The notes under the pieces are model-generated. The model was not told the DNA's origin, ran no database searches, and was given only the letters and a program-made list of their open reading frames with translations. Of a stretch of 64,000 nucleotides of DNA, positions 1 to 64,000 are shown piece after piece. This DNA comes from Candidatus Versatilivorator sp. (GTDB lineage Bacteria; Acidobacteriota; Terriglobia; Versatilivoradales; Versatilivoraceae). Positions within the stretch are counted from its first letter, which is position 1, and the number at the start of each line of letters is the position of its first letter. The stretch spans positions 4,480,001 to 4,544,000 of the forward strand of contig OZ242296.1 of assembly GCA_965207735.1 (NCBI GenBank), given 5' to 3'. Made by a program: the position numbers and the translations under genes.

Positions 1-158
1 TGGAATACCGTGGCGAGGACCCGACGGTGCCCATCAGGCCTGAACACAAGATGACGGTCAAGCAGGTCCTGCTGGAAGTCCTGCCCATGGGCTTCCAACT
101 TCAATCCAGGCTCGACTTTCTTCCCTGGCAGCACGTTTTTGTCTTTGTCAAGGACTAA
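1..158 (+). CDS. 3' end of a class I SAM-dependent methyltransferase (partial, runs off the window)
   Basis: Frame from nt 3 reads EYRGEDPTVPIRPEHKMTVKQV...LDFLPWQHVFVFVKD*, a C-terminus typical of this methyltransferase family. Read manually; not in the ORF track. Confidence 0.7.
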   Translation, partial: EYRGEDPTVPIRPEHKMTVKQVLLEVLPMGFQLQSRLDFLPWQHVFVFVKD

Positions 159-1036
159 CGCAAGCCGGAGAGTTGTTCCAGCAGCGTGAAGATGACCGAG
201 TGATCCTTCTGTCCCTTGCCTTGGGCACTGCAGGAAGAAAACAGCTCATGCACCAGGCCGGTGGAGGGCAGCGCCACTCCCAAGGCCTTTCCCGCCAACA
301 GAGCATTCTTGACGTCCTTGATATGCAGGTCCATCTTGAATCCGGGTTCGAACTTGCCCTCCACAAAGGCCGGGATCTTCATGTCCAGGGTCCGGCCGCC
401 GGCCATGCCGCCCCGAATGGCCTCATACACCAGCTGGATGTCGACACCGGCTTTCTTGGCCAGGACCATGGCTTCGGAGACAGCCTGAAGCACACCGGCG
501 ACAATGATCTGATTGGAGAGCTTGGCGAATCCTCCGGCGCCGACTTCTCCCACGCGCACCACGCTCTTGCCCATGCTGTCCAGAATGGGCTTGACCCGAG
601 AAAAGACCGATTCCTCGCCCCCGACCATGATGGAAAGGGTCCCCTGAATGGCGCCGATCTCGCCGCCGCTGACGGGAGCGTCCAGCATGGCGACGCCCCG
701 ACCTTTCAATTCGGCGGCAATCCGCTGTGTGGTGATGGGAGAAATGGAGCTCATGTCCACCACGACGCCACCCTCGGCAATGCCCTCGATCACCCCGTTG
801 CCTCCCAACACGACCGACTCCACCTCCGGGGAATCGGACACGATGGTGATGACCACCTCCGCTCTGGCCCCCACCTCCTTGGGAGACTCGACCTGGCGTG
901 CTCCCAATTCCACCAGTTCCGCGGCCTTTGAAGCCGTCCGGTTGTAGACCACCAGCGGATACCCAGCCTTGATGAGGTTCCTGGCCATGGGTTTTCCCAT
1001 GATGCCAAGACCTATGAATCCGATCGTTTGTGCCAT
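155..1036 (-). CDS. garR: 2-hydroxy-3-oxopropionate reductase (beta-hydroxyacid dehydrogenase family)
   Basis: IGFIGLGIMGKPMA Rossmann motif, DAPVSGG, C-terminal FEPGFKMDLHIKD; start set at MAQTIG. Confidence 0.8.
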   Translation of the reverse strand: MAQTIGFIGLGIMGKPMARNLIKAGYPLVVYNRTASKAAELVELGARQVESPKEVGARAEVVITIVSDSPEVESVVLGGNGVIEGIAEGGVVVDMSSISPITTQRIAAELKGRGVAMLDAPVSGGEIGAIQGTLSIMVGGEESVFSRVKPILDSMGKSVVRVGEVGAGGFAKLSNQIIVAGVLQAVSEAMVLAKKAGVDIQLVYEAIRGGMAGGRTLDMKIPAFVEGKFEPGFKMDLHIKDVKNALLAGKALGVALPSTGLVHELFSSCSAQGKGQKDHSVIFTLLEQLSGLR

Positions 1037-1062
1037 GACGCTCTCCTGTGCATTCCTTCGCA

Positions 1063-2106
1063 TCAAACCGGCGGCAACTCCACCGGCCTTTTCTCTCTGG
1101 CCGAGCGGTAGACCGCGAGAACAATCTCCAGGGCCTTGAGCCCCTCTTCCCCATCCACCAGGGGAGGCCGGTCCTCCCGAATGGCCGCAATGAAATCCTC
1201 GAACTGCCGTCGGTGGTTGGCCACCTCCGACTTGATGGAGGCTGAAAACGGATCGGAGCTCCCCGACCCGGCTACCGTTCGGCCCCGGCTCCCGCCGGTC
1301 ATTCCGGGGACGTCCCAGCGGGCCAACTCATCCCCCTCCAGAAGCAGGCTTCCCTTCTCGCCAAACAGCTCCAACCGCCGCGGGAACCCCGGCCGCAGGG
1401 AGGTGGATCCCTGAACCACGCCCAAGGCGCCGCATCCGAATTCTATAACAGCCACCGCGGTATCCTCCGTCTCGATCGAAGCGTGCAGGAGATTCCTGGC
1501 AAGTCCAAACACCGACCGGGGGCGGCCCACCAGGTATTGCAGCAGGTCGATGGTGTGAATCGACTGGTTGATCAGCGCTCCTCCGCCGTCCAGGGCCCAG
1601 GTAGCCCGCCAGGGTCCGGCCTGGAAATAGTCGGGCTTGCGGAACCACCTCACCGACGCTTCCCCCAGGAGCACCTTCCCCAGAGCTCCGCCCTGCACCG
1701 CTGCCCGAATTCTTTGGACCGCCGGCAGAAATCGGGACTGAAAAATGACCCCTAGTCGGACGCCGGCCTCCCGGCAGGCGGCGGTCAGAAGTCTGCCCTT
1801 CTCCAGGTTCACCTCAATGGGCTTCTCCACCATGACGTGCTTGCCGGCCCGGGCCGCCAGCATTCCCAGCTCACCGTGAGTTCCACTGGGAGTGCAGACA
1901 CTCACGGCATCCATTCCGGGGCGCTCGAGAAAACGATCCAGGTCCAGGTCCCAACTGACGCCGTAGCGTTCGGCCTGCCGTTCGGCCCGAGGCCGGGTCC
2001 GGTTGTGGAAGCCGATCAGCCTGGCCCCGGGAATGGATTGAATGGCCTGAGCGTGCACATCGGACACCCCTCCGCACCCGATGATTCCAATTCCGATTTC
2101 CGCCAT
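1063..2106 (-). CDS. Gfo/Idh/MocA family oxidoreductase
   Basis: GIIGCG, GKHVMVEKP, GGGALINQSIHTID motifs. Confidence 0.9.
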   Translation of the reverse strand: MAEIGIGIIGCGGVSDVHAQAIQSIPGARLIGFHNRTRPRAERQAERYGVSWDLDLDRFLERPGMDAVSVCTPSGTHGELGMLAARAGKHVMVEKPIEVNLEKGRLLTAACREAGVRLGVIFQSRFLPAVQRIRAAVQGGALGKVLLGEASVRWFRKPDYFQAGPWRATWALDGGGALINQSIHTIDLLQYLVGRPRSVFGLARNLLHASIETEDTAVAVIEFGCGALGVVQGSTSLRPGFPRRLELFGEKGSLLLEGDELARWDVPGMTGGSRGRTVAGSGSSDPFSASIKSEVANHRRQFEDFIAAIREDRPPLVDGEEGLKALEIVLAVYRSAREKRPVELPPV

Positions 2107-2172
2107 GCCGTCAGCCCTTTCCAGTTTGCCTGATGTTTCACTCTCGAATAATCCTTTTGCCAGGCAGTTCGG

Positions 2173-3231
2173 CTACCCCGCGCCGCCATCCCACAGGTGA
2201 TCCAGTTGAACCGCCCGGCCCGATCGGGCCGACCGATAAGCCGCCGCCAGCAGCAGGGACGCTGTCATCCCTTCTTCCCCCGGAACGGTGGGTGGGCGGT
2301 CCTCCAGGATCGCGCCATTGAAATCCTCGATCAGGGGCCGATGGACGTTCTCCGCCTTGGGGACCGGATACGCCTTCCCGCCGGCTCCGGTCAACTCCAG
2401 TCGATCTCCGTTGAGGGGCGCTGCCCTGAGACATCCCCGCGCCCCCAGAATTTCGAAATCGTCTCGCGGAGGCTCCACGCAATGGCTGGCGAAGACCATG
2501 GCGTGAATCCCCCCGGCGAAACGGATGAGCAGACTTCCGGTGTCTTCGACTTCGATGGGACAGACACGGGTATCGGTGAAGGCCGACACCGACTCGGGAG
2601 TCCCGAAAAGCATGGCCAGCACGTCCAGGCGGTGGCTGGCCATATCCATCAGCAGGCCGCCGCCCCCCTGGTTCCGGACAAACCTCCAGCCTGGATGGCC
2701 TCCCTCCTTCAACCGGGCATGTTCCACCAGGGTGGACCGCGCCAGAATGGGCCGGCCGATCGCCCCTTGATCCAGCAGCTCTTTCATCTTCAGCACCACC
2801 GGATAGAAGCGCCGGTAGTAGGCGACACCCAGCTTGACTCCGTTGCCGCGGCAGGCGTCGATCATGCGCCGGCATTCCTGCGGGTTCATGGCCATCGGCT
2901 TCTCACACAACACGTGTTTGCCGTTTTCGGCCGCCTCAATGGTCTGGGCGCCATGCAGCCACACCGGCGTCGCCAGGTATACGGCTGTCAACTCGGAGTC
3001 GCCGAGCATTTCCCGGTAGTCGGCATATCCCTTGGGAATGGAATGCCGGGACTGAAACTCGGCCAGGCGTTGAGGATTGCGGCGAGTGCAACCTGCCAGT
3101 CTGCCCTGCGCCGATTCCTGAATGGCCCTCACCACCCGCTTTTCGGCGATGTCGCCGCATCCCGCCAAACCCCAGGTTACTTCCCCGTCCACGGTTAATG
3201 ACCCGATCCTTCCTGTCCTCTTGCCCGGCAC
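2173..3231 (-). CDS. Gfo/Idh/MocA family oxidoreductase
   Basis: WGLAGCG, GKHVLCEKP, GGGLLMDMASHRLD; start codon uncertain. Confidence 0.88.
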   Translation of the reverse strand: MPGKRTGRIGSLTVDGEVTWGLAGCGDIAEKRVVRAIQESAQGRLAGCTRRNPQRLAEFQSRHSIPKGYADYREMLGDSELTAVYLATPVWLHGAQTIEAAENGKHVLCEKPMAMNPQECRRMIDACRGNGVKLGVAYYRRFYPVVLKMKELLDQGAIGRPILARSTLVEHARLKEGGHPGWRFVRNQGGGGLLMDMASHRLDVLAMLFGTPESVSAFTDTRVCPIEVEDTGSLLIRFAGGIHAMVFASHCVEPPRDDFEILGARGCLRAAPLNGDRLELTGAGGKAYPVPKAENVHRPLIEDFNGAILEDRPPTVPGEEGMTASLLLAAAYRSARSGRAVQLDHLWDGGAG

Positions 3232-3256
3232 GTGTCTGCCCTCGGCACCCCGCTGT

Positions 3257-3304
3257 CCATGGGCTGACCCCCACGGCTACCTGCTGCCGCGGCTTCGCCG
3301 CTCG
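3257..3304. repeat. REP-like palindromic module D (CCATGGGCTtACgCCCACGGCTAccTGCTGCCGCGGCTTCGCCGCT)
   Basis: Same motif at ~18045-18130, ~25175-25260, ~59470-59555, and split across 59876-59899/61829-61856. Confidence 0.8.
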
Positions 3305-3432
3305 AAAAGGGAGCCGGCACGAGCAGCGTTTTCTCGGGTGCGAACCATCAATCCCGGCCACACCGCACCACTCGAACCCCTGGGCCATTATCCAAAAAAA
3401 AGCACGTTTCCGCTTGCAGTGTCGTGACTTAC

Positions 3433-3615
3433 GGGAGAGCTGCGAAGCTGCGGTTGGCGTGGCTAACCGAGGAAACGCCCCCTATGAGCCATCCTTATAG
3501 AGCTGCGGAGCTGCGGCCTCGTGTAGCCCCGGGCGGCAGCCCGGGGTCGTATCGATTTTGCACCAACCCAGCCGCGAATGCGGCGAATAGAAAGCACCCG
3601 TTCCAGAACGCATTG
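3433..3615. repeat. Palindromic intergenic module (GTAGCCCCGG...CAGCCGCGA..GCGGCGAAT)
   Basis: Degenerate homolog at ~17817-17900; internal hairpin CCCCGGGcggcagCCCGGGG. Confidence 0.55.
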
Positions 3616-3701
3616 CTTCCCCAAAGAAACGCCGCCCCACACCGCGATCACCCGCTGCCGCGACCTTCGGGGTTCTACCGGCAGCATTTGGCCGGACGCC
3701 T

Positions 3702-4379
3702 TCAGGACTGGTTGGCGCGGCTTTTCCCGAACAGATAGGCGCCCAGGACTCCACCCAAGGTGGTCAAAATCCCGCAAAGGATCAACTTGGTCAACAGGCT
3801 GACGATGATAAAAACAGGATCGAGCGGATCACTCAAGAACTCCATCGCCTGCTCCACGAACTCGGGCGGAAGGCCTTCTATTGCAGCAAACTGCTCTCGA
3901 ACACTGTCCAGGTTCTCCGGCCCGGAGACCAACCTGACCAGAACCTCCAGGAACAGCCAGACCAGGGAGCCGAACAGGCCGGTGAGAAGCCCCAGGCTGG
4001 CACCGGTCCCGGACGAAATCAATCCCGGCGTCTCGGTCCGGAGAAAATAGACCGCCAGGACTCCGCCGCCTGCCACCCAGAGCAGACAGCAGATGTTCAC
4101 GTAGGGCATGGCGGAGAGCACTCCCAGAACGGCTCCGGCCATCAAGGCCGGCTTGGTCAGACTGGGACCGGGAGTGGGTGGGAACGGGGGTGGCGAAGAC
4201 GCCTGCGGTGGTGAAGGTTCGACGGGGGCGGGTTCGCCGGCAGCAGAAGAGGTTTGTTCCAAGGGGACGTTTACGGGCTTGGGATTGGGATCCACGTGAC
4301 CCACGGGCGCTCCGCAAATGGGGCACAAGCTTGCACTGTCGTCAAGCATCTGCTGGCAACTGGGACACTGTTTGGGCAT
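3702..4379 (-). CDS. Membrane protein with N-terminal zinc ribbon and Pro-rich linker
   Basis: CPSC..CPIC, Pro-rich linker, about 4 hydrophobic segments. Confidence 0.75.
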   Translation of the reverse strand: MPKQCPSCQQMLDDSASLCPICGAPVGHVDPNPKPVNVPLEQTSSAAGEPAPVEPSPPQASSPPPFPPTPGPSLTKPALMAGAVLGVLSAMPYVNICCLLWVAGGGVLAVYFLRTETPGLISSGTGASLGLLTGLFGSLVWLFLEVLVRLVSGPENLDSVREQFAAIEGLPPEFVEQAMEFLSDPLDPVFIIVSLLTKLILCGILTTLGGVLGAYLFGKSRANQS

Positions 4380-4513
4380 GGCCTGAAAACCTCCGGCCCC
4401 AAAGCTTGAAAGCAAGGAGGCAGGTTGTCAAGCCAGAAGAAAAAGGGGGGTGAAGAAAAGGACGGGGAGACAACCAAATCTCCCCGCGACAGGTGGGATT
4501 GGCGGTGCCATTG

Positions 4514-5902
4514 CTACTCTAATTCCTTGAGATCGTACAGGTCGTGCTTCCGTTCCAGCGTGAAATGCCCCTTGTCGAATCGCTCCATTCCATCAAAGTA
4601 GATGGTATCGCCGCTCATCATCTGACCTTCGACTTCGTCGGCAAACATCCGGTAGCCGATAAAGGGGGGGAGAGAATCCCTGGACGGGGGAGCGTCGAAG
4701 AAATTTTGGATTTCCAGGAGAATCGATCCGTTGATGACCTCCCCTGTAATGAGAAATTCCCGGTCGATAGTGGGGAAGGTCCCGCTCAGAATCTGAAGCG
4801 CCCCATAGAGCATGTCTCTCTCCTGATGGAGCGCCACCTTGACATCAGCGTTCATGATTGTCCCCCTGAGTTCACCCTCCCAAATTCCGGCGATAGCCAT
4901 GGTATCGGGTTGGGGCATTGCAAAGGCGGGGAAGAACCCAGCAAAGGGACCGGTGGTGCTTTCAACCAGGGAGGTGGCAACGATTACCGGCTCACCATCG
5001 TACTCCTCGGGGTAATCCACCTCGATGACGATCTGACCGTAGCTACCGGGCACCGACGAACGAATGTCGTCGCTCACAAACATTGCATGTTTGCGGACAT
5101 CGACGGGAGGCAGGGACCGTTGCAAGGCTCCGTTTCGATCGAAGAGCTTGATCCGGAGCCGTCCCGTCCCCACGCCGATGTTGACCACCGCCAACCGCGA
5201 CTGGAAGGAGCCCGCCTTGACCGAGGACTGTATGAGAAGCGGGTTGGAGGGATTCCCCTGGCTCTCCACGAAGGACAAGGGTTTGAAGATCTGGTCCGCG
5301 ATGGCCAGCTCCATGGCGGGGTCGTTGCTCATCCGGTCCAGAATGACCGAGGCCCAAGCGGTGATGGGTTCATCCGAGAAAATATGCAGCCATCCGGTGG
5401 TTGCCGTCCCTCTTCCGGATTCAGGTACCATATCTCTATGGCTGAAGATATCGTTGATTTGAAGCATCTGGTTCGACCGCACGTCATAGAAACCGTATCG
5501 GTCCAGTTCTCCGGATGGATCGTACAGTAGAATCAATACGCTGGCTTTCGGATCGGCCCCCTTCTGTACTGAATACCGGGTGAAGTTGTTGAGTCCGACG
5601 TTGGTTCGGGCTCCGCCCTCGCTGGTGACCATGGGTATCACGATGGAATAGTTGTCGAAGTCGCCGTCTCCAGAGCCTTCCTGATTGGCTTGCTGCAAGT
5701 GGCTGCGCAGTTGCAGCACGGACCCACTAAGGTTGGATCGGCTGAGGCGGATGGCCCTTAACCGTTCATGCATCGCGTCCCTTCCCCCGACCGTCCTCCT
5801 CGCGGAGGCCTCTCTCCCCGCGCTTCGGTCTTGAGCCCAGGCCGCCGGGGACAGCAGCAATGCGGCACTCAGACACCAGGTTGCCCGTTCAAGAGTTTTC
5901 AT
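4514..5902 (-). CDS. Secreted hypothetical protein
   Basis: Strong SD (AAGGAGG) before MKTLERATW; signal-peptide-like LSAALLLSPAAWA|QD. Confidence 0.75.
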   Translation of the reverse strand: MKTLERATWCLSAALLLSPAAWAQDRSAGREASARRTVGGRDAMHERLRAIRLSRSNLSGSVLQLRSHLQQANQEGSGDGDFDNYSIVIPMVTSEGGARTNVGLNNFTRYSVQKGADPKASVLILLYDPSGELDRYGFYDVRSNQMLQINDIFSHRDMVPESGRGTATTGWLHIFSDEPITAWASVILDRMSNDPAMELAIADQIFKPLSFVESQGNPSNPLLIQSSVKAGSFQSRLAVVNIGVGTGRLRIKLFDRNGALQRSLPPVDVRKHAMFVSDDIRSSVPGSYGQIVIEVDYPEEYDGEPVIVATSLVESTTGPFAGFFPAFAMPQPDTMAIAGIWEGELRGTIMNADVKVALHQERDMLYGALQILSGTFPTIDREFLITGEVINGSILLEIQNFFDAPPSRDSLPPFIGYRMFADEVEGQMMSGDTIYFDGMERFDKGHFTLERKHDLYDLKELE

Positions 5903-6009
5903 GGCCTTCCTCCTTACTGATCGACTGGCTGGATCGACTCCCAAGAGAATGCTGGTTGTGATGCCCCCGACGCCCAAAGAGTTTCAGGGCGTGTCGCTGG
6001 TAGTCACTT

Positions 6010-6226
6010 ACGCGACGCCGAGTCTGCCCCCCTCCGGATCGACTGCGGGCTGCGCCCTTGTCTCTCCGACTCCCCCTCAAGGGGGGAGTGATACCCGAGG
6101 CTTGCATGGGGCGCCTTGCCCGTTTCCTGGGCAGGATGTAAACCATGTTTCCGGTTTATTGTGTAAACCATGTTCGGCTTGCACACAGAAGTCGAGCCGT
6201 ATGGCGAAGGCTGATGCGGTGGGGGG
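6010..6226. repeat. Mosaic intergenic repeat, modules A+B (CCCCCCTCCGGATCGAC...CTCCCCCTCAAGGGGGGAG...TGTAAACCATGTT)
   Basis: Copies at ~17480-17790, 21542-21825, 24490-24632, 24840-24982, 38700-39040 and 57462-57605 (inverted). Confidence 0.85.
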
Positions 6227-6316
6227 CGGTCGCCGGCGCGGCTTTGCGGCAACCCCAGGTCACTTCAGCGAAGGGGCGGTTTATTCGGAATGAAACAGAA
6301 CTGTTTCAGGCAAAGG

Positions 6317-8236
6317 TCAGAATTGGGCGGAAATTTCGTCCAGGCGGGCCTGGTTCACCAGGATATCTCCCCGGTCCTGCATCCGGGTCCTGGCCCCTTC
6401 CAGGAAGGCGTCGAAAACGGTCTGCCGCTTCCGGGTCACCAACCGGTTGCGTATCTCCTCTTTTTCCACGGCAAACTTCTCCGGATCGATATCCTGTCTC
6501 TCCGTGAGAACAGCCACCACCAGCCGCCTGCCCACCTGGATGGGCTCACTGACCTCCCCCTCCTTGGCCGAAAAGGCAAACTCATCCAGTGGGGTGCTCG
6601 CACCCAGATCCGGAATGGAACCATTGCGGCTGAAGGGATCGCTGAGCTTGACCTCGATACGGGCTCGCCGAGCCGCTGATGACAATTTTCGACCGGCCTT
6701 CACATTCTTGACCAGGTCCTCGGCCTTGGATTGAGCCACAGCATTGGTTTTCTGAGTGAGTACGTCCTGGTCCACCCTGCCACGCACCTCTTCCAATTCA
6801 GGAACTCCGGAGGGCTTCACCTGAACCAGGCGGGCCAGAACGAATCCGTTGGGGACCCGCTGGGGTGCGCTGATGGCTCCCTCCGACATGGAGAACACCC
6901 TGGTCGAAAGATCGGGTGCATTTCCGATCCCGGGAATGGCGGCTCCCGGAGAGAACAAGGGCGAGGTTTCAGACACCAGGTCCAACTCCTTGGAAATTTC
7001 CTCGAAGGAGCGTTCATTCCTGGTTTGCCGGTAGGCCTTGTCGGCCAGATCCCTTGCCGCCGCCTCGGCCTTTTCACTGGTGATCGAGGACCGAATGAGG
7101 CCTTCCACCTCTTCGAGGGCCTGGGTGCGAGCGGCCTGCTTCTCAAGCACCTTGATGATGTGAAATCCAAACTGGGTAGTCACCAGCCCGCTGATTTCAC
7201 CCTTGGCCAGGCCGAATGCCGCCCGTTCGAATTCAGGCACCATCCTGCCGCGGCCAAAGAACCCCAAGTCTCCGCCGCTTGCAGCCGAACCGTCCTCGGA
7301 GTGCCGCCTCGCCAATTGGGCAAAATCCTTGCCCGCCTTGGCCTCTTCAAGAACCCTCTGGGCCTTCTGCCGAATCTTCTGCACGGACTCGGGCGACTCG
7401 CCGGCGGTCTTGAACAGAATATGAGCAGCCTGAACCTGTTCCTGAACCTGAAATTCGGACCGGTTCTTCCGATAGTAGTCCTGCATATCCTCGTCAGTGG
7501 GCTCGAAGGTGGCCCTGAGCCGGCTGGTGTCCGCCAGCAGATACTCGATCCGACGCTGCTCCGGAAGACGGTAGGTCGCCTTGTTCTCCTCGTAGTGGGC
7601 CGTGATCTCATCCAGAGCAACGAACACCGATTCCTTGAACGAATCGGGGTCAATGACCGCGTAGCGGATTCTGGCCTTCTCGTTCCGAAGCCGATAGTCT
7701 TCTTCGGCCTCCCAATCGGAGACATTCACATATTCAGTGACCAGACCACGCAATTTTTCCTGCATGATCTCATAACGAATCGATTCCTCGAATTCCTCCA
7801 CCGTCAGTCCGTTTTGGCGCAGGATCGCCTTGTACCGGGCGAGAAAGAAGTTCCCCTCTTCGAGAAAGGCCGGAACGGTCAGGATTTTCTCCTGAATCTC
7901 CTCGGAGGTGGCATCCACTCCCAGCCGGCGGCCCTGTTGGAAGACGATCTCGCGGCTGATGAGTTGATTGAGGATCTGCTGTTCGATCCTTAACTGTCTC
8001 AACAATTTGCGATCGTAGGGCACTTGGCTGCTTCGCAGAAACCGGAACAGGGCAACCTTCAGTTCCGCCGCTGAGATCTCGTTGCTTCCCACGCGGGCGA
8101 CAAAGGGCACGCCGATCTCATGGCCCCATACCCCGCCGACTCCCGGGATCAGGTAGCTCACCAGGCCCACCACCAGCAACGGCAGAACCACCCAGGCGAA
8201 CACCCGTTTTTGCCGACGCATGACATCCAGGATCAT
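6317..8236 (-). CDS. ppiD: PpiD-like peptidyl-prolyl isomerase (SurA N-terminal plus parvulin domain)
   Basis: N-terminal TM anchor; AAHIL..., [27 protein letters not shown] parvulin motifs. Confidence 0.88.
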
Positions 8237-8744
8237 TGGTCTTCACACCCCCTGGTGAGAAATGCGGGTTAACCCGTCAACCCTGAAACAGCCATTATAG
8301 CAGAGCGGGAATCGTCTCAAAACATGTACCTCAAGAGTGCGTTTCACCCCTGAGAAAATGAGGGTTAAGTGTTTGTAAATCAAGGGAAACTTTGCTACTC
8401 TAGGACGAACCGAAACACAGTTGCCGCCTGCTTTGACAGCGGTCCGGGCACGACGTTTCCCAGCGCAACCTGAATCCGTTCGAACCAAGGCGGACCCTCC
8501 GGAGAGCCAATCAGGCAACGGCAGCCTCTAATTCCCGACTGGAGAATCGGAAGACCTTCTTGAGCATTGGACCACCGCAACCCGCCAGAGTTGGAGAATC
8601 CTGTTTGGAAACCGGTTTCAATCCGACTGCATTGGTGTTGGGCGCCTGTTCAAAGTTGATCATCGGTAACTCGTGTCGACAGCAAGCGCACGCTGGACCC
8701 GTTCCTGCTGAGGGAACGATGCCGGTCGAGGAGCTAGCCACTGA

Positions 8745-9776
8745 ATGAGTTTGCGAACTGCCTTCCACCTCTTTTCCAGCGACCTTGCCATAGATCTGGG
8801 CACGGCCAACTCCCTGGTCTTTGCCAAGGGGAAGGGAATCGTGGTCGATGAACCCTCCATCGTGGCCGTCAACGAATCCACGGGTGATGTGGAAGCCGTG
8901 GGCCGCGAGGCCAAGTACATGCTGGGGCGCACCCCAGCCAACATCGTCGCCATCCGTCCGCTGAAGGACGGCGTCATCGCCGACTTCAAGATCACCGAAA
9001 GGATGCTGACCTACTTCATCCGCAAGGCCCATGGCCGGAAGTTGCTGGTTCACCCCAGGATTGTCATTGGAGTTCCCTCGGAAATCACCCAGGTCGAGAA
9101 GCGGGCCGTCATCGACTCGGCCTACAGGTCCAAGGCCAGCGAGGTCTACCTGGTGGAGCAGGCAATGGTAGCGGCCGTGGGAGCGGGACTTCCGGTCTCC
9201 GAACCCTCGGGGAATCTGGTGGTGGACATCGGAGGCGGCACCACCGACATCGCCGTCATCTCCCTGTCTGGGATTGTCTACGGCCGCTCAGTCAGGCTGG
9301 CCGGCCATGAGCTGGACGACGCCATCATTCGATACATTCGAGCCAAGCACAACCTGCTGATCGGTGAGCGCACCGCGGAACAGATAAAGATCGAAGTCGG
9401 TTCGGCCTACCCCCTGGACGAACCGGTAACCATGGAGATCAAGGGGCGGAACCTGGTCGAGGGAATTCCGAAAACCGTTGTCATTACCGACGGTGAAATC
9501 CGCGAAGCGCTGGCGGAGGGCGTGGGGGCCATCGTCAATGCGATCCGGGCGGTGCTGGAAAGAACGCCACCCGAACTCTCGGCCGACATCGTAGACAAAG
9601 GCCTCATCCTGACGGGAGGAGGCGCCTTGCTTCGGAACCTGGACAAGTGTATCCGGGAGGAAACCGGATTGCCGGTCACCGTGGCGGAAGATCCCCTGTC
9701 CTGCGTGGTCCGGGGGACCGGACAAATGTTGGGAGACTTCAATCTCCTCAAGAAAATCTCTGTCGATTCCTTCTGA
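8745..9776 (+). CDS. mreB: Rod shape-determining protein MreB
   Basis: AIDLGTANS, DIGGGTTD, LTGGGALL motifs; operon context. Confidence 0.97.
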   Translation: MSLRTAFHLFSSDLAIDLGTANSLVFAKGKGIVVDEPSIVAVNESTGDVEAVGREAKYMLGRTPANIVAIRPLKDGVIADFKITERMLTYFIRKAHGRKLLVHPRIVIGVPSEITQVEKRAVIDSAYRSKASEVYLVEQAMVAAVGAGLPVSEPSGNLVVDIGGGTTDIAVISLSGIVYGRSVRLAGHELDDAIIRYIRAKHNLLIGERTAEQIKIEVGSAYPLDEPVTMEIKGRNLVEGIPKTVVITDGEIREALAEGVGAIVNAIRAVLERTPPELSADIVDKGLILTGGGALLRNLDKCIREETGLPVTVAEDPLSCVVRGTGQMLGDFNLLKKISVDSF

Positions 9777-9832
9777 CGACGTCACGACCGGACTAGAAAC
9801 CGGGCTCGGCCCCCTCCATTGGCGTGACATCC

Positions 9833-10654
9833 ATGAAGACGCTATTCAAGTCGCGAAAAGAAGCGGTGATCGTCATTGTAACCCTGGCGGCTCACCTGGC
9901 CCTGCTCTCCACCCAGATCCCGAAGGTCAGTTCCACTCCTCTGTTGCGCAACTGGGCCATGGAGGTCGTCCTGCCGTTCCTGAGGGGCGCTGTCGGTGGC
10001 GTCAGCAGCCTGAGTGGGCTTTGGGAGGACTACGTCCGCTTGAGGGTCGACAAGGAGGAACATGAGCGCCTCAAGAGCCAGGTTCAGGACTACAGGCAAG
10101 CCCTCCTCGTCTACGAAGAAGAGGTTCGCAGGCTCAAACGGCTGGAGGTTCTGGATCTGGTCAAGGTCACTCTGAACCGACCCAGCGTGGCGGCCAACGT
10201 GATTGGCGGAGACGGTCGCATGGGGTATAGCTCCAGAGTCGTGGACAAGGGTTCCAGCTCGGGAATCAGTCGGGATTCCCCGGTGATCAACGCCGAAGGC
10301 GTGGTGGGCCGGGTGGTGCACGTTTCCAGGAACAGCGCGGTGGTGCAGCTGATCTCGGATATGGACAGCGGCGTCGGCATCCTGCTGGAAACCAGCCGCG
10401 CTACCGGCGTATTGAGGGGCTCCGGCCAACAGACGGCCACTATTCACTATGTCCCCCTCACCGAAAAGGCTTCACCCGGAGAGCGGGTGATCACCTCGGG
10501 ACTGGATCAGATTTACCCCAAGGGGCTGCTGGTTGGGAACGTGCTGTCGGCAACCTCAGGCCGGACCGGCTCGCAACAGCTCAAGGTTGCCATCACAGCC
10601 CGGATGAAAAAGCTTGAAGAGGTCCTGATCCTCAAAAAAGAGTCGACAGGCTGA
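9833..10654 (+). CDS. mreC: Rod shape-determining protein MreC
   Basis: TM segment plus coiled coil, VITSGLDQIYPKGL; follows mreB. Confidence 0.93.
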   Translation: MKTLFKSRKEAVIVIVTLAAHLALLSTQIPKVSSTPLLRNWAMEVVLPFLRGAVGGVSSLSGLWEDYVRLRVDKEEHERLKSQVQDYRQALLVYEEEVRRLKRLEVLDLVKVTLNRPSVAANVIGGDGRMGYSSRVVDKGSSSGISRDSPVINAEGVVGRVVHVSRNSAVVQLISDMDSGVGILLETSRATGVLRGSGQQTATIHYVPLTEKASPGERVITSGLDQIYPKGLLVGNVLSATSGRTGSQQLKVAITARMKKLEEVLILKKESTG

Positions 10655-11148
10655 TGCAATCCCTCATTCAGGCCCTTGTGGACGTGCTGCTGCTGACGGG
10701 GATGGTGGTCATTCAGGGCGTGTCCGCCCACTTCTTCCCAAACGCCGCTTCCCTGCTGAATCTGCCGTTGATTGTCCTGCTCTACATGACACTGACCCAA
10801 GCCGACCTGCTCTGGATCCTTTTCCTGGGAGCCCTGGTCGGCCTGCTGCAAGACAGCCAGGGTGTCCATCTTCTGGGACTCAGCGGATTCTGCAACCTGT
10901 CGGTATGCGTCCTGGTCTACATGGGCGGCACCATGATTGCAATGGACGGCTGGATGATGCGCACCGGCATTCTTGGGCTGTCCTTTGTCGCCGCCGGCTT
11001 CATCTCCTGGGTCCTGCGGGTGGCTTTCCTGGATCGGTTCGAGAGCCTCCCTTTCGACCAGTTGCTGATGGGCGGCCTGGTTTGCGCCGGGCTCGGGCTG
11101 CCGATCTTTACCCTCTTCGATCGATACCTGAAAGAACGGGCACGCTGA
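10654..11148 (+). CDS. mreD: Rod shape-determining protein MreD
   Basis: Hydrophobic 164 aa, GLLQD motif; lies between mreC and mrdA. Confidence 0.88.
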   Translation: MQSLIQALVDVLLLTGMVVIQGVSAHFFPNAASLLNLPLIVLLYMTLTQADLLWILFLGALVGLLQDSQGVHLLGLSGFCNLSVCVLVYMGGTMIAMDGWMMRTGILGLSFVAAGFISWVLRVAFLDRFESLPFDQLLMGGLVCAGLGLPIFTLFDRYLKERAR

Positions 11149-11151
11149 CCG

Positions 11152-13032
11152 ATGCAACTCCGGGACTTCTACAAGGACAAGGAGACGATTCAAGCTCGAA
11201 TCCCGATTTTTCAGGTGTCGGTGATCCTGGGGTTCCTGGTGCTGCTGGGCGGGCTGTGGAAGGTGCAGATCCTGCGGCACAACCACTATGCCGCCTTGGC
11301 CCAGCAGAATCAGATCCGATCCATCCGCTGGGTGGCCCCTCGCGGCAAGATTCTGGATCGCTATGGACGGCCGCTGGCCAACAACCGGCGTTCCTACACA
11401 CTCAGCGTGACCAGGAAGGACCTTCCGGAGCTCGAGTCCTCCCTGGACCTCCTGACCCAGGGCCTCCAGTTCGAGCCCGACTTCCTGCGGTCTCAGATCG
11501 AGAAGCAGCGAAGACGCCCCAGGTTCCTACCCCTGGTTCTCAAGGAGGATGCGGGAATTGACGATATTTCCTTCATCGAGGCCCACCGCCAGGAGCTTCC
11601 GGCCATACAGGTGGTTCCCCATCCCATCAGAAACTATCCCGAAACCGAGGTGGCGGCTCACCTGCTGGGTTACGTGACCGAAATATCGGAGGTTCAACTG
11701 GACTCGGGGATATTCGGCGATACGGCAAAACCCGGCGACATCGTTGGCCAAAAAGGGGTGGAACGTGTCTATGACCACATCCTCAGGGGTGTGGACGGGG
11801 AAAAGACGGTGCGGGTCGACAGTCGCGGCCGCGAGATCGAAACCATCGAGATGATCTCGCCCCAGGCCGGAAACAACCTGCGTTTGACCATCGATATCGA
11901 TATTCAGCAAGCCGCCGAGAAAGCCTTCGGCGACAAGGCGGGAGCAGCCGTCGCCGTCGATCCGCGCACCGGGGAAGTCCTCTGCCTGCTGAGCCGCCCC
12001 GCTTTCGATCCCAACAGCTTCGCCACCCGAATCAGCCGGCAAAAGTGGAACCAACTGCTGCTGGATCCCCGAAAACCCATGCAGAACCGCGCCATTCAGA
12101 GCCGCTTCCCCCCGGGTTCGGTGTTCAAGATTTTCCTGGCCGTCGCCGGCCTGCAGGAAGGGATGCTGACCCCGACCCACACGGAGTACTGCACCGGGGG
12201 CACGCGGATCTACGGCCGCCGCTTCGCCTGTTGGAAAAAGGGGGGGCACGGAAGGGTGAATCTCCACCGCGCCATCGTGTCTTCCTGCAACGTCTTTTTC
12301 TATCGCCTGGGTCGAAAGCTGGGGATCGAAAAGATCGCCGTCCATGCCAAAGCCATGGGATTGGGATACAAGACCGGAATCGACCTGCTTGGCGAAAACC
12401 CGGGAATCATTCCCTCCCCAGAGTGGAAGCGGCGGATCTACAACGCCAACTGGTATCCCGGAGAGACCATTTCGGTGGCCATCGGTCAGGGGGCGGTTTC
12501 TCTGACACCCATTCAACTCGCCCGGGCCCTGGGAGGACTGGGCCTGGGAGGCGTCTACAACGTTCCCCACGTGGTGCCGGCCGCGGAGCGGCATCGCGCG
12601 GGCAAGCAATTGCCTGCCGCATTCAAGCCGGACCCTCCTCTCGAGCCCCGGACCGTGCGCCTCGTCAGCCAGGGTCTGTGGGGTGTCGTCAACCAGTACG
12701 GCACCGGCAGGCGGGCTGCCGTGCAGGGATTCGACGTCTGCGGCAAGACAGGGACGGCCCAGGTCATCGGCCGGGAATCACGGGAGCGCTTGAAATCCGA
12801 CGGAGAGTCATTCCAGGACAACGCCTGGTTCGTGGGCTTCGCCCCCAGGGACCTTCCTGAAATTGCGGCCGCCGTATTCGTGGAAGAGGGTGGAAGCGGC
12901 GGCGCCAGTGCGGCGCCCGTCCTTCAGGCCATGTTCCAGGTCTACTTCGACAAGCACAAGAAAAAGCAGCCCCAAAACGGGAGCGACTCGGAGCAAATCA
13001 CGTTTTCCCTGCCGTCCGAGAGGGTGGACTGA
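11152..13032 (+). CDS. mrdA: Penicillin-binding protein 2
   Basis: APRGKILDR, PGSVFK (SxxK), SCN, GKTGTAQ. Confidence 0.96.
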   Translation: MQLRDFYKDKETIQARIPIFQVSVILGFLVLLGGLWKVQILRHNHYAALAQQNQIRSIRWVAPRGKILDRYGRPLANNRRSYTLSVTRKDLPELESSLDLLTQGLQFEPDFLRSQIEKQRRRPRFLPLVLKEDAGIDDISFIEAHRQELPAIQVVPHPIRNYPETEVAAHLLGYVTEISEVQLDSGIFGDTAKPGDIVGQKGVERVYDHILRGVDGEKTVRVDSRGREIETIEMISPQAGNNLRLTIDIDIQQAAEKAFGDKAGAAVAVDPRTGEVLCLLSRPAFDPNSFATRISRQKWNQLLLDPRKPMQNRAIQSRFPPGSVFKIFLAVAGLQEGMLTPTHTEYCTGGTRIYGRRFACWKKGGHGRVNLHRAIVSSCNVFFYRLGRKLGIEKIAVHAKAMGLGYKTGIDLLGENPGIIPSPEWKRRIYNANWYPGETISVAIGQGAVSLTPIQLARALGGLGLGGVYNVPHVVPAAERHRAGKQLPAAFKPDPPLEPRTVRLVSQGLWGVVNQYGTGRRAAVQGFDVCGKTGTAQVIGRESRERLKSDGESFQDNAWFVGFAPRDLPEIAAAVFVEEGGSGGASAAPVLQAMFQVYFDKHKKKQPQNGSDSEQITFSLPSERVD

Positions 13033-13038
13033 CCCAAC

Positions 13039-14133
13039 GTGGCAAGACAAATCCTGCCCTATCTCAAGCAATGTGACTGGGTGATCCTCTCCCTGGCCCT
13101 GGCCGTCGCCGCCCTGGGAGTTGCCGAGATCTTCAGCGCCACCCAATACGAACTGTCGGAATCCTTTTACGTCAAACAGATCTACTTTATTATCCTGGGA
13201 CTGGCGGTGCTGGCCCTGGTCGTCAGCCTGGACTATCGACTCCTGTCCCAGCAGGTGCCCCATATCTACCTGGTTGCAATTCTGTCGCTGCTCCTGGTCC
13301 TGTTCGTTGCCCCGGCCATCCACGGCACCCGTGGATGGATTCCGCTGGGCGCCTTCAAGATCCAGCCCGCGGAATTCGCCAAGGTAGCCGTCGTTCTGAC
13401 GATGGCCCGCTTCCTCAGCGAGAACCGCACCCACTTTCTGACCTCCGCTCAAATCCTCAAGGCCTGTCTTTTGGTGGGACTGCCCCTGGGACTGATTCTG
13501 CTGCAACCCGACCTGGGTTCAGCCATCACCCTGCTTCCACCGCTCGCGCTCGGCCTGGTGCTTGGAGGACTCCGCCGGAAGTGGATCCTCGCCTGCCTGC
13601 TCGTGTCGACCTTGATTACTGCCGCCGGATGGTATAGTCTCAAACCGTATCAAAAGGAACGGGTCTACACGTTCCTGGAGCCGGAGAGAGACCCTCGCGG
13701 CAAGGGTTACCAGGCGATTCAGTCCCAGATAGCCATGGGCTCCGGCGGTCTGCTGGGAAAGGGAGTCACGCAGGGAAGCCAGACGGCGCTGGGCTTCCTT
13801 CCTGAACGCCATACCGACTTCATATTTTCGGTGGTGGGAGAAGAGCTTGGCTTCTTCGGATCGTTCACCATCCTGGCTTTCTACTTTGTGATCATCATGC
13901 GTTCGATTCGGATTGCACAGACCGCGCGCGACAAGCTTGGAGTTTTTCTCGCCCTGGGAGCGGTGAGCGTGCTCTTTTTCCATATCCTGGTGAACGTCGG
14001 CATGGTGGTGGGCCTGGCGCCCATCACGGGCATTCCCCTTCCCCTGTTGAGCTATGGAGGATCTTCCATGCTCACCACCTTCATATTGCTGGGATTGATC
14101 ATGAATGTCGGAATGAGACGGTACATTTATTAG
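13039..14133 (+). CDS. rodA: Rod shape-determining protein RodA (SEDS family)
   Basis: IQPAEFAK, QPDLG, LPERHTDFIF, GIPLPLLSYGGSS. Confidence 0.96.
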   Translation: MARQILPYLKQCDWVILSLALAVAALGVAEIFSATQYELSESFYVKQIYFIILGLAVLALVVSLDYRLLSQQVPHIYLVAILSLLLVLFVAPAIHGTRGWIPLGAFKIQPAEFAKVAVVLTMARFLSENRTHFLTSAQILKACLLVGLPLGLILLQPDLGSAITLLPPLALGLVLGGLRRKWILACLLVSTLITAAGWYSLKPYQKERVYTFLEPERDPRGKGYQAIQSQIAMGSGGLLGKGVTQGSQTALGFLPERHTDFIFSVVGEELGFFGSFTILAFYFVIIMRSIRIAQTARDKLGVFLALGAVSVLFFHILVNVGMVVGLAPITGIPLPLLSYGGSSMLTTFILLGLIMNVGMRRYIY

Positions 14134-14499
14134 CCCGGACGGTCTAATGACGCCGGTCGGGGCTGCCGGAGTTGAAGCTCCTCGCCAGTCCCGAGGTTTA
14201 CCAACGTTTTTTCTGAAAATTGAAACCCGGTCCCGCTTCGACAGGAATGGTCGAGCGGATCGGAATCATCGAGAAACACCAAAGAGCTTGAACGGTAGTA
14301 TTCCCGGCGAGCTCGACTTGCTCGTCCGCGGAAGCCAGGCATTGGCATGGCCACAGGAGTAGATCCGTGATGGGATCGACAGGATACTCGCTCGATTTAG
14401 GGTTGAGTCCGCCCTACCAACCCGGGCATTCGACCCGCTCAAAACCACCCTCTGCCCCGCCGAACAGCTCCTCGGTGTTTCACCAAGGAGGAGTACCTC

Positions 14500-17358
14500 A
14501 TGTCGAAGGAGCTTATTGTTTCCTCGTCGTCACAAGAAACCAAGGCCGCCATCCTGGAGGGCGGCGAAGTCGTTGAAATCCACATTGAGCGTGAAGGGGA
14601 CCAGGGAATCGTAGGAAGCATCTGCAAGGGTCGAGTGACCAAGGTGCTTCCGGGAATGCAGTCCGCTTTTGTTAATGTCGGTCTGGAACGGGATGCCTTC
14701 CTCTATGTCTCCGACTTTTTCGAAGACACGGACGAATATGACCGGATCGTAAGCACCGCCGAAGAGCAGGTCGCCAAGCTGGACAAGGAACCCGGTTCCG
14801 AAACCACCAAGGAATCCACCACCGGCGGAGAAGACTTCACCGGCTCCCGCAACCCGGATCGCCGACTGCGTTCCCGCCGTGCCAGGCGGGGCCGCTTGCG
14901 AGGAAAACGCCAGGAAGCTGCTCCTTCCGAATCGCCCGCCACGCCACCACCCACTGCGCCACCGCCCACTGCGCCACCGCCCGCCGCGCCACCGGCCAGC
15001 CCTCCGCCCTCCCCGGCTCCGGTTTCCGCCGAAACCGAGACTCTTTCCGTGCTTCCCGGGGAATCGCTGGCCAAGTACGCCGCGGTTACCGAATCCCTCC
15101 CGATAGAGGGAACCGAACGCGCTCAGGCGGCTGCAGCTCCGACTGAAACGCCCGCGGTTCAGTCCGAACCGAGCGCGGCAACCGAGCCATCCGAAGCAGC
15201 TGAGCCTACCGCTGCGACTGAACCCACCGTTGCTCCCGAGGCACCCGCTGCCGCAGAACCGACCGGAGCGGCCGAGGTCACCGAAGCAGCCGAGCCGGAG
15301 CCCGCGCCCCTGAAGGGTAGAAGGGGCCGAAGGCGCTCCAGGCAAACTGCTGCCGAAAGCGCTGAGGCGGGCTCTCCCGCGCCAGCCCCTGAAGAAACGC
15401 AGACCGCGGACACGGAAGCGGCGGAGGTGACTGCCGAAGTCGCCCCCTCCAGTGGCGACTCGGTGCCGGCCCCCGAAGCTTCCTCCGAGGAACCCGCGGA
15501 AACAGTCACGGCTTCGGCAGAGCCCGAGGCAGTTGCGCAGGAGAACCCTCCCGGCCCGACGCAGGAAGAGTCGGTGGCCGAGGAGGTCAGTGAGCAAGTG
15601 GAAGCCTCCCCGGAATCGAACGCCCCGGCGCCGCCCGAAGCGGTTCCCGCCGAGGACGCCGGAGCCGTCACGGATCCGGCTCCCGAAGTCGCCGAGCCGG
15701 CCGCGGAGGCCGCCGCCGATGAATCCGGCGCCTCTTCTGCCACAGCCCAGGATGGAGACCAGGCGGAGGCGGCCACCGCCTCGACCGAGACGGACCAGCC
15801 TCAGGAGCCGGCTGCGGCGTCGATCGCCACGGACGAGACTCCGGAGCCGGCCGCCGTCGAGGACGCCGAACCTCCCTCCTCCCAAGCCGCCGAGCCGGCC
15901 GTAGGCACCGGAGAGAGTGCATCCGACCCGGCTCAGCCCGAAGACCCAAGCTCGACCGGGCAAGCGGCCGCCGAACTCGAACTCGAGACGGTCGGGGCAT
16001 CCCAATCACCCTCCGCTCCCACCTCCAGACCCCGAGCCTCCAACGCCCAGTATCGCAGCCGTCCCAACACTCCCCGGTTTTTTCGCCGGTCACCGGACCG
16101 GCGGCGCTCCCACTTTCGCGGCGAGGAGCGCCAGAATCGGGAGGCAGCCTCCCCCGCGCCCATGATCGCCGACCTGCTCAAGGAGGGTCAGGAGATCCTG
16201 GTCCAGATTGCCAAGGAGCCGCTGGGCACCAAGGGAGCCCGGATCACTTCCCACATCGCTATTCCGGGGCGCTACCTGGTCTACATGCCGACGGTCAACC
16301 ACATCGGGGTCTCCCGCAAAATCAGCTCCAGCGAGGAGCGCCAGCGACTCAGGAAGATCATTCAGGACAACCGGGGAGATCTGCCGGGCGGGTTCATTGT
16401 TCGTACGGCCGGGGAGTCCAAGGGAGAAGACGAATTCAAGGCGGACATCGGGTTTCTCCGCGCCCTCTGGATAGAGGTCAGGACTCAGTCCGAGAAAAAG
16501 TCCGCCCCCGCCATCATCCATCGGGAACTGAACCTGGTGCAACGGATTCTCAGGGACCAGTTCAACCGGGATTTTTCTGCGATCCGGGTGGATAACGAGC
16601 TGTCCTACGCCTCCATCGTGGAGCTGATCCATCGATTCCAACCCAACCTGGTCAAACGGGTCAAGCTCTACACCCGAGAGACACCCATATTCGAAGAGTT
16701 CGGGGTCCAGTCGGAACTGGACAAGGCCCTGCGCTCCAAGGTCTGGCTGAAATCGGGAGGCTATATCGTCATCGACCAGGCCGAGGCTCTGGTGGCCATC
16801 GACGTGAACACCGGCAAGTACGTGGGCAGGTCGAACAAGCTGGAAGACACCATTGCCAAGACCAACGTGGAGGCCGCCAAGGAGATCGCCCGGCAGTTGC
16901 GGTTGCGCGACCTGGGAGGCATTATCGTTTGCGACTTCATCGACATGGAGGACCGCAAGAACCGGCTCAAGGTGACCCAGACGCTGGAGACGGCCTTGAG
17001 GCGCGACAAGTCGCCTTCCAAGGTGCTTCAATTCAATGACTTCGGCCTGGTGGCCGTTACCCGCAAGCGGGTCAAGCAATCGCTGCTGAAGGTGTTGTGC
17101 GAGCCCTGTTCCCAGTGCTCCGGGTCCGGAATGGTGAAGTCTCCCCAGACCGTCTGTTACGAGATTCAAGGGGAAGCGCGGAAAATGGCCGGCGCCATCG
17201 AAGACCCGGAGATCACAGTCAGGGTGCACCCCGTGGTCGCCAAAGCCCTCAAGACCACCGAGGCCTCGGTGGTCGACGAACTGGAGTCGAGCCTGAAGAA
17301 AGACGTGGTGATCAAGAGCGATCCCCTCTTCCCCCAGGAACGCTTCGACATCTTTTGA
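14500..17358 (+). CDS. rne: Rne/Rng family ribonuclease with long disordered insertion in the S1 domain
   Basis: KGRVTKVLPGMQSAFV ... QIAKEPLGTKGARIT, AIDVNTG, GGIIVCDFIDM, CxxC; SD AAGGAGGAG. Confidence 0.92.
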   Translation: MSKELIVSSSSQETKAAILEGGEVVEIHIEREGDQGIVGSICKGRVTKVLPGMQSAFVNVGLERDAFLYVSDFFEDTDEYDRIVSTAEEQVAKLDKEPGSETTKESTTGGEDFTGSRNPDRRLRSRRARRGRLRGKRQEAAPSESPATPPPTAPPPTAPPPAAPPASPPPSPAPVSAETETLSVLPGESLAKYAAVTESLPIEGTERAQAAAAPTETPAVQSEPSAATEPSEAAEPTAATEPTVAPEAPAAAEPTGAAEVTEAAEPEPAPLKGRRGRRRSRQTAAESAEAGSPAPAPEETQTADTEAAEVTAEVAPSSGDSVPAPEASSEEPAETVTASAEPEAVAQENPPGPTQEESVAEEVSEQVEASPESNAPAPPEAVPAEDAGAVTDPAPEVAEPAAEAAADESGASSATAQDGDQAEAATASTETDQPQEPAAASIATDETPEPAAVEDAEPPSSQAAEPAVGTGESASDPAQPEDPSSTGQAAAELELETVGASQSPSAPTSRPRASNAQYRSRPNTPRFFRRSPDRRRSHFRGEERQNREAASPAPMIADLLKEGQEILVQIAKEPLGTKGARITSHIAIPGRYLVYMPTVNHIGVSRKISSSEERQRLRKIIQDNRGDLPGGFIVRTAGESKGEDEFKADIGFLRALWIEVRTQSEKKSAPAIIHRELNLVQRILRDQFNRDFSAIRVDNELSYASIVELIHRFQPNLVKRVKLYTRETPIFEEFGVQSELDKALRSKVWLKSGGYIVIDQAEALVAIDVNTGKYVGRSNKLEDTIAKTNVEAAKEIARQLRLRDLGGIIVCDFIDMEDRKNRLKVTQTLETALRRDKSPSKVLQFNDFGLVAVTRKRVKQSLLKVLCEPCSQCSGSGMVKSPQTVCYEIQGEARKMAGAIEDPEITVRVHPVVAKALKTTEASVVDELESSLKKDVVIKSDPLFPQERFDIF

Positions 17359-17479
17359 TTAGACGCTCCGCAAGGCTTTGCGGTGCGGCAGGAGTGCCTG
17401 GCACCAGGCGTTTTTGGCCTGCTTGGGAGCTTGGCGGCATACCGGCGCCGCCAACCCATCGCTGGTAGCCACTTACCAA

Positions 17480-18135
17480 GCGCCGCGTTTGCCCCCCTCC
17501 GGATCGACTGCGGGCTTCGCCTTTTGGTAGTCACTCTCGGGGCGCCGAGTATGCCCCCCTCCGGATCGACCGCGGGCTGCGCCCTTGTCTCTCCGACTCC
17601 CCCTCAAGGGGGGAGTGATACTTGAGGCTTGCATCAGGCGCCTTGCCCGATTCCTGGGCATGATGTAAACCATGTTCCCGGTCTACCGCATAAACTCCGT
17701 TCCCTCTTCATAACACGGTATCACTCCCCCCTTGAGGGGGAGTCGCAGAAGCCGAGCCGGATGGCGAAGGCTGATGCGGTGGGGGGCAGACGCCGGGCCA
17801 GCTATGGGCGCGGGGTTGTAGCCCCGGCGGGAAGTCCAAGGTCGTGGTAGCCCCCGCAGCCGCGACGCGGCGAATCAATAGCGTCCTTCGGGAACGCACG
17901 GCCCCATCGAAAAACCCACCAACCCCACCCCTCCCACCGAACAAAACCCCTGCGAGCCGGGTGCAGGGACAGGGACAATTGCGGCGCTTGAGAAGATGAA
18001 TTTTTCCAATAGAACGCCCCGGGCGCCAGCCCGGAGATCCCCTCGAGCGGCGAAGCCGCGGCAGCAGGTAGCCGTGGGCGTAAGCCCATGGATTGCGTCG
18101 CGTAAGAGTCGAGCCGCGTAGGCGGCGGCAGCAAA
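17480..18135. repeat. Mosaic repeat cluster (modules A, inverted B, CCCGGGCTGGCGCCCGGG, D)
   Basis: Modules match those at 6010, 3257, 38700 and 59570. Confidence 0.8.
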
Positions 18136-18266
18136 TGCCGGTGAGCCCACGTGAAGCGCAGGGCAACGCATTGACCTTTCTCACCTGCAAAAACGCATCT
18201 TGAGCCGGCTTCCCTGAGAGCCGCGTAGGCGGCGCCAGCACCTAACCCGCCCCCCACACCCTCGCC

Positions 18267-19118
18267 CTATCCCCTCTCACCCGCAATCAGCGCCTCATAC
18301 CCTTCCCTAAACGTCGGATAGCGAAACGCATAGCCCGAATCCAGCAACCGGGCGTTACTGCACCGCTTGGTTCCGCGGGCGGGCTTGCCTGCCTCGGGAG
18401 ACACCCGGGGAGGCGCCGGAACCTTCAGCCGGCCGGCGATCCAGCGCAGGACCTCACACTGCTCGGCGGGCTCATGGTCCACCAGCAGGTAGAGGGACCG
18501 CGGGCTGTCGAGCCCCATCAGATGGGCCAGCGCTCCCGCGCAGTCATCCCGATGGACGTGGTTCAGATAGCGCGGCGGCCCTTCGAAACAGCAAGCCTCA
18601 CCGCTCCCTACGCTGTCGATCAGGCGGTGCCGGCCCGGCCCATAGATCCCTCCGATGCGAACCAGGGTGCCCGCGATCGGGCCCCCCAACAGCACCTGCT
18701 CGGCGGCTCTGAGCAACTGCCCCCTGAAGTGGCCGGCCTCGGCCGGTGAATCCTCGTCCACCCATTCTCCTCCGGACTGCCCGTAAACCGCCGTGCTGGA
18801 AGTAAAGAAGAGGCGGCCAACGGGCGGGTTCTGCCCTTGCAGGGCTCCAATCAGGTTGCCCAGGCCCTGCAGGTAGGCCGACCGGTAGCCCGCCTCCGAG
18901 CGACGATCGGCCCCCGCGGTGTAGAACACCGCATCGAAAGGTCCCGGCAGGTTCCCCAGCGTTTCAGGCCGGGTGAGATCGGCGCTGAACCCGCCCAGCC
19001 CCGCCGGCAGCCGACCCGGCCCACGCCGCAAGCCGCAGACGGAGTGACCCTCCCGAACCAGGCGCAGACCCAGCTCCTGCCCGACGTAGCCGCAACCGGC
19101 AATGAGTATGCGAGCCAT
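18267..19118 (-). CDS. NAD-dependent epimerase/dehydratase (atypical SDR, YeeZ-like)
   Basis: ILIAGCGYVG, FTSSTAVYG, GIYGPGR, FRYPTFREGY. Confidence 0.88.
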   Translation of the reverse strand: MARILIAGCGYVGQELGLRLVREGHSVCGLRRGPGRLPAGLGGFSADLTRPETLGNLPGPFDAVFYTAGADRRSEAGYRSAYLQGLGNLIGALQGQNPPVGRLFFTSSTAVYGQSGGEWVDEDSPAEAGHFRGQLLRAAEQVLLGGPIAGTLVRIGGIYGPGRHRLIDSVGSGEACCFEGPPRYLNHVHRDDCAGALAHLMGLDSPRSLYLLVDHEPAEQCEVLRWIAGRLKVPAPPRVSPEAGKPARGTKRCSNARLLDSGYAFRYPTFREGYEALIAGERG

Positions 19119-19251
19119 GGAGTTTAATTAACCCTGGATGGGGGCCGGGACATGCCACGGCGCCTCCGGAATACCCGAATAGGTTGAATCCGGATTCGCT
19201 GTCGGCCTACTACGTCTGGATCCCCTCCCCCAACCGACCGCGGCTCCCCGA

Positions 19252-21402
19252 TCACACCGCCCGATAGGAGAACAACCTGGCTGAGTTGGGAGCCAGCGGG
19301 ACCGAGAGCCCACCGTGCATCAACTCACTTCCCGACAGGGTCCGGCTTTCTCCGGTGCCCTCGTCCCGCAGGCGATAGCGGCGGCCGGCATCCAAAGACT
19401 GCAGGAAAATGGTTTGGCGAGGCCGGCGCCCCAGATAACGGAAGACGAACACCACCCCTTCCTCGGCGCCATCGCAGAACTGGGCGGCGTCCCAATCGGC
19501 TTCACTGTTGGGAACCGACAGCAACCGGTAGTAGTCCTTCACCAGCAGCGGCCGGATCTTCTTGTAGACCCCCACCCAGTGCTTGGCCCGCCGCAGCACT
19601 TCGGGCGGCCAGGCGGCCAGTCCGCCGTGCAGGAGCAGCTGCCCGCTCATGCGGCTCAGAAAGGCCTGATCCGAAAAGCCGGCATCCAGGCCGTTGTCCC
19701 GCCCCTCCCGGTCGGGTCCCACCGCCGATCCCATGTAGTTGGCCGGCAGGAAGGCATTGGCCCCCAACTGGATCATGCGGCAGGAGTGGGGATGCCCGCT
19801 CATGTCGTTGGCCCAGGCGCAGTGGTGACGCCTGAGGCTGCCCAGATCGATGGCGTTGCCGCCCCCGGCGTTCAGCTCCAGCATCAGGCGAGGGTGCCTG
19901 CGGGTCAGGGTCTCCCACACCCGATAGAGCCCGCGCACGTGAGCGAAGCGGGTCTTGCCGTCGTTGTCCACCAAGTCCCAGTGAAACGATTCCTCGCCCC
20001 GCATGGGATCGGTGTAGAAATCGGCCCGGATGTAACGCAGGTCGTAGCGCTCCACGAAGCCGCCGATGAGGTCGATCCAGTGGTCGCAGGCTTCGGGCGA
20101 GCTGAAGTTGTACTTGAGCGGATGGAAACCCTCGGGAAGTTTGTAGAAGAATTCGGGATGCTCCCGAGGCAAATTGGTCCAGGGAAAGGCCACGGCTTCG
20201 AAGTAGAGTCCCATGCCCATCCCCTTGGAGCGGACATATTCGGCAAAGGGCTCCATCCCCCGGGGGAACTTCTCGGGGTCCACCTCCCAGTTTCCCCTGC
20301 CCTTGGAGTGCCCTCCCTTGTACCAGTCGGCGTCCACGCAGAACATCTCCACACCGGTCTCGGCTGCCGCGTCCACCTGACTGCGGAGCTCCTCTTCGGT
20401 GTAGGTCACGCTGATGCCGGGCCAGAGCGTGTAGGCCACGTGCGGCACCATGGGCTTTCCCCGGTAGTGGGGCGTCAGGCGCTGGTGAATGTAGCGGCGC
20501 AGGCCGTTGGAACCCGACTCGAAGCCCTTCTCGAAAAACCCCAGGTGGACCACCGGCAGGTCCAGGCTCTCCCCCGGGTTCAGAACCAGGTCCTTGATCA
20601 AGGGGCCGACCTCGATTTTCAGGTCGGTGGGAGATCCGTCGAAAGCGACGCGAGCCTGCCAGAAGGTGGACCACTCCATGCCGAAGAAGATCCCGGGCTG
20701 GTCCGAATCGGGACCCTGGCTAACCATGAACAGGGGAAGATCCTGGGAAGAGGATCCGGTCCAGCGTTCTCCGAAGCCTCGCTGCTTGACGGGAACTCTT
20801 ACTTCACAGGAGCCGGTGGGGCACCCGGTCAGGTTTCGGTGGCTGGCAAACTCCACCGGGCGATAGTGAAAGGGTTCGATCCAGCGGGGACGAAAGGCGT
20901 CCGAGGGGAATTCGCGGGCGTGGGGAAAGTAGGAGGCGCTGCCGGCCCCGGAACAGCCCATGATACGGGGGGCGGTCACCCCGCCCAGCCGCAGAAAGAG
21001 GGAATAGAGGCGGGTCAGGGGCAGAGAACGCCCGTCGGAGGTGTTGGTCAACTTCACCCGATATTCAGCCACTCGGAGGGTCCGGTCCAACCGCAGGCTT
21101 CCGGCCGCCTCGAGCCCGTCCTCGGAACGGTAGCGAAACTGCCACAGATCGCCGGTGTCCGCCTCAAGCGACTCCAGTTTCCAGCCCAGCATCTCTCCGT
21201 TGCGCTCCATGGCGAATCCGGGACCCGGTTTCAGCGACACCCCCTCGGGCGCCAGCTCTGCCACGACTTCCACCAGGCTCGCCGGCTTCCCGGACTCCTG
21301 GGCGGCAGCCGTTGCGGCTCCGACCCAGGCGGGCGCGGCAGCCATGACCGCGGTGCTGCCCAGGAATTGACGGCGGTTGATCCCCTTCAACGGCGTTTCC
21401 AT
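19252..21402 (-). CDS. Tat-exported alpha-galactosidase (GH36-like)
   Basis: NRRQFL twin-arginine motif; VDADWY..GNWEVDPEKFPRG, YIRADF; GH36-type C-terminal domain. Confidence 0.8.
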   Translation of the reverse strand: METPLKGINRRQFLGSTAVMAAAPAWVGAATAAAQESGKPASLVEVVAELAPEGVSLKPGPGFAMERNGEMLGWKLESLEADTGDLWQFRYRSEDGLEAAGSLRLDRTLRVAEYRVKLTNTSDGRSLPLTRLYSLFLRLGGVTAPRIMGCSGAGSASYFPHAREFPSDAFRPRWIEPFHYRPVEFASHRNLTGCPTGSCEVRVPVKQRGFGERWTGSSSQDLPLFMVSQGPDSDQPGIFFGMEWSTFWQARVAFDGSPTDLKIEVGPLIKDLVLNPGESLDLPVVHLGFFEKGFESGSNGLRRYIHQRLTPHYRGKPMVPHVAYTLWPGISVTYTEEELRSQVDAAAETGVEMFCVDADWYKGGHSKGRGNWEVDPEKFPRGMEPFAEYVRSKGMGMGLYFEAVAFPWTNLPREHPEFFYKLPEGFHPLKYNFSSPEACDHWIDLIGGFVERYDLRYIRADFYTDPMRGEESFHWDLVDNDGKTRFAHVRGLYRVWETLTRRHPRLMLELNAGGGNAIDLGSLRRHHCAWANDMSGHPHSCRMIQLGANAFLPANYMGSAVGPDREGRDNGLDAGFSDQAFLSRMSGQLLLHGGLAAWPPEVLRRAKHWVGVYKKIRPLLVKDYYRLLSVPNSEADWDAAQFCDGAEEGVVFVFRYLGRRPRQTIFLQSLDAGRRYRLRDEGTGESRTLSGSELMHGGLSVPLAPNSARLFSYRAV

Positions 21403-21541
21403 AGTCGTTCCTCCCTCGTTCCTCCGGAGCCGGCATCATACCACGGCGGTCCGCGACTCCACGCCCTGCCACTACGCCGTCCAGCGTTCGAACGACGCCG
21501 CCAACTCAGCGCTTCCCGTACCGTCGGATATTCACTAACGG

Positions 21542-21825
21542 GACGCCGCGCTTGCCCCCCTCCGGATCGACTGCGGACTGCGCACCCTCGTGACGCCGCG
21601 TCTGCCCCCCTCCGGATCGACTGCGGACTGCGCACCCTCGTGACGCCGCGTCTGCCCCCCTCCGGATCGACTGCGGGCTTCGCCCTTGTCTCTCCGACTC
21701 CCCCTCAAGGGGGGAGTCGCAGAAGTCGAGCCGGAGGCGAAGGCTGATGCGGAGGGGGGCCAACGCGGCGTCTCCGAACGGTAGCGCCGAATGGCGAAGG
21801 CTGATGCGGTGGGGGGCAGACGCCG
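21542..21825. repeat. About 2.7 tandem 50-bp copies of the module A head, followed by module B
   Basis: GACGCCGCGtcTGCCCCCCTCCGGATCGACTGCGG starts at 21542, 21592 and 21642. Confidence 0.85.
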
Positions 21826-22013
21826 GCCCATCAAACTGGAGCCCGCGCATTCGCCCCCAGACCACCCAGCGCAACCTCCACGCCCCAAGCTCCCAAAAAA
21901 CACAGCCACGTCTCCGCCACACGAACACCTTCTGGTAAACTTGGGCTAACCTGTAGACGACCCGCAAAGCGGGCCTGCCGAACCATTCAACTGCCACGGG
22001 AGAATAGAGAGAC

Positions 22014-22871
22014 GTGCTCAAACAAAATGATCGCAAAGATCGCATCGTTGACACCGATTGGGCCGGGATGACCCTGGGGGAACGCATCGAGCACCTGGAG
22101 GTGGAAGGCTACCTGGTCCTGCCCGACCTGCTGGACTCGGACCACATCCAGCGGCTTCAGGCCGAGGCCGGCAAGTTGGAGACCTTCCACGTCGACTACA
22201 GCGTCCATCAGAGGGGGTGCCAGGATATCCAGTTCCGGGGCGGACCCATCACCGAACTTATCGCCCATCCTCCCCTCATCAGCTTCCTCAAAGCCATGTG
22301 CGGCCCCGAGCTGATCTTCATGAGCTACGACTACGCCCGCTCCGAGCCCGGCCATCCCGGAATCAGCCTGCACTGCGACGGGCAGCCCTGGGGGTCGGAG
22401 ATCTTCGGGTACGAGCAGAGCTGCCCCCGCCTGATTCGAGTGCTCTACTACCTGCAGGACCTCACTCCCGAAGTGTCGGCCTTCAAGGTGGTGCCGCGCT
22501 CTCATCTGAGCTTTCATCATGACGGCAATCCCTACCTCCGCTACGATGAGCATCCAGAGCAGGCCATGGTCACCTGCAAGGCAGGCTCGGCCGTACTGAT
22601 CAACCAGAACGTCTTTCACGGAAACTATCCCAACATCGGCACCTACGCCCGGGAAATGCTGGGACTGGCCTACCGCCCCTCCTGGGCCGGACCCAGCGAC
22701 AAGATCAAGCCCTGGGATCCGGAGGAACTGGCCAAGGTGCCCCCCGCCGTGCGGGAGCTCATGGGCGATCCCAACACCCGCATCTGGCACTTCGAGGGCG
22801 GCAACAAGCCTCCCAACATGGCCAGCGAGGGACCCGGCATCGACGCCAGCCGCTGGGAGCGGACCGAGTAG
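22014..22871 (+). CDS. Phytanoyl-CoA dioxygenase (PhyH) family Fe(II)/2-oxoglutarate enzyme
   Basis: EGYLVLPDLL, LHCDG (HxD), VVPRSH, VFHG. Confidence 0.87.
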   Translation: MLKQNDRKDRIVDTDWAGMTLGERIEHLEVEGYLVLPDLLDSDHIQRLQAEAGKLETFHVDYSVHQRGCQDIQFRGGPITELIAHPPLISFLKAMCGPELIFMSYDYARSEPGHPGISLHCDGQPWGSEIFGYEQSCPRLIRVLYYLQDLTPEVSAFKVVPRSHLSFHHDGNPYLRYDEHPEQAMVTCKAGSAVLINQNVFHGNYPNIGTYAREMLGLAYRPSWAGPSDKIKPWDPEELAKVPPAVRELMGDPNTRIWHFEGGNKPPNMASEGPGIDASRWERTE

Positions 22872-22910
22872 CGCCCGGAGGCGGGCAAGACTTGAACCCA
22901 AGGAGGACCC

Positions 22911-23252
22911 ATGGCGGCCAACTGCATGAAATGCCACACCGAGTTGCCTCGCCATCTGCTTTGGAAAGCATTGAAATCCGGCACCCTGGACAAGGCCGAG
23001 GTCATATGTCCCCAATGCGAGCAGGTGCTGCGCATCACACCCAAGAGTCTCGCGACCATCCTGGTGCTGACCCTCCTGCCCGACGTGCCGATAATCCTAT
23101 GGCTCATCCTCAATCCGGCCCCGCGTTCTCCCGAAATCATCATCCCTGTTTTGCTGCTTCTGATCCCCCTGACTTTCGCCCTGCTGATCGTTTTCTACCT
23201 GAAGCTGGCCCGGTTCGAAGAAAAGCCATCGACCACTTCCATCAGGGGCTGA
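22911..23252 (+). CDS. Small membrane protein with CxxC...CxxC motif
   Basis: SD AGGAGG, CMKC...CPQC, two hydrophobic segments. Confidence 0.7.
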   Translation: MAANCMKCHTELPRHLLWKALKSGTLDKAEVICPQCEQVLRITPKSLATILVLTLLPDVPIILWLILNPAPRSPEIIIPVLLLLIPLTFALLIVFYLKLARFEEKPSTTSIRG

Positions 23253-23321
23253 CCGACACTTCCCTGCCCCTGAGACAATTCGGGGGCAAGGCAATCGATG
23301 GTGCTCTGGAGTCTTGATCCT

Positions 23322-24275
23322 ATGAACAACAAAGCATTAGCTCCGCTGCTCGTCATCCTGATCGCCCTCTCGGCCATTGCGGCCGCAACCGACCAGGCGG
23401 AGAGCGAGCAGCGATGGCACAGCATGAGCGGGCCCGTCGTCAAGACCCTGGAGGCCCTGCAGGCACACAACGCCACCCTGCCTCCCCCGACCGAGGGCCG
23501 CGACACCGGGCTGCGGCTTCGGGTGTTGACCTTCAACATTCACAACTTCAGAGGCTATCCGGAGGACCTTGGAACGGCGCGCTGGAAGAGCGACCCCCAG
23601 GAAAAGCTGGACATCCAGCTCAGAACCCTGGGGATGCTGGACGCCCACCTGGCTTCCCTGCAGGAATGCGACTACGACAAGCCCCTGCAGCTCCGGCTGA
23701 TCGACCGGCTGGGGTACCTGGCCAGCTTCTTCCCGGCTTCCCACCACAAGCACTGCGCCGGGGCCACCTTGAGCCGATACCCGCTGCTGGACAACCTGAA
23801 TCTGACCTTCCTGGAGATGGAGGGCCAGGTGGTTATCAAGCGGTTCCTGGGCCGTTCTCTGGCTCGCCTGCCGGGGGGACAGGAGATCCTGATCTACGGA
23901 GGGCACTACGATCCAAACCCCGACGCCGAGATGGACCTCATCGAGGAGGTCTGCCGCCTGGACCGCGCCCTCGAGCGCCCCATGATCTGGATGGGCGACT
24001 GGAACATCCAGCGGACCCACGTGCTGTACAAACGATTCCACCGGATGGGACTGGTGGATGCCTTTGCCCACCTGGGCCTCCCTCATACCACCACCAGCCT
24101 CAAGGGAGACCGCACCCGGGGCGGCATCGACTACATCTTCTGCACCCCCGACATCGCCGACCGCCTGGAGTCCATCGAGATCGTGGCTCGCGGCGCAGCC
24201 GCCCTCGACCCCAACGACCCCAAAAGCATCGCCGCCAGCGACCACCTCCCCGTGCTGGCCGTGTTCCGATTCTGA
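23322..24275 (+). CDS. Secreted endonuclease/exonuclease/phosphatase (EEP) family protein
   Basis: Signal peptide; RVLTFNI, LQE, GDWN, IDYIF, SDHLPV. Confidence 0.9.
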   Translation: MNNKALAPLLVILIALSAIAAATDQAESEQRWHSMSGPVVKTLEALQAHNATLPPPTEGRDTGLRLRVLTFNIHNFRGYPEDLGTARWKSDPQEKLDIQLRTLGMLDAHLASLQECDYDKPLQLRLIDRLGYLASFFPASHHKHCAGATLSRYPLLDNLNLTFLEMEGQVVIKRFLGRSLARLPGGQEILIYGGHYDPNPDAEMDLIEEVCRLDRALERPMIWMGDWNIQRTHVLYKRFHRMGLVDAFAHLGLPHTTTSLKGDRTRGGIDYIFCTPDIADRLESIEIVARGAAALDPNDPKSIAASDHLPVLAVFRF

Positions 24276-24300
24276 GCCTCTTGAAAAAAGTCGTAGACGC

Positions 24301-25030
24301 CCCCCGGGAGCGCGGGCGTCCCGCCCGCATCCTTATTCCTGCAAACAGCCTGCGGTCCAGGCACTCCCTTACAACGCGCACCGAACCCGCCTTTTCGGGG
24401 ACCTCTTCCATCATGCCGGGTCTAGTGCGGGCGAGACCCCCGGGCTGGCGCCCTGCACCACCGACGCAATGCTGACTCTCACTTACGGAACGCCGCGTTG
24501 GCCCCCCTCCGGCTCGACGGCGGGCTCCGCCCTTGTCTCGCCGACTCCCCCTCAAGGGGGGAGTGATTCTTGAGGCTTGCATAAGACGCCTTGCCCGATC
24601 ACCGGGTACGATGTAAACCATGTTCCCGGTTTAGTGTGCGGACGACGACCACCCGGGAGCGCGGGCGTCCCGCCCGCATCCTTATTCCTGCAATCAGCCT
24701 GCGGTCCACGGCACACCCTTACAATGCGCACCGAACCCGCCTCGACGGGGACATCTTCCATCATGCCGGGTCTTGTGCGGACGAGACGCCCGGGCCGGCG
24801 CCCTGCACCACCGACGCAACGCTGACTCTCACTTACGGAACGCCGCGTCGGCCCCCCTCCGGCTCGACGGCGGGCTCCGCCCTTGTCTCGCCGACTCCCC
24901 CTCAAGGGGGGAGTGATTCTTGAGGCTTGCATAAGACGCCTTGCCCGATCACCGGGTACGATGTAAACCATGTTCCCGGTTTAGTGTGCGGACGACGACC
25001 ACCCGGGAACGCGGGCGTCCCGCCCGCACA
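24301..25030. repeat. Tandem duplication of a ~350-bp composite repeat (modules C + spacer + A) plus the start of a third unit
   Basis: CCGGGAgCGCGGGCGTCCCGCCCGCA recurs at ~24304, 24653 and 25003; inverted unit at ~57390-57795. Confidence 0.9.
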
Positions 25031-25388
25031 AGCCCTGGCGCAGCCACACCGATCTGCCCCACGTCGATCAACCGGGAACGGCGCCGCTCCCCGTTTCCTG
25101 CGTAAAGGATGTATGGGATCTGAACCCACCGGCAGCTGCAGTCTTGAGACAAACGTCAGCCTGGGGTTCGAGTGGAGCCGCGAAGCGGCGGCAGCAGGTA
25201 GCCGTGGGCGTAAGCCCATGGGAAATTGGGCATAAGTGTTGAGCCGCGTAGGCGGCGACTACATCAAAAAACTTGTAACTGCTCATTATAATAGACTTAT
25301 GGTGGATTGTCCTGTTGTAATCCCCTCATTGTATCCCTCTATTTGAACGGGAATCCACTGGACTGTTCGGGACGTTGGTGGACAGGTC

Positions 25389-25664
25389 TTACGATGTTGC
25401 AACCCCCGAGACTCTGCCTCCGAGACCGTCGAGCCGGGTGGTAGGCTGCCCTTGGGTTCGGATCGGAGATATCGGGTTGTGAGCATCCTCCAGCCTTGCC
25501 CTTCTCGGCCTCTGGCCATCTGTGGTCTTCTGTTCTTCGAGGGCTTCATAGACGAGGGCGCGCAGCCAGGAGCCGACGTTGAGGTGCCGCTGGATGACGA
25601 GGCACTGGAAACCTTGACGGGTTTCGGGAGAGACATGGATATGAAGCGGTACACGGTGCAACAT
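25389..25664 (-). CDS. Putative ribbon-helix-helix (CopG/MobC-like) DNA-binding protein
   Basis: MLHRVPLHIHVSPETRQGFQCLVIQRHLNVGSWLRALVYEALEE has a strand-helix-helix pattern; uses an internal ATG of ORF 25389..25946. Confidence 0.45.
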   Translation of the reverse strand: MLHRVPLHIHVSPETRQGFQCLVIQRHLNVGSWLRALVYEALEEQKTTDGQRPRRARLEDAHNPISPIRTQGQPTTRLDGLGGRVSGVATS

Positions 25665-25787
25665 AGAGACACACAACAACACATGGAGCGACAAGCAGGT
25701 TACAACGCTACACAACGCTACATGGAGACACACGCAGCCACCGTGAGCGCGAAAAAGTGCTCGATGGCCTTCCCGCCAGGGATCACT

Positions 25788-25877
25788 GTGGAGGGAGCGA
25801 CCCCGGAAAGGGGAGGGGAGGTGGTGGATTTTGGCGTGCACCACCTCCCCTCCCCTTTCCGGGGTCGCTCCCTCCAC
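25788..25877. repeat. Perfect 39-bp inverted repeat with 12-nt loop
   Basis: 25788-25826 is the exact reverse complement of 25839-25877. Confidence 0.95.
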
Positions 25878-27057
25878 TTCCTCTCCCTCCTGTGCGGCGC
25901 CACGACGCGCAGTGCGAGGCGGGGACGCCCGGCGCCGGCGCCGCACTACGCTTTACGGCAGACGACTCGGGGAATCCGTGCCAATCCGCTTCCCATGCGG
26001 GTTTCCGGGCACAACCTGGACCACGACGGCGAGGACTTCGCCCTCTGAGAGAGGAGCGTTGGGGTTGTCAAAAGCGTGAGCCACTTGGTGCGCCACCTAC
26101 GTGAGCCACCCCCCTTTTGTAAGGTGGTCACCCATACGACGCCACGTCCTTGACCCCCGGAGGCGGAAATCGTCGATCATGTCGCGGCCGTTGGAGGCCG
26201 GGTCTTCCTGCTCCCATTGGTCGATCTTCTCCATGACGACACCGCGGCCGCCATGGCGTTCGACCGTGTCCTGACCCCTGAATCCGCGAGCTTTGCGGGG
26301 GGCTGGCTGGACTTTCTCACTCCCTGGCATAGCAGGACACCCCGGAACGCCTCCTGGACCGATTTCCGTCTCAGGGACCGCAGGGACCGCCGCCGGTGGG
26401 GAAATCGGATTGGCCGGCTCGCTCAGCGGTCCCGGGGTCGCCATGCGGAGAGAGCGACCTCCGCGCGGGGGCAAAGGGTGTCCGGACCCCTGGCCACCTT
26501 TGCCCTCCTCCGTGGCGCGCGAGCGCCGAAAAAGGAAGCTCTCACCGCCGGCACCCGTCTCGTGTGGCGCGCCGACGCGCCGGGCGAGGCGGGGACAGCG
26601 AGGCCGGTGCCGCACCGCGTCGTGCCGGGGAGCCAGCCTACCCAATGTAGTACATTGGGGCTGGCGAGGGGCTCCCACCCCTTCGAACCCGCGACCGGGG
26701 GGAAGTTCTCCCCTGGCCCCCCATCACGGGGGCGACGCGCCGTATCGGGGAAGCTTTCGACCACAATGGCGAGGGCTCCGCCCTCTGGGAGAAAGGTGTT
26801 GTGGTTGTCAAAAGCATGTCACCCTTCGATGTCACCCCCCCCTTCCAAAAGGGTGACAGTTATACGACGCCATATCCTTGACCCCCGGGGGCGGAAATGA
26901 TCGACCCATCCCGCGTCGGCCGAAGCCGTTGTCGCGTTCGCCGGTGATCTCATCACTTCCCCCTGTGTGGCAGTGAGTTGAGATACTATAAGATAGAAGG
27001 GCGTAGACCTCTGAAATCCTAGGTGCTACAAGTTGCCAGACGCTGAGAACGCCTAGC

Positions 27058-28986
27058 CCGAAGTTCCCCCCATTTTACACCCGAAAAATCGCCTTAAGCC
27101 ATTTGTTTTCTTAGGGAAGAGGATTGAGGTGTGTGGATTTGTGTTCCCATGTATATGATTAGTATTTAGATTGACATGATAGTTCTATGTGATAGTATAG
27201 TCCCATGTACGTCGAAACCGTCCCCAACCGCAACTCTCCCCCTGCCATCCTCCTGCGCGAAGGCCGCCGTGAGGGTAAAAAGGTCCATAAACGCACCTTG
27301 GCCAACCTCTCCCATTGGCCCAAGGACAAGATCGAGCGCCTCCGGCGCGTGCTCAAGAACGAACCCCTGGTCCATCCCGACCAACTCTTCGCCATCGAAC
27401 GCTCCCTGCCTCATGGCCACGTCGAGTTGCTGCTGGAAGTGGTGCGGCAGCTGAAGCTGCCGGCGCTGATCGATTCCCGACCCTCTCCCCAACGGGACCG
27501 GGTCTTGGCCATGATCCTGCAGCGTCTGCTCCATCCGGCCTCCAAGCTGGCCACCACCCGTCTTTGGCACACCACCACGTTGGGTGAGGAACTGTCCCTT
27601 GAGGACACCGACGAGGACGATCTCTATGAGGCCATGGACTGGTTGCTGGAGCGTCAGGACCGGATTGAGCGCAAGCTGGCCAAGCGGCACCTGGCGGAAG
27701 GGGATGCGGTGCTCTATGACGTCAGCAGCAGTTACTACGAAGGCCAGACCTGCTCGCTGATGCAGTTCGGCCACAACCGGGACGGCAGGCGGGACCGGCC
27801 CATGGTGGTCTACGGGGTGCTGGCCGACCAGATGGGGCGGCCGCTGTCGGTGCAGGCCTATGCCGGCAACACGGGGGATCCGACCACGGTGGGGGATCAG
27901 GTGGAGAAGGTGCGGGGTCGGTTTGGTCTGGAGCGGGTGGTGCTGGTGGGGGACCGCGGGCTGCTGACCGAGACGCAGATCAGCCATCTGAAGCGTCATC
28001 CGGGAGTGGGGTGGGTCTCAGCCCTGCGCCACCACCAGATACGCCGTCTGGTGGAGAGCGAGGCGGTTCAGCTCTCCCTGTTCGACGAGCGTCATCTGGC
28101 CGAAGTCCGCAGCCCGGACTATCCGGGCGAGAGGCTCATCGTCTGCCACAACCCGCTGCTGGCCGAGCATCGGCGGCGGAAGCGCGAGGCTTTGCTGACA
28201 GCCACCGAGGAGGCGCTGGCCGGAATCGCCCGCCAGGTGGCCAGACGGACCCGCACGCCCTTGTCGGCGACCGAGATCGCCGAGAAAGTCGGCCGGGTCA
28301 AGAACCGCTTCCAGGTGGCCAAACACTTCCGGACCCAGATCGCAGACGGGTCCTTCCACTATGAACGGCGCACCGACGCCATCATCCGGGAGGCGCAACT
28401 GGACGGGTTCTACATGCTGAGGACCAGCGAGCCAGCCGATCGCCTGCCAACAGCCGCGGTGGTGCGCCGCTACAAGGACCTGACGCGGGTGGAGCGGGCC
28501 TTCCGCTCCCTCAAGACCGTCGACCTGCACATCCGTCCCATCCGTCATCGGGTGGAGAACCGGGTGCGGGCTCATCTGTTCCTGTGCCTGCTGGCCTATT
28601 ACGTCCAGTGGCATCTGCGGCTGGCCCTGGCTCCGTTGCTGTTCGATGACGAGGAACTGGAAGCGGAACGGGCACGGCGAGACCCGGTGCTGGCGGCCCA
28701 GCCGTCGGACTCCGCCAAACGGAAGAAGAACAAACGCCTCAGCCAGGACGGCTTGCCGCTGCAGAGCCTGGAGACGCTGATGGCGCAGATGGCGACGCGG
28801 GCCCGCCACCAGTGCCGATTGCCCTCCGAACCCGATGGTCCGCGAGTCCAGCGATTGACCGAGCCGACCCCGCTACAGCAACGGGCCTTCGAGCTCATCA
28901 GGATGTTCCCAGGCAAGACAACCTGAGATTCCTGATTGATGATTGAAGGTAAAGGAGTTATCTTGTCGGTGGGTCAGGAACTTCGG
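27058..28986 (+). mobile_element. IS1634-family insertion sequence, copy 1 (1929 bp)
   Basis: Terminal IR CCGAAGTTCC/GGAACTTCGG; 6-bp target duplication CCTAGC at 27052-27057 and 28987-28992. Confidence 0.92.
27205..28926 (+). CDS. IS1634-family DDE transposase
   Basis: LYDVSSSYYEG, FGHNRDG, VGDRG, VERAFRSLK, IRPIRHR..RVRAHLFLCLLAY. Confidence 0.93.
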   Translation: MYVETVPNRNSPPAILLREGRREGKKVHKRTLANLSHWPKDKIERLRRVLKNEPLVHPDQLFAIERSLPHGHVELLLEVVRQLKLPALIDSRPSPQRDRVLAMILQRLLHPASKLATTRLWHTTTLGEELSLEDTDEDDLYEAMDWLLERQDRIERKLAKRHLAEGDAVLYDVSSSYYEGQTCSLMQFGHNRDGRRDRPMVVYGVLADQMGRPLSVQAYAGNTGDPTTVGDQVEKVRGRFGLERVVLVGDRGLLTETQISHLKRHPGVGWVSALRHHQIRRLVESEAVQLSLFDERHLAEVRSPDYPGERLIVCHNPLLAEHRRRKREALLTATEEALAGIARQVARRTRTPLSATEIAEKVGRVKNRFQVAKHFRTQIADGSFHYERRTDAIIREAQLDGFYMLRTSEPADRLPTAAVVRRYKDLTRVERAFRSLKTVDLHIRPIRHRVENRVRAHLFLCLLAYYVQWHLRLALAPLLFDDEELEAERARRDPVLAAQPSDSAKRKKNKRLSQDGLPLQSLETLMAQMATRARHQCRLPSEPDGPRVQRLTEPTPLQQRAFELIRMFPGKTT

Positions 28987-29181
28987 CCTAGCACAGGGCA
29001 ACTGTGCGCGTTATTTTCGCGCTTGTTCGGATGAAAACCCCGGATGGCCCGTAACGAGCGAGGGCTGCGGCATCGAAGAGATCTAGAATCGCCAAGGTAT
29101 CGTAATGCGGTCATTGGGGCACGCCGGAGGCCGGGAAATCTCAGCCTGGCCGACAAATCTCAAGGATTTGGGGAGAGCCTG

Positions 29182-29748
29182 ATGGATATTAGCAAGACGA
29201 TATTAGATGCGATAACGCATGCGTTGGAATCTGAGGAACTGCGGCTCAAACCACGTTCGGAGCGACCGGGGGAACCGCTGTGGCCTTGGACCGTGCTGGG
29301 GTACCGTGAGGACTGGATTCGCTATCTCTTGGTCCGAGAGATCTCTGGCCGGATTCCTGACCGAGAGTTAAGGATAGAAACTGAAGTTGGCGGATTGTCT
29401 CAAGTGGATCTGTCAATTCACGGTCTTTTTTCTGTGGAACTGAAAGGACCATATGAGGTCAAAGAGAACTTTGACCAAGGCCTCTACAACAAAATTCTAG
29501 AAGATTTTGAGAAGCAACGATGCCGAGCGAATAAGAAACCAAACCTCAAACACTTCGTCCTCCTGATCCTGCATGCCCCCAAGGCGTGCTTCTATTCCGG
29601 GTTCCTTCAGGGATGGCTTACGGAACTGGAAACGGAAGTTCGGAATAAAAATCACGGCATCTGCATCGAGGTGGTGCCGTCCAAGCCGCTCGTCCTCAAC
29701 GGCAACGAGCCCTGGCTGATGGAGTGTTGCCTCTACAGAGTTTCCTAG
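29182..29748 (+). CDS. Hypothetical protein, possible PD-(D/E)XK nuclease fold
   Basis: SD GGGAG; E...VDL...VELK pattern; lower GC than the core genes. Confidence 0.55.
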   Translation: MDISKTILDAITHALESEELRLKPRSERPGEPLWPWTVLGYREDWIRYLLVREISGRIPDRELRIETEVGGLSQVDLSIHGLFSVELKGPYEVKENFDQGLYNKILEDFEKQRCRANKKPNLKHFVLLILHAPKACFYSGFLQGWLTELETEVRNKNHGICIEVVPSKPLVLNGNEPWLMECCLYRVS

Positions 29749-29941
29749 AGAGTAGTTCACACTTCCGATAACGTCGAGTATGTCAACTGTCGAGGGCAAC
29801 GTGTAGGGGCTGATGGAAACCATGGTCAGCGAAGCCATGGACGCCCTGATTGACGATGGTCGCTATGAAGCTAGGGTTGCCAAGAGGACTTGTCCGCGAA
29901 TGAGGTAACTACCAATGCCGGTTCATCACCGACATATATGG

Positions 29942-31051
29942 ATGCGGTTCTTGTGCCTGCTCTTGATCCTGCTAGCCCAAGCCTGCACGTCACAGACCCC
30001 CACGCGGCAAACCGAGCTCGGCCGCTACGCTGCATCCGTGGGGCTAACCGAAAAAGACCTAGTGGACGCGACGATAGCGCTAGCCAACGCGGGACTTCCC
30101 GAATCTCAACACGCCCTTGGCGTCATGTTCTATCAAGGCGATAACGGATTGGCGCAGAACTACGTGATGGCAGCCAAGTGGTTCCGGGAGGCCGCCTTTC
30201 AAGGATTCGCCCACTCTCAACTCGCCCTTGCCGGTATCTACACCCGAGGTCACGGCGTAACGACTGATCTTGTCGAAGCCTGCGCGTGGACCATTCTTGG
30301 CGCCGGTGCACTGCCAGGAGACAGTGAGGTTCAAACCCAAATGGCCAAAGTGACAAGACACGCGCCCCCGCATATACTCGCCGCCGGGCAGGAACGCGCT
30401 GTCGAGCTTCTCCAGCAGATCGAGGGCCGAAAGAAGCGCCAGAGGCAGGCGGCTCCAACCAGGCCTCCTTCCGATTCCCTCCAAGAGCTTCAAGAAACGA
30501 CCCGTCAGGGATCGCCCACGGTAGCCAAGGGGCACGGCCAGATGTACGCCACAGACCAGGGAGTGCCCCGGGACCTCATCAAGGCCGCCACCAGCCACCC
30601 GCCCAAACTCTCCCAAGCCACACCGAAGTTTCACGAACGCCCGCAGGCGGTCCCAGCGCAGTCGCCAGAACTGGCTTGGCAAAAACACAACGAATTGGAG
30701 GAGGCATTGACGGAGAGCGGAACGACCACAACGGTGCCAGAACCGACCGACAAGTGTGCTTTGCCTGGGGAGGTAATTTCACCCACAGTGCTGTCCCGAA
30801 TCGAACCAGTCTACTCTGAAGCGGCCCGTAAAGCTAACCTTGAAGGAACGGTCGAGCTTTCCGCCATTGTCCGTAAGGACGGATCTATTGAATCCGTGAA
30901 GGTTTTGCGCGGGCTAGGCCTCGGATTAGATGGGAGCGCCATTAAGGCTCTAAAGAGTTGGCGGTTTCGTCCTGGCATGAAAGACGGAAGACCCGTCGAT
31001 TTACGCGTGAAAATCGAGGTTAAATTTAGTATGCGGCCGGAGCAGGACTAA
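29942..31051 (+). CDS. Lipoprotein-like Sel1-repeat protein fused to a TonB C-terminal domain
   Basis: LLILLAQA-C lipobox-like signal; ALGVMFYQG..NYVMAAKWFREAAFQG Sel1 repeats; IEPVYSEAARKANLEG..GLDGSAIKALKSWRFRPG TonB_C. Confidence 0.8.
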   Translation: MRFLCLLLILLAQACTSQTPTRQTELGRYAASVGLTEKDLVDATIALANAGLPESQHALGVMFYQGDNGLAQNYVMAAKWFREAAFQGFAHSQLALAGIYTRGHGVTTDLVEACAWTILGAGALPGDSEVQTQMAKVTRHAPPHILAAGQERAVELLQQIEGRKKRQRQAAPTRPPSDSLQELQETTRQGSPTVAKGHGQMYATDQGVPRDLIKAATSHPPKLSQATPKFHERPQAVPAQSPELAWQKHNELEEALTESGTTTTVPEPTDKCALPGEVISPTVLSRIEPVYSEAARKANLEGTVELSAIVRKDGSIESVKVLRGLGLGLDGSAIKALKSWRFRPGMKDGRPVDLRVKIEVKFSMRPEQD

Positions 31052-31541
31052 TGGACAATTTCCGCCTCTGGGGGTCACGCCGATGCCGTTAGATGGGCCG
31101 CCACCTTCCCGACGGGGGGGTGGCGGTCTAACCTGGCGGCGATCCTGCTACGCACAACGCCTTTCTCTCAGAGGGCGAAGTTCTCGCCGTTGTGGTGGAG
31201 GACTTCCCTGAAACGCTGTACCAGACGCGGGACGACACGGATTTCCCGCGTCCGTTGCGGAAAGGCGAAGCGAGGCTGCGCCTTGCGCGTCCCCCCCTTG
31301 CGGGGAGGTCGCTCCCTCCACATTGATCCCCTGCGGGAAGGCCGAATTGCAGACGACGTGGGCCTCAGGTTGTCTTGTCTTGCTTAACCTGGCTTTGACT
31401 GCTGCCGGTCTTCGAGCTTCCGGGTCAGGTAAGACAACGCCTTGCTCCGAAACCACTAGCTTGAGTATGGTTGATGGTATCTTTCCAAGAAATCAGGGGC
31501 GGTACAGAGCTTGAAGTTGAGCACGATGAAAGGAGTATCTA

Positions 31542-31949
31542 ATGGATCCAAGTCAAATCAATAGACCGAAAGAGGTCACCATCGCAGTTATACTTCTTTG
31601 CCTCTTGATGGCGACAGGTTTCATCCAGCTCATCCTGAACGCATCTATGCTCTTGAAAATAGCACCTCCAGCGTTCATAGCATTCACCGTCTCCGCTTTC
31701 TTAGGGATTGGGATTCTATTGACATATATGATTTGGAACGGGCGTAACTGGGTACGCATAACTTTCTTGGTGTTGTTTATCATCGGCACACCGTTCTCAA
31801 TTCTCCAAACACTGCAAATCCTCATCGTGGCCCCTATTTCTGGACTGCTTAATATCGGAGGGATAGTCATCCAGATAATTGCACTGATCCTTCTCTTCCA
31901 GAAACCATCTTCTGACTGGTTCAAGGAGATGAAAGTGAATCGTGGATGA
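31542..31949 (+). CDS. Four-TM membrane protein
   Basis: SD AAGGAG; RP..VT, GRNWVRI, LF..PSSDWF; low GC. Confidence 0.75.
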   Translation: MDPSQINRPKEVTIAVILLCLLMATGFIQLILNASMLLKIAPPAFIAFTVSAFLGIGILLTYMIWNGRNWVRITFLVLFIIGTPFSILQTLQILIVAPISGLLNIGGIVIQIIALILLFQKPSSDWFKEMKVNRG

Positions 31950-32192
31950 GGGTGAGGGCCTTGAACGAGTGGCGCTTAAGCAGTTTTTTCTTTAAAGCTG
32001 CAACTCTATTCTGCCATTGGGGTGGCCATTCCTGCGGGAAGGGTACAATGAAGACATGGACCCAAATCATTCCAGTCAACCTGGCCTTGACGGCCGTGGG
32101 CCTTCGGGTGTGGCTCCATCCCTGGCGCGCTTTGGGAGAAGTTTCCTAGCTTGACTTGGTTCACGCCACCGATCCCTTGGGCCTAACTACTC

Positions 32193-32705
32193 TCAGTCCA
32201 GATCCTCTCCCGACCCCTGGGCCAGGTAACGCGCCCAGTCGTCCATCAGGACACGCCGGCGCTCGAACAGGTTCGAGCGAGCATAGGCCGCCTCGATCCG
32301 GTTGCAGACCACATGCGCCAGGGCCGCCTCGATCACTTCTCGGGGATCATCCGTCTCTTCGGCCGCCCAGTCCCGGAAGCTGAATCTGAACCCGCGCGGC
32401 ACGGCCGCAATCCCCTGCTCGCGGACCGGCCACCGCAGCTCCTTGTCATTGAGCGGCTTCCCTTGCCCGCGGGTGAACACCAGAGGACCGGCTCCTTCGC
32501 CCAGAGTCCGTGCCGCTTCGAGAACCCCCAACGCTCGGCCACGGACGACGAGGCGTTGAATCCAACTGCGGGTTCCGCTGGGCTGGACGAAGAGGTACAA
32601 TCCGTTTCCATCGGCGTATCTTCCGGGCGGAGCGGAGCGCAGGAAGGCAGCCGAGAGGACGTTGCTGGGGTGGCAGTCGGTGGGTTTGGTTTTAGGTCGG
32701 GCAGG
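32193..32705 (-). pseudogene. Internally deleted P4/IntA-like tyrosine integrase
   Basis: Arm-binding N-terminus (PGRYADGNGLYLFVQPSGTRSWIQR) is fused directly to the C-terminal catalytic part (VPRGFRFSFRDWAAE..EAALAH..EAAYARS); the central domains are missing. Confidence 0.85.
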
Positions 32706-33040
32706 AGCGAAGTCCGTTACAGTATTTATCCCCCCATATTATGGGGGATGGCAATGGATTTCAGGGGACGTTGGTAGCAAGTCAACCCACAGTAGAACCG
32801 GGATAAGACACTCATAACTAAGACAGTTATAGACTCTACTGGACGACGATAGACATCACTGGATTTTGTAGGGACGTTGCGGCGGCGACAGCAATCTTCC
32901 CTGGTGTTCAATTCCGCACAAGCCAGACCGCTGCCGGAGTAGTCCGTGCCCTAAGGCTCCCCTGAGAAGCGCTGCAAGATGCTATGGACGGCCGATGGCT
33001 CGGCCAAGGAATGAGATATGAGGGCTTGGGAACAGGTCCG

Positions 33041-34612
33041 TCACTGCAGCACTGGAAGCTTGAAGGCAGCAGCTTCCTGGTGATTCCGGACCAGCAGAAG
33101 GTCCCCGCTGAGGGCCGGCGTGTTCCAGGTGATTCCCTCGAGGGCCGGAAAGCGGGCGACTTCCTTGTACCGCTCGGGATTGGCCTCCACCAGCGCCACC
33201 TCGCCTTGCTCCGAGGTGATGAGCAGCAGGTCCCCCACCAGAACGAGTTGGCCGTGTCCGTAGCGGCCCCTCTTCCAGCGGCGCCGGCCCGTCTCCGGGT
33301 CCAGGCAAACCAGGATTCCCTCGTCCAGACCGTAGATCGAACCCTTGTGCAGCACGGTGTTGGTGAACTTGGTTTTGAGTCCCCTGCTTTCCCAGACGGT
33401 TTCTGAACGGTACTTTCCATCCTCGCCGGCACTGATCCGAAACAGCTTGCTGCCGATTCCATAGCCGCTGGAGACGAGCACCAGGTCGTCGGCTATGGCC
33501 ACCGGTTGGGAGCAATGAGGCTGACCGCTGGGAAAGGCCTGCTCCCAGAGGACGCTGCCGTCGTCGGGCGAATGGGCGCTGACCATCTGTTGATTCACCA
33601 TGACGATCTGAGGCCGGTCCAGCAGGGTGAGCAGCGTCGGTGAGGCGTAGGAAGTGACGGCGTTTCCTGCGATCCAGACCAACTCACCGCCGAGTTGGCG
33701 ATAGGCAGCCAGGGAACGATGGGGGGAACCGCCGGGGTTGACCACCACCAGGTCGTCGACCAGCAGCGGGGAAGAGCTGCGACCCCAGCGCAAGCCGCCG
33801 GCCGCGTTCTCGGTCTCGATATTGCGTTGCCAAAGCAGCTTGCCGGTTTCAAGTTCCAGGCAGTTGAGCAGGCCCCTGGGGCTCAGGGTGTAGACTCTGC
33901 CCTCACGAGAAATGGTGGGAGTGGCTCGCGGGCCGTCTCCCCCCAGGGCGCTGTGGAATGTGGCCTGGTCGGTGTGAACCCAAACGACCTTGCCGGTGCG
34001 CAGCTCGTAGGCGACGACGAGTTGCCGGGAGCCGCGTTGTTCCTGGGTGAGGGCCAGCTCGCCGGCAATGGCGAAGGAGGACCATCCCAGCCCGATAGGC
34101 TGTTTCCAGAGCTGCTCGGGAGGGTGTCGGGTCCAGTCGGTGACCAGCCTGGGTCCGGGCAGCCGCGCATCCCGGTTGGGGCCCAGAAACTGGGGGAAGT
34201 CGGTCGCGGCGCCGGCTACCGTAACCGTGTGGGTTCCCGAAGCGGTGCCGGGGATGTCCGGGACAGTCCGCGAGGTCCAGCTCCAGCTCAGAATGGGAAC
34301 CAGGTTGCCGTCCACTCCTTCGTAGACCAGCACGCTCCGCAGCAGGAACCCGAACAGGACCACCGCCGCCAATCCCAATCCCTTGGCTTTCCAGCTCAGG
34401 CCCGAAGCCAGCAGCCACCACAGGGTCAGCAGCAGCGTGGAAACGATCAGGACCAGGGCTGTCCGGATAGTTCGGGTCGCCTCCTGGCTCACCTCGGCCG
34501 ACCAGATCCAGGTCAAGGCGACCAGGGCGGCGATCCCGATGACCGCCGCCGGCCACCAACGGAGCCGGCGCCGCCTTTCGGTCTTGTGTGATTCGGATTC
34601 GGATGGACTCAC
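33041..34612 (-). CDS. Membrane-anchored PQQ-like beta-propeller repeat protein
   Basis: About 3 N-terminal TMs; FPQFLGPNRD, GPRATP, W-docking repeats, TWNTPAL. Confidence 0.85.
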   Translation of the reverse strand: MSPSESESHKTERRRRLRWWPAAVIGIAALVALTWIWSAEVSQEATRTIRTALVLIVSTLLLTLWWLLASGLSWKAKGLGLAAVVLFGFLLRSVLVYEGVDGNLVPILSWSWTSRTVPDIPGTASGTHTVTVAGAATDFPQFLGPNRDARLPGPRLVTDWTRHPPEQLWKQPIGLGWSSFAIAGELALTQEQRGSRQLVVAYELRTGKVVWVHTDQATFHSALGGDGPRATPTISREGRVYTLSPRGLLNCLELETGKLLWQRNIETENAAGGLRWGRSSSPLLVDDLVVVNPGGSPHRSLAAYRQLGGELVWIAGNAVTSYASPTLLTLLDRPQIVMVNQQMVSAHSPDDGSVLWEQAFPSGQPHCSQPVAIADDLVLVSSGYGIGSKLFRISAGEDGKYRSETVWESRGLKTKFTNTVLHKGSIYGLDEGILVCLDPETGRRRWKRGRYGHGQLVLVGDLLLITSEQGEVALVEANPERYKEVARFPALEGITWNTPALSGDLLLVRNHQEAAAFKLPVLQ

Positions 34613-34703
34613 GGGGTCTCCCGGGGCTCACGACCTCGGCTTCATGTCGCTGCGACCTCCGCGGGTCAGCTCGAAGCCCGAGTGATGTCTACAATAATCA
34701 GCC

Positions 34704-36074
34704 CTACTCGTTCTGCAGCACCATGGCCTCGGCTTCCAGGCGCTTCATCATGGACTGGAACTCGGGAGAGCCGTCGTTGTCCCAGTACTCGGTAGAGAGG
34801 GGTGCGTCGAAGGCCATGGGAATCAGACGCCATCGGTGGGGCAGGACCATCAGATGCCGAGTCTCGGGAGGCTTCATCAGGTTGTACATCACGGCCCCGT
34901 TCTTGAAGCGGGTCCTCAGAATGAAGGGAGGTTGCTGGGGCGGCCGGTTGTGCTTGAGCGTCTCCAGGGCTTCCCGATCCAGGGTCACCCCCAGGCCGGG
35001 GCTCTCCGAGACGCGAACGAAGCCGTTGGTGGGCCGGAAGCGTTCATTGGTCACGTCACCGGCCAGGGTCTCGGCCGCGGTGGTGATATGGAAGTCGGCG
35101 GTCTTGAAGGCGGCCTGCATGTGGATCAACATGGCCTGGGTGATGCCGCCCCCGACCCATTGGACGGTGAAGGGTACACCCGCGGCCGCGAACAGTCCGG
35201 CTCGCTGCATGACCAGACCCAGCTTGCTGTGTCCGATGATGTACCCGTCGGCGGCCCGACGCAGCACCTCGAAGCTGTGCTGGATCCTGCTGCCGTGGAT
35301 GAGGATGGGCAGCCGGATTCGCTTGCGCAGATCGATGTAGGCATCGATGTCGGTGGTCTCCAGCGGGTCCTCGAAGCAGCCGGCAATGGGAGAGCGAGCC
35401 ACCCGCTCCACCAGGTCGGGGTTGTGGCCGTAGTGGTGGAAGCGGGTGAGGTCGAAGTGCAGCTTGAACCCCTTGGGGGCCACCTGCTCCATGGCCTCGA
35501 GCTGATCGAAGACGTTCTCGAAGGGCGAGAGGTGATACTTCATCCAGTTGTAGCCCATGGCCGAGTATTTCTGGACGGCTTCCACCATGTGGGGCGGATG
35601 GGTGGAGACCGTCCAGGACGAGACGGGCACCCAGCGCCGGTAGCGCTGGCCGAAGAGCTTGTAGACCGGGACCCCGGCTGCCTTTCCCATCAGGTCGTAG
35701 GTGGCCTTGGCCATGGGAATGGAGGTCTCGTCCCCGACCCAGTCGAAGGGGCTGGTGCCGATGTATTTCTCGAGCACCTCATCCGGCTCGTCGCTCCCTT
35801 CGCCCAACCCCTGAAGGCCCTTGTCGGTGTGAACCACATAGACGCTACGCTTGGTGGGACCGTAGAAGTGATTCAGCTCGTAGTGGAGCCAGTCCACGTA
35901 GTCGGGATGGATCTCGTGTTTCTCGATGTCGGTGATGGTGATCCGACCGCGGACCGAATCGGCGGTCTTCTTTGCCGCCAGCGCCAGCCAGGGCTGTTGC
36001 AGCGCCGCCGTGGCCAACAGTCCTCCCGCGCCGGTCGCCAGGAACTGTCTCCGGCTCTGTATCTTCTTCCCCAT
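34704..36074 (-). CDS. Tat-signal mandelate racemase/muconate lactonizing (enolase superfamily) enzyme
   Basis: SRRQFL; YDLMGKAAGVPVYKLFG, KYH, FEDP; SD GGAGAAGG. Confidence 0.8.
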   Translation of the reverse strand: MGKKIQSRRQFLATGAGGLLATAALQQPWLALAAKKTADSVRGRITITDIEKHEIHPDYVDWLHYELNHFYGPTKRSVYVVHTDKGLQGLGEGSDEPDEVLEKYIGTSPFDWVGDETSIPMAKATYDLMGKAAGVPVYKLFGQRYRRWVPVSSWTVSTHPPHMVEAVQKYSAMGYNWMKYHLSPFENVFDQLEAMEQVAPKGFKLHFDLTRFHHYGHNPDLVERVARSPIAGCFEDPLETTDIDAYIDLRKRIRLPILIHGSRIQHSFEVLRRAADGYIIGHSKLGLVMQRAGLFAAAGVPFTVQWVGGGITQAMLIHMQAAFKTADFHITTAAETLAGDVTNERFRPTNGFVRVSESPGLGVTLDREALETLKHNRPPQQPPFILRTRFKNGAVMYNLMKPPETRHLMVLPHRWRLIPMAFDAPLSTEYWDNDGSPEFQSMMKRLEAEAMVLQNE

Positions 36075-36119
36075 GTCCTTCTCCCAGTTGATGGTATCGT
36101 GTAAGGCGTGGACAACATG

Positions 36120-36206
36120 TGGTGCGGAAGGGGGGACTTGAACCCCCACGACCTTGCGGCCACTAGAACCTGAATCTAGCGCGTCTGCCAATTCCGCCAC
36201 TTCCGC
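36120..36206 (-). tRNA. tRNA-Leu(CAG)
   Basis: GCGGAAGTGGCGGAATTGGCAGACGCG CTAGA-TT-CAG-GT-TCTAG, long variable arm, GGTTCAAGTCC, encoded CCA. Confidence 0.96.
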
Positions 36207-36221
36207 TCGGGTGGGCCGTCT

Positions 36222-36253
36222 GAAAGTTAACACGCCCGCCAGCCCTTGTAAAG
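36222..36253 (-). promoter_or_regulatory. Sigma70-like promoter of tRNA-Leu
   Basis: TTTACA ... TGTTAACTT on the minus strand just upstream of the tRNA. Confidence 0.5.
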
Positions 36254-36361
36254 AGGCCGCCAACCCAAGGGGCCGCCAACCCAAGCTGCCCGCCGAACAG
36301 AGCCTGCCGCCAAATGGGATCGTCCGGTCGCCGGGCGCCCAGGATCATCGAGAGACCCGAC

Positions 36362-38647
<2,286 letters not shown>

Positions 38648-38689
38648 CGATTGCAACAAGGTTTCTCGTCCCGCGCCGCTGGTATTCAC

Positions 38690-39185
38690 TCGCGGGGGGC
38701 CGCGTTTGCCCCCCACCGGCTCGACTGCGGGCTCCTCCGCCGACTCCCCCTCGAGGGGGGAGTGATACTTGAGGCTTGCACAAGGCTCCTTGCCCGATTG
38801 CTGGGCGGGATGTAAACCATGTTCCCGGTCTACCGAATAAACTCCGTTCCCACTTCATAACACGGATATCACTCCCCCCTTGAGGGGGAGTCGCAGAAGC
38901 CGAGCCGAATGGCGAAAGCTGATGCGGAGGGGGGCCAACGCGGCGCCTCCGAACGGTAGCGCCGAATGGCGAAGACTTGTGCGCCGTGAGGGGGGCGCAC
39001 AACCCCAGCCGCCAGGCGAAGGCTGATGCGGTGGGGGGTAAGACGCCGGCTTGTGTCCTCCAGGAACAAATCCACGAAAAAGAGTTATCCACGAAGAACA
39101 ACGAAGGTCCACCAAGGGGTTGGAGGAGGTTCGAGAGGAACTGCCAAGGGAAAAGGATGCGGGCGGGACGCCCGCGCTCCCGGGG
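38690..39185. repeat. Mosaic repeat cluster (A, inverted B, CACGAAG module F, module C)
   Basis: 38760-38900 closely matches 17612-17760; CCACGAAG units at 39072-39118; module C at ~39155-39185. Confidence 0.8.
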
Positions 39186-39203
39186 GTGTCAACCCGCAAG
39201 AGG

Positions 39204-39212
39204 TGCTATACT
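39204..39212 (+). promoter_or_regulatory. Extended -10 promoter element (TGcTATACT) of tRNA-Met
   Basis: 13 nt upstream of the tRNA 5' end. Confidence 0.5.
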
Positions 39213-39225
39213 TTGAGTCCCGAGT

Positions 39226-39301
39226 GGCGGGGTAGCTCAGTGGTTAGAGCGAAGGTCTCATAATCCTTAGGTCGGGGGTTCGAGTCCCCCCCCCGCTACC
39301 A
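39226..39301 (+). tRNA. tRNA-Met(CAT), elongator type
   Basis: GGCGGGGTAGCTCAGTGGTTAGAGC..CT-CAT-AA..GGTTCGAGTCC..CTACCA; lacks the initiator GGG/CCC anticodon stem. Confidence 0.93.
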
Positions 39302-39496
39302 GTTCTCCTTCCAACGAAGTCCAAGAAAGTCTGGAATCTGCTAATTTTCAGATACTTAAGCTGTATGCCGTCCCCGATTTCCTGGACAGATTAGACCCAC
39401 CATGCTCAAGCCGCCGGTTTCAGCGCAAGGCGTTGTCTTGTCTTGCCTGAAACAACCGACAAAAGACAAAGAAAAAGACTTATCCACGAAGGGGCA

Positions 39497-41491
39497 GTGC
39501 GCCGTGAAAAGGCGTCTTCTTCTGGCGGGTGCGAACCCCGCCCAACAACTGTCGCTCCGGTTGGTAGCAGCCAGGGCGGATCATGGAGGCAACGAAATGG
39601 TCTGAAGCACTCTGGCGTCAAGGGCCGCCAAGGGCGGCTCAGCGAGCATGCGGGCCGGAACGCGAGTGAACGTCGAGCAGGCCTCGAAACGGACAATACG
39701 GAAGCCGACCCTCCTGTCTTTAGGGGAAGGCCGCTGGCGGATGGGGAAGAGAGCGACGCGGGCACCGATCCGCTTCCGTCGGGGTAGTGACGCTGGCACG
39801 CATGGAAGGGGAAGAAGGCAGCAACACGGGAAGCCCTGGGGGAGATGCGGCACACATCAACCGGGACCCCGCGAGGGGCAGGCCGGGCCGTCAGGGTGGC
39901 GGATGGGTCCGTAGTACCGGAGAAGCCGGGTAACGCCGGTGGAGGGAAGGGACCCTGAGTTGAGAGCAGCATGGAAAGGAGGCAAGGCGTGGCCACTGAC
40001 AAGAGTCTAACAGGGTCAGAGGGGGTTCGGAAATTCCAGACCATGCTACATGCGAAAGCGAAGGAGGACCCCAAGCGGCGGTTTCATGCGCTGTCGGACA
40101 AGGTGTGGCGAGAGGACTTTCTGAAGGAAGCCTGGGCACAGGTACGCCGAAACGGCGGGTCGGCCGGGGTGGACGGGGAGGGCTTCAAGGACATCGAGGC
40201 GTATGGGGTGGAGGGCTGGCTGGGGGAACTGGCGCGGGATCTGAGGGAAGGAACCTACGTACCGAAGCCGGTGCGGCAGGTGCTGATCCCGAAGAAACAG
40301 CCCGGCAAGTTCCGGCCTTTGGGCATACCCTGCATACGGGACCGGGTAGCGCAGACGGCGGCTTTGCTGGTGTTGGAGCCGATCTTCGAAGCGGACCTGC
40401 AACCGGAGCAATATGGCTATCGGCGGGGGCGGAGTGCCAACGACGCGGTCAAACGCGTGCATGAACTCCTGCAAAGGGGTTACCAGGAGGTGGTTGACGG
40501 CGACCTGTCCAACTACTTCGGCGAGATTCCGCATGCGGAGCTGATTCGGAGCATTGCCCGGCGCGTGAGTGACGGGAGGATGCTCAAGCTCATCAAGGCA
40601 TGGCTGGAGATGCCGGTGGAGGAGGACGACGGGAAGGGTGGCAGACGCCGCCGGAACCGAGGGCGCCGGGAGCGGAAGGGGACACCGCAAGGAGCCCCGA
40701 TCTCACCGTTGCTCAGCAATCTCTACATGCGGCGCTTCGTTTTGGGCTGGAAGGTGCTGGGTTATGCCCGGCGCTTCTGTGCGGAGATCGTCAACTATGC
40801 GGATGACTTCCGTGTACTCGGCAGGGCACCGGCGGCAGAGATGCTGACGGCGGTCAAGCGGATCATGGAGGAGCTGAAGCTACCGGTCAACGAGCGGAAG
40901 ACCCGATGCTTGCGGTGTCCGGAGGAACCGATGGGGTTTCTGGGATATCGCATCGGACGCAACTATCGCCCCAAAGGGAAAGGAGCCTACATCGGCACAC
41001 GACCCAGCCAGGCGAGCGTCCAGAGCATCTGCCGCAAGATCAGCGAGTGGACGGCGCCGAGGAACGGGACGCTGCTTCGAGGACAGATGGTAGAACACCT
41101 GAACCGGGCGATGACCGGGTGGGCGAACTACTTCGTTCTGGGGCAGGTGAGCCCGGCCTACCGAGCGATCGACCGCCACGCGGGCGGGCGGCTGCGTCAG
41201 TGGCTCTGTCGGAAGCACAAGGTGAGGACCGGGGGGAGTGTGCGCTTCTCGGACGAGAGACTATGGAAAACCTATGGACTCACTTGCCTGGGGTCGAAGC
41301 CACAGAGCCTTCCGAGGGCGAAGGCATGATCTTGACTGAAAGCCGGATGCGGGAAAACCGCACGTCCGGTTTGACGAGCGGGGGCGAGGAAACGCAGCGA
41401 GGAACGAGATTGAGGCACCGGCGAGTGGCGAAAGCCGCCGGCAACAGCGACTCCCTCGATCTAAGGCCGGCGCGCCTCCCCTCGACTCTAC
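39497..41491 (+). mobile_element. Group II intron (IIB-like, endonuclease-minus), 1995 bp
   Basis: 5' GTGCG; domain V GAAAGCCGGATGCGGGAAAACCGCACGTCCGGTTTG after the ORF; 3' end CTCGACTCTAC; flanks rejoin into a repeat unit also seen at ~62000. Confidence 0.92.
39971..41329 (+). CDS. ltrA: Group II intron reverse transcriptase/maturase
   Basis: RPLGIPCIRDR, GTPQGAPISPLLSNLY, YADD, thumb GWANYF; no HNH domain. Confidence 0.95.
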   Translation: MERRQGVATDKSLTGSEGVRKFQTMLHAKAKEDPKRRFHALSDKVWREDFLKEAWAQVRRNGGSAGVDGEGFKDIEAYGVEGWLGELARDLREGTYVPKPVRQVLIPKKQPGKFRPLGIPCIRDRVAQTAALLVLEPIFEADLQPEQYGYRRGRSANDAVKRVHELLQRGYQEVVDGDLSNYFGEIPHAELIRSIARRVSDGRMLKLIKAWLEMPVEEDDGKGGRRRRNRGRRERKGTPQGAPISPLLSNLYMRRFVLGWKVLGYARRFCAEIVNYADDFRVLGRAPAAEMLTAVKRIMEELKLPVNERKTRCLRCPEEPMGFLGYRIGRNYRPKGKGAYIGTRPSQASVQSICRKISEWTAPRNGTLLRGQMVEHLNRAMTGWANYFVLGQVSPAYRAIDRHAGGRLRQWLCRKHKVRTGGSVRFSDERLWKTYGLTCLGSKPQSLPRAKA

Positions 41492-41784
41492 CGAAGGACC
41501 ACGAAGGGACACGAAGGCGCTGAGGTTAACCGAGACGGGATACCAAGTTCGCGAAGGGATTGTCGATTTCCGATTGTTTCACTCTCGAATGATCCGCACA
41601 CCAGGGCGGGGGTCCGGCTTGCCTGAACCGGAGGCGCCGGCTCGCCAAGCGGAATTTGGCGTTGATGAATCAGGATGGCCAGGGGAGGCGCCGCGCTCGG
41701 TGGCCCGAAATCGACTGGAGTTACCGATATAGACAGGCCCGGAAGACCGGACAGCCTTCCGCGCCGCTCACAGGGGGGCGAAGC

Positions 41785-42726
41785 TCATTGTCTGTCATGA
41801 GATTCCCCTGCAAGGTCTACCTTCTCCGCGGGATAGGGGGCACTCTCAAGGATCCATTCCCGGAATGCCTGGACCTCCGGCTTGCGCCGTGCGGCGGCGG
41901 TGGTCATCATGCAGCACCGCGTCGGCACATCGTTGTGCCGGTCAAACAACGGTACCAGCGTCCCCTCTTCCAATTCCGGCACAATCGTCTTCGGGCGTCC
42001 GACGGCTGCCCCCATGCCCTTCAAGGTCCCGTGCAGTAGCAGGCTGCACAAGCGGAAGCTCGATGAATGCGACAAGTCCGGCGGGGGGGCACCCTGGGAG
42101 GCGAACCAGTGAGCCCAGTCGGAAGGAAATCCCAGATGGTAGAGCAGGGGCCAGGAATACAGGTCCCTCATTTTGCGGGGCCGTCCATGGGTTTCGAAAA
42201 GAGCCGGGCTGCAGACAGCAAGCAACGTATCTTCGAACAGCGTCTCCCGCAGGGCCACCTCCTGGCTCGGCGCCTTGGTCCCGCCGTCATAGGTGATCCA
42301 AATGTCGAAGTCGTGCCGGTTGGGGTCGACGCCGAGGTGATCAGTCTCCAACTCGATGGCGATGTCTGGCCGGACAGCGTTGAAGTCCGCGATCTTCGGC
42401 ATGAGCCACCGCTCGGCGACGGACTCGACCACGACGACGCTCAGGCGCCTCATCCGTGGCCCGTTCCGATAACGCTCAATGACTTCCCCGATCTCGGCGA
42501 GGATGCGTCGCACGTCCCTCAAACAGGCCTTGCCACGCAGGTTAAGCGTGACGCTGCGGTGTTTGCGGTCGAAAAGGGTGTGGCCGAGGTGGGTTTCGAG
42601 CATCTTGACGCGGTGGGCGACGGCGGCGGCAGTGACCTGGAGCTCCTCCGCGGCCCGGACGAAGCTCTGGTGTCGGGCAGCGGCATCGAAAAAGCGCAGA
42701 CACTCAAGCGGCGGTAGCGGCGGCAT
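41785..42726 (-). CDS. LysR family transcriptional regulator (GcvA-like)
   Basis: LPPLECLRFFDAAARHQSF..AAEEL HTH; RWLMPK, PLL, W..WF. Confidence 0.92.
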   Translation of the reverse strand: MPPLPPLECLRFFDAAARHQSFVRAAEELQVTAAAVAHRVKMLETHLGHTLFDRKHRSVTLNLRGKACLRDVRRILAEIGEVIERYRNGPRMRRLSVVVVESVAERWLMPKIADFNAVRPDIAIELETDHLGVDPNRHDFDIWITYDGGTKAPSQEVALRETLFEDTLLAVCSPALFETHGRPRKMRDLYSWPLLYHLGFPSDWAHWFASQGAPPPDLSHSSSFRLCSLLLHGTLKGMGAAVGRPKTIVPELEEGTLVPLFDRHNDVPTRCCMMTTAAARRKPEVQAFREWILESAPYPAEKVDLAGESHDRQ

Positions 42727-42861
42727 AACTTGGTTAACGGGAAGCTACTGACTGTAGACATAACATATTTTTGTCATGGTGTCATGGCAAAACCGTTTCT
42801 GCTCAGGCTCGAATTGTTGCACTGACGAGAGGCGTGCCATTGGCATAAGTATATTAAGTCT

Positions 42862-44348
42862 GAGCCTTTTGCAAAATTCGCAGATAGCGGGAATTTTCAC
42901 GTGGGGAAAGATCAAGGAGGGCAGGTGGAAGGAGGGGCAAGACCACTGTCTGTTGTATCATGAAGGTGTCTGAACCACATGATGAACGGAGGTGGAACTT
43001 GCCCCTTAGGGAAACCCTATCACGACACTGGTTCCGGTTTCAACGAGAGCTGTTTCCCCTGCTGGAGGAAGTTTTGGGGCCTCTGGGAGAGCGTTACCAG
43101 CGGCTGGTGCAGGTATTGGAGTTGGTGCGGGTGGAGGAGTTGCTGCCTTACAGTCGGGGCTGGCGTGGCCGGCCGCTGGAGGATCGGGCAGTGCTGGCGC
43201 GAGCCTATCTGGCGAAGTCGATGCTGGAGGTGGCGACCACGCGGGGATTGGTGGAGCGGCTGAGGAGTGAGGGGAGGCTGCGGCGGCTGTGCGGCTGGGA
43301 GAGGGCGTGGGAGGTACCGAGCGAGTCGACCTTCTCGCGGGCCTTTGCGGAATTCGCTGAGAGCGACCTGCCGGGGCGTTTGCACGAGGCATTGCTGGAG
43401 GAGACGCTGAAGGGCCACTTGGCGGGGCATGTGTCGAGGGACTCGACGGCGATTGCGGGACGGGAAAAGCCAGCGGCCAAGGCTGCGCCGGAGGCCAAGC
43501 GGAAACGCCGGCGGGGCCGGCCGCCGAAGGGCGAGCGACGGCCCAAGCGGTTGAGCCGGCTGGAGCGGCAGGGGTCGATGACGCTGGAGGAAATGTTGAA
43601 GGAGTTGCCCAAGGCCTGCGACATCGGCGTCAAGCGCAACGCCAAGGGGCATCAGGAGAGCTGGACCGGCTACAAGCTACACCTCGACGCCATTGACGGC
43701 GGGATTCCGGTCAGTTGTCTGCTGACCTCGGCCTCGGTGCATGACTCTCAGGCAGCCATTCCGCTGGCGACGCTGACGGCAAGGCGGGTCGAGAGTCTCT
43801 ACGACTTGATGGACAGCGCCTACGATGCGCCGGAGATCCGGGCCTTCAGTGAGAAGCTGGGGCATGTGCCGATTATTGACGTCAACCCCCGCCGAAGAGC
43901 TACCTTGAAAGCCGAGCGGAAGCGGGAGGCACTGGCCCGGCGCTGTATCGGCCAAGTGACTCCCGAGGCGCGGCGCTACCGGGAACGCTCGACGGTGGAG
44001 CGGGTCAACGGACGGCTCAAGGAGGAGTTTGGCGGGAGGCAGGTGAGGGTTCGCGGCCCCGACAAGGTGAGGTGCCACCTGATGTTCGGCATTCTGGCCC
44101 TGACGGTGGATCAGTTGATGCGCCTGACGCTCTGAAGACCGGGTTGCCACCCCCAACCGCACAGCAGGTTCGCCCGCCTCAAGGCCGGGAGAGGGTAAGC
44201 TGTGCCTGCGTCCGGCGACCGCTGGCCATCCGGCCATCAGATTCGGGCTTTTTCCTTCAAAAGGGTCTTTGCAGCTGGGTAGTCACCGCCGGAACATCAC
44301 TGTTGCCAGCCCAATGTCATGCCCGATTCCGAATTTTGCAAAAGGCTC
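42862..44348 (+). mobile_element. Insertion sequence (IS1182/IS5-like), 1487 bp
   Basis: Perfect 19-bp IR GAGCCTTTTGCAAAATTCG / CGAATTTTGCAAAAGGCTC; 4-bp target duplication GTCT. Confidence 0.9.
42960..44135 (+). CDS. DDE transposase
   Basis: PSESTFSR, SRDSTAI, GYKLH, HDS, MDSAYD, RSTVERVNGRLK. Confidence 0.92.
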   Translation: MKVSEPHDERRWNLPLRETLSRHWFRFQRELFPLLEEVLGPLGERYQRLVQVLELVRVEELLPYSRGWRGRPLEDRAVLARAYLAKSMLEVATTRGLVERLRSEGRLRRLCGWERAWEVPSESTFSRAFAEFAESDLPGRLHEALLEETLKGHLAGHVSRDSTAIAGREKPAAKAAPEAKRKRRRGRPPKGERRPKRLSRLERQGSMTLEEMLKELPKACDIGVKRNAKGHQESWTGYKLHLDAIDGGIPVSCLLTSASVHDSQAAIPLATLTARRVESLYDLMDSAYDAPEIRAFSEKLGHVPIIDVNPRRRATLKAERKREALARRCIGQVTPEARRYRERSTVERVNGRLKEEFGGRQVRVRGPDKVRCHLMFGILALTVDQLMRLTL

Positions 44349-44621
44349 GTCTACCAAAAATGGTATTTGAATAATGATGGCGAAGCATTATCCTGGCGAA
44401 GCATTATCCTTAGGTGACCGTGGTCACCGGTAAACCAAGATCGATCGACGGAGCAAGAACGCGCGGTGAGCAGCACGAGATTCCCATCCGTCACGATCTC
44501 GACCCAGGGGTTGGGAGTTCGATAGCCGAGTTGCCAAGTATCCCCGGGAAGTCCGATGGCCTGTATGCCAATCAGTTGCAAGGGTCTGCCTGACGTTGTG
44601 ATTGCGATTGAGGATCATGCC

Positions 44622-44765
44622 ATGCAGATTCCATCTCTGGATGTCCCGTCCTGGGTGCTAGGCGTCGGCGCTTTCTTGCTTGCGCTGTGGGCTTTCTGCC
44701 GGATCGGATTGTGGCTGGTAGCAAACGTCGCGCGTGATGTCCGGGAGCAGATTGAGGGCGAATAG
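44622..44765 (+). CDS. Small single-TM protein (47 aa)
   Basis: SD GAGGA; hydrophobic VLGVGAFLLALWAF. Confidence 0.5.
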   Translation: MQIPSLDVPSWVLGVGAFLLALWAFCRIGLWLVANVARDVREQIEGE

Positions 44766-44911
44766 GCGCAATCCGGCCTGGCGCCACGCGGTGAGGCTCG
44801 AAGGCGCTGAGAGTGTTTCGATGCGCGGTTTTGAGGTATCCGGCAGGTCGGGCACCGGGAAACCCCAGCTTGGCCGGCAAGGTGCAAGTTCCGAGGAAAC
44901 CGGGAGAGGCA

Positions 44912-45322
44912 ATGCCGAGTGAACTAATCCTCCGCGTACTTGAAACCGGGCAGGAACGCCTCTTGTCGTCGGATGTGGTGTCGCAGTCATCGCTTGATTC
45001 GCTCGAACCCAGCCTGACCGAGGCCCTTGAAAACGACCTGCCGGTTTCGGTCCGAGGCAGGTTCTGGATCCGGGGCGGTTTCTGGCTTCGGGCCAAGGTC
45101 GAACAGGGCAGGATGCAGGCCCGCGTGTGGCATAGCGAGGAGGCATCCGGGATATCCCTGATAGTGATGAGCGTCAGTCGGACATGCGGTGAGGGGATGC
45201 CGCTGCTTGAGGTGAGCCTGGCAGGCATGCACACGGCTGTTGTGGCGCGCGAGGTGACCCTGGAGTTGGGAGACCTGATGTCGCAAATTGCCTGGTGCTG
45301 GCTGCTGAGGAGCGTCAGCTAA
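44912..45322 (+). CDS. Hypothetical protein, paralog of 48635..49072
   Basis: SD GGAG; shares RVLETGQERLLS, EALENDL, GGFWLRAKV, LEVSLAGMHT and AWCWLLR with the paralog. Confidence 0.75.
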   Translation: MPSELILRVLETGQERLLSSDVVSQSSLDSLEPSLTEALENDLPVSVRGRFWIRGGFWLRAKVEQGRMQARVWHSEEASGISLIVMSVSRTCGEGMPLLEVSLAGMHTAVVAREVTLELGDLMSQIAWCWLLRSVS

Positions 45323-45917
45323 GGGAGGGACAGGGAGCAACCCCTCCCGGGAATGCGCCGGTTTGCTTTTGCTGTTGTGCGTCGCTATGGCCCGAATTGT
45401 AGGTGGGATTTTGAACTTAAGAGCACATCGAAGGAGAAGATAGAGAAAATAGATTTTTGTAATGCCCCAATTATATCAAGTCCATGCCATTGCAGTATTT
45501 GCAGTATTGGAATGAATTACGCCTTCCTTCCTGGCCAAAGCGAATCACCCATTTACCGAAACTGCTCATTGGCCTCATCGCCCCGACAGCCAAACTCCCA
45601 CTCGGTGTTTATACCGTGCAAGTCGTGTGTACGGTCAATATCCCCCGCCTTGCCATTTCTTGGGACAGTGATGTGAGAGACGGTATGCGAAGCTGCAGGA
45701 GAGGTCGATCCCTCTTTGTCCGGAGGAAGGAATGGAGCATCCGGGGACACGAATTGAGCCTGTGGTATAAACTGTAGGCAGAGACTGAGTGTGAAAATGA
45801 CGCAACATCCAGGGGGCGCGGGTCTGTCCTGCTCCCAAGAGGTTTCCGACAACCAGGCCGCGCTTCTCGAGCGCATGCACCGCTTCGATGTATTCCGAAT
45901 CCAAAGGAGCAACTCAG

Positions 45918-48137
45918 ATGCTTAGACGAACGATATCCATAATCACCCTGCTGGCGATCGGGATCTCTCCGGTCGCGCCGATCAGCTTGGCAGGCGCCAA
46001 GGACAAGGCGCCCGACAATGACTACTGGTGGCCTAACCGGCTGAGCCTCGAACCGCTGCGCCAGGCGTCTCGGGAATCCGGACCGGTCGGCAACGGCTTC
46101 GACTATGCCAAGGCGTTCAAGAGTCTCGACCTGCATGCGTTGAAGGCGGATCTCACCAAGCTGATGACGACTTCCCAGGACTGGTGGCCGGCGGACTATG
46201 GCCACTACGGACCCTTTTTCATTCGCATGGCCTGGCACAGTGCCGGCACCTATCGAACCATCGACGGACGGGGTGGCGGTGACGGTGGACTGCAGCGCCT
46301 GGCTCCGCTGAACAGCTGGCCCGATAACGCCAACCTGGACAAGGCGACGCGATTGCTCTGGCCGATCAAGGAGAAGTACGGCCGCAAGATCTCCTGGGCC
46401 GACCTGCTGATCCTGGCGGGTGACGTGGCCATGGAATCCATGGGCTTCAAGACCCTGGGTTTCGCTGGCGGTCGTGTCGATGCCTGGCATCCCGAGGACG
46501 TGAACTGGGGACCTGAGGGCGAGTGGCTCGCCTTCGATCGACGCGACAAGGACGGCAAGCTGCGTCCTCCTCTTGGAGCCTCCCAGATGGGCCTGATTTA
46601 CGTGAATCCTCAGGGTCCGGGCGGCAAACCCAATCCTCAGGCGTCCGCTCAGGCCATTCGAGAGGCTTTCGGTCGCATGGGGATGAATGATGAAGAGACG
46701 GCTGCGCTGATTGCCGGGGGCCATACCTTTGGCAAGGCCCATGGCGCCGCCGATCCGTCCAAGTACGTCGGTGTGGAGCCGGAGGCCGGCGATATCGAAG
46801 CCCAGGGGTTCGGTTGGAAAAACAAGTACGGCAAAGGCAATCGCGGCGACACCATCACCAGTGGTCTGGAAGGTGCGTGGACGCGGAACCCGGCGGCCTG
46901 GACCCACAACTTCCTGGAAAACTTGTACGGCTATGAGTGGGAGCAGACCCGGAGCCCCGGCGGGGCAATCCAGTGGAAGCCGGCCGGCGGCGCCGCGGCC
47001 GACCTGGTTCCGGATGCCCACGATCCGTCCAAGCGGCATGCACCCATGATGCTCACCACCGACATCGCCCTGAGGGCCGACCCGGCCTATCGCGAGATCA
47101 CCTCACGCTGGCTCAAGAACCCCAAAGAGTTCGAGGACGCTTTCGCCCGGGCCTGGTTCAAGCTGATTCACCGCGACCTGGGTCCGAGGTCGCGTTACCT
47201 CGGCGATTTGGCGCCTGACCGGGAATTCGTATGGCAAGACCCGATTCCTGCAGTCGATCACGCCTTGATCGATGCCAAGGACGCGGCCGCGCTGAAGGCC
47301 GAGATTGTGGGCTCCGGGCTGTCTACCGCTGAATTGGTCAGGGCCGCCTGGGCCTCGGCGTCCACTTTCCGCGGCACCGACATGCGCGGCGGCGCCAACG
47401 GGGGACGTATCCGCCTGGCGCCCCAGAAGGGTTGGGCTGCAAACGATCCGGCCGAGCTGGGCCGCGTGTTGAAGACCCTGGAGGGAATCCGGAGCGGTTT
47501 CAACGGCGCCCAGTCCGGCGGCAAGCGGGTCTCTCTGGCCGACCTGGTCGTCCTCGGCGGCGCCGCTGCCATCGAGAAGGCGGCAAAGAAGGCCGGGATG
47601 GATGTGGATGTGCCCTTTGCACCCGGCCGTACCGACGCCTCGGCGGAGCAGACCGACGCGAGCTCCTTTGCCCTGCTCGAACCCACCGCGGACGGGTTCC
47701 GCAATTACTTCGCCGGCCGCAACTCCCGATCTCCGGTGGAGAGGCTGGTGGAGAAGGCGGCTATGCTGAAGCTGACGGTCTCTGAAATGGCAGTGCTTGT
47801 CGGTGGCATGCGAGCGTTGAATGCCAATTCGGGAGGCTCTGGTCACGGAGTGTTCACCGACCGTCCCGGCACTCTGAGCAACGACTTCTTCGTCAACCTG
47901 GTCGACATGTCAACCCAGTGGACCAAGTCCTCCACCGCGGGCATCTACGAAGGTCGTGACCGCGCCACGGGTGAGGTCAAGTGGACGGCTACCCCGGTTG
48001 ACCTGATCTTTGGTTCCAACTCCGAGCTGCGCTCAGTGACCGAGTTCTACGCGGCCGGGGACGCCAAGGAAGACTTCGTGCAGGACTTCATTGCAGCCTG
48101 GACCAAGGTGATGACCCTGGACCGCTTCGACCTGTAG
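45918..48137 (+). CDS. katG: Catalase-peroxidase with N-terminal signal peptide
   Basis: [58 protein letters not shown]; SD AAGGAG. Confidence 0.97.
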
Positions 48138-48244
48138 CGGTAAGGTCGTAGCCAAATCAACGGCTCCGGAGCCGCTGAAAGGCGGCTCCCACCGAGCGCC
48201 CGGTCGGGGAGTCCACACGAACTGTCCCTGATCCGGAAAAACGC

Positions 48245-48279
48245 AAAACGGCGGCATTCCCCATGCCGCCGTTTTTTTT
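48245..48279 (+). terminator. Rho-independent terminator after katG
   Basis: AAAACGGCGGCAT-tcccc-ATGCCGCCG followed by T8. Confidence 0.8.
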
Positions 48280-48349
48280 GCCCGCTGGCGCGCACATGCC
48301 AATCACTCCACCGTGTAGCGGAAAAGCAATGCCGTAGGTTGACGGCCCC

Positions 48350-48425
48350 CCCCGGGAGCGCGGGCGTCCCGCCCGCATCCTTATTCCTGCAATCATCCCG
48401 CGGTCCACGCCACTCCCTTACAATG
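48350..48425. repeat. Module C plus the start of the 350-bp unit
   Basis: CCCGGGAGCGCGGGCGTCCCGCCCGCATCCTTATTCCTGCAA, as at 24303. Confidence 0.8.
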
Positions 48426-48634
48426 CCTCGGCCTATCACTCCGGCTCCAACCAATCGAGAACGCCACCCTCCCCGGCTGCTTTTGTAAACGATGTATGCG
48501 GTTTGTATCGTTACCCGTCCCTCTCCCCCGTGCCTATCGAGCGTCATTTAAGGAGCGCTTCCGTCACTGGCTCCAATCCTTGCATTGACACGCTGAATCA
48601 GGTTACGCGGAATATTTTCCAGAGGTAGCTCCGT

Positions 48635-49072
48635 GTGAGTTTTCTCTGCGCAGTCCCGGCAAGTGCCAACCGGAAGCCGGAAAAACTTTTTTTCGTCCGC
48701 CGCGTCCTTGAGACGGGACAGGAGCGTCTCTTATCGGCTGATGACGTGTCGCGGGTAACGCTCGACGAACTGCAGCCGAGACTTGCCGAAGCCCTTGAGA
48801 ACGATCTGGTGGTAACGATCAAAGGTGGGTTTTGGCTCCGGGCCAAGGTTAACCATGGCAGGCTGCACGCACGCGTGTGGCATGGCAACGGGCCTCAGAG
48901 GACAACCCAGATAGCGATGGCCGTGAGTCGGACAAGCTATGAGGGGGTGCCGGTGCTTGAGGTGAGCCTTGCTGGAATGCACACCACCATTGGCGAGCCT
49001 GATATGATCCTGGAGATGAGTGACCTGGTCGAACGCCTTGCTTGGTGTTGGCTGCTGAGATTCGCCGGCTGA
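48635..49072 (+). CDS. Hypothetical protein, paralog of 44912..45322 (start uncertain, possibly a pseudogene)
   Basis: Clear homology; no ATG/SD at the position equivalent to the paralog's start. Confidence 0.6.
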   Translation: MSFLCAVPASANRKPEKLFFVRRVLETGQERLLSADDVSRVTLDELQPRLAEALENDLVVTIKGGFWLRAKVNHGRLHARVWHGNGPQRTTQIAMAVSRTSYEGVPVLEVSLAGMHTTIGEPDMILEMSDLVERLAWCWLLRFAG

Positions 49073-49176
49073 TCCGTTGCTGTTGTTTCAACAGCAGTCA
49101 TCCCGCGAGTTCGATCTCAAGCAGGCCCCGGCACGCCCGGCGCAGAACGCCCAGCAAGCCGCCGAGAATCCCCCCC

Positions 49177-50022
49177 TCAATCCATCCCCAGCACCTTCAA
49201 AGAATCCCGATCCAGCAACTCCTCGATAAAAGCCTTCGGGACCGGCGGCAGACCGGCCCGCTCAGCCATGCTGGACGCGTGATAAAGAGCGCGGACGCTG
49301 TCGTCCACTCCGACATAAGGGTAATCCGAGCCGAAGAGAATCTTGTGGGCCACGTCGTATTCGATGGCCGTGACCAGCGCCTCGTAGAAACGCAGAGGCC
49401 GGATGCAGAACCCCGACATGTCGGCATACACGTTCTTGTGCTTGCGAACGATCATCACGGCATCGGTGTGCCAGGGGTGCCCGATGTGGCAGATCATCTG
49501 CCGCAGCTTGGGGAACCGTTGGGCGACCTCATCCAGCAGAATGGGTTTCGACCAACGCAAGGGGGTAATGGCAAAGGGAGTCGTGCTCTGATGCCAGAAG
49601 ACGGGAATGTCGAGCTCCTGGGCCTTGCGGTAAAGCGGGTCGTGGCAGGGGTCAGCCGGGTTGAAATCCTGGTAGGCGCCGCTCAACTTGACCGCTCGAA
49701 AGCCGAAAACCCTGACCGCATGCTCCAACTGCTCGATACAGCCGGGATCGTTGGGGTCCACGCTGGCCACGCCCACCAGCTTGTCCGGGTGCTGCCGGAC
49801 ATACTCATGGACATAATCGTTGGGAACCACCAGGCCGGCGGCATTCATCATCATGGCGAAAACGGCCGCCCGCTCCACTTTCTGCGCCACCTGTTCCCAG
49901 TGCTCCTCGGGCGGACAGTGGCACTTGTTGGTCTTGCCGTAGCTGGCCTCGACCTCCGCGATGGTCCTGTCGGCCCAGTGACGCCGTTCGTAGATATGGC
50001 TGTGGATATCGACTTTGATCAT
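49177..50022 (-). CDS. Amidohydrolase_2 family protein
   Basis: VDIHSH, PVFWH, CHIGHPW, NVYADMS, ILFGSDYP; SD GGAGGAGG. Confidence 0.9.
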   Translation of the reverse strand: MIKVDIHSHIYERRHWADRTIAEVEASYGKTNKCHCPPEEHWEQVAQKVERAAVFAMMMNAAGLVVPNDYVHEYVRQHPDKLVGVASVDPNDPGCIEQLEHAVRVFGFRAVKLSGAYQDFNPADPCHDPLYRKAQELDIPVFWHQSTTPFAITPLRWSKPILLDEVAQRFPKLRQMICHIGHPWHTDAVMIVRKHKNVYADMSGFCIRPLRFYEALVTAIEYDVAHKILFGSDYPYVGVDDSVRALYHASSMAERAGLPPVPKAFIEELLDRDSLKVLGMD

Positions 50023-50494
50023 CCCGCCTCCTCCTTTCCGGTTGTAAAAAAGGCCTATCCTATGCCGCTTGTCCCGAAGCGGACACTTCACTTGCTACTT
50101 ACACCGGACACTTCACTTGCTACCGACCCGTTCCCAACCACCCCTTGAGCTACCGGACGGAATCCACTAGGCTTGACAGCATCGTCCCCGAAAAGCAGTC
50201 GTCGAAAGCCCTGCTTGCGGCTTGCCGGTAATGCGACCGGCTCGACTGTCCTCCCGGGGGCTGCAACTGAGCTGTCAAGGCAGGGAAACTTGCACACAAG
50301 CCCGCGAATACAGAATCTCCCGACCTGGATACAACGCCGGGCAGTGCCCATAAACCGGTAGGATTCAGCCACCCGGCCATGACGTTAATCCCTTTCCCGG
50401 GGATTGTACAGGGGCGGGCCGCCCGCCGCCCAGGAACCTTCCGGGCAGGCGCGGACCCGGCCAACCGAAAAAGGAACCAGACCAAGGAGGCATC

Positions 50495-51667
50495 GTGATT
50501 CGAAGCAAACCCGTCAACCGCCTGCTCAAGGCTTCCATGGCGATCATGATTCTCGGCATCGGGTGCGGACCGTCGCCCGAAATACAGGTGTCTCCCCCCG
50601 GCCCCAGCCAGGCTGACCTGTTTGTGAGCGGGGAAGGCGGCTACCACACCTACCGGATTCCGGCCCTGATCGTCACCCGGCAGGGCAGTCTGCTGGCCTT
50701 TTGCGAAGGTCGAAAGAACAATCGCCGCGATCACGGCGACATCGACCTGCTGCTCAAGAGGAGCACCGACGGCGGTCAGACCTGGTCGGATCAGCAGATT
50801 GTGTACGAGGAGGGAGGATCGGAAGAAATCACCATCGGGAATCCCTGTCCCGTGGTGGACCGGGAAACCGGCACCATCTGGCTCCCCTTCTGCCGAGACA
50901 ACAAAGACGTTCTGATGACCAAGAGCATCGATGACGGTGTCAGTTGGTCAGACCCTGTCGATATCACCGCTAGCGTCAAGAAACCCGAGTGGACCTGGGT
51001 GGCAACCGGTCCCGGGATTGGAATTCAGCTTCACCAGGGACCCTACAAGGGCCGCCTGCTTATCCCCAGCGATCATGGAGTAGGCAGCGGCGAGGAGGGC
51101 GATGAAAGAGTTCAGTACTCTTACGTCTTCTACAGCGACGATCACGGCGAAACCTGGCAGCGTGGCGGCAGCGTCGCTCCCCACACGGACGAGTGCCAAC
51201 TGGTCCAGACAGACGACGGAAACCTCCTGATCAACATGCGCAACTACTGGGGGCGGCAAGGCGGCCGGCCCGACCGCGGAGGCATGCGGGCCCTGGCAAC
51301 AAGCCAGGACGGCGGTGCAACCTGGTCCGAACTCGCCTTCGACCCAACCCTCATCGAGCCCATCTGCCAAGCCAGCCTGATACGCCACTTGGGACACGGC
51401 GCTACCGACGAGTCACCCTCCCGGGTACTCTTTTCCAATCCGGCCAGTCCAACAGACCGGATCGACCTGACGGTGCGGCTCAGCTACGATTCGGGAAAGA
51501 CCTGGCCTGTCTCAAGACTGCTAAACGCCGGCCGCTCAGCCTATTCCAACCTGGCCATCCTCCCTGACGGGTCCATCGGCTGCCTCTACGAGCGCGGAAA
51601 GTCGATCCCTTACGAGACGATTACGTTCGCGCGGTTTACCATGGATTGGCTGGTGGGGGGAGGGTGA
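50495..51667 (+). CDS. Exo-alpha-sialidase (GH33), lipoprotein-like
   Basis: YRIP motif, Asp boxes (STDGGQTWS, SDDHGETW, SYDSGKTW), AYS, LYE. Confidence 0.9.
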   Translation: MIRSKPVNRLLKASMAIMILGIGCGPSPEIQVSPPGPSQADLFVSGEGGYHTYRIPALIVTRQGSLLAFCEGRKNNRRDHGDIDLLLKRSTDGGQTWSDQQIVYEEGGSEEITIGNPCPVVDRETGTIWLPFCRDNKDVLMTKSIDDGVSWSDPVDITASVKKPEWTWVATGPGIGIQLHQGPYKGRLLIPSDHGVGSGEEGDERVQYSYVFYSDDHGETWQRGGSVAPHTDECQLVQTDDGNLLINMRNYWGRQGGRPDRGGMRALATSQDGGATWSELAFDPTLIEPICQASLIRHLGHGATDESPSRVLFSNPASPTDRIDLTVRLSYDSGKTWPVSRLLNAGRSAYSNLAILPDGSIGCLYERGKSIPYETITFARFTMDWLVGGG

Positions 51668-51894
51668 AGTGCTCGGCCCTGATTGAGGTTAGAGAACAAG
51701 TTAGGGTCGGTTGAACGAAAGGCGGGAAGTCACTGGCTGAGTGAGCTAAAGACTGGGGAGGGCAGGTCCCAAGCCGAGTTTTTCACTGAACGCACTCCCA
51801 GGCAGACATCGCAGTGGCCTGCCGCCTGGTGGCCGAGACGAAGGACAGCTCCCTGAACCCGAAGACCGGGGGGAAAAAAGGGGACGTTGTTGAA

Positions 51895-52266
51895 TTACTG
51901 GAATAACTCTCCCAGTTTCTTATTCCTGACTGACCAAAACGGCGAAGCATATGCCTTCCCGAGCGCTTCGGCACGCTCGCAGGCACAGACACGGCGATTC
52001 GTCCTCAAAATGCGACCGAGTGGTCGCACCAAGCAGTTCCTCCAACGGTATCCTGGACTTTTCCTCCCTCTTGTCCTCTCTCTAGGCGTCGACAGAAACG
52101 CCAGATAAGCGTTTTGGAGAAAAAGCATTCCGTCGAAGATACTGCTCTTGCCACAGCCGTTCGGGCCAACCAAAGCGACAATGCGGGAGGGGTTGTCGCC
52201 GAGATCAATTGTAAGGTCCTTGAAGCGCTTGTATCCGTTCTTCAATCTGATGGATCTGATTAACAT
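51895..52266 (-). pseudogene. Truncated ABC/AAA ATPase (only the N-terminus with Walker A remains)
   Basis: MLIRSIRLKNGYKRFKDLTIDL..VGPNGCGKSSIFD, then homology is lost near 52110. Confidence 0.75.
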
Positions 52267-52328
52267 GGCTCCTATAGGCGATTTTGCGAAGAATTAAGCT
52301 GCATTTACCGTACACTTTGAGCCGCGCC

Positions 52329-53207
52329 CTAAACACTGGCTCGCCGATCATAAGCTAGCCTTGACAACTCCTGCAGAACCTCTGGCTTCGTCTTAATGTC
52401 TTTGGTGGTCAGACGAAGGCGGTAGAGCCCCCATTTCTTGTTGTACTCAAACGTGTCGAGGCCTGCTTCGTCGATCTTGGCGTCAAGATTATTGGTCTGG
52501 GAAAGCTTTAACTCGAAATTGAGCGTGTTCTTCTTTGGCCTGAACGTCACAAAATTGTAGGGTTGCCCATCCTTCTCGACGCCGATATAGAACTTGTTGT
52601 ACTTCAGATTCAGAGTCGGATCGAAGCTGCGAAGAATCTCGAGCATCTGATCGGTCAGACCGACCGTTGCTTTGGTGGCACGTTTCTCCCAGTATGCACG
52701 ATCTGTAGGTGCCGCCTTGGCGTCCTCATCTTCGTCAATAAGTCCCCGCGAAAGTTCGTCCATGACCTTTGTAAAGACAATCGTAAGGTGGTCGCCTACC
52801 TTGAGAGCCTGCATCTGAATGGCGATCAGTGGAAGTGTTCCGTTGAAAAGCGAGACGACATTTAAAAAACGGCTTGTGATGTCCTCTGCGATGAGGACGG
52901 CGCAGTGCTCATATTGTGGGTAGCGCTTTTTCTCAATATCCCAATACTCGATCGTGCGGATGATATGGGCTTCATCCGTTGCCCCGAGTTGCAGTTCCAC
53001 TTCGTATCTTCGGTTTGTGTCAGTGTCTTGAAGCAGAAGATCGAGACGGCCTGCGCGCGGCTGTATTCGCTCCACGTCCCTAAGTACTAGGTCTCCAAGC
53101 CCGAGGATCGAAGGATCGTTTGCAATGAGGTCTTGCACCCATTTTTCGTTAAACTCAGGATGCCCTTTTAGCGGTATGGGTTCGGACTTCACGTACTTGT
53201 TACTCAT
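52329..53207 (-). CDS. NucS-like PD-(D/E)XK domain protein with DUF5655-like C-terminus
   Basis: EKWVQDLIANDPSILGLG..GRLDLLL..YEVELQ..HIIRTIEYWD; LKYNKFYIG; low GC. Confidence 0.7.
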   Translation of the reverse strand: MSNKYVKSEPIPLKGHPEFNEKWVQDLIANDPSILGLGDLVLRDVERIQPRAGRLDLLLQDTDTNRRYEVELQLGATDEAHIIRTIEYWDIEKKRYPQYEHCAVLIAEDITSRFLNVVSLFNGTLPLIAIQMQALKVGDHLTIVFTKVMDELSRGLIDEDEDAKAAPTDRAYWEKRATKATVGLTDQMLEILRSFDPTLNLKYNKFYIGVEKDGQPYNFVTFRPKKNTLNFELKLSQTNNLDAKIDEAGLDTFEYNKKWGLYRLRLTTKDIKTKPEVLQELSRLAYDRRASV

Positions 53208-53583
53208 ATTCACCTTTCACAATTGGTAAGCATTTCCAGTTGATGAAAATAGAACACATCCGTCGGTGGCGTGTTGTCCGACGCCTCATGGTGCCAGCGG
53301 TGTTGTAGTTTACACGAAAGGGACAATCTTCCATTGCGGGTCTCACGGACGGCAATAGTGTTGTAGCTGGACCACAGTTTTTGGATCAGCACCGTAAATT
53401 CATCCAGTAGCCGGCATTGGCAGTAGTCGGCACCATTGCTGCCTGCTGAGCGTTCTACTCTCACACCAGTCCAAACACCATCCGGACCGCAGGTTCCCGC
53501 GCTTCAGCGGAATATGGAATCGGTCTTCCCAGGAGGACCACAACCCTCTCAACGAACAGGATCCCTGCAAAACCCCGTGCGGT

Positions 53584-54297
53584 TCACTCAGCCATGGTGT
53601 GGATCAAGACGAGCGCCGCCAGGAGTCCAAGCGCGGTCGCGATTCCGGCCATTTGGTGGTCGCGGCGGTAGGCTTTGGGGAAGATCTCGGTGGCGAGGGC
53701 TGCGATGATTGCGCCGCCGGCGAAGACGCGCATCAGCACCAGGTACTCTTGTGGCGCGTGGCGAAACAGCAGGTTGCCGGCCACCGCGGCTACGACCAGG
53801 AACAGCGCCGTTCCGAGCCAGATCGCCAATATCCGGCCGCGCGGCCAGCCGATTGCGCGCATGCCCTTGGCGCCGCTGGCGCCTTCGGGCACGTTGGAGA
53901 GGAAGATGGCCCCGGCGAGGCCCGCGACGTCCCAGAAACCGGTGCCGACCAGAGCCACTCCCAATGCGAGATTCTCCGGCACGCCGTCCAGGGTTGCCGC
54001 GGCCAGAAAGCCGACGCCGCCCTCATCGCCCCAACGCTTGTCGATAAGATAGTCGATGAGGGCGAAAGTCCCTGCACCGATCATCAGCGTTAGTCCCGTC
54101 GCGGTCAGGCTAATGAACTCCTGAGCGGGCACGATCAGTTCGAGAACCGCGGAGAACATCAGGGCCCCGCCGCCCGCGGCGAGGACAAACCCTTCGGTAC
54201 GGTCGCCGAGACGGCCGTAGAGCGCCCACAGTGCGCCAAGCACAAGCGCCAGGGAGACGGCAGCGGCAACGGCAAGCAGGGTCACGGGATCTCCCAA
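53584..54297 (-). CDS. ZIP (ZupT/GufA-like) metal transporter
   Basis: LDGVPENLALG, IFLSNVPEG, multiple TMs; TTG start. Confidence 0.85.
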   Translation of the reverse strand: MGDPVTLLAVAAAVSLALVLGALWALYGRLGDRTEGFVLAAGGGALMFSAVLELIVPAQEFISLTATGLTLMIGAGTFALIDYLIDKRWGDEGGVGFLAAATLDGVPENLALGVALVGTGFWDVAGLAGAIFLSNVPEGASGAKGMRAIGWPRGRILAIWLGTALFLVVAAVAGNLLFRHAPQEYLVLMRVFAGGAIIAALATEIFPKAYRRDHQMAGIATALGLLAALVLIHTMAE

Positions 54298-54675
54298 CTA
54301 CGGGATGGATGTAGGTTTGGCAACGGTTCGGGCGGTCCAGCTACTCTCCAACCTTCTTCCCCTTCGGTCAGGGTCTCCAGCGGACGGCCTGCAGGGTGTA
54401 GCGGCGGCCGGTGGGGCGGCCCACCCGGCTCAGTTGGCCGTCGCCGGCCAGGGTGACTATGGTGCCGTCCTTCAGCACCACCGAGCCGGAATTGCCGTGG
54501 CCCCGGCTGAGCTTGTAGAGTTCGGGTTCCCAGGTTTGGCCTCCGTCCCAACTGACCCGAGCCCGCATGACGCCCCCGTCGGTGTAGGGGTAGCGGTTCT
54601 CGAAGGTGGCCACCGTGCCTCCTCCCGGCAGGGCGGCCAGGTCCCCGTGAGCCTGGCCGTGGATGCGGGTGAGGG
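54141..54675. repeat. ~535-bp diverged direct repeat, copy A (5' end of ZIP gene plus 3' end of Asp-box gene)
   Basis: Colinear with 55828-56364. Confidence 0.9.
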
Positions 54676-54679
54676 TGAG

Positions 54680-54986
54680 GGGATGTTCTCCGTCTCCTTG
54701 CTCCGCTGCGGCAGGTCGTCGATCAGCACCTTCGGATTCACCTTCTCTTGGTTGAATAGAGGCGGTCCCTGCACCCCGGATCCGACCAGTCCTGGTGGTC
54801 CTTGCCGCGCCAGACGAGTTGCGGGTCGAGGTTGCGGCGCTCATAGGCTACCTGGATGGGATTGCGGTCGTCCTCCGCAATCGCCGCTTGGTGCTCGGCC
54901 CCGGAGATGTTGGTACGTTTGGCCTTGCCGTGGGTGATGGTTGCGACGATCTTGGATTTGCCGGTTTTTGGAGTTTGCGCCAACAA
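54680..54986 (-). pseudogene. 5' fragment of a type III R-M methyltransferase (Mod)
   Basis: TITHGKAKRTNI..PIQVAYERRNLDPQLVWRGKDHQDWSD / PPLFNQEKVNPKVLIDDL; frameshifted and truncated. Confidence 0.75.
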
Positions 54987-54991
54987 TCAGC

Positions 54992-55411
54992 TCATGTTCT
55001 GAACGGGTTTGTGATGGTGACTCCGTCAATTTGCTGTCCGTGCTGCAGGTCTTCGCTGTAGAGGGTCTTGCAGCCCGCTTCGAGCGCGGCGGCAACGATC
55101 AGGCTGTCGTAGAAGCTGAATCTGTAGCGGGTTTGCAAATCGAGGCCGCGTTGGTAAAGCGTCCGGGTCGGGTTGACCCGCCAAAGAGGTGTCAAGATGT
55201 GGTTCAATAGCTGTCGAGCTTTCTCCGGCGGTGCATTGAGTTTCCGGGTAATGACGCTGATGGTCTCCTGGACGACCTGATAACTGATGCAACCGGTTTC
55301 GCTGTGCAAGGCTTGTTGGACCAGATGCTCAGCGGTCTCGCGTTTTTCGTTATCGACTTCATCAAACAAGTAAACAAGGATGTTGGTGTCGAGGAAGTTT
55401 TCAACGCTCAT
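54992..55411 (-). CDS. vapC: PIN-domain toxin (VapC-like)
   Basis: FLDTNILVY, QVVQE, FSFYDSLIVAAA, LYSEDLQHG. Confidence 0.93.
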   Translation of the reverse strand: MSVENFLDTNILVYLFDEVDNEKRETAEHLVQQALHSETGCISYQVVQETISVITRKLNAPPEKARQLLNHILTPLWRVNPTRTLYQRGLDLQTRYRFSFYDSLIVAAALEAGCKTLYSEDLQHGQQIDGVTITNPFRT

Positions 55412-55631
55412 TCATTTCGTCCCGAGTGAACTTTCGCCCTCCGGTAAATATGCTGCCCTGCAGCTCACGCATGACTCTCACGGCTTCGGCAGCCTGCTGT
55501 TCGCGCCGAACGTAGCTCTCGAGCCACAACCGAAATTGCTCGTTCAATGTCGTGTGCTCCGACACAGCCCTTCGTCGCGCCGCTTCTATCAGATTCTCGT
55601 CGGCACTCAGAGTAATGTTTTTCACGGTCAC
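55401..55631 (-). CDS. Antitoxin (RHH-like) cognate to the PIN toxin
   Basis: KNITLSADENLIEAAR..TTLN..FTRDEMNER; overlaps the toxin start; SD GGAGG. Confidence 0.85.
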   Translation of the reverse strand: MTVKNITLSADENLIEAARRRAVSEHTTLNEQFRLWLESYVRREQQAAEAVRVMRELQGSIFTGGRKFTRDEMNER

Positions 55632-55644
55632 CTCCGTATTGGCA

Positions 55645-55669
55645 AGTGTACACTTGTGTAGTGTACACT
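55645..55669. promoter_or_regulatory. TA operator: two AGTGTACACT palindromes
   Basis: At 55645-55654 and 55660-55669, immediately upstream of the antitoxin. Confidence 0.7.
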
Positions 55670-55689
55670 ATTTTCGTGTTCAGATTGGG

Positions 55690-55829
55690 TGTTTCCGCCG
55701 CCGGCCGCTATTTCGAACATCTGCTTGAACGCCGCTTCCACTTTGGCCTCGAAGTCCGACTGCATTACGTAGATGTCCGCAAACCCGGCAAGAGCCCAGC
55801 GGCCATAGCTGCCGTGATTGTTCACCCCG
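55690..55829 (-). pseudogene. 3' fragment of a type III restriction subunit (Res)
   Basis: GVNNHGSYGRWALAGFADIYVMQSDFEAKVEAAF resembles a Res C-terminus. Confidence 0.7.
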
Positions 55830-56364
55830 AGCACCGCGGAGAACATCAGGGCCCGCCGCCCGCGGCGAGGACAAACCCTTCGGTACGGTTGTCGAGGCGA
55901 CCGTAGAGCGCCCATAGTGCGCCGAGCCCAAGCGCCAGGGAGACGGCGGCGGCGACGGCAAGCAGGGCCACGGGATGGCCCTCCAAATATGGGATGGATG
56001 CAGGTAACGGAATGGCTCGGGTGGTCTGGCTACTCCCCGGCTCTTTTCCCCTTCGGCAACGGTTTCCAGCGCAGGGCCTGCAGGGTGTAGCGGCGGCCGG
56101 TGGGGCGGCCCGCCCGGCTCAGTTGTCCGTCGCCGGCCAGGGTGACTATGGTGCCGTCTTTCAGCACTACCGAGCCGGAATAGCCGTGGCCCCGGCTGAG
56201 CTTGTAGAGTTCGGGCTCCCAGGTTTGGCCTCCGTCCCAACTGACCCGGGCCAGCATGGCGCCCCCGTCGGCGTAGGGGTAGCGGTTCTCGAAGGTGGCC
56301 ACCACGCCTCCTCCCGGCAGGGCGGCCAGGTCCCCGTGTGCCTGGCCGTACATGCGGGTGAGGG
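55828..56364. repeat. ~535-bp diverged direct repeat, copy B (ZIP part frameshifted)
   Basis: Colinear with 54141-54675. Confidence 0.9.
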
Positions 56365-57271
56365 GGCGACGGCTGTGCCAGGTGCGCCCTCCGTCCTCCG
56401 AGTCGGCCAGCTGCACCGTCTTGCTGTCGTGTTTCCCGCTTTCGTTGCGAAAGGCCGCCAGCATCCGCCGGCCGCCCAGGTGCAGGAAGCCGGTTTCGGC
56501 GATCTTGGGCAGGTAGGAGTCAAACTTCCAGGTCTTTCCGCTGTCGGTGCTGCGGAAGATCACCATGCCGCCCTGTTCCGGGACGTTCGGGTCCAGCGAT
56601 CCTCCATATCCATCCAGGTTGGCCAGAAGCTCGCCGCCGCCCAGGCTGACGATGTGATTGCCGTCGCCCCCGGCTTTCTTGAAGGGATGTTTCAAGGGAT
56701 CGCCGGCTTGCCAGGTCCGGCCGCCGTCGTTGGATCGGGAGATGACCGCCGGGTAGGCCGGGTTCTCCGACTCCGGGTCGATGGGGAGCAGCCCCCGGTG
56801 AGCGTGGGCCAGGAAGATGTACTCGTCGTTGCTTCCGAAGGCGGCGGTGCTGACCGGTTGGCCCTCCCGGGCGCCGGCAAGGTTGTCCAGCTTCCTTCCC
56901 TGCCAGCTTCGGCCTTCGTCGGTGGAGTGGTAGAGGTAGCGGCCGAATGCGGCGTAGAGGGTGCCGTCGCCCGTCCGGCCGACTCGCCCCGTCAGCTTCC
57001 AGGGCGACTTGGGAACCGGCAGCCGCAGCCGCTGGGCGGGCAGGGTTCCCAGCTTGCGATAGATGGCTCGCATGGCTCCCAGGGTGGTCAGGGGAGATTC
57101 CAGCGCCCACTTGCCGGCCGATTGCCAGTAGGGATCGGCCTCCAGCACCTCGATCGGATAGTCGAGCGACGGGTCCTCACGGCTCTCGAGGGTTTGGGCC
57201 CGGCCGGGGGAGGCGGCAATGGTGAAGACCAGTGCGCCAAGGAAAATAGCAAGGATAGTTTGGTGTCTCAT
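56030..57271 (-). CDS. Secreted BNR/Asp-box (sialidase-like) beta-propeller protein
   Basis: Signal peptide MRHQTILAIFLG; five S-x-D-x-G-x-x-W boxes. Confidence 0.85.
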   Translation of the reverse strand: MRHQTILAIFLGALVFTIAASPGRAQTLESREDPSLDYPIEVLEADPYWQSAGKWALESPLTTLGAMRAIYRKLGTLPAQRLRLPVPKSPWKLTGRVGRTGDGTLYAAFGRYLYHSTDEGRSWQGRKLDNLAGAREGQPVSTAAFGSNDEYIFLAHAHRGLLPIDPESENPAYPAVISRSNDGGRTWQAGDPLKHPFKKAGGDGNHIVSLGGGELLANLDGYGGSLDPNVPEQGGMVIFRSTDSGKTWKFDSYLPKIAETGFLHLGGRRMLAAFRNESGKHDSKTVQLADSEDGGRTWHSRRPLTRMYGQAHGDLAALPGGGVVATFENRYPYADGGAMLARVSWDGGQTWEPELYKLSRGHGYSGSVVLKDGTIVTLAGDGQLSRAGRPTGRRYTLQALRWKPLPKGKRAGE

Positions 57272-57389
57272 GGGGGAACATTTTTCAGAATGCAGTGATA
57301 TTGTCAAGTGGGAGGGGGAATGGGAGGTGGAACCATTCCTTGCACAGTGATATGGGAACGGCGCCGTTGTCGGTTCATCGAGGTGGGCT

Positions 57390-57795
57390 ACAGGCTGATT
57401 GCAGGAATAAGGATGCGGGCGAGACGCCCGCGCTCCCGGGGGGGGGCATCGTCCACATATTAAACCGGGAACATGGTTTACATCGTGCCCGGGAATCGGG
57501 CAAGGCGCCTGATGCAAGCCTCAAGAATCACTCCCCCCTTGAGGGGGAGTCGGCAAGACAAGGGCGGAGCCCGCCGTCGAGCCGGAGGGGGGCCAACGCG
57601 GCGTTCCGAAAGTGAGAGTCAGCGTTGCGTCGGTGGTGCAGGGCGCCAGCCCGGGCGTCTGGCCCGCACAAGACCCGGCATGATGGAAGAGATCCCCGTA
57701 AAGGCGGGTTCGGTGCGCATTGTAAGGGTGTGCCGTGGTCCGCAGGCTGATTGCAGGAATAAGGATGCGGGCGGGACGCCCGCGCTCCCGGGGGG
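57390..57795. repeat. Inverted copy of the 350-bp composite unit plus the start of the next unit
   Basis: Reverse complement of ~24301-24705. Confidence 0.88.
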
Positions 57796-57886
57796 CGTCA
57801 TCTCATGCGGCGCTTCTCAAGGGTTGAGTGGTTGTGGGGTATAGACTGGAATCATCCCTTACACCGAGGCTGATGGAGGCGTCACT

Positions 57887-59383
57887 GTGAACATCGCCAG
57901 GCTTCCGAGGGATCGGCCGGCAGTTTTTTCTTTCAAGAGCGTCTTGGTTTCGCTTGGGCTGGTTTTCTGCTGCGTCCGGATGATGTTTGCTCCCGATCCT
58001 CCCCTGTCCATTGGACAGGAGAAGCAGTTGCTGGTCGATGACCATGTCGTGGCTTTCACCTCGGGGCTCGATCGCCGGCTTGGGGAGGTGGTCAAACATC
58101 CCCGACCGGTGCTGCTGCCGGACCGGCGCTGGGATAATCCCTCGGCCTTTGGCGGTTACTTGACGGTTCTGCGCGACCAGCCGGGCGACAGGTTTCAGAT
58201 GTGGTATGGGGCCGGGGAAGAGAAGGGGATCGGCTATGCGGAGTCCGAGGACGGAATCCATTGGACCAGGCCTCGTGTCTCTTCCGACGGCAAGTCGAAC
58301 ATTGTCTTCGACGCCAGGGGGCACATGAGTGTCTTCATCGATCCCCATGAGACCGACCTGCGCCACCGTTACAAAGCGGCCTACTATGGTCCTGGAGTCA
58401 GGGCCGCCCTGGCCCACTCGGCCGACGGCATTCAATGGAGCAGCTATAACCAGGGCCAACCGGTCACCGGCAGGGCGGCCGACACCCACAACCAGATCCT
58501 GTGGGATCCGCTGGCGCGGGTGTACCGTCTCTACACCCGCAGCGACTTCGGAGACGATGACGTCAATGAGTGGAGGGGCACCCGCTCCATGGTCAACCCC
58601 GACGTGAAGGCCGACCCGACCGGCTGGACGACGGTGAGAAGCTGGAAGTTCGACCGTGAGGGAGCGAGTGAGCGGTGGCGCCGCCAGATCTACGGGCTGA
58701 CCGACTGGATTTACCAGGGGCTGCATTTCGCCCTGATGAGCGTCTACGAGTTTCCGCCCAGGGCGATTCCGCCGCCCTACGCCGACAAGCCCGACTACCG
58801 CACCCGCCACCAGCGGGACATCATGAACTTCTACATTGCGACCAGCCGGGATGGCGACGACTGGGACCTCGGCTGGGTCTACGACGGCAAGCCCATGGTC
58901 CGGCGGGGTCCGGAGGGATCGTTCGACAAGGACATGATCATGCCGGCCTCCCAGGTTGTGACCTGGAAGGATCGTCATTGGATCTATTACGGCGCCGGCA
59001 ATGAACGCCACTGGTGCCTGAAGCGATGGAATGTCATCGGATTAGCCACGCTGCCGCTGGATCGATGGGTGGCTCTGGCTGCCGCCGAAGAGGGGGGCGA
59101 GCTGGTCACCAGGCCGTTCCGGCTGGAGGGAGATCATCTCGAGGTCAATGTGGATGCGCGGCACGGCGAATTCCGCGCCGAAGTGCTCGACCCGAATCGG
59201 GGGGCTATCGAGGGCTTCGGGCGGGATGAGGCCAAGCGATACGCCGGGGTGGATGAGTTGCGGCTTCGGCCCGGTTGGAAGCGGTTTCCCGACCTGAAGC
59301 GACTGCGGGGCAGGGTGGTCCAACTAAAGTTCCACCTGAGGCAGGCCAGGTTGTACGCTTTTCAGATTCGAAGTGACGGGTGA
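57887..59383 (+). CDS. Hypothetical glycosidase-like beta-propeller protein
   Basis: QLLVDD, YAESEDGIHW, SADGIQW, TSRDGDDW, LVTRPF..LEVNVDA..LYAFQ. Confidence 0.75.
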   Translation: MNIARLPRDRPAVFSFKSVLVSLGLVFCCVRMMFAPDPPLSIGQEKQLLVDDHVVAFTSGLDRRLGEVVKHPRPVLLPDRRWDNPSAFGGYLTVLRDQPGDRFQMWYGAGEEKGIGYAESEDGIHWTRPRVSSDGKSNIVFDARGHMSVFIDPHETDLRHRYKAAYYGPGVRAALAHSADGIQWSSYNQGQPVTGRAADTHNQILWDPLARVYRLYTRSDFGDDDVNEWRGTRSMVNPDVKADPTGWTTVRSWKFDREGASERWRRQIYGLTDWIYQGLHFALMSVYEFPPRAIPPPYADKPDYRTRHQRDIMNFYIATSRDGDDWDLGWVYDGKPMVRRGPEGSFDKDMIMPASQVVTWKDRHWIYYGAGNERHWCLKRWNVIGLATLPLDRWVALAAAEEGGELVTRPFRLEGDHLEVNVDARHGEFRAEVLDPNRGAIEGFGRDEAKRYAGVDELRLRPGWKRFPDLKRLRGRVVQLKFHLRQARLYAFQIRSDG

Positions 59384-59469
59384 GAGATTGCTTTTTAGGA
59401 AACGCTTCAGGGTACAGGCTGCGCTGGGTCCGTTCGGGCCTGTTTGAGACCGAACGCCGGGTGTGATTG

Positions 59470-59899
59470 CTGCCGCCGCCTACGCGGCTCGGGGTTGGGA
59501 TCCGTTTTCCATGGGCTTACGCCCACGGCTACCTGCTGACGCCGCTTCGCGGCTCGATTGGAATCCCCGGGCTGGCGCCCGGGGATCAAGTATTCTTTCC
59601 TGAGGAAACACGGATACACAGGATAGATAGGATAAACAGGGCGAGAAGCCGCTGCACGCGAAGCTGGCTCGAAGCACTGCGGGTGCCCGGGATTACGGGA
59701 CAACCGGCTCCCAGGAATAATCCTGTAAATCCTGTTTATTCATGTAAAGAATTCATGTCGATAAGGGATCGACGCATGCTCGACGCGGAAACCGAGCGCG
59801 GCGTCGGGGTATCGGGCGTAGCGGCCCCACGTGCTGTCGCCGCCTACGCTGCTCGGAGGGAGGGGCACTCGTATCCATGGGCTTACGCCCACGGCTAAG
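59470..59899. repeat. Mosaic repeat cluster (module D, CCCGGGCTGGCGCCCGGG, ACAGGAT/ATCCTGT pair, interrupted module D)
   Basis: Modules shared with 3257, 18045, 25175 and 61865. Confidence 0.75.
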
Positions 59900-61828
59900 C
59901 CGAAGTTCCTCCCATTTTACACCCAAAAAATCGCCTTAAGCCATTTGTTTTCTTGGGGAAGAGGATTGAGGCGTGTGGAGTGTTGTTCCCATGTATATGA
60001 TTAGCATTTATCTTGACATGATAGTTGTATGTGATATCGTAGTCCCATGTACGTCGAAACCGTCCCCAACCGCAACTCTCCCCCTGCCATCCTCCTGCGC
60101 GAAGGCCGCCGTGAGGGTAAAAAGGTCCATAAACGCACCCTGGCCAATCTCTCCCATTGGCCCAAGGACAAGATCGAGCGCCTCCGGCGCGTGCTCAAGA
60201 ACGAACCCCTGGTCCATCCCGACCAACTCTTCGCCATCGAACGCTCCCTGCCTCATGGCCACGTCGAGTTGCTGCTGGAAGTGGTGCGGCAGCTGAAGCT
60301 GCCGGCGCTGATCGATTCCCGACCCTCTCCCCAACGGGACCGGGTCTTGGCCATGATCCTGCAGCGTCTGCTCTATCCGGCCTCCAAGCTGGCCACCACC
60401 CGTCTTTGGCACACCACCACGTTGGGTGAGGAACTGTCCCTTGAGGACACCGACGAGGACGATCTCTATGAGGCCATGGACTGGTTGCTGGAGCGTCAGG
60501 ACCGGATTGAGCGCAAGCTGGCCAAGCGGCACCTGGCGGAAGGGGATGCGGTGCTCTATGACGTCAGCAGCAGTTACTACGAAGGCCAGACCTGCTCGCT
60601 GATGCAGTTCGGCCACAACCGGGACGGCAGGCGGGACCGGCCCATGGTGGTCTACGGGGTGCTGGCCGACCAGATGGGGCGGCCGCTGTCGGTGCAGGCC
60701 TATGCCGGCAACACGGGGGATCCGACCACGGTGGGGGATCAGGTGGAGAAGGTGCGGGGTCGGTTTGGTCTGGAGCGGGTGGTGCTGGTGGGGGACCGCG
60801 GGCTGCTGACCGAGACGCAGATCAGCCATCTGAAGCGTCATCCGGGAGTGGGGTGGGTCTCAGCCCTGCGCCACCACCAGATACGCCGTCTGGTGGAGAG
60901 CGAGGCGGTTCAGCTCTCCCTGTTCGACGAGCGTCATCTGGCCGAAGTCCGCAGCCCGGACTATCCGGGCGAGAGGCTCATCGTCTGCCACAACCCGCTG
61001 CTGGCCGAGCATCGGCGGCGGAAGCGGGAGGCTTTGCTGACAGCCACCGAGGAGGCGCTGGCCGGAATCGCCCGCCAGGTGGCCAGACGGACCCGCACGC
61101 CCTTGTCGGCGACCGAGATCGCCGAGAAAGTCGGCCGGGTCAAGAACCGCTTCCAGGTGGCCAAACACTTCCGGACCCAGATCGCAGACGGGTCCTTCCA
61201 CTATGAACGGCGCACCGACGCCATCATCCGGGAGGCGCAACTGGACGGGTTCTACATGCTGAGGACCAGCGAGCCAGCCGATCGCCTGCCAACAGCCGCG
61301 GTGGTGCGCCGCTACAAGGACCTGACGCGGGTGGAGCGGGCCTTCCGCTCCCTCAAGACCGTCGACCTGCACATCCGCCCCATCCGTCATCGGGTGGAGA
61401 GCCGGGTGCGGGCTCATCTGTTCCTGTGCCTGCTGGCCTATTACGTTCAGTGGCATCTGCGGCTGGCCCTGGCTCCGTTGCTGTTCGATGACGAGGAGTT
61501 GGAAGCGGAACGGGCACGGCGAGACCCGGTGCTGGCGGCCCAGCCGTCGGACTCCGCCAAACGGAAGAAGAGCAAACGCCTCACCGAGGACGGCTTGCCG
61601 CTGCAGAGCCTGGAGACGTTGATGGCGCAGATGGCGACGCGGGCCCGCCACCAGTGCCGATTGCCCTCCGAACCCGATGGTCCGCGAGTCCAGCGATTGA
61701 CCGAGCCGACCCCGCTACAGCAAAGGGCCTTCGAGCTCATCAGGATGTTCCCAGGCAAGACAACCTGAGATTCCTGATTGATGATTGAAGATAAAGGAGT
61801 TATCTTGTCGGTGGGTCAGGAACTTCGG
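59900..61828 (+). mobile_element. IS1634-family insertion sequence, copy 2 (1929 bp)
   Basis: Same IRs as copy 1; 6-bp target duplication GCTAAG at 59894-59899 and 61829-61834. Confidence 0.92.
60047..61768 (+). CDS. IS1634-family DDE transposase
   Basis: Near-identical to 27205..28926 (differences LLHP/LLYP, VENR/VESR, NKRLSQ/SKRLTE). Confidence 0.93.
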   Translation: MYVETVPNRNSPPAILLREGRREGKKVHKRTLANLSHWPKDKIERLRRVLKNEPLVHPDQLFAIERSLPHGHVELLLEVVRQLKLPALIDSRPSPQRDRVLAMILQRLLYPASKLATTRLWHTTTLGEELSLEDTDEDDLYEAMDWLLERQDRIERKLAKRHLAEGDAVLYDVSSSYYEGQTCSLMQFGHNRDGRRDRPMVVYGVLADQMGRPLSVQAYAGNTGDPTTVGDQVEKVRGRFGLERVVLVGDRGLLTETQISHLKRHPGVGWVSALRHHQIRRLVESEAVQLSLFDERHLAEVRSPDYPGERLIVCHNPLLAEHRRRKREALLTATEEALAGIARQVARRTRTPLSATEIAEKVGRVKNRFQVAKHFRTQIADGSFHYERRTDAIIREAQLDGFYMLRTSEPADRLPTAAVVRRYKDLTRVERAFRSLKTVDLHIRPIRHRVESRVRAHLFLCLLAYYVQWHLRLALAPLLFDDEELEAERARRDPVLAAQPSDSAKRKKSKRLTEDGLPLQSLETLMAQMATRARHQCRLPSEPDGPRVQRLTEPTPLQQRAFELIRMFPGKTT

Positions 61829-61979
61829 GCTAAGTGCTGCCGCGGCTTCGCCGCTCCACTCGATCCCGGGCTGGCGCCCGGGAATCATTCAAGAATTCCT
61901 ATCCATCCGGAGTGACGTGGTTTTTGGGAGGGAGACCTATCAGGCCCCGGGCTGGCGCCCGGGGTTTTCTTTTTGGTTG

Positions 61980-62022
61980 TTCTTCGTGGCCCTTCGTCGT
62001 CCTTCGTGCCCCTTCGTGGATT
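61980..62022 (-). repeat. CACGAAG-type module F (uninterrupted copy)
   Basis: Reverse complement reads ATCCACGAAGGGGCACGAAGGACGACGAAGGGCCACGAAGAAC. Confidence 0.8.
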
Positions 62023-62034
62023 TCTCTTTTTCCT

Positions 62035-63405
62035 TTACCTGACCCCGGTGACGATCTCCTTGACCACTTTGCCGCCGACGTCGGTCAGGCGGAAGTCGCG
62101 GCCGCTGTGGCGGAAGGTGAGCTTGGTGTGGTCCAGGCCGAGCTGATGCAGCAGGGTGGCGTGGAGATCGTGCATGTGGACCGGTTTGTCGGCCGCGGCG
62201 AAACCGAAGTCGTCGGTGGCGCCGTAGGCCATGCCTCCCCGGAAGCCCCCGCCGGCCAGCAGGACCGTAAAGCCGCGGTTGTTGTGCCCCCGGCCGTAGT
62301 AGACCCCGTCCCGGGTCGGCAATCTGCCGAATTCTCCGCCCACCATGACGATGGTGTCCTCCAGCAGTCCCAGCGTCTTGAGGTCGCCGATCAGGGAAGC
62401 GATGGGCCCGTCGGATAAAGCCGCCAGGTCGCGTTGGTCGAAGATGTTGGCGTGGCTGTCCCAGGGGTTGCGGTTCCCGAAGAACACCTGGACCACCCGC
62501 ACCCCTCGTTCCAGAAGTCGCCTGGCCATCAGGCAGCCGCGGGAGAAGTAGCCGTCTCCGTACCGGTCCCGGGTGGCCTGGCTCTCCTTGCGCACGTCGA
62601 AGGCGTCCAGGGCCTCGGTCTGCATGCGGAAGGCCAGCTCCATGGACTGGATGCTGGCTTCCAGTTCGGGGCTCTCTCCTTCCCGGGACATGTCCAGCCG
62701 GTTGAGGCGGGACAAGAGATCGAGCTGGCGGCGCTGCTCCGGGTGGCCGTGCCGGCTCCCCTGGATGTAGTGAACGAGCTTGGCCGGGTCCAGCTCGTCC
62801 CGATTGCGCAGGTGAGCCCCCTGGTGGATGGCCGGAAGGAAACCCGACGTCCACAACTGGGCTCCCATGACCGGCAGGCCGGGGCAGAGGACGATAAATC
62901 CGGGCAGGTTATGGTTGTCGCTGCCCAACCCATAGGTGATCCAGGATCCCATGGAGGGATGGCCGGCGGTCAGGTGACCGCTGTTCATCTGCAGCAGGCT
63001 GATGCCGTGACCCGAGCTGTCGCCGTGCATGGAACGAACGACGCAGCAGTCGTCGATCAAGCGGGCCAGCTTGGGAAAGATCTCGCTGACTTCCAGTCCG
63101 CTTTGGCCGTGGGGCTGGAATCGAAAGGGCGATTTCATCAGGATGCCCTTGGCGTTTTCCAGCTTCATGCTTTCGGGAACGGTTTGCCCGTCGTACTTGG
63201 CAAGCATGGGCTTGGGGTCGAAGGTGTCCACGTGGGAGGGCCCGCCGTTGAGGCACAGGTAGACCATCCGCTTGGCCTTGGCGGGAAAGTGAAGTCCTGG
63301 AGCGGCCCCGGCCTCTCGGACAAGGCCTGTCCTGGACAGCAGATGGGCCAGCGAAAGCAGGCCGAACCCGCTTCCCAGATTCTTCAGTGCCTGGCGACGA
63401 TTCAT
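62035..63405 (-). CDS. DUF1501 domain-containing protein (Tat-like signal)
   Basis: HFPAKAKR, GGPSHVDTFDPKP, PSMGSWITYGLG, WDSH, GEFGRLP, GRDFRLTDVGG. Confidence 0.92.
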   Translation of the reverse strand: MNRRQALKNLGSGFGLLSLAHLLSRTGLVREAGAAPGLHFPAKAKRMVYLCLNGGPSHVDTFDPKPMLAKYDGQTVPESMKLENAKGILMKSPFRFQPHGQSGLEVSEIFPKLARLIDDCCVVRSMHGDSSGHGISLLQMNSGHLTAGHPSMGSWITYGLGSDNHNLPGFIVLCPGLPVMGAQLWTSGFLPAIHQGAHLRNRDELDPAKLVHYIQGSRHGHPEQRRQLDLLSRLNRLDMSREGESPELEASIQSMELAFRMQTEALDAFDVRKESQATRDRYGDGYFSRGCLMARRLLERGVRVVQVFFGNRNPWDSHANIFDQRDLAALSDGPIASLIGDLKTLGLLEDTIVMVGGEFGRLPTRDGVYYGRGHNNRGFTVLLAGGGFRGGMAYGATDDFGFAAADKPVHMHDLHATLLHQLGLDHTKLTFRHSGRDFRLTDVGGKVVKEIVTGVR

Positions 63406-63438
63406 GGCAATCTCCCGCACCGGCAGACGCCGGCGTCC

Positions 63439-64000
63439 CTACTTCACATAAAGAAACTCGTTGGAGCTCAGCAGCACCCGGGCGTATTGGGGCCAGCCCT
63501 TGTCGTTTTCCCGGAGAAACTTGACCCCGAGCCGCAGCTCCTCGCGGTTGGGGTCGCGGCCGAACAGGATGTGGTAGATCCGGCGGATCCGGGCCGGGTC
63601 CGCCGCCCCGCTGTCCAACCGGTCGACCAGCGCCTCCGACAACCGGGTCAGAAAGGCGCTGTTGAGAAAGAACAGCCGCTGCAGGGGCGTGGAGGTCTCG
63701 AATCGGGTTTCGCTGATGGCGGTCGGATTAGGGAAGTCGAACAAGGTCATGGTCTTGTCCGGACGCCGCCGACTGACGAAGCCGTAGAGGGTGCGCCGGT
63801 TGGAATCGGTGAGGATCCACTCCGCCGGCTGGCTGTACTTGTCGGGCTCCCCGTCGGGGCCCTTGCGCCAGGCCAGGTTCTCCGTCAACCACATCGGGGG
63901 GCCTCCCAGGGCTGGGTCCAGTTTCCCCGAGACGAAAAGCAGGCTGTCGCGCAACGCCTCGGCATCCAGCCGCCGCCGATTGGACCGCCAGTAGAGGCCG
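63439..64000 (-). CDS. DUF1553 (PSD1) domain protein, C-terminal part (runs off the window)
   Basis: RRRLDAEALRDSLL..SG.LD, RRTLY, FDFP, TPLQRLFFLNS, LLSSNEFLY; upstream of DUF1501 as usual. Confidence 0.88.
   Translation of the reverse strand, partial: GLYWRSNRRRLDAEALRDSLLFVSGKLDPALGGPPMWLTENLAWRKGPDGEPDKYSQPAEWILTDSNRRTLYGFVSRRRPDKTMTLFDFPNPTAISETRFETSTPLQRLFFLNSAFLTRLSEALVDRLDSGAADPARIRRIYHILFGRDPNREELRLGVKFLRENDKGWPQYARVLLSSNEFLYVK

Follow-up and report, generated by a model that had tools for sequence, protein, structure and literature searches.

The window analyzed here, a stretch of 64,000 nucleotides (C1:4480001-4544000), belongs to genome G000, which is assembled as one contig of 5.26 Mb. 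On its forward strand lies a group II intron of 1995 nt (positions 39497 to 41491; variant A below), one of 13 copies genome-wide, with the hallmarks of such elements: GUGYG...AY ends, a domain V (41340 to 41372, +, in the Rfam Intron_gpII region), and a branch-bearing domain VI, which is long, of the ORF-containing type, and extends with the 3' end from 41376 to 41491 (+). The borders had been placed correctly from the sequence alone, since identical ends (GTGCG at 39497 and CTAC at 41491) are shared by 13 of 13 genomic copies and Rfam models matched at 39523-39665 (group-II-D1D4-4) and 41338-41491 (Intron_gpII). Domain IV encodes a reverse transcriptase/maturase of 452 aa (39971 to 41329, +), which matched TIGR04416 with 328.7 bits (cut-off 300) and has its YADD motif encoded at 40796-40807. 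Pfam detected RVT_1 and GIIM only in this protein, and the absence of an endonuclease domain agrees with the endonuclease-minus (En-minus) status already proposed. The ribozyme was covered by contigs of RNA libraries; such contigs show neither transcription nor splicing. A tRNA at 39226-39298, 200 bp 5' of the intron, is a possible source of transcription. Elsewhere in the window, an IS5/IS1182-like transposase was noted at 42960-44135 with scores below all cut-offs, and Acido-Lenti-1 gave three matches, at 18046, 25176, and 59509.

Excision of the intron rejoins TTATCCACGAAGGGGCA to CGAAGGACCACGAAGGGACACGAAG without duplication and leaves the repeat arm intact, as the sequence-only reading had described. 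The interrupted repeat consists of a 5' part (39441 to 39496, +) with TGAAACAA, an A-rich leader, and the first unit, and a 3' part (41492 to 41620, +) with IBS3 (C), more CACGAAG units, a tail reminiscent of a decayed GxxExxY C-terminus, and TTGTTTCA. Two other repeats of the window that had been compared with it are both intron-free arms: the one at 39072 to 39118 (+; arm at 39088) has GAACAA as its first unit, a misfit to the EBS1 described below, and the one at 62022-61980 (-; arm at 62020) has a matching first unit (GGGGCA/C, the slash marking the insertion point). The description of CACGAAG as a multicopy repeat held genome-wide, where the two-unit motif TCCACGAAGNNNCACGAAG occurs 231 times (reversed control, 0), but not for the bare 7-mer in the window, which is not enriched (11 seen versus 9.3 expected). 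Under a looser rule the genome holds 331 arms (about 330), 316 of them outside ORFs as judged with a crude gene caller. The long form of the repeat is a unit of ~180 bp, often in tandem.

The tail is carried by 197 of the 331 arms, and its translation, judged by eye, resembles the C-terminus of GxxExxY proteins. A GxxExxY match was obtained in 14 of 14 genomes of the genus; those in G000 are only partial, and arms precede a partial GxxExxY gene. Arms of this repeat, in inverted orientation, surround intact GxxExxY/PDDEXK_3 genes at 2 of the 12 fetched loci (L099 and L100), the remaining ten having other short-unit arms or none. We infer that the CACGAAG repeat may be a relic of a GxxExxY cassette; the GxxExxY arms are apparently a large repeat family not described before. 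Across L092-L103, GxxExxY subfamilies were seen with different inverted short-unit arms (ACAGGAT, CACGAAT, and CACGAAG). Separately, a Y1 transposase gave one match. Most arms (in the window, 39480-39488) start with TTATCCACG, bases that vary among arms and that we take to be one base off a DnaA box; some 330 near-DnaA-box copies might matter.

Both intron ends were found in 45 elements of G000. Variant A (loop TGTCTT) has 13 ORF copies, nine of them identical and 12 with an intact ORF (the other is frameshifted); the window copy differs from the majority sequence by 9 changes. Ten of these copies occupy canonical arms, one a degenerate arm, and two lie outside the CACGAAG repeat, one of them 5 nt before an ATG and the other directly before a TGA. 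Variant B (loop TGTAAT) comprises one ORF copy, one ORF-less copy, and one 117-nt copy (C1:4261108, -) that is internally deleted with both ends kept, all at ATTACA/TTGGG in a palindromic element of ~20 copies. Variant C (loop TGAGAA), with one ORF copy and 28 ORF-less copies, occupies TTCTCA/CC (once TTTTCA/CC), the terminal repeat shared by an IS1380 element of 1698 bp and its MITEs. Behind an IS1380-like end at C1:331225 (-) we also observed a 20-nt stub of an intron 5' end. About 3% of the arms in G000 are occupied by introns. Among named sequences, the intron protein has its closest relatives in MAGs labelled Terriglobia or Ca. Versatilivorator. The 5' region of the intron was matched in all 13 other genomes of the genus and, weakly, in 1 of 17 further genomes of the family, with at most 21 candidates per genome being scored. 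Among relatives, loci L155-L157 and L162 (alphaproteobacterial, 75-76% protein identity) have EBS1 TGAGAA and an IS-end flank almost as in variant C, and L013, L025, and L026 (G018, G019) have a variant TGAATT at a repeated TTATTCCAGTAATTCA site.

EBS1 (TGTCTT, 39715 to 39720, +) sits in a stem-loop at 39704 to 39731 (+) closed by CCCT/AGGG at 39709-12/39722-25. The expectation that this loop is EBS1 was borne out by covariation, as loop variants and 5' flanks change together and the closing helix has two-sided changes (16 at the closing pair among 33 aligned relatives). UGUCUU pairs at 6/6 positions both with IBS1, GGGGCA (39491 to 39496, +; three wobbles), and with GGGACA (two wobbles), just as had been predicted. 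The pairing of EBS1 with IBS1 was scored in 104 copies from 10 genomes (fetched copies with readable loop and flank, after dropping truncated copies, one flankless copy, and the second copy in a tandem pair): 94 pair at 6/6 positions, 9 at 5/6, and 1 at 4/6. For the 10 loop variants, mean pairing is 5.8 versus 4.1 when permuted, with 0 of 100,000 permutations reaching the observed value. More distant loci (74-80% protein identity; 28 of 51 parsed) show 6/6 pairing in 20, 5/6 in 3, and at most 4/6 in 5, scored as the best of two offsets, with some low scores probably due to miscalled ends. EBS3 is the G at 39787 (+), the base after CGGGGTA, which pairs with the C at 41492. EBS3 and IBS3 are paired in 83 of 86 cases (78 Watson-Crick, 5 wobble, 3 mismatched), and in the distant rows an A at EBS3 faces a T throughout (12 of 12).

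The best position for EBS2 is a stretch of six unpaired bases 3' of CTCGAAAC, giving the putative GGACAA at 39691 to 39696 (+), which lies between two supported helices and covaries with the flank. Register and covariation (GGA/TCC, GGG/CCC, GGT/ACC, ATTC/GAAT, and GTAT/ATAC) match it to IBS2 (TTATCC, -17 to -12; 39480 to 39485, +) with 5/6 pairs, the EBS2 of the window intron carrying a C.A mismatch. Another candidate, ATACGG/ATGCGG, was rejected, as it fits variant C only and belongs to a helix whose six pairs all show two-sided changes. The spacer between IBS1 and IBS2 measures 5 nt in arms, 4 at IS ends and in most distant relatives, 6 in variant B, and 3 at shifted sites; 4-6 nt is unusual compared with textbook IIB introns. 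Over 33 of the 61 distinct rows, 95% of cells agree with the named structure, which has 12 pairs with two-sided changes, counts of which are inflated by the kinship of the rows; its covariation support exceeds every shuffle and slid control. Folding the 5' 504 nt as a single sequence gave no useful signal (z 1.08). Exon recognition is IIB-like, with EBS1-IBS1, EBS2-IBS2, and EBS3-IBS3 pairing all found. Features of class C/IIC were not found at this site: EBS2 covaries, and the predicted fold has no hairpin before the insertion site. In the portions of the literature available to us, EBS2a is described for IIB1 and IIB2 only.

With 11 of its 13 copies in arms rather than in unrelated sequence, variant A upholds the earlier proposal that the intron targets a dispersed intergenic repeat, but as a preference that is not absolute, 2 of 13 copies being elsewhere. 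The harmlessness of these sites, also part of that proposal, is judged from their intergenic position only. A competing explanation is that insertion is loose, guided by EBS1 only at RRGRCA/C sites, and that purifying selection leaves survivors mainly in abundant dispensable repeats. The two off-repeat copies, which flank genes without breaking them, fit this explanation, EBS2 is reported to be dispensable for class E/F splicing in vitro (PMC3753933), and Mohr et al. bring up purifying selection in their discussion of T. elongatus (PMC2882425). However, only 334 (27%) of the 1242 intergenic RRGRCA/C sites in G000 are in arms, and the probability of at least 10 of 13 copies in arms against this background is 2e-4, which suggests that gene avoidance together with EBS1/EBS3 pairing is insufficient to account for the arm bias. 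Moreover, the canonical insertions are all in first units (10/10, with 213 first and 135 later sites available; P=0.007), and EBS2 covaries across targets, so that we consider selection on loose insertion unlikely. Within an arm, no unit but the first is preceded by IBS2 (TTATCC), a restriction that would account for the lack of insertions in later units. When TCC is required five bases upstream, 283 sites are left, 196 of them in arms, a proportion that is partly circular because the EBS2 rule was derived from occupied sites.

Nor do the insertions look like copies of a single event. In GACACA units, TGTCTT introns land two bases earlier (AAGACA/CACG), and TGTGTT/TGTGTA introns land at GACACA/CG. 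Variant A copies occupy four unit variants in two registers, two copies are without the repeat, and distal flanks are unshared save for one 281-nt, 89% repeat match. These patterns largely refute the idea that the intron is a passenger, inserted once and multiplied by repeat spread or gene conversion; the tandem arrays of the repeat (86 of 329 neighbouring arms are <400 bp apart) and its resemblance to the arms of a possibly mobile cassette speak for this idea, which we nevertheless hold to be very improbable. Avoidance of GGGCCA in G000 was not significant (0/56 versus 9/198, p=0.21). At one unique site, C1:2900343, the empty allele was not seen in four runs, which proves nothing, and a near-exact skip in X1 was discarded as an empty allele since it may be any empty repeat.

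Guide-directed insertion, the reading that we prefer, was followed across related genomes. In a tree of domain I with 52 distinct rows, arm-targeting copies form one clade (98/93), which contains 14 distinct rows from 6 genomes and 5 EBS1 variants. Outside G000, 11 of 11 copies of this clade are in arms, one of them in a CACGAAT arm with a matching change in EBS2. GRCRCA is the commonest unit in the hosts of TGTGTT/TGTGTA introns, G019, G024, and G025 (99/135, 49/103, and 19/57), and GRGRCA leads in the TGTCTT hosts G000, G023, and G027 (163/231, 79/206, and 160/354), with GRGYCA units almost as frequent in G027 (156) and G023 (76), where the two classes are co-dominant. In most cases EBS1 fits the unit class that is most frequent in its host, an exception being TGACTT, which faces GGGCCA with an A.C mismatch; as these genomes are kin, this matching may be filtering rather than co-evolution. 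TGGTTT, a sixth loop that would be able to pair with GGGCCA, is present in contigs from two RNA libraries. An arm-targeting copy was not found in six genomes with arms (G026, G029, and four others).

In domain I the introns cluster according to target, and at the 3' end according to whether they contain an ORF. The variant A ORF intron and the ORF-less L035 are 98% identical in domain I and 63% at the 3' end (MAFFT alignments); a gap-tolerant pairwise measure gave ~81% between types and 95% within. In AU tests on 41 distinct complete elements, a single ORF-less clade was rejected for domain I (p=1.3e-4) and a single arm-targeting clade was rejected for the 3' end (p=7e-94). These conflicting trees suggest that targeting modules were likely exchanged. 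Alphaproteobacterial and Binatia relatives that do contain an ORF have the same type of domain VI as the ORF-less introns; the ORF-less body is therefore likely to stem from a sister lineage and to have picked up its A, B, and C modules through recombination, homologous or by template switching, close to where domain I ends. Since every genome is a MAG in which dozens of copies are 85-99% similar, the mosaic introns could in principle be assembly chimeras of repeated elements. We give this very little credence: the mosaic recurs in G000, G024 (3 copies), G025, and G027; contigs of X15 and X16, from independent runs, leave the intron at 39951 into ORF-less sequence; and intron contigs in X1/X2 have a depth of ~100 versus 8-11 for unique flanks. 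At L084 (G029:C1:550260-553500), an element starting with CCCATCTTTAAC, the end sequence targeted by TGTTAA introns, interrupts an intron domain I right after CGGGGTAG; this is probably an IS inside an intron whose sisters occupy IS ends. Head-to-tail intron pairs were seen at L043 (G026) and L178, with EBS3 being U in L043, as in RmInt2 tandems.

Variant C is biased toward the lagging-strand template under every replichore model (22-23 of 29 copies). Such a bias was at first supported for variant A (10/13; over all variants 36 of 45 elements, and 23 of 25 in clear-skew regions), but the variant A count depends on the replichore model and becomes 6-7/13 with local skew. The position of dnaA (C1:3541030, 3.54 Mb), far from the global GC-skew minimum near 4.47-4.5 Mb, suggests large inversions in this repeat-rich genome.

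The intron likely belongs to class F, as judged from its protein, which is 47% identical to Ni.ha.I1 (g3), 33% to g2, 30% to g1, and 30% to class D, the four named references compared. It has the class F (g2-g4, basal) traits of a missing endonuclease domain and of YADD rather than the FADD of g2. Ni.ha.I1 is assigned to class F (IIF), group g3 (PMC3552965), and introns of this class share the length of ~1.9-2.0 kb, the RT-X protein, YADD, the domain-I layout, and the ends (PMC3552965, PMC3753933), whereas repeat targeting and domain-I exchange are absent from the available parts of these papers. In Thermosynechococcus elongatus, TeI3/TeI4 likewise belong to a single lineage that has diverged into EBS families differing in target, copies lacking an ORF are more numerous than those with one, and one family is in an IS (Mohr et al. 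2010, PMC2882425). However, those are IIB1/CL1 introns with an endonuclease, and each family is described as a clade after a single ORF deletion (PMC2882425); here, three specificities each occur on ORF-containing and on a distinct ORF-less 3' body, and one main target is a non-coding tandem-unit repeat. RmInt1/RmInt2 of Sinorhizobium meliloti are also endonuclease-minus and target multicopy mobile elements (PMC4615759, PMC5894124). RmInt2, which like variant C uses IS inverted repeats, accepts a mismatch in EBS2 and gives rise to head-to-tail copies, but its IBS1-IBS2 linker is 2 nt versus 4-6 here (PMC4615759). Unlike the present intron, both are class D (a class D protein of Table S1 is 30% identical) and, in the accessible text, have no GxxExxY-arm target. 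Lineages tied to a recurring class of site, as here, are also known from IIC introns at terminators/attC and from a start/stop-codon IIB1 clade; IIC introns read a DNA hairpin and lack EBS2 (PMC4424553, PMC12584367), whereas here the targeted strand is purine-rich, is predicted to be unpaired around the insertion site, and is read by base pairing. The repeat itself resembles TIRtrons, in which a gene lies between long inverted arms that also form a dispersed family (Di Nocera et al. 2013, PMC3733652), but that gene is a tyrosine transposase rather than PDDEXK_3/GxxExxY, and the available text of the TIRtron paper has 0 occurrences of introns.

The group II specificities named in reviews, as far as their accessible parts go, are homing sites, terminators, attC, and start/stop codons, and homing to multicopy elements, EBS families, and ORF-less passengers are already known from RmInt1/RmInt2 and T. 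elongatus (PMC4615759, PMC5894124, PMC2882425). In a literature search that covered subscription papers thinly, we found neither introns in GxxExxY or comparable dispersed bacterial repeats nor domain-I exchange. The repeat target and the module exchange raise this case above an ordinary example of the known multicopy-homing strategy.

Taken on sequence evidence, this intact En-minus intron, with guides matching the first unit of a ~330-copy repeat, probably retrohomes there, and its domain I has probably been exchanged with ORF-less sisters. In the proposed mechanism, EBS1 of the RNP would pair with positions -6 to -1, EBS3 with +1, and EBS2 with TTATCC, which lies upstream beyond a gap of five bases; the RNP would reverse-splice into DNA, and replication would supply the primer, as it does for RmInt1 (PMC5894124). 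Through point changes in EBS1, the intron would adapt to whichever unit variant is common in its host, and whole domain-I swaps would hand over ready-made specificity for CACGAAG arms, IS1380 ends, or the palindromic repeat to autonomous or ORF-less bodies, the latter presumably moved by a resident RT in trans. We put forward more tentatively, as a possibility that we do not yet favour, that domain I is a natural exchangeable guide cassette in a community of class-F-like introns, which would maintain several such modules and trade them between autonomous and non-autonomous bodies; one module lineage would be a lasting specialist of GxxExxY arms with EBS1 retuned as the repeats drift.

These natural controls show how a bacterial retroelement reaches dozens of copies, through several guide sets that each fit an abundant non-coding or mobile repeat. 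Covariation fixes EBS1, EBS2, and EBS3 for a poorly studied class, including a long and flexible linker, and EBS2, reportedly dispensable for class E/F splicing in vitro, likely has a role in mobility. By exchanging domain I, introns can gain new specificity in a way other than point mutation of the EBS, and the relationship between ORF-less introns and their drivers becomes testable. If domain I does act as such a guide cassette, the intron would be a parasite that follows a mobile repeat family not described so far, and the system would offer a natural map of programmable positions for an endonuclease-minus targetron with a flexible linker of 3-6 nt.
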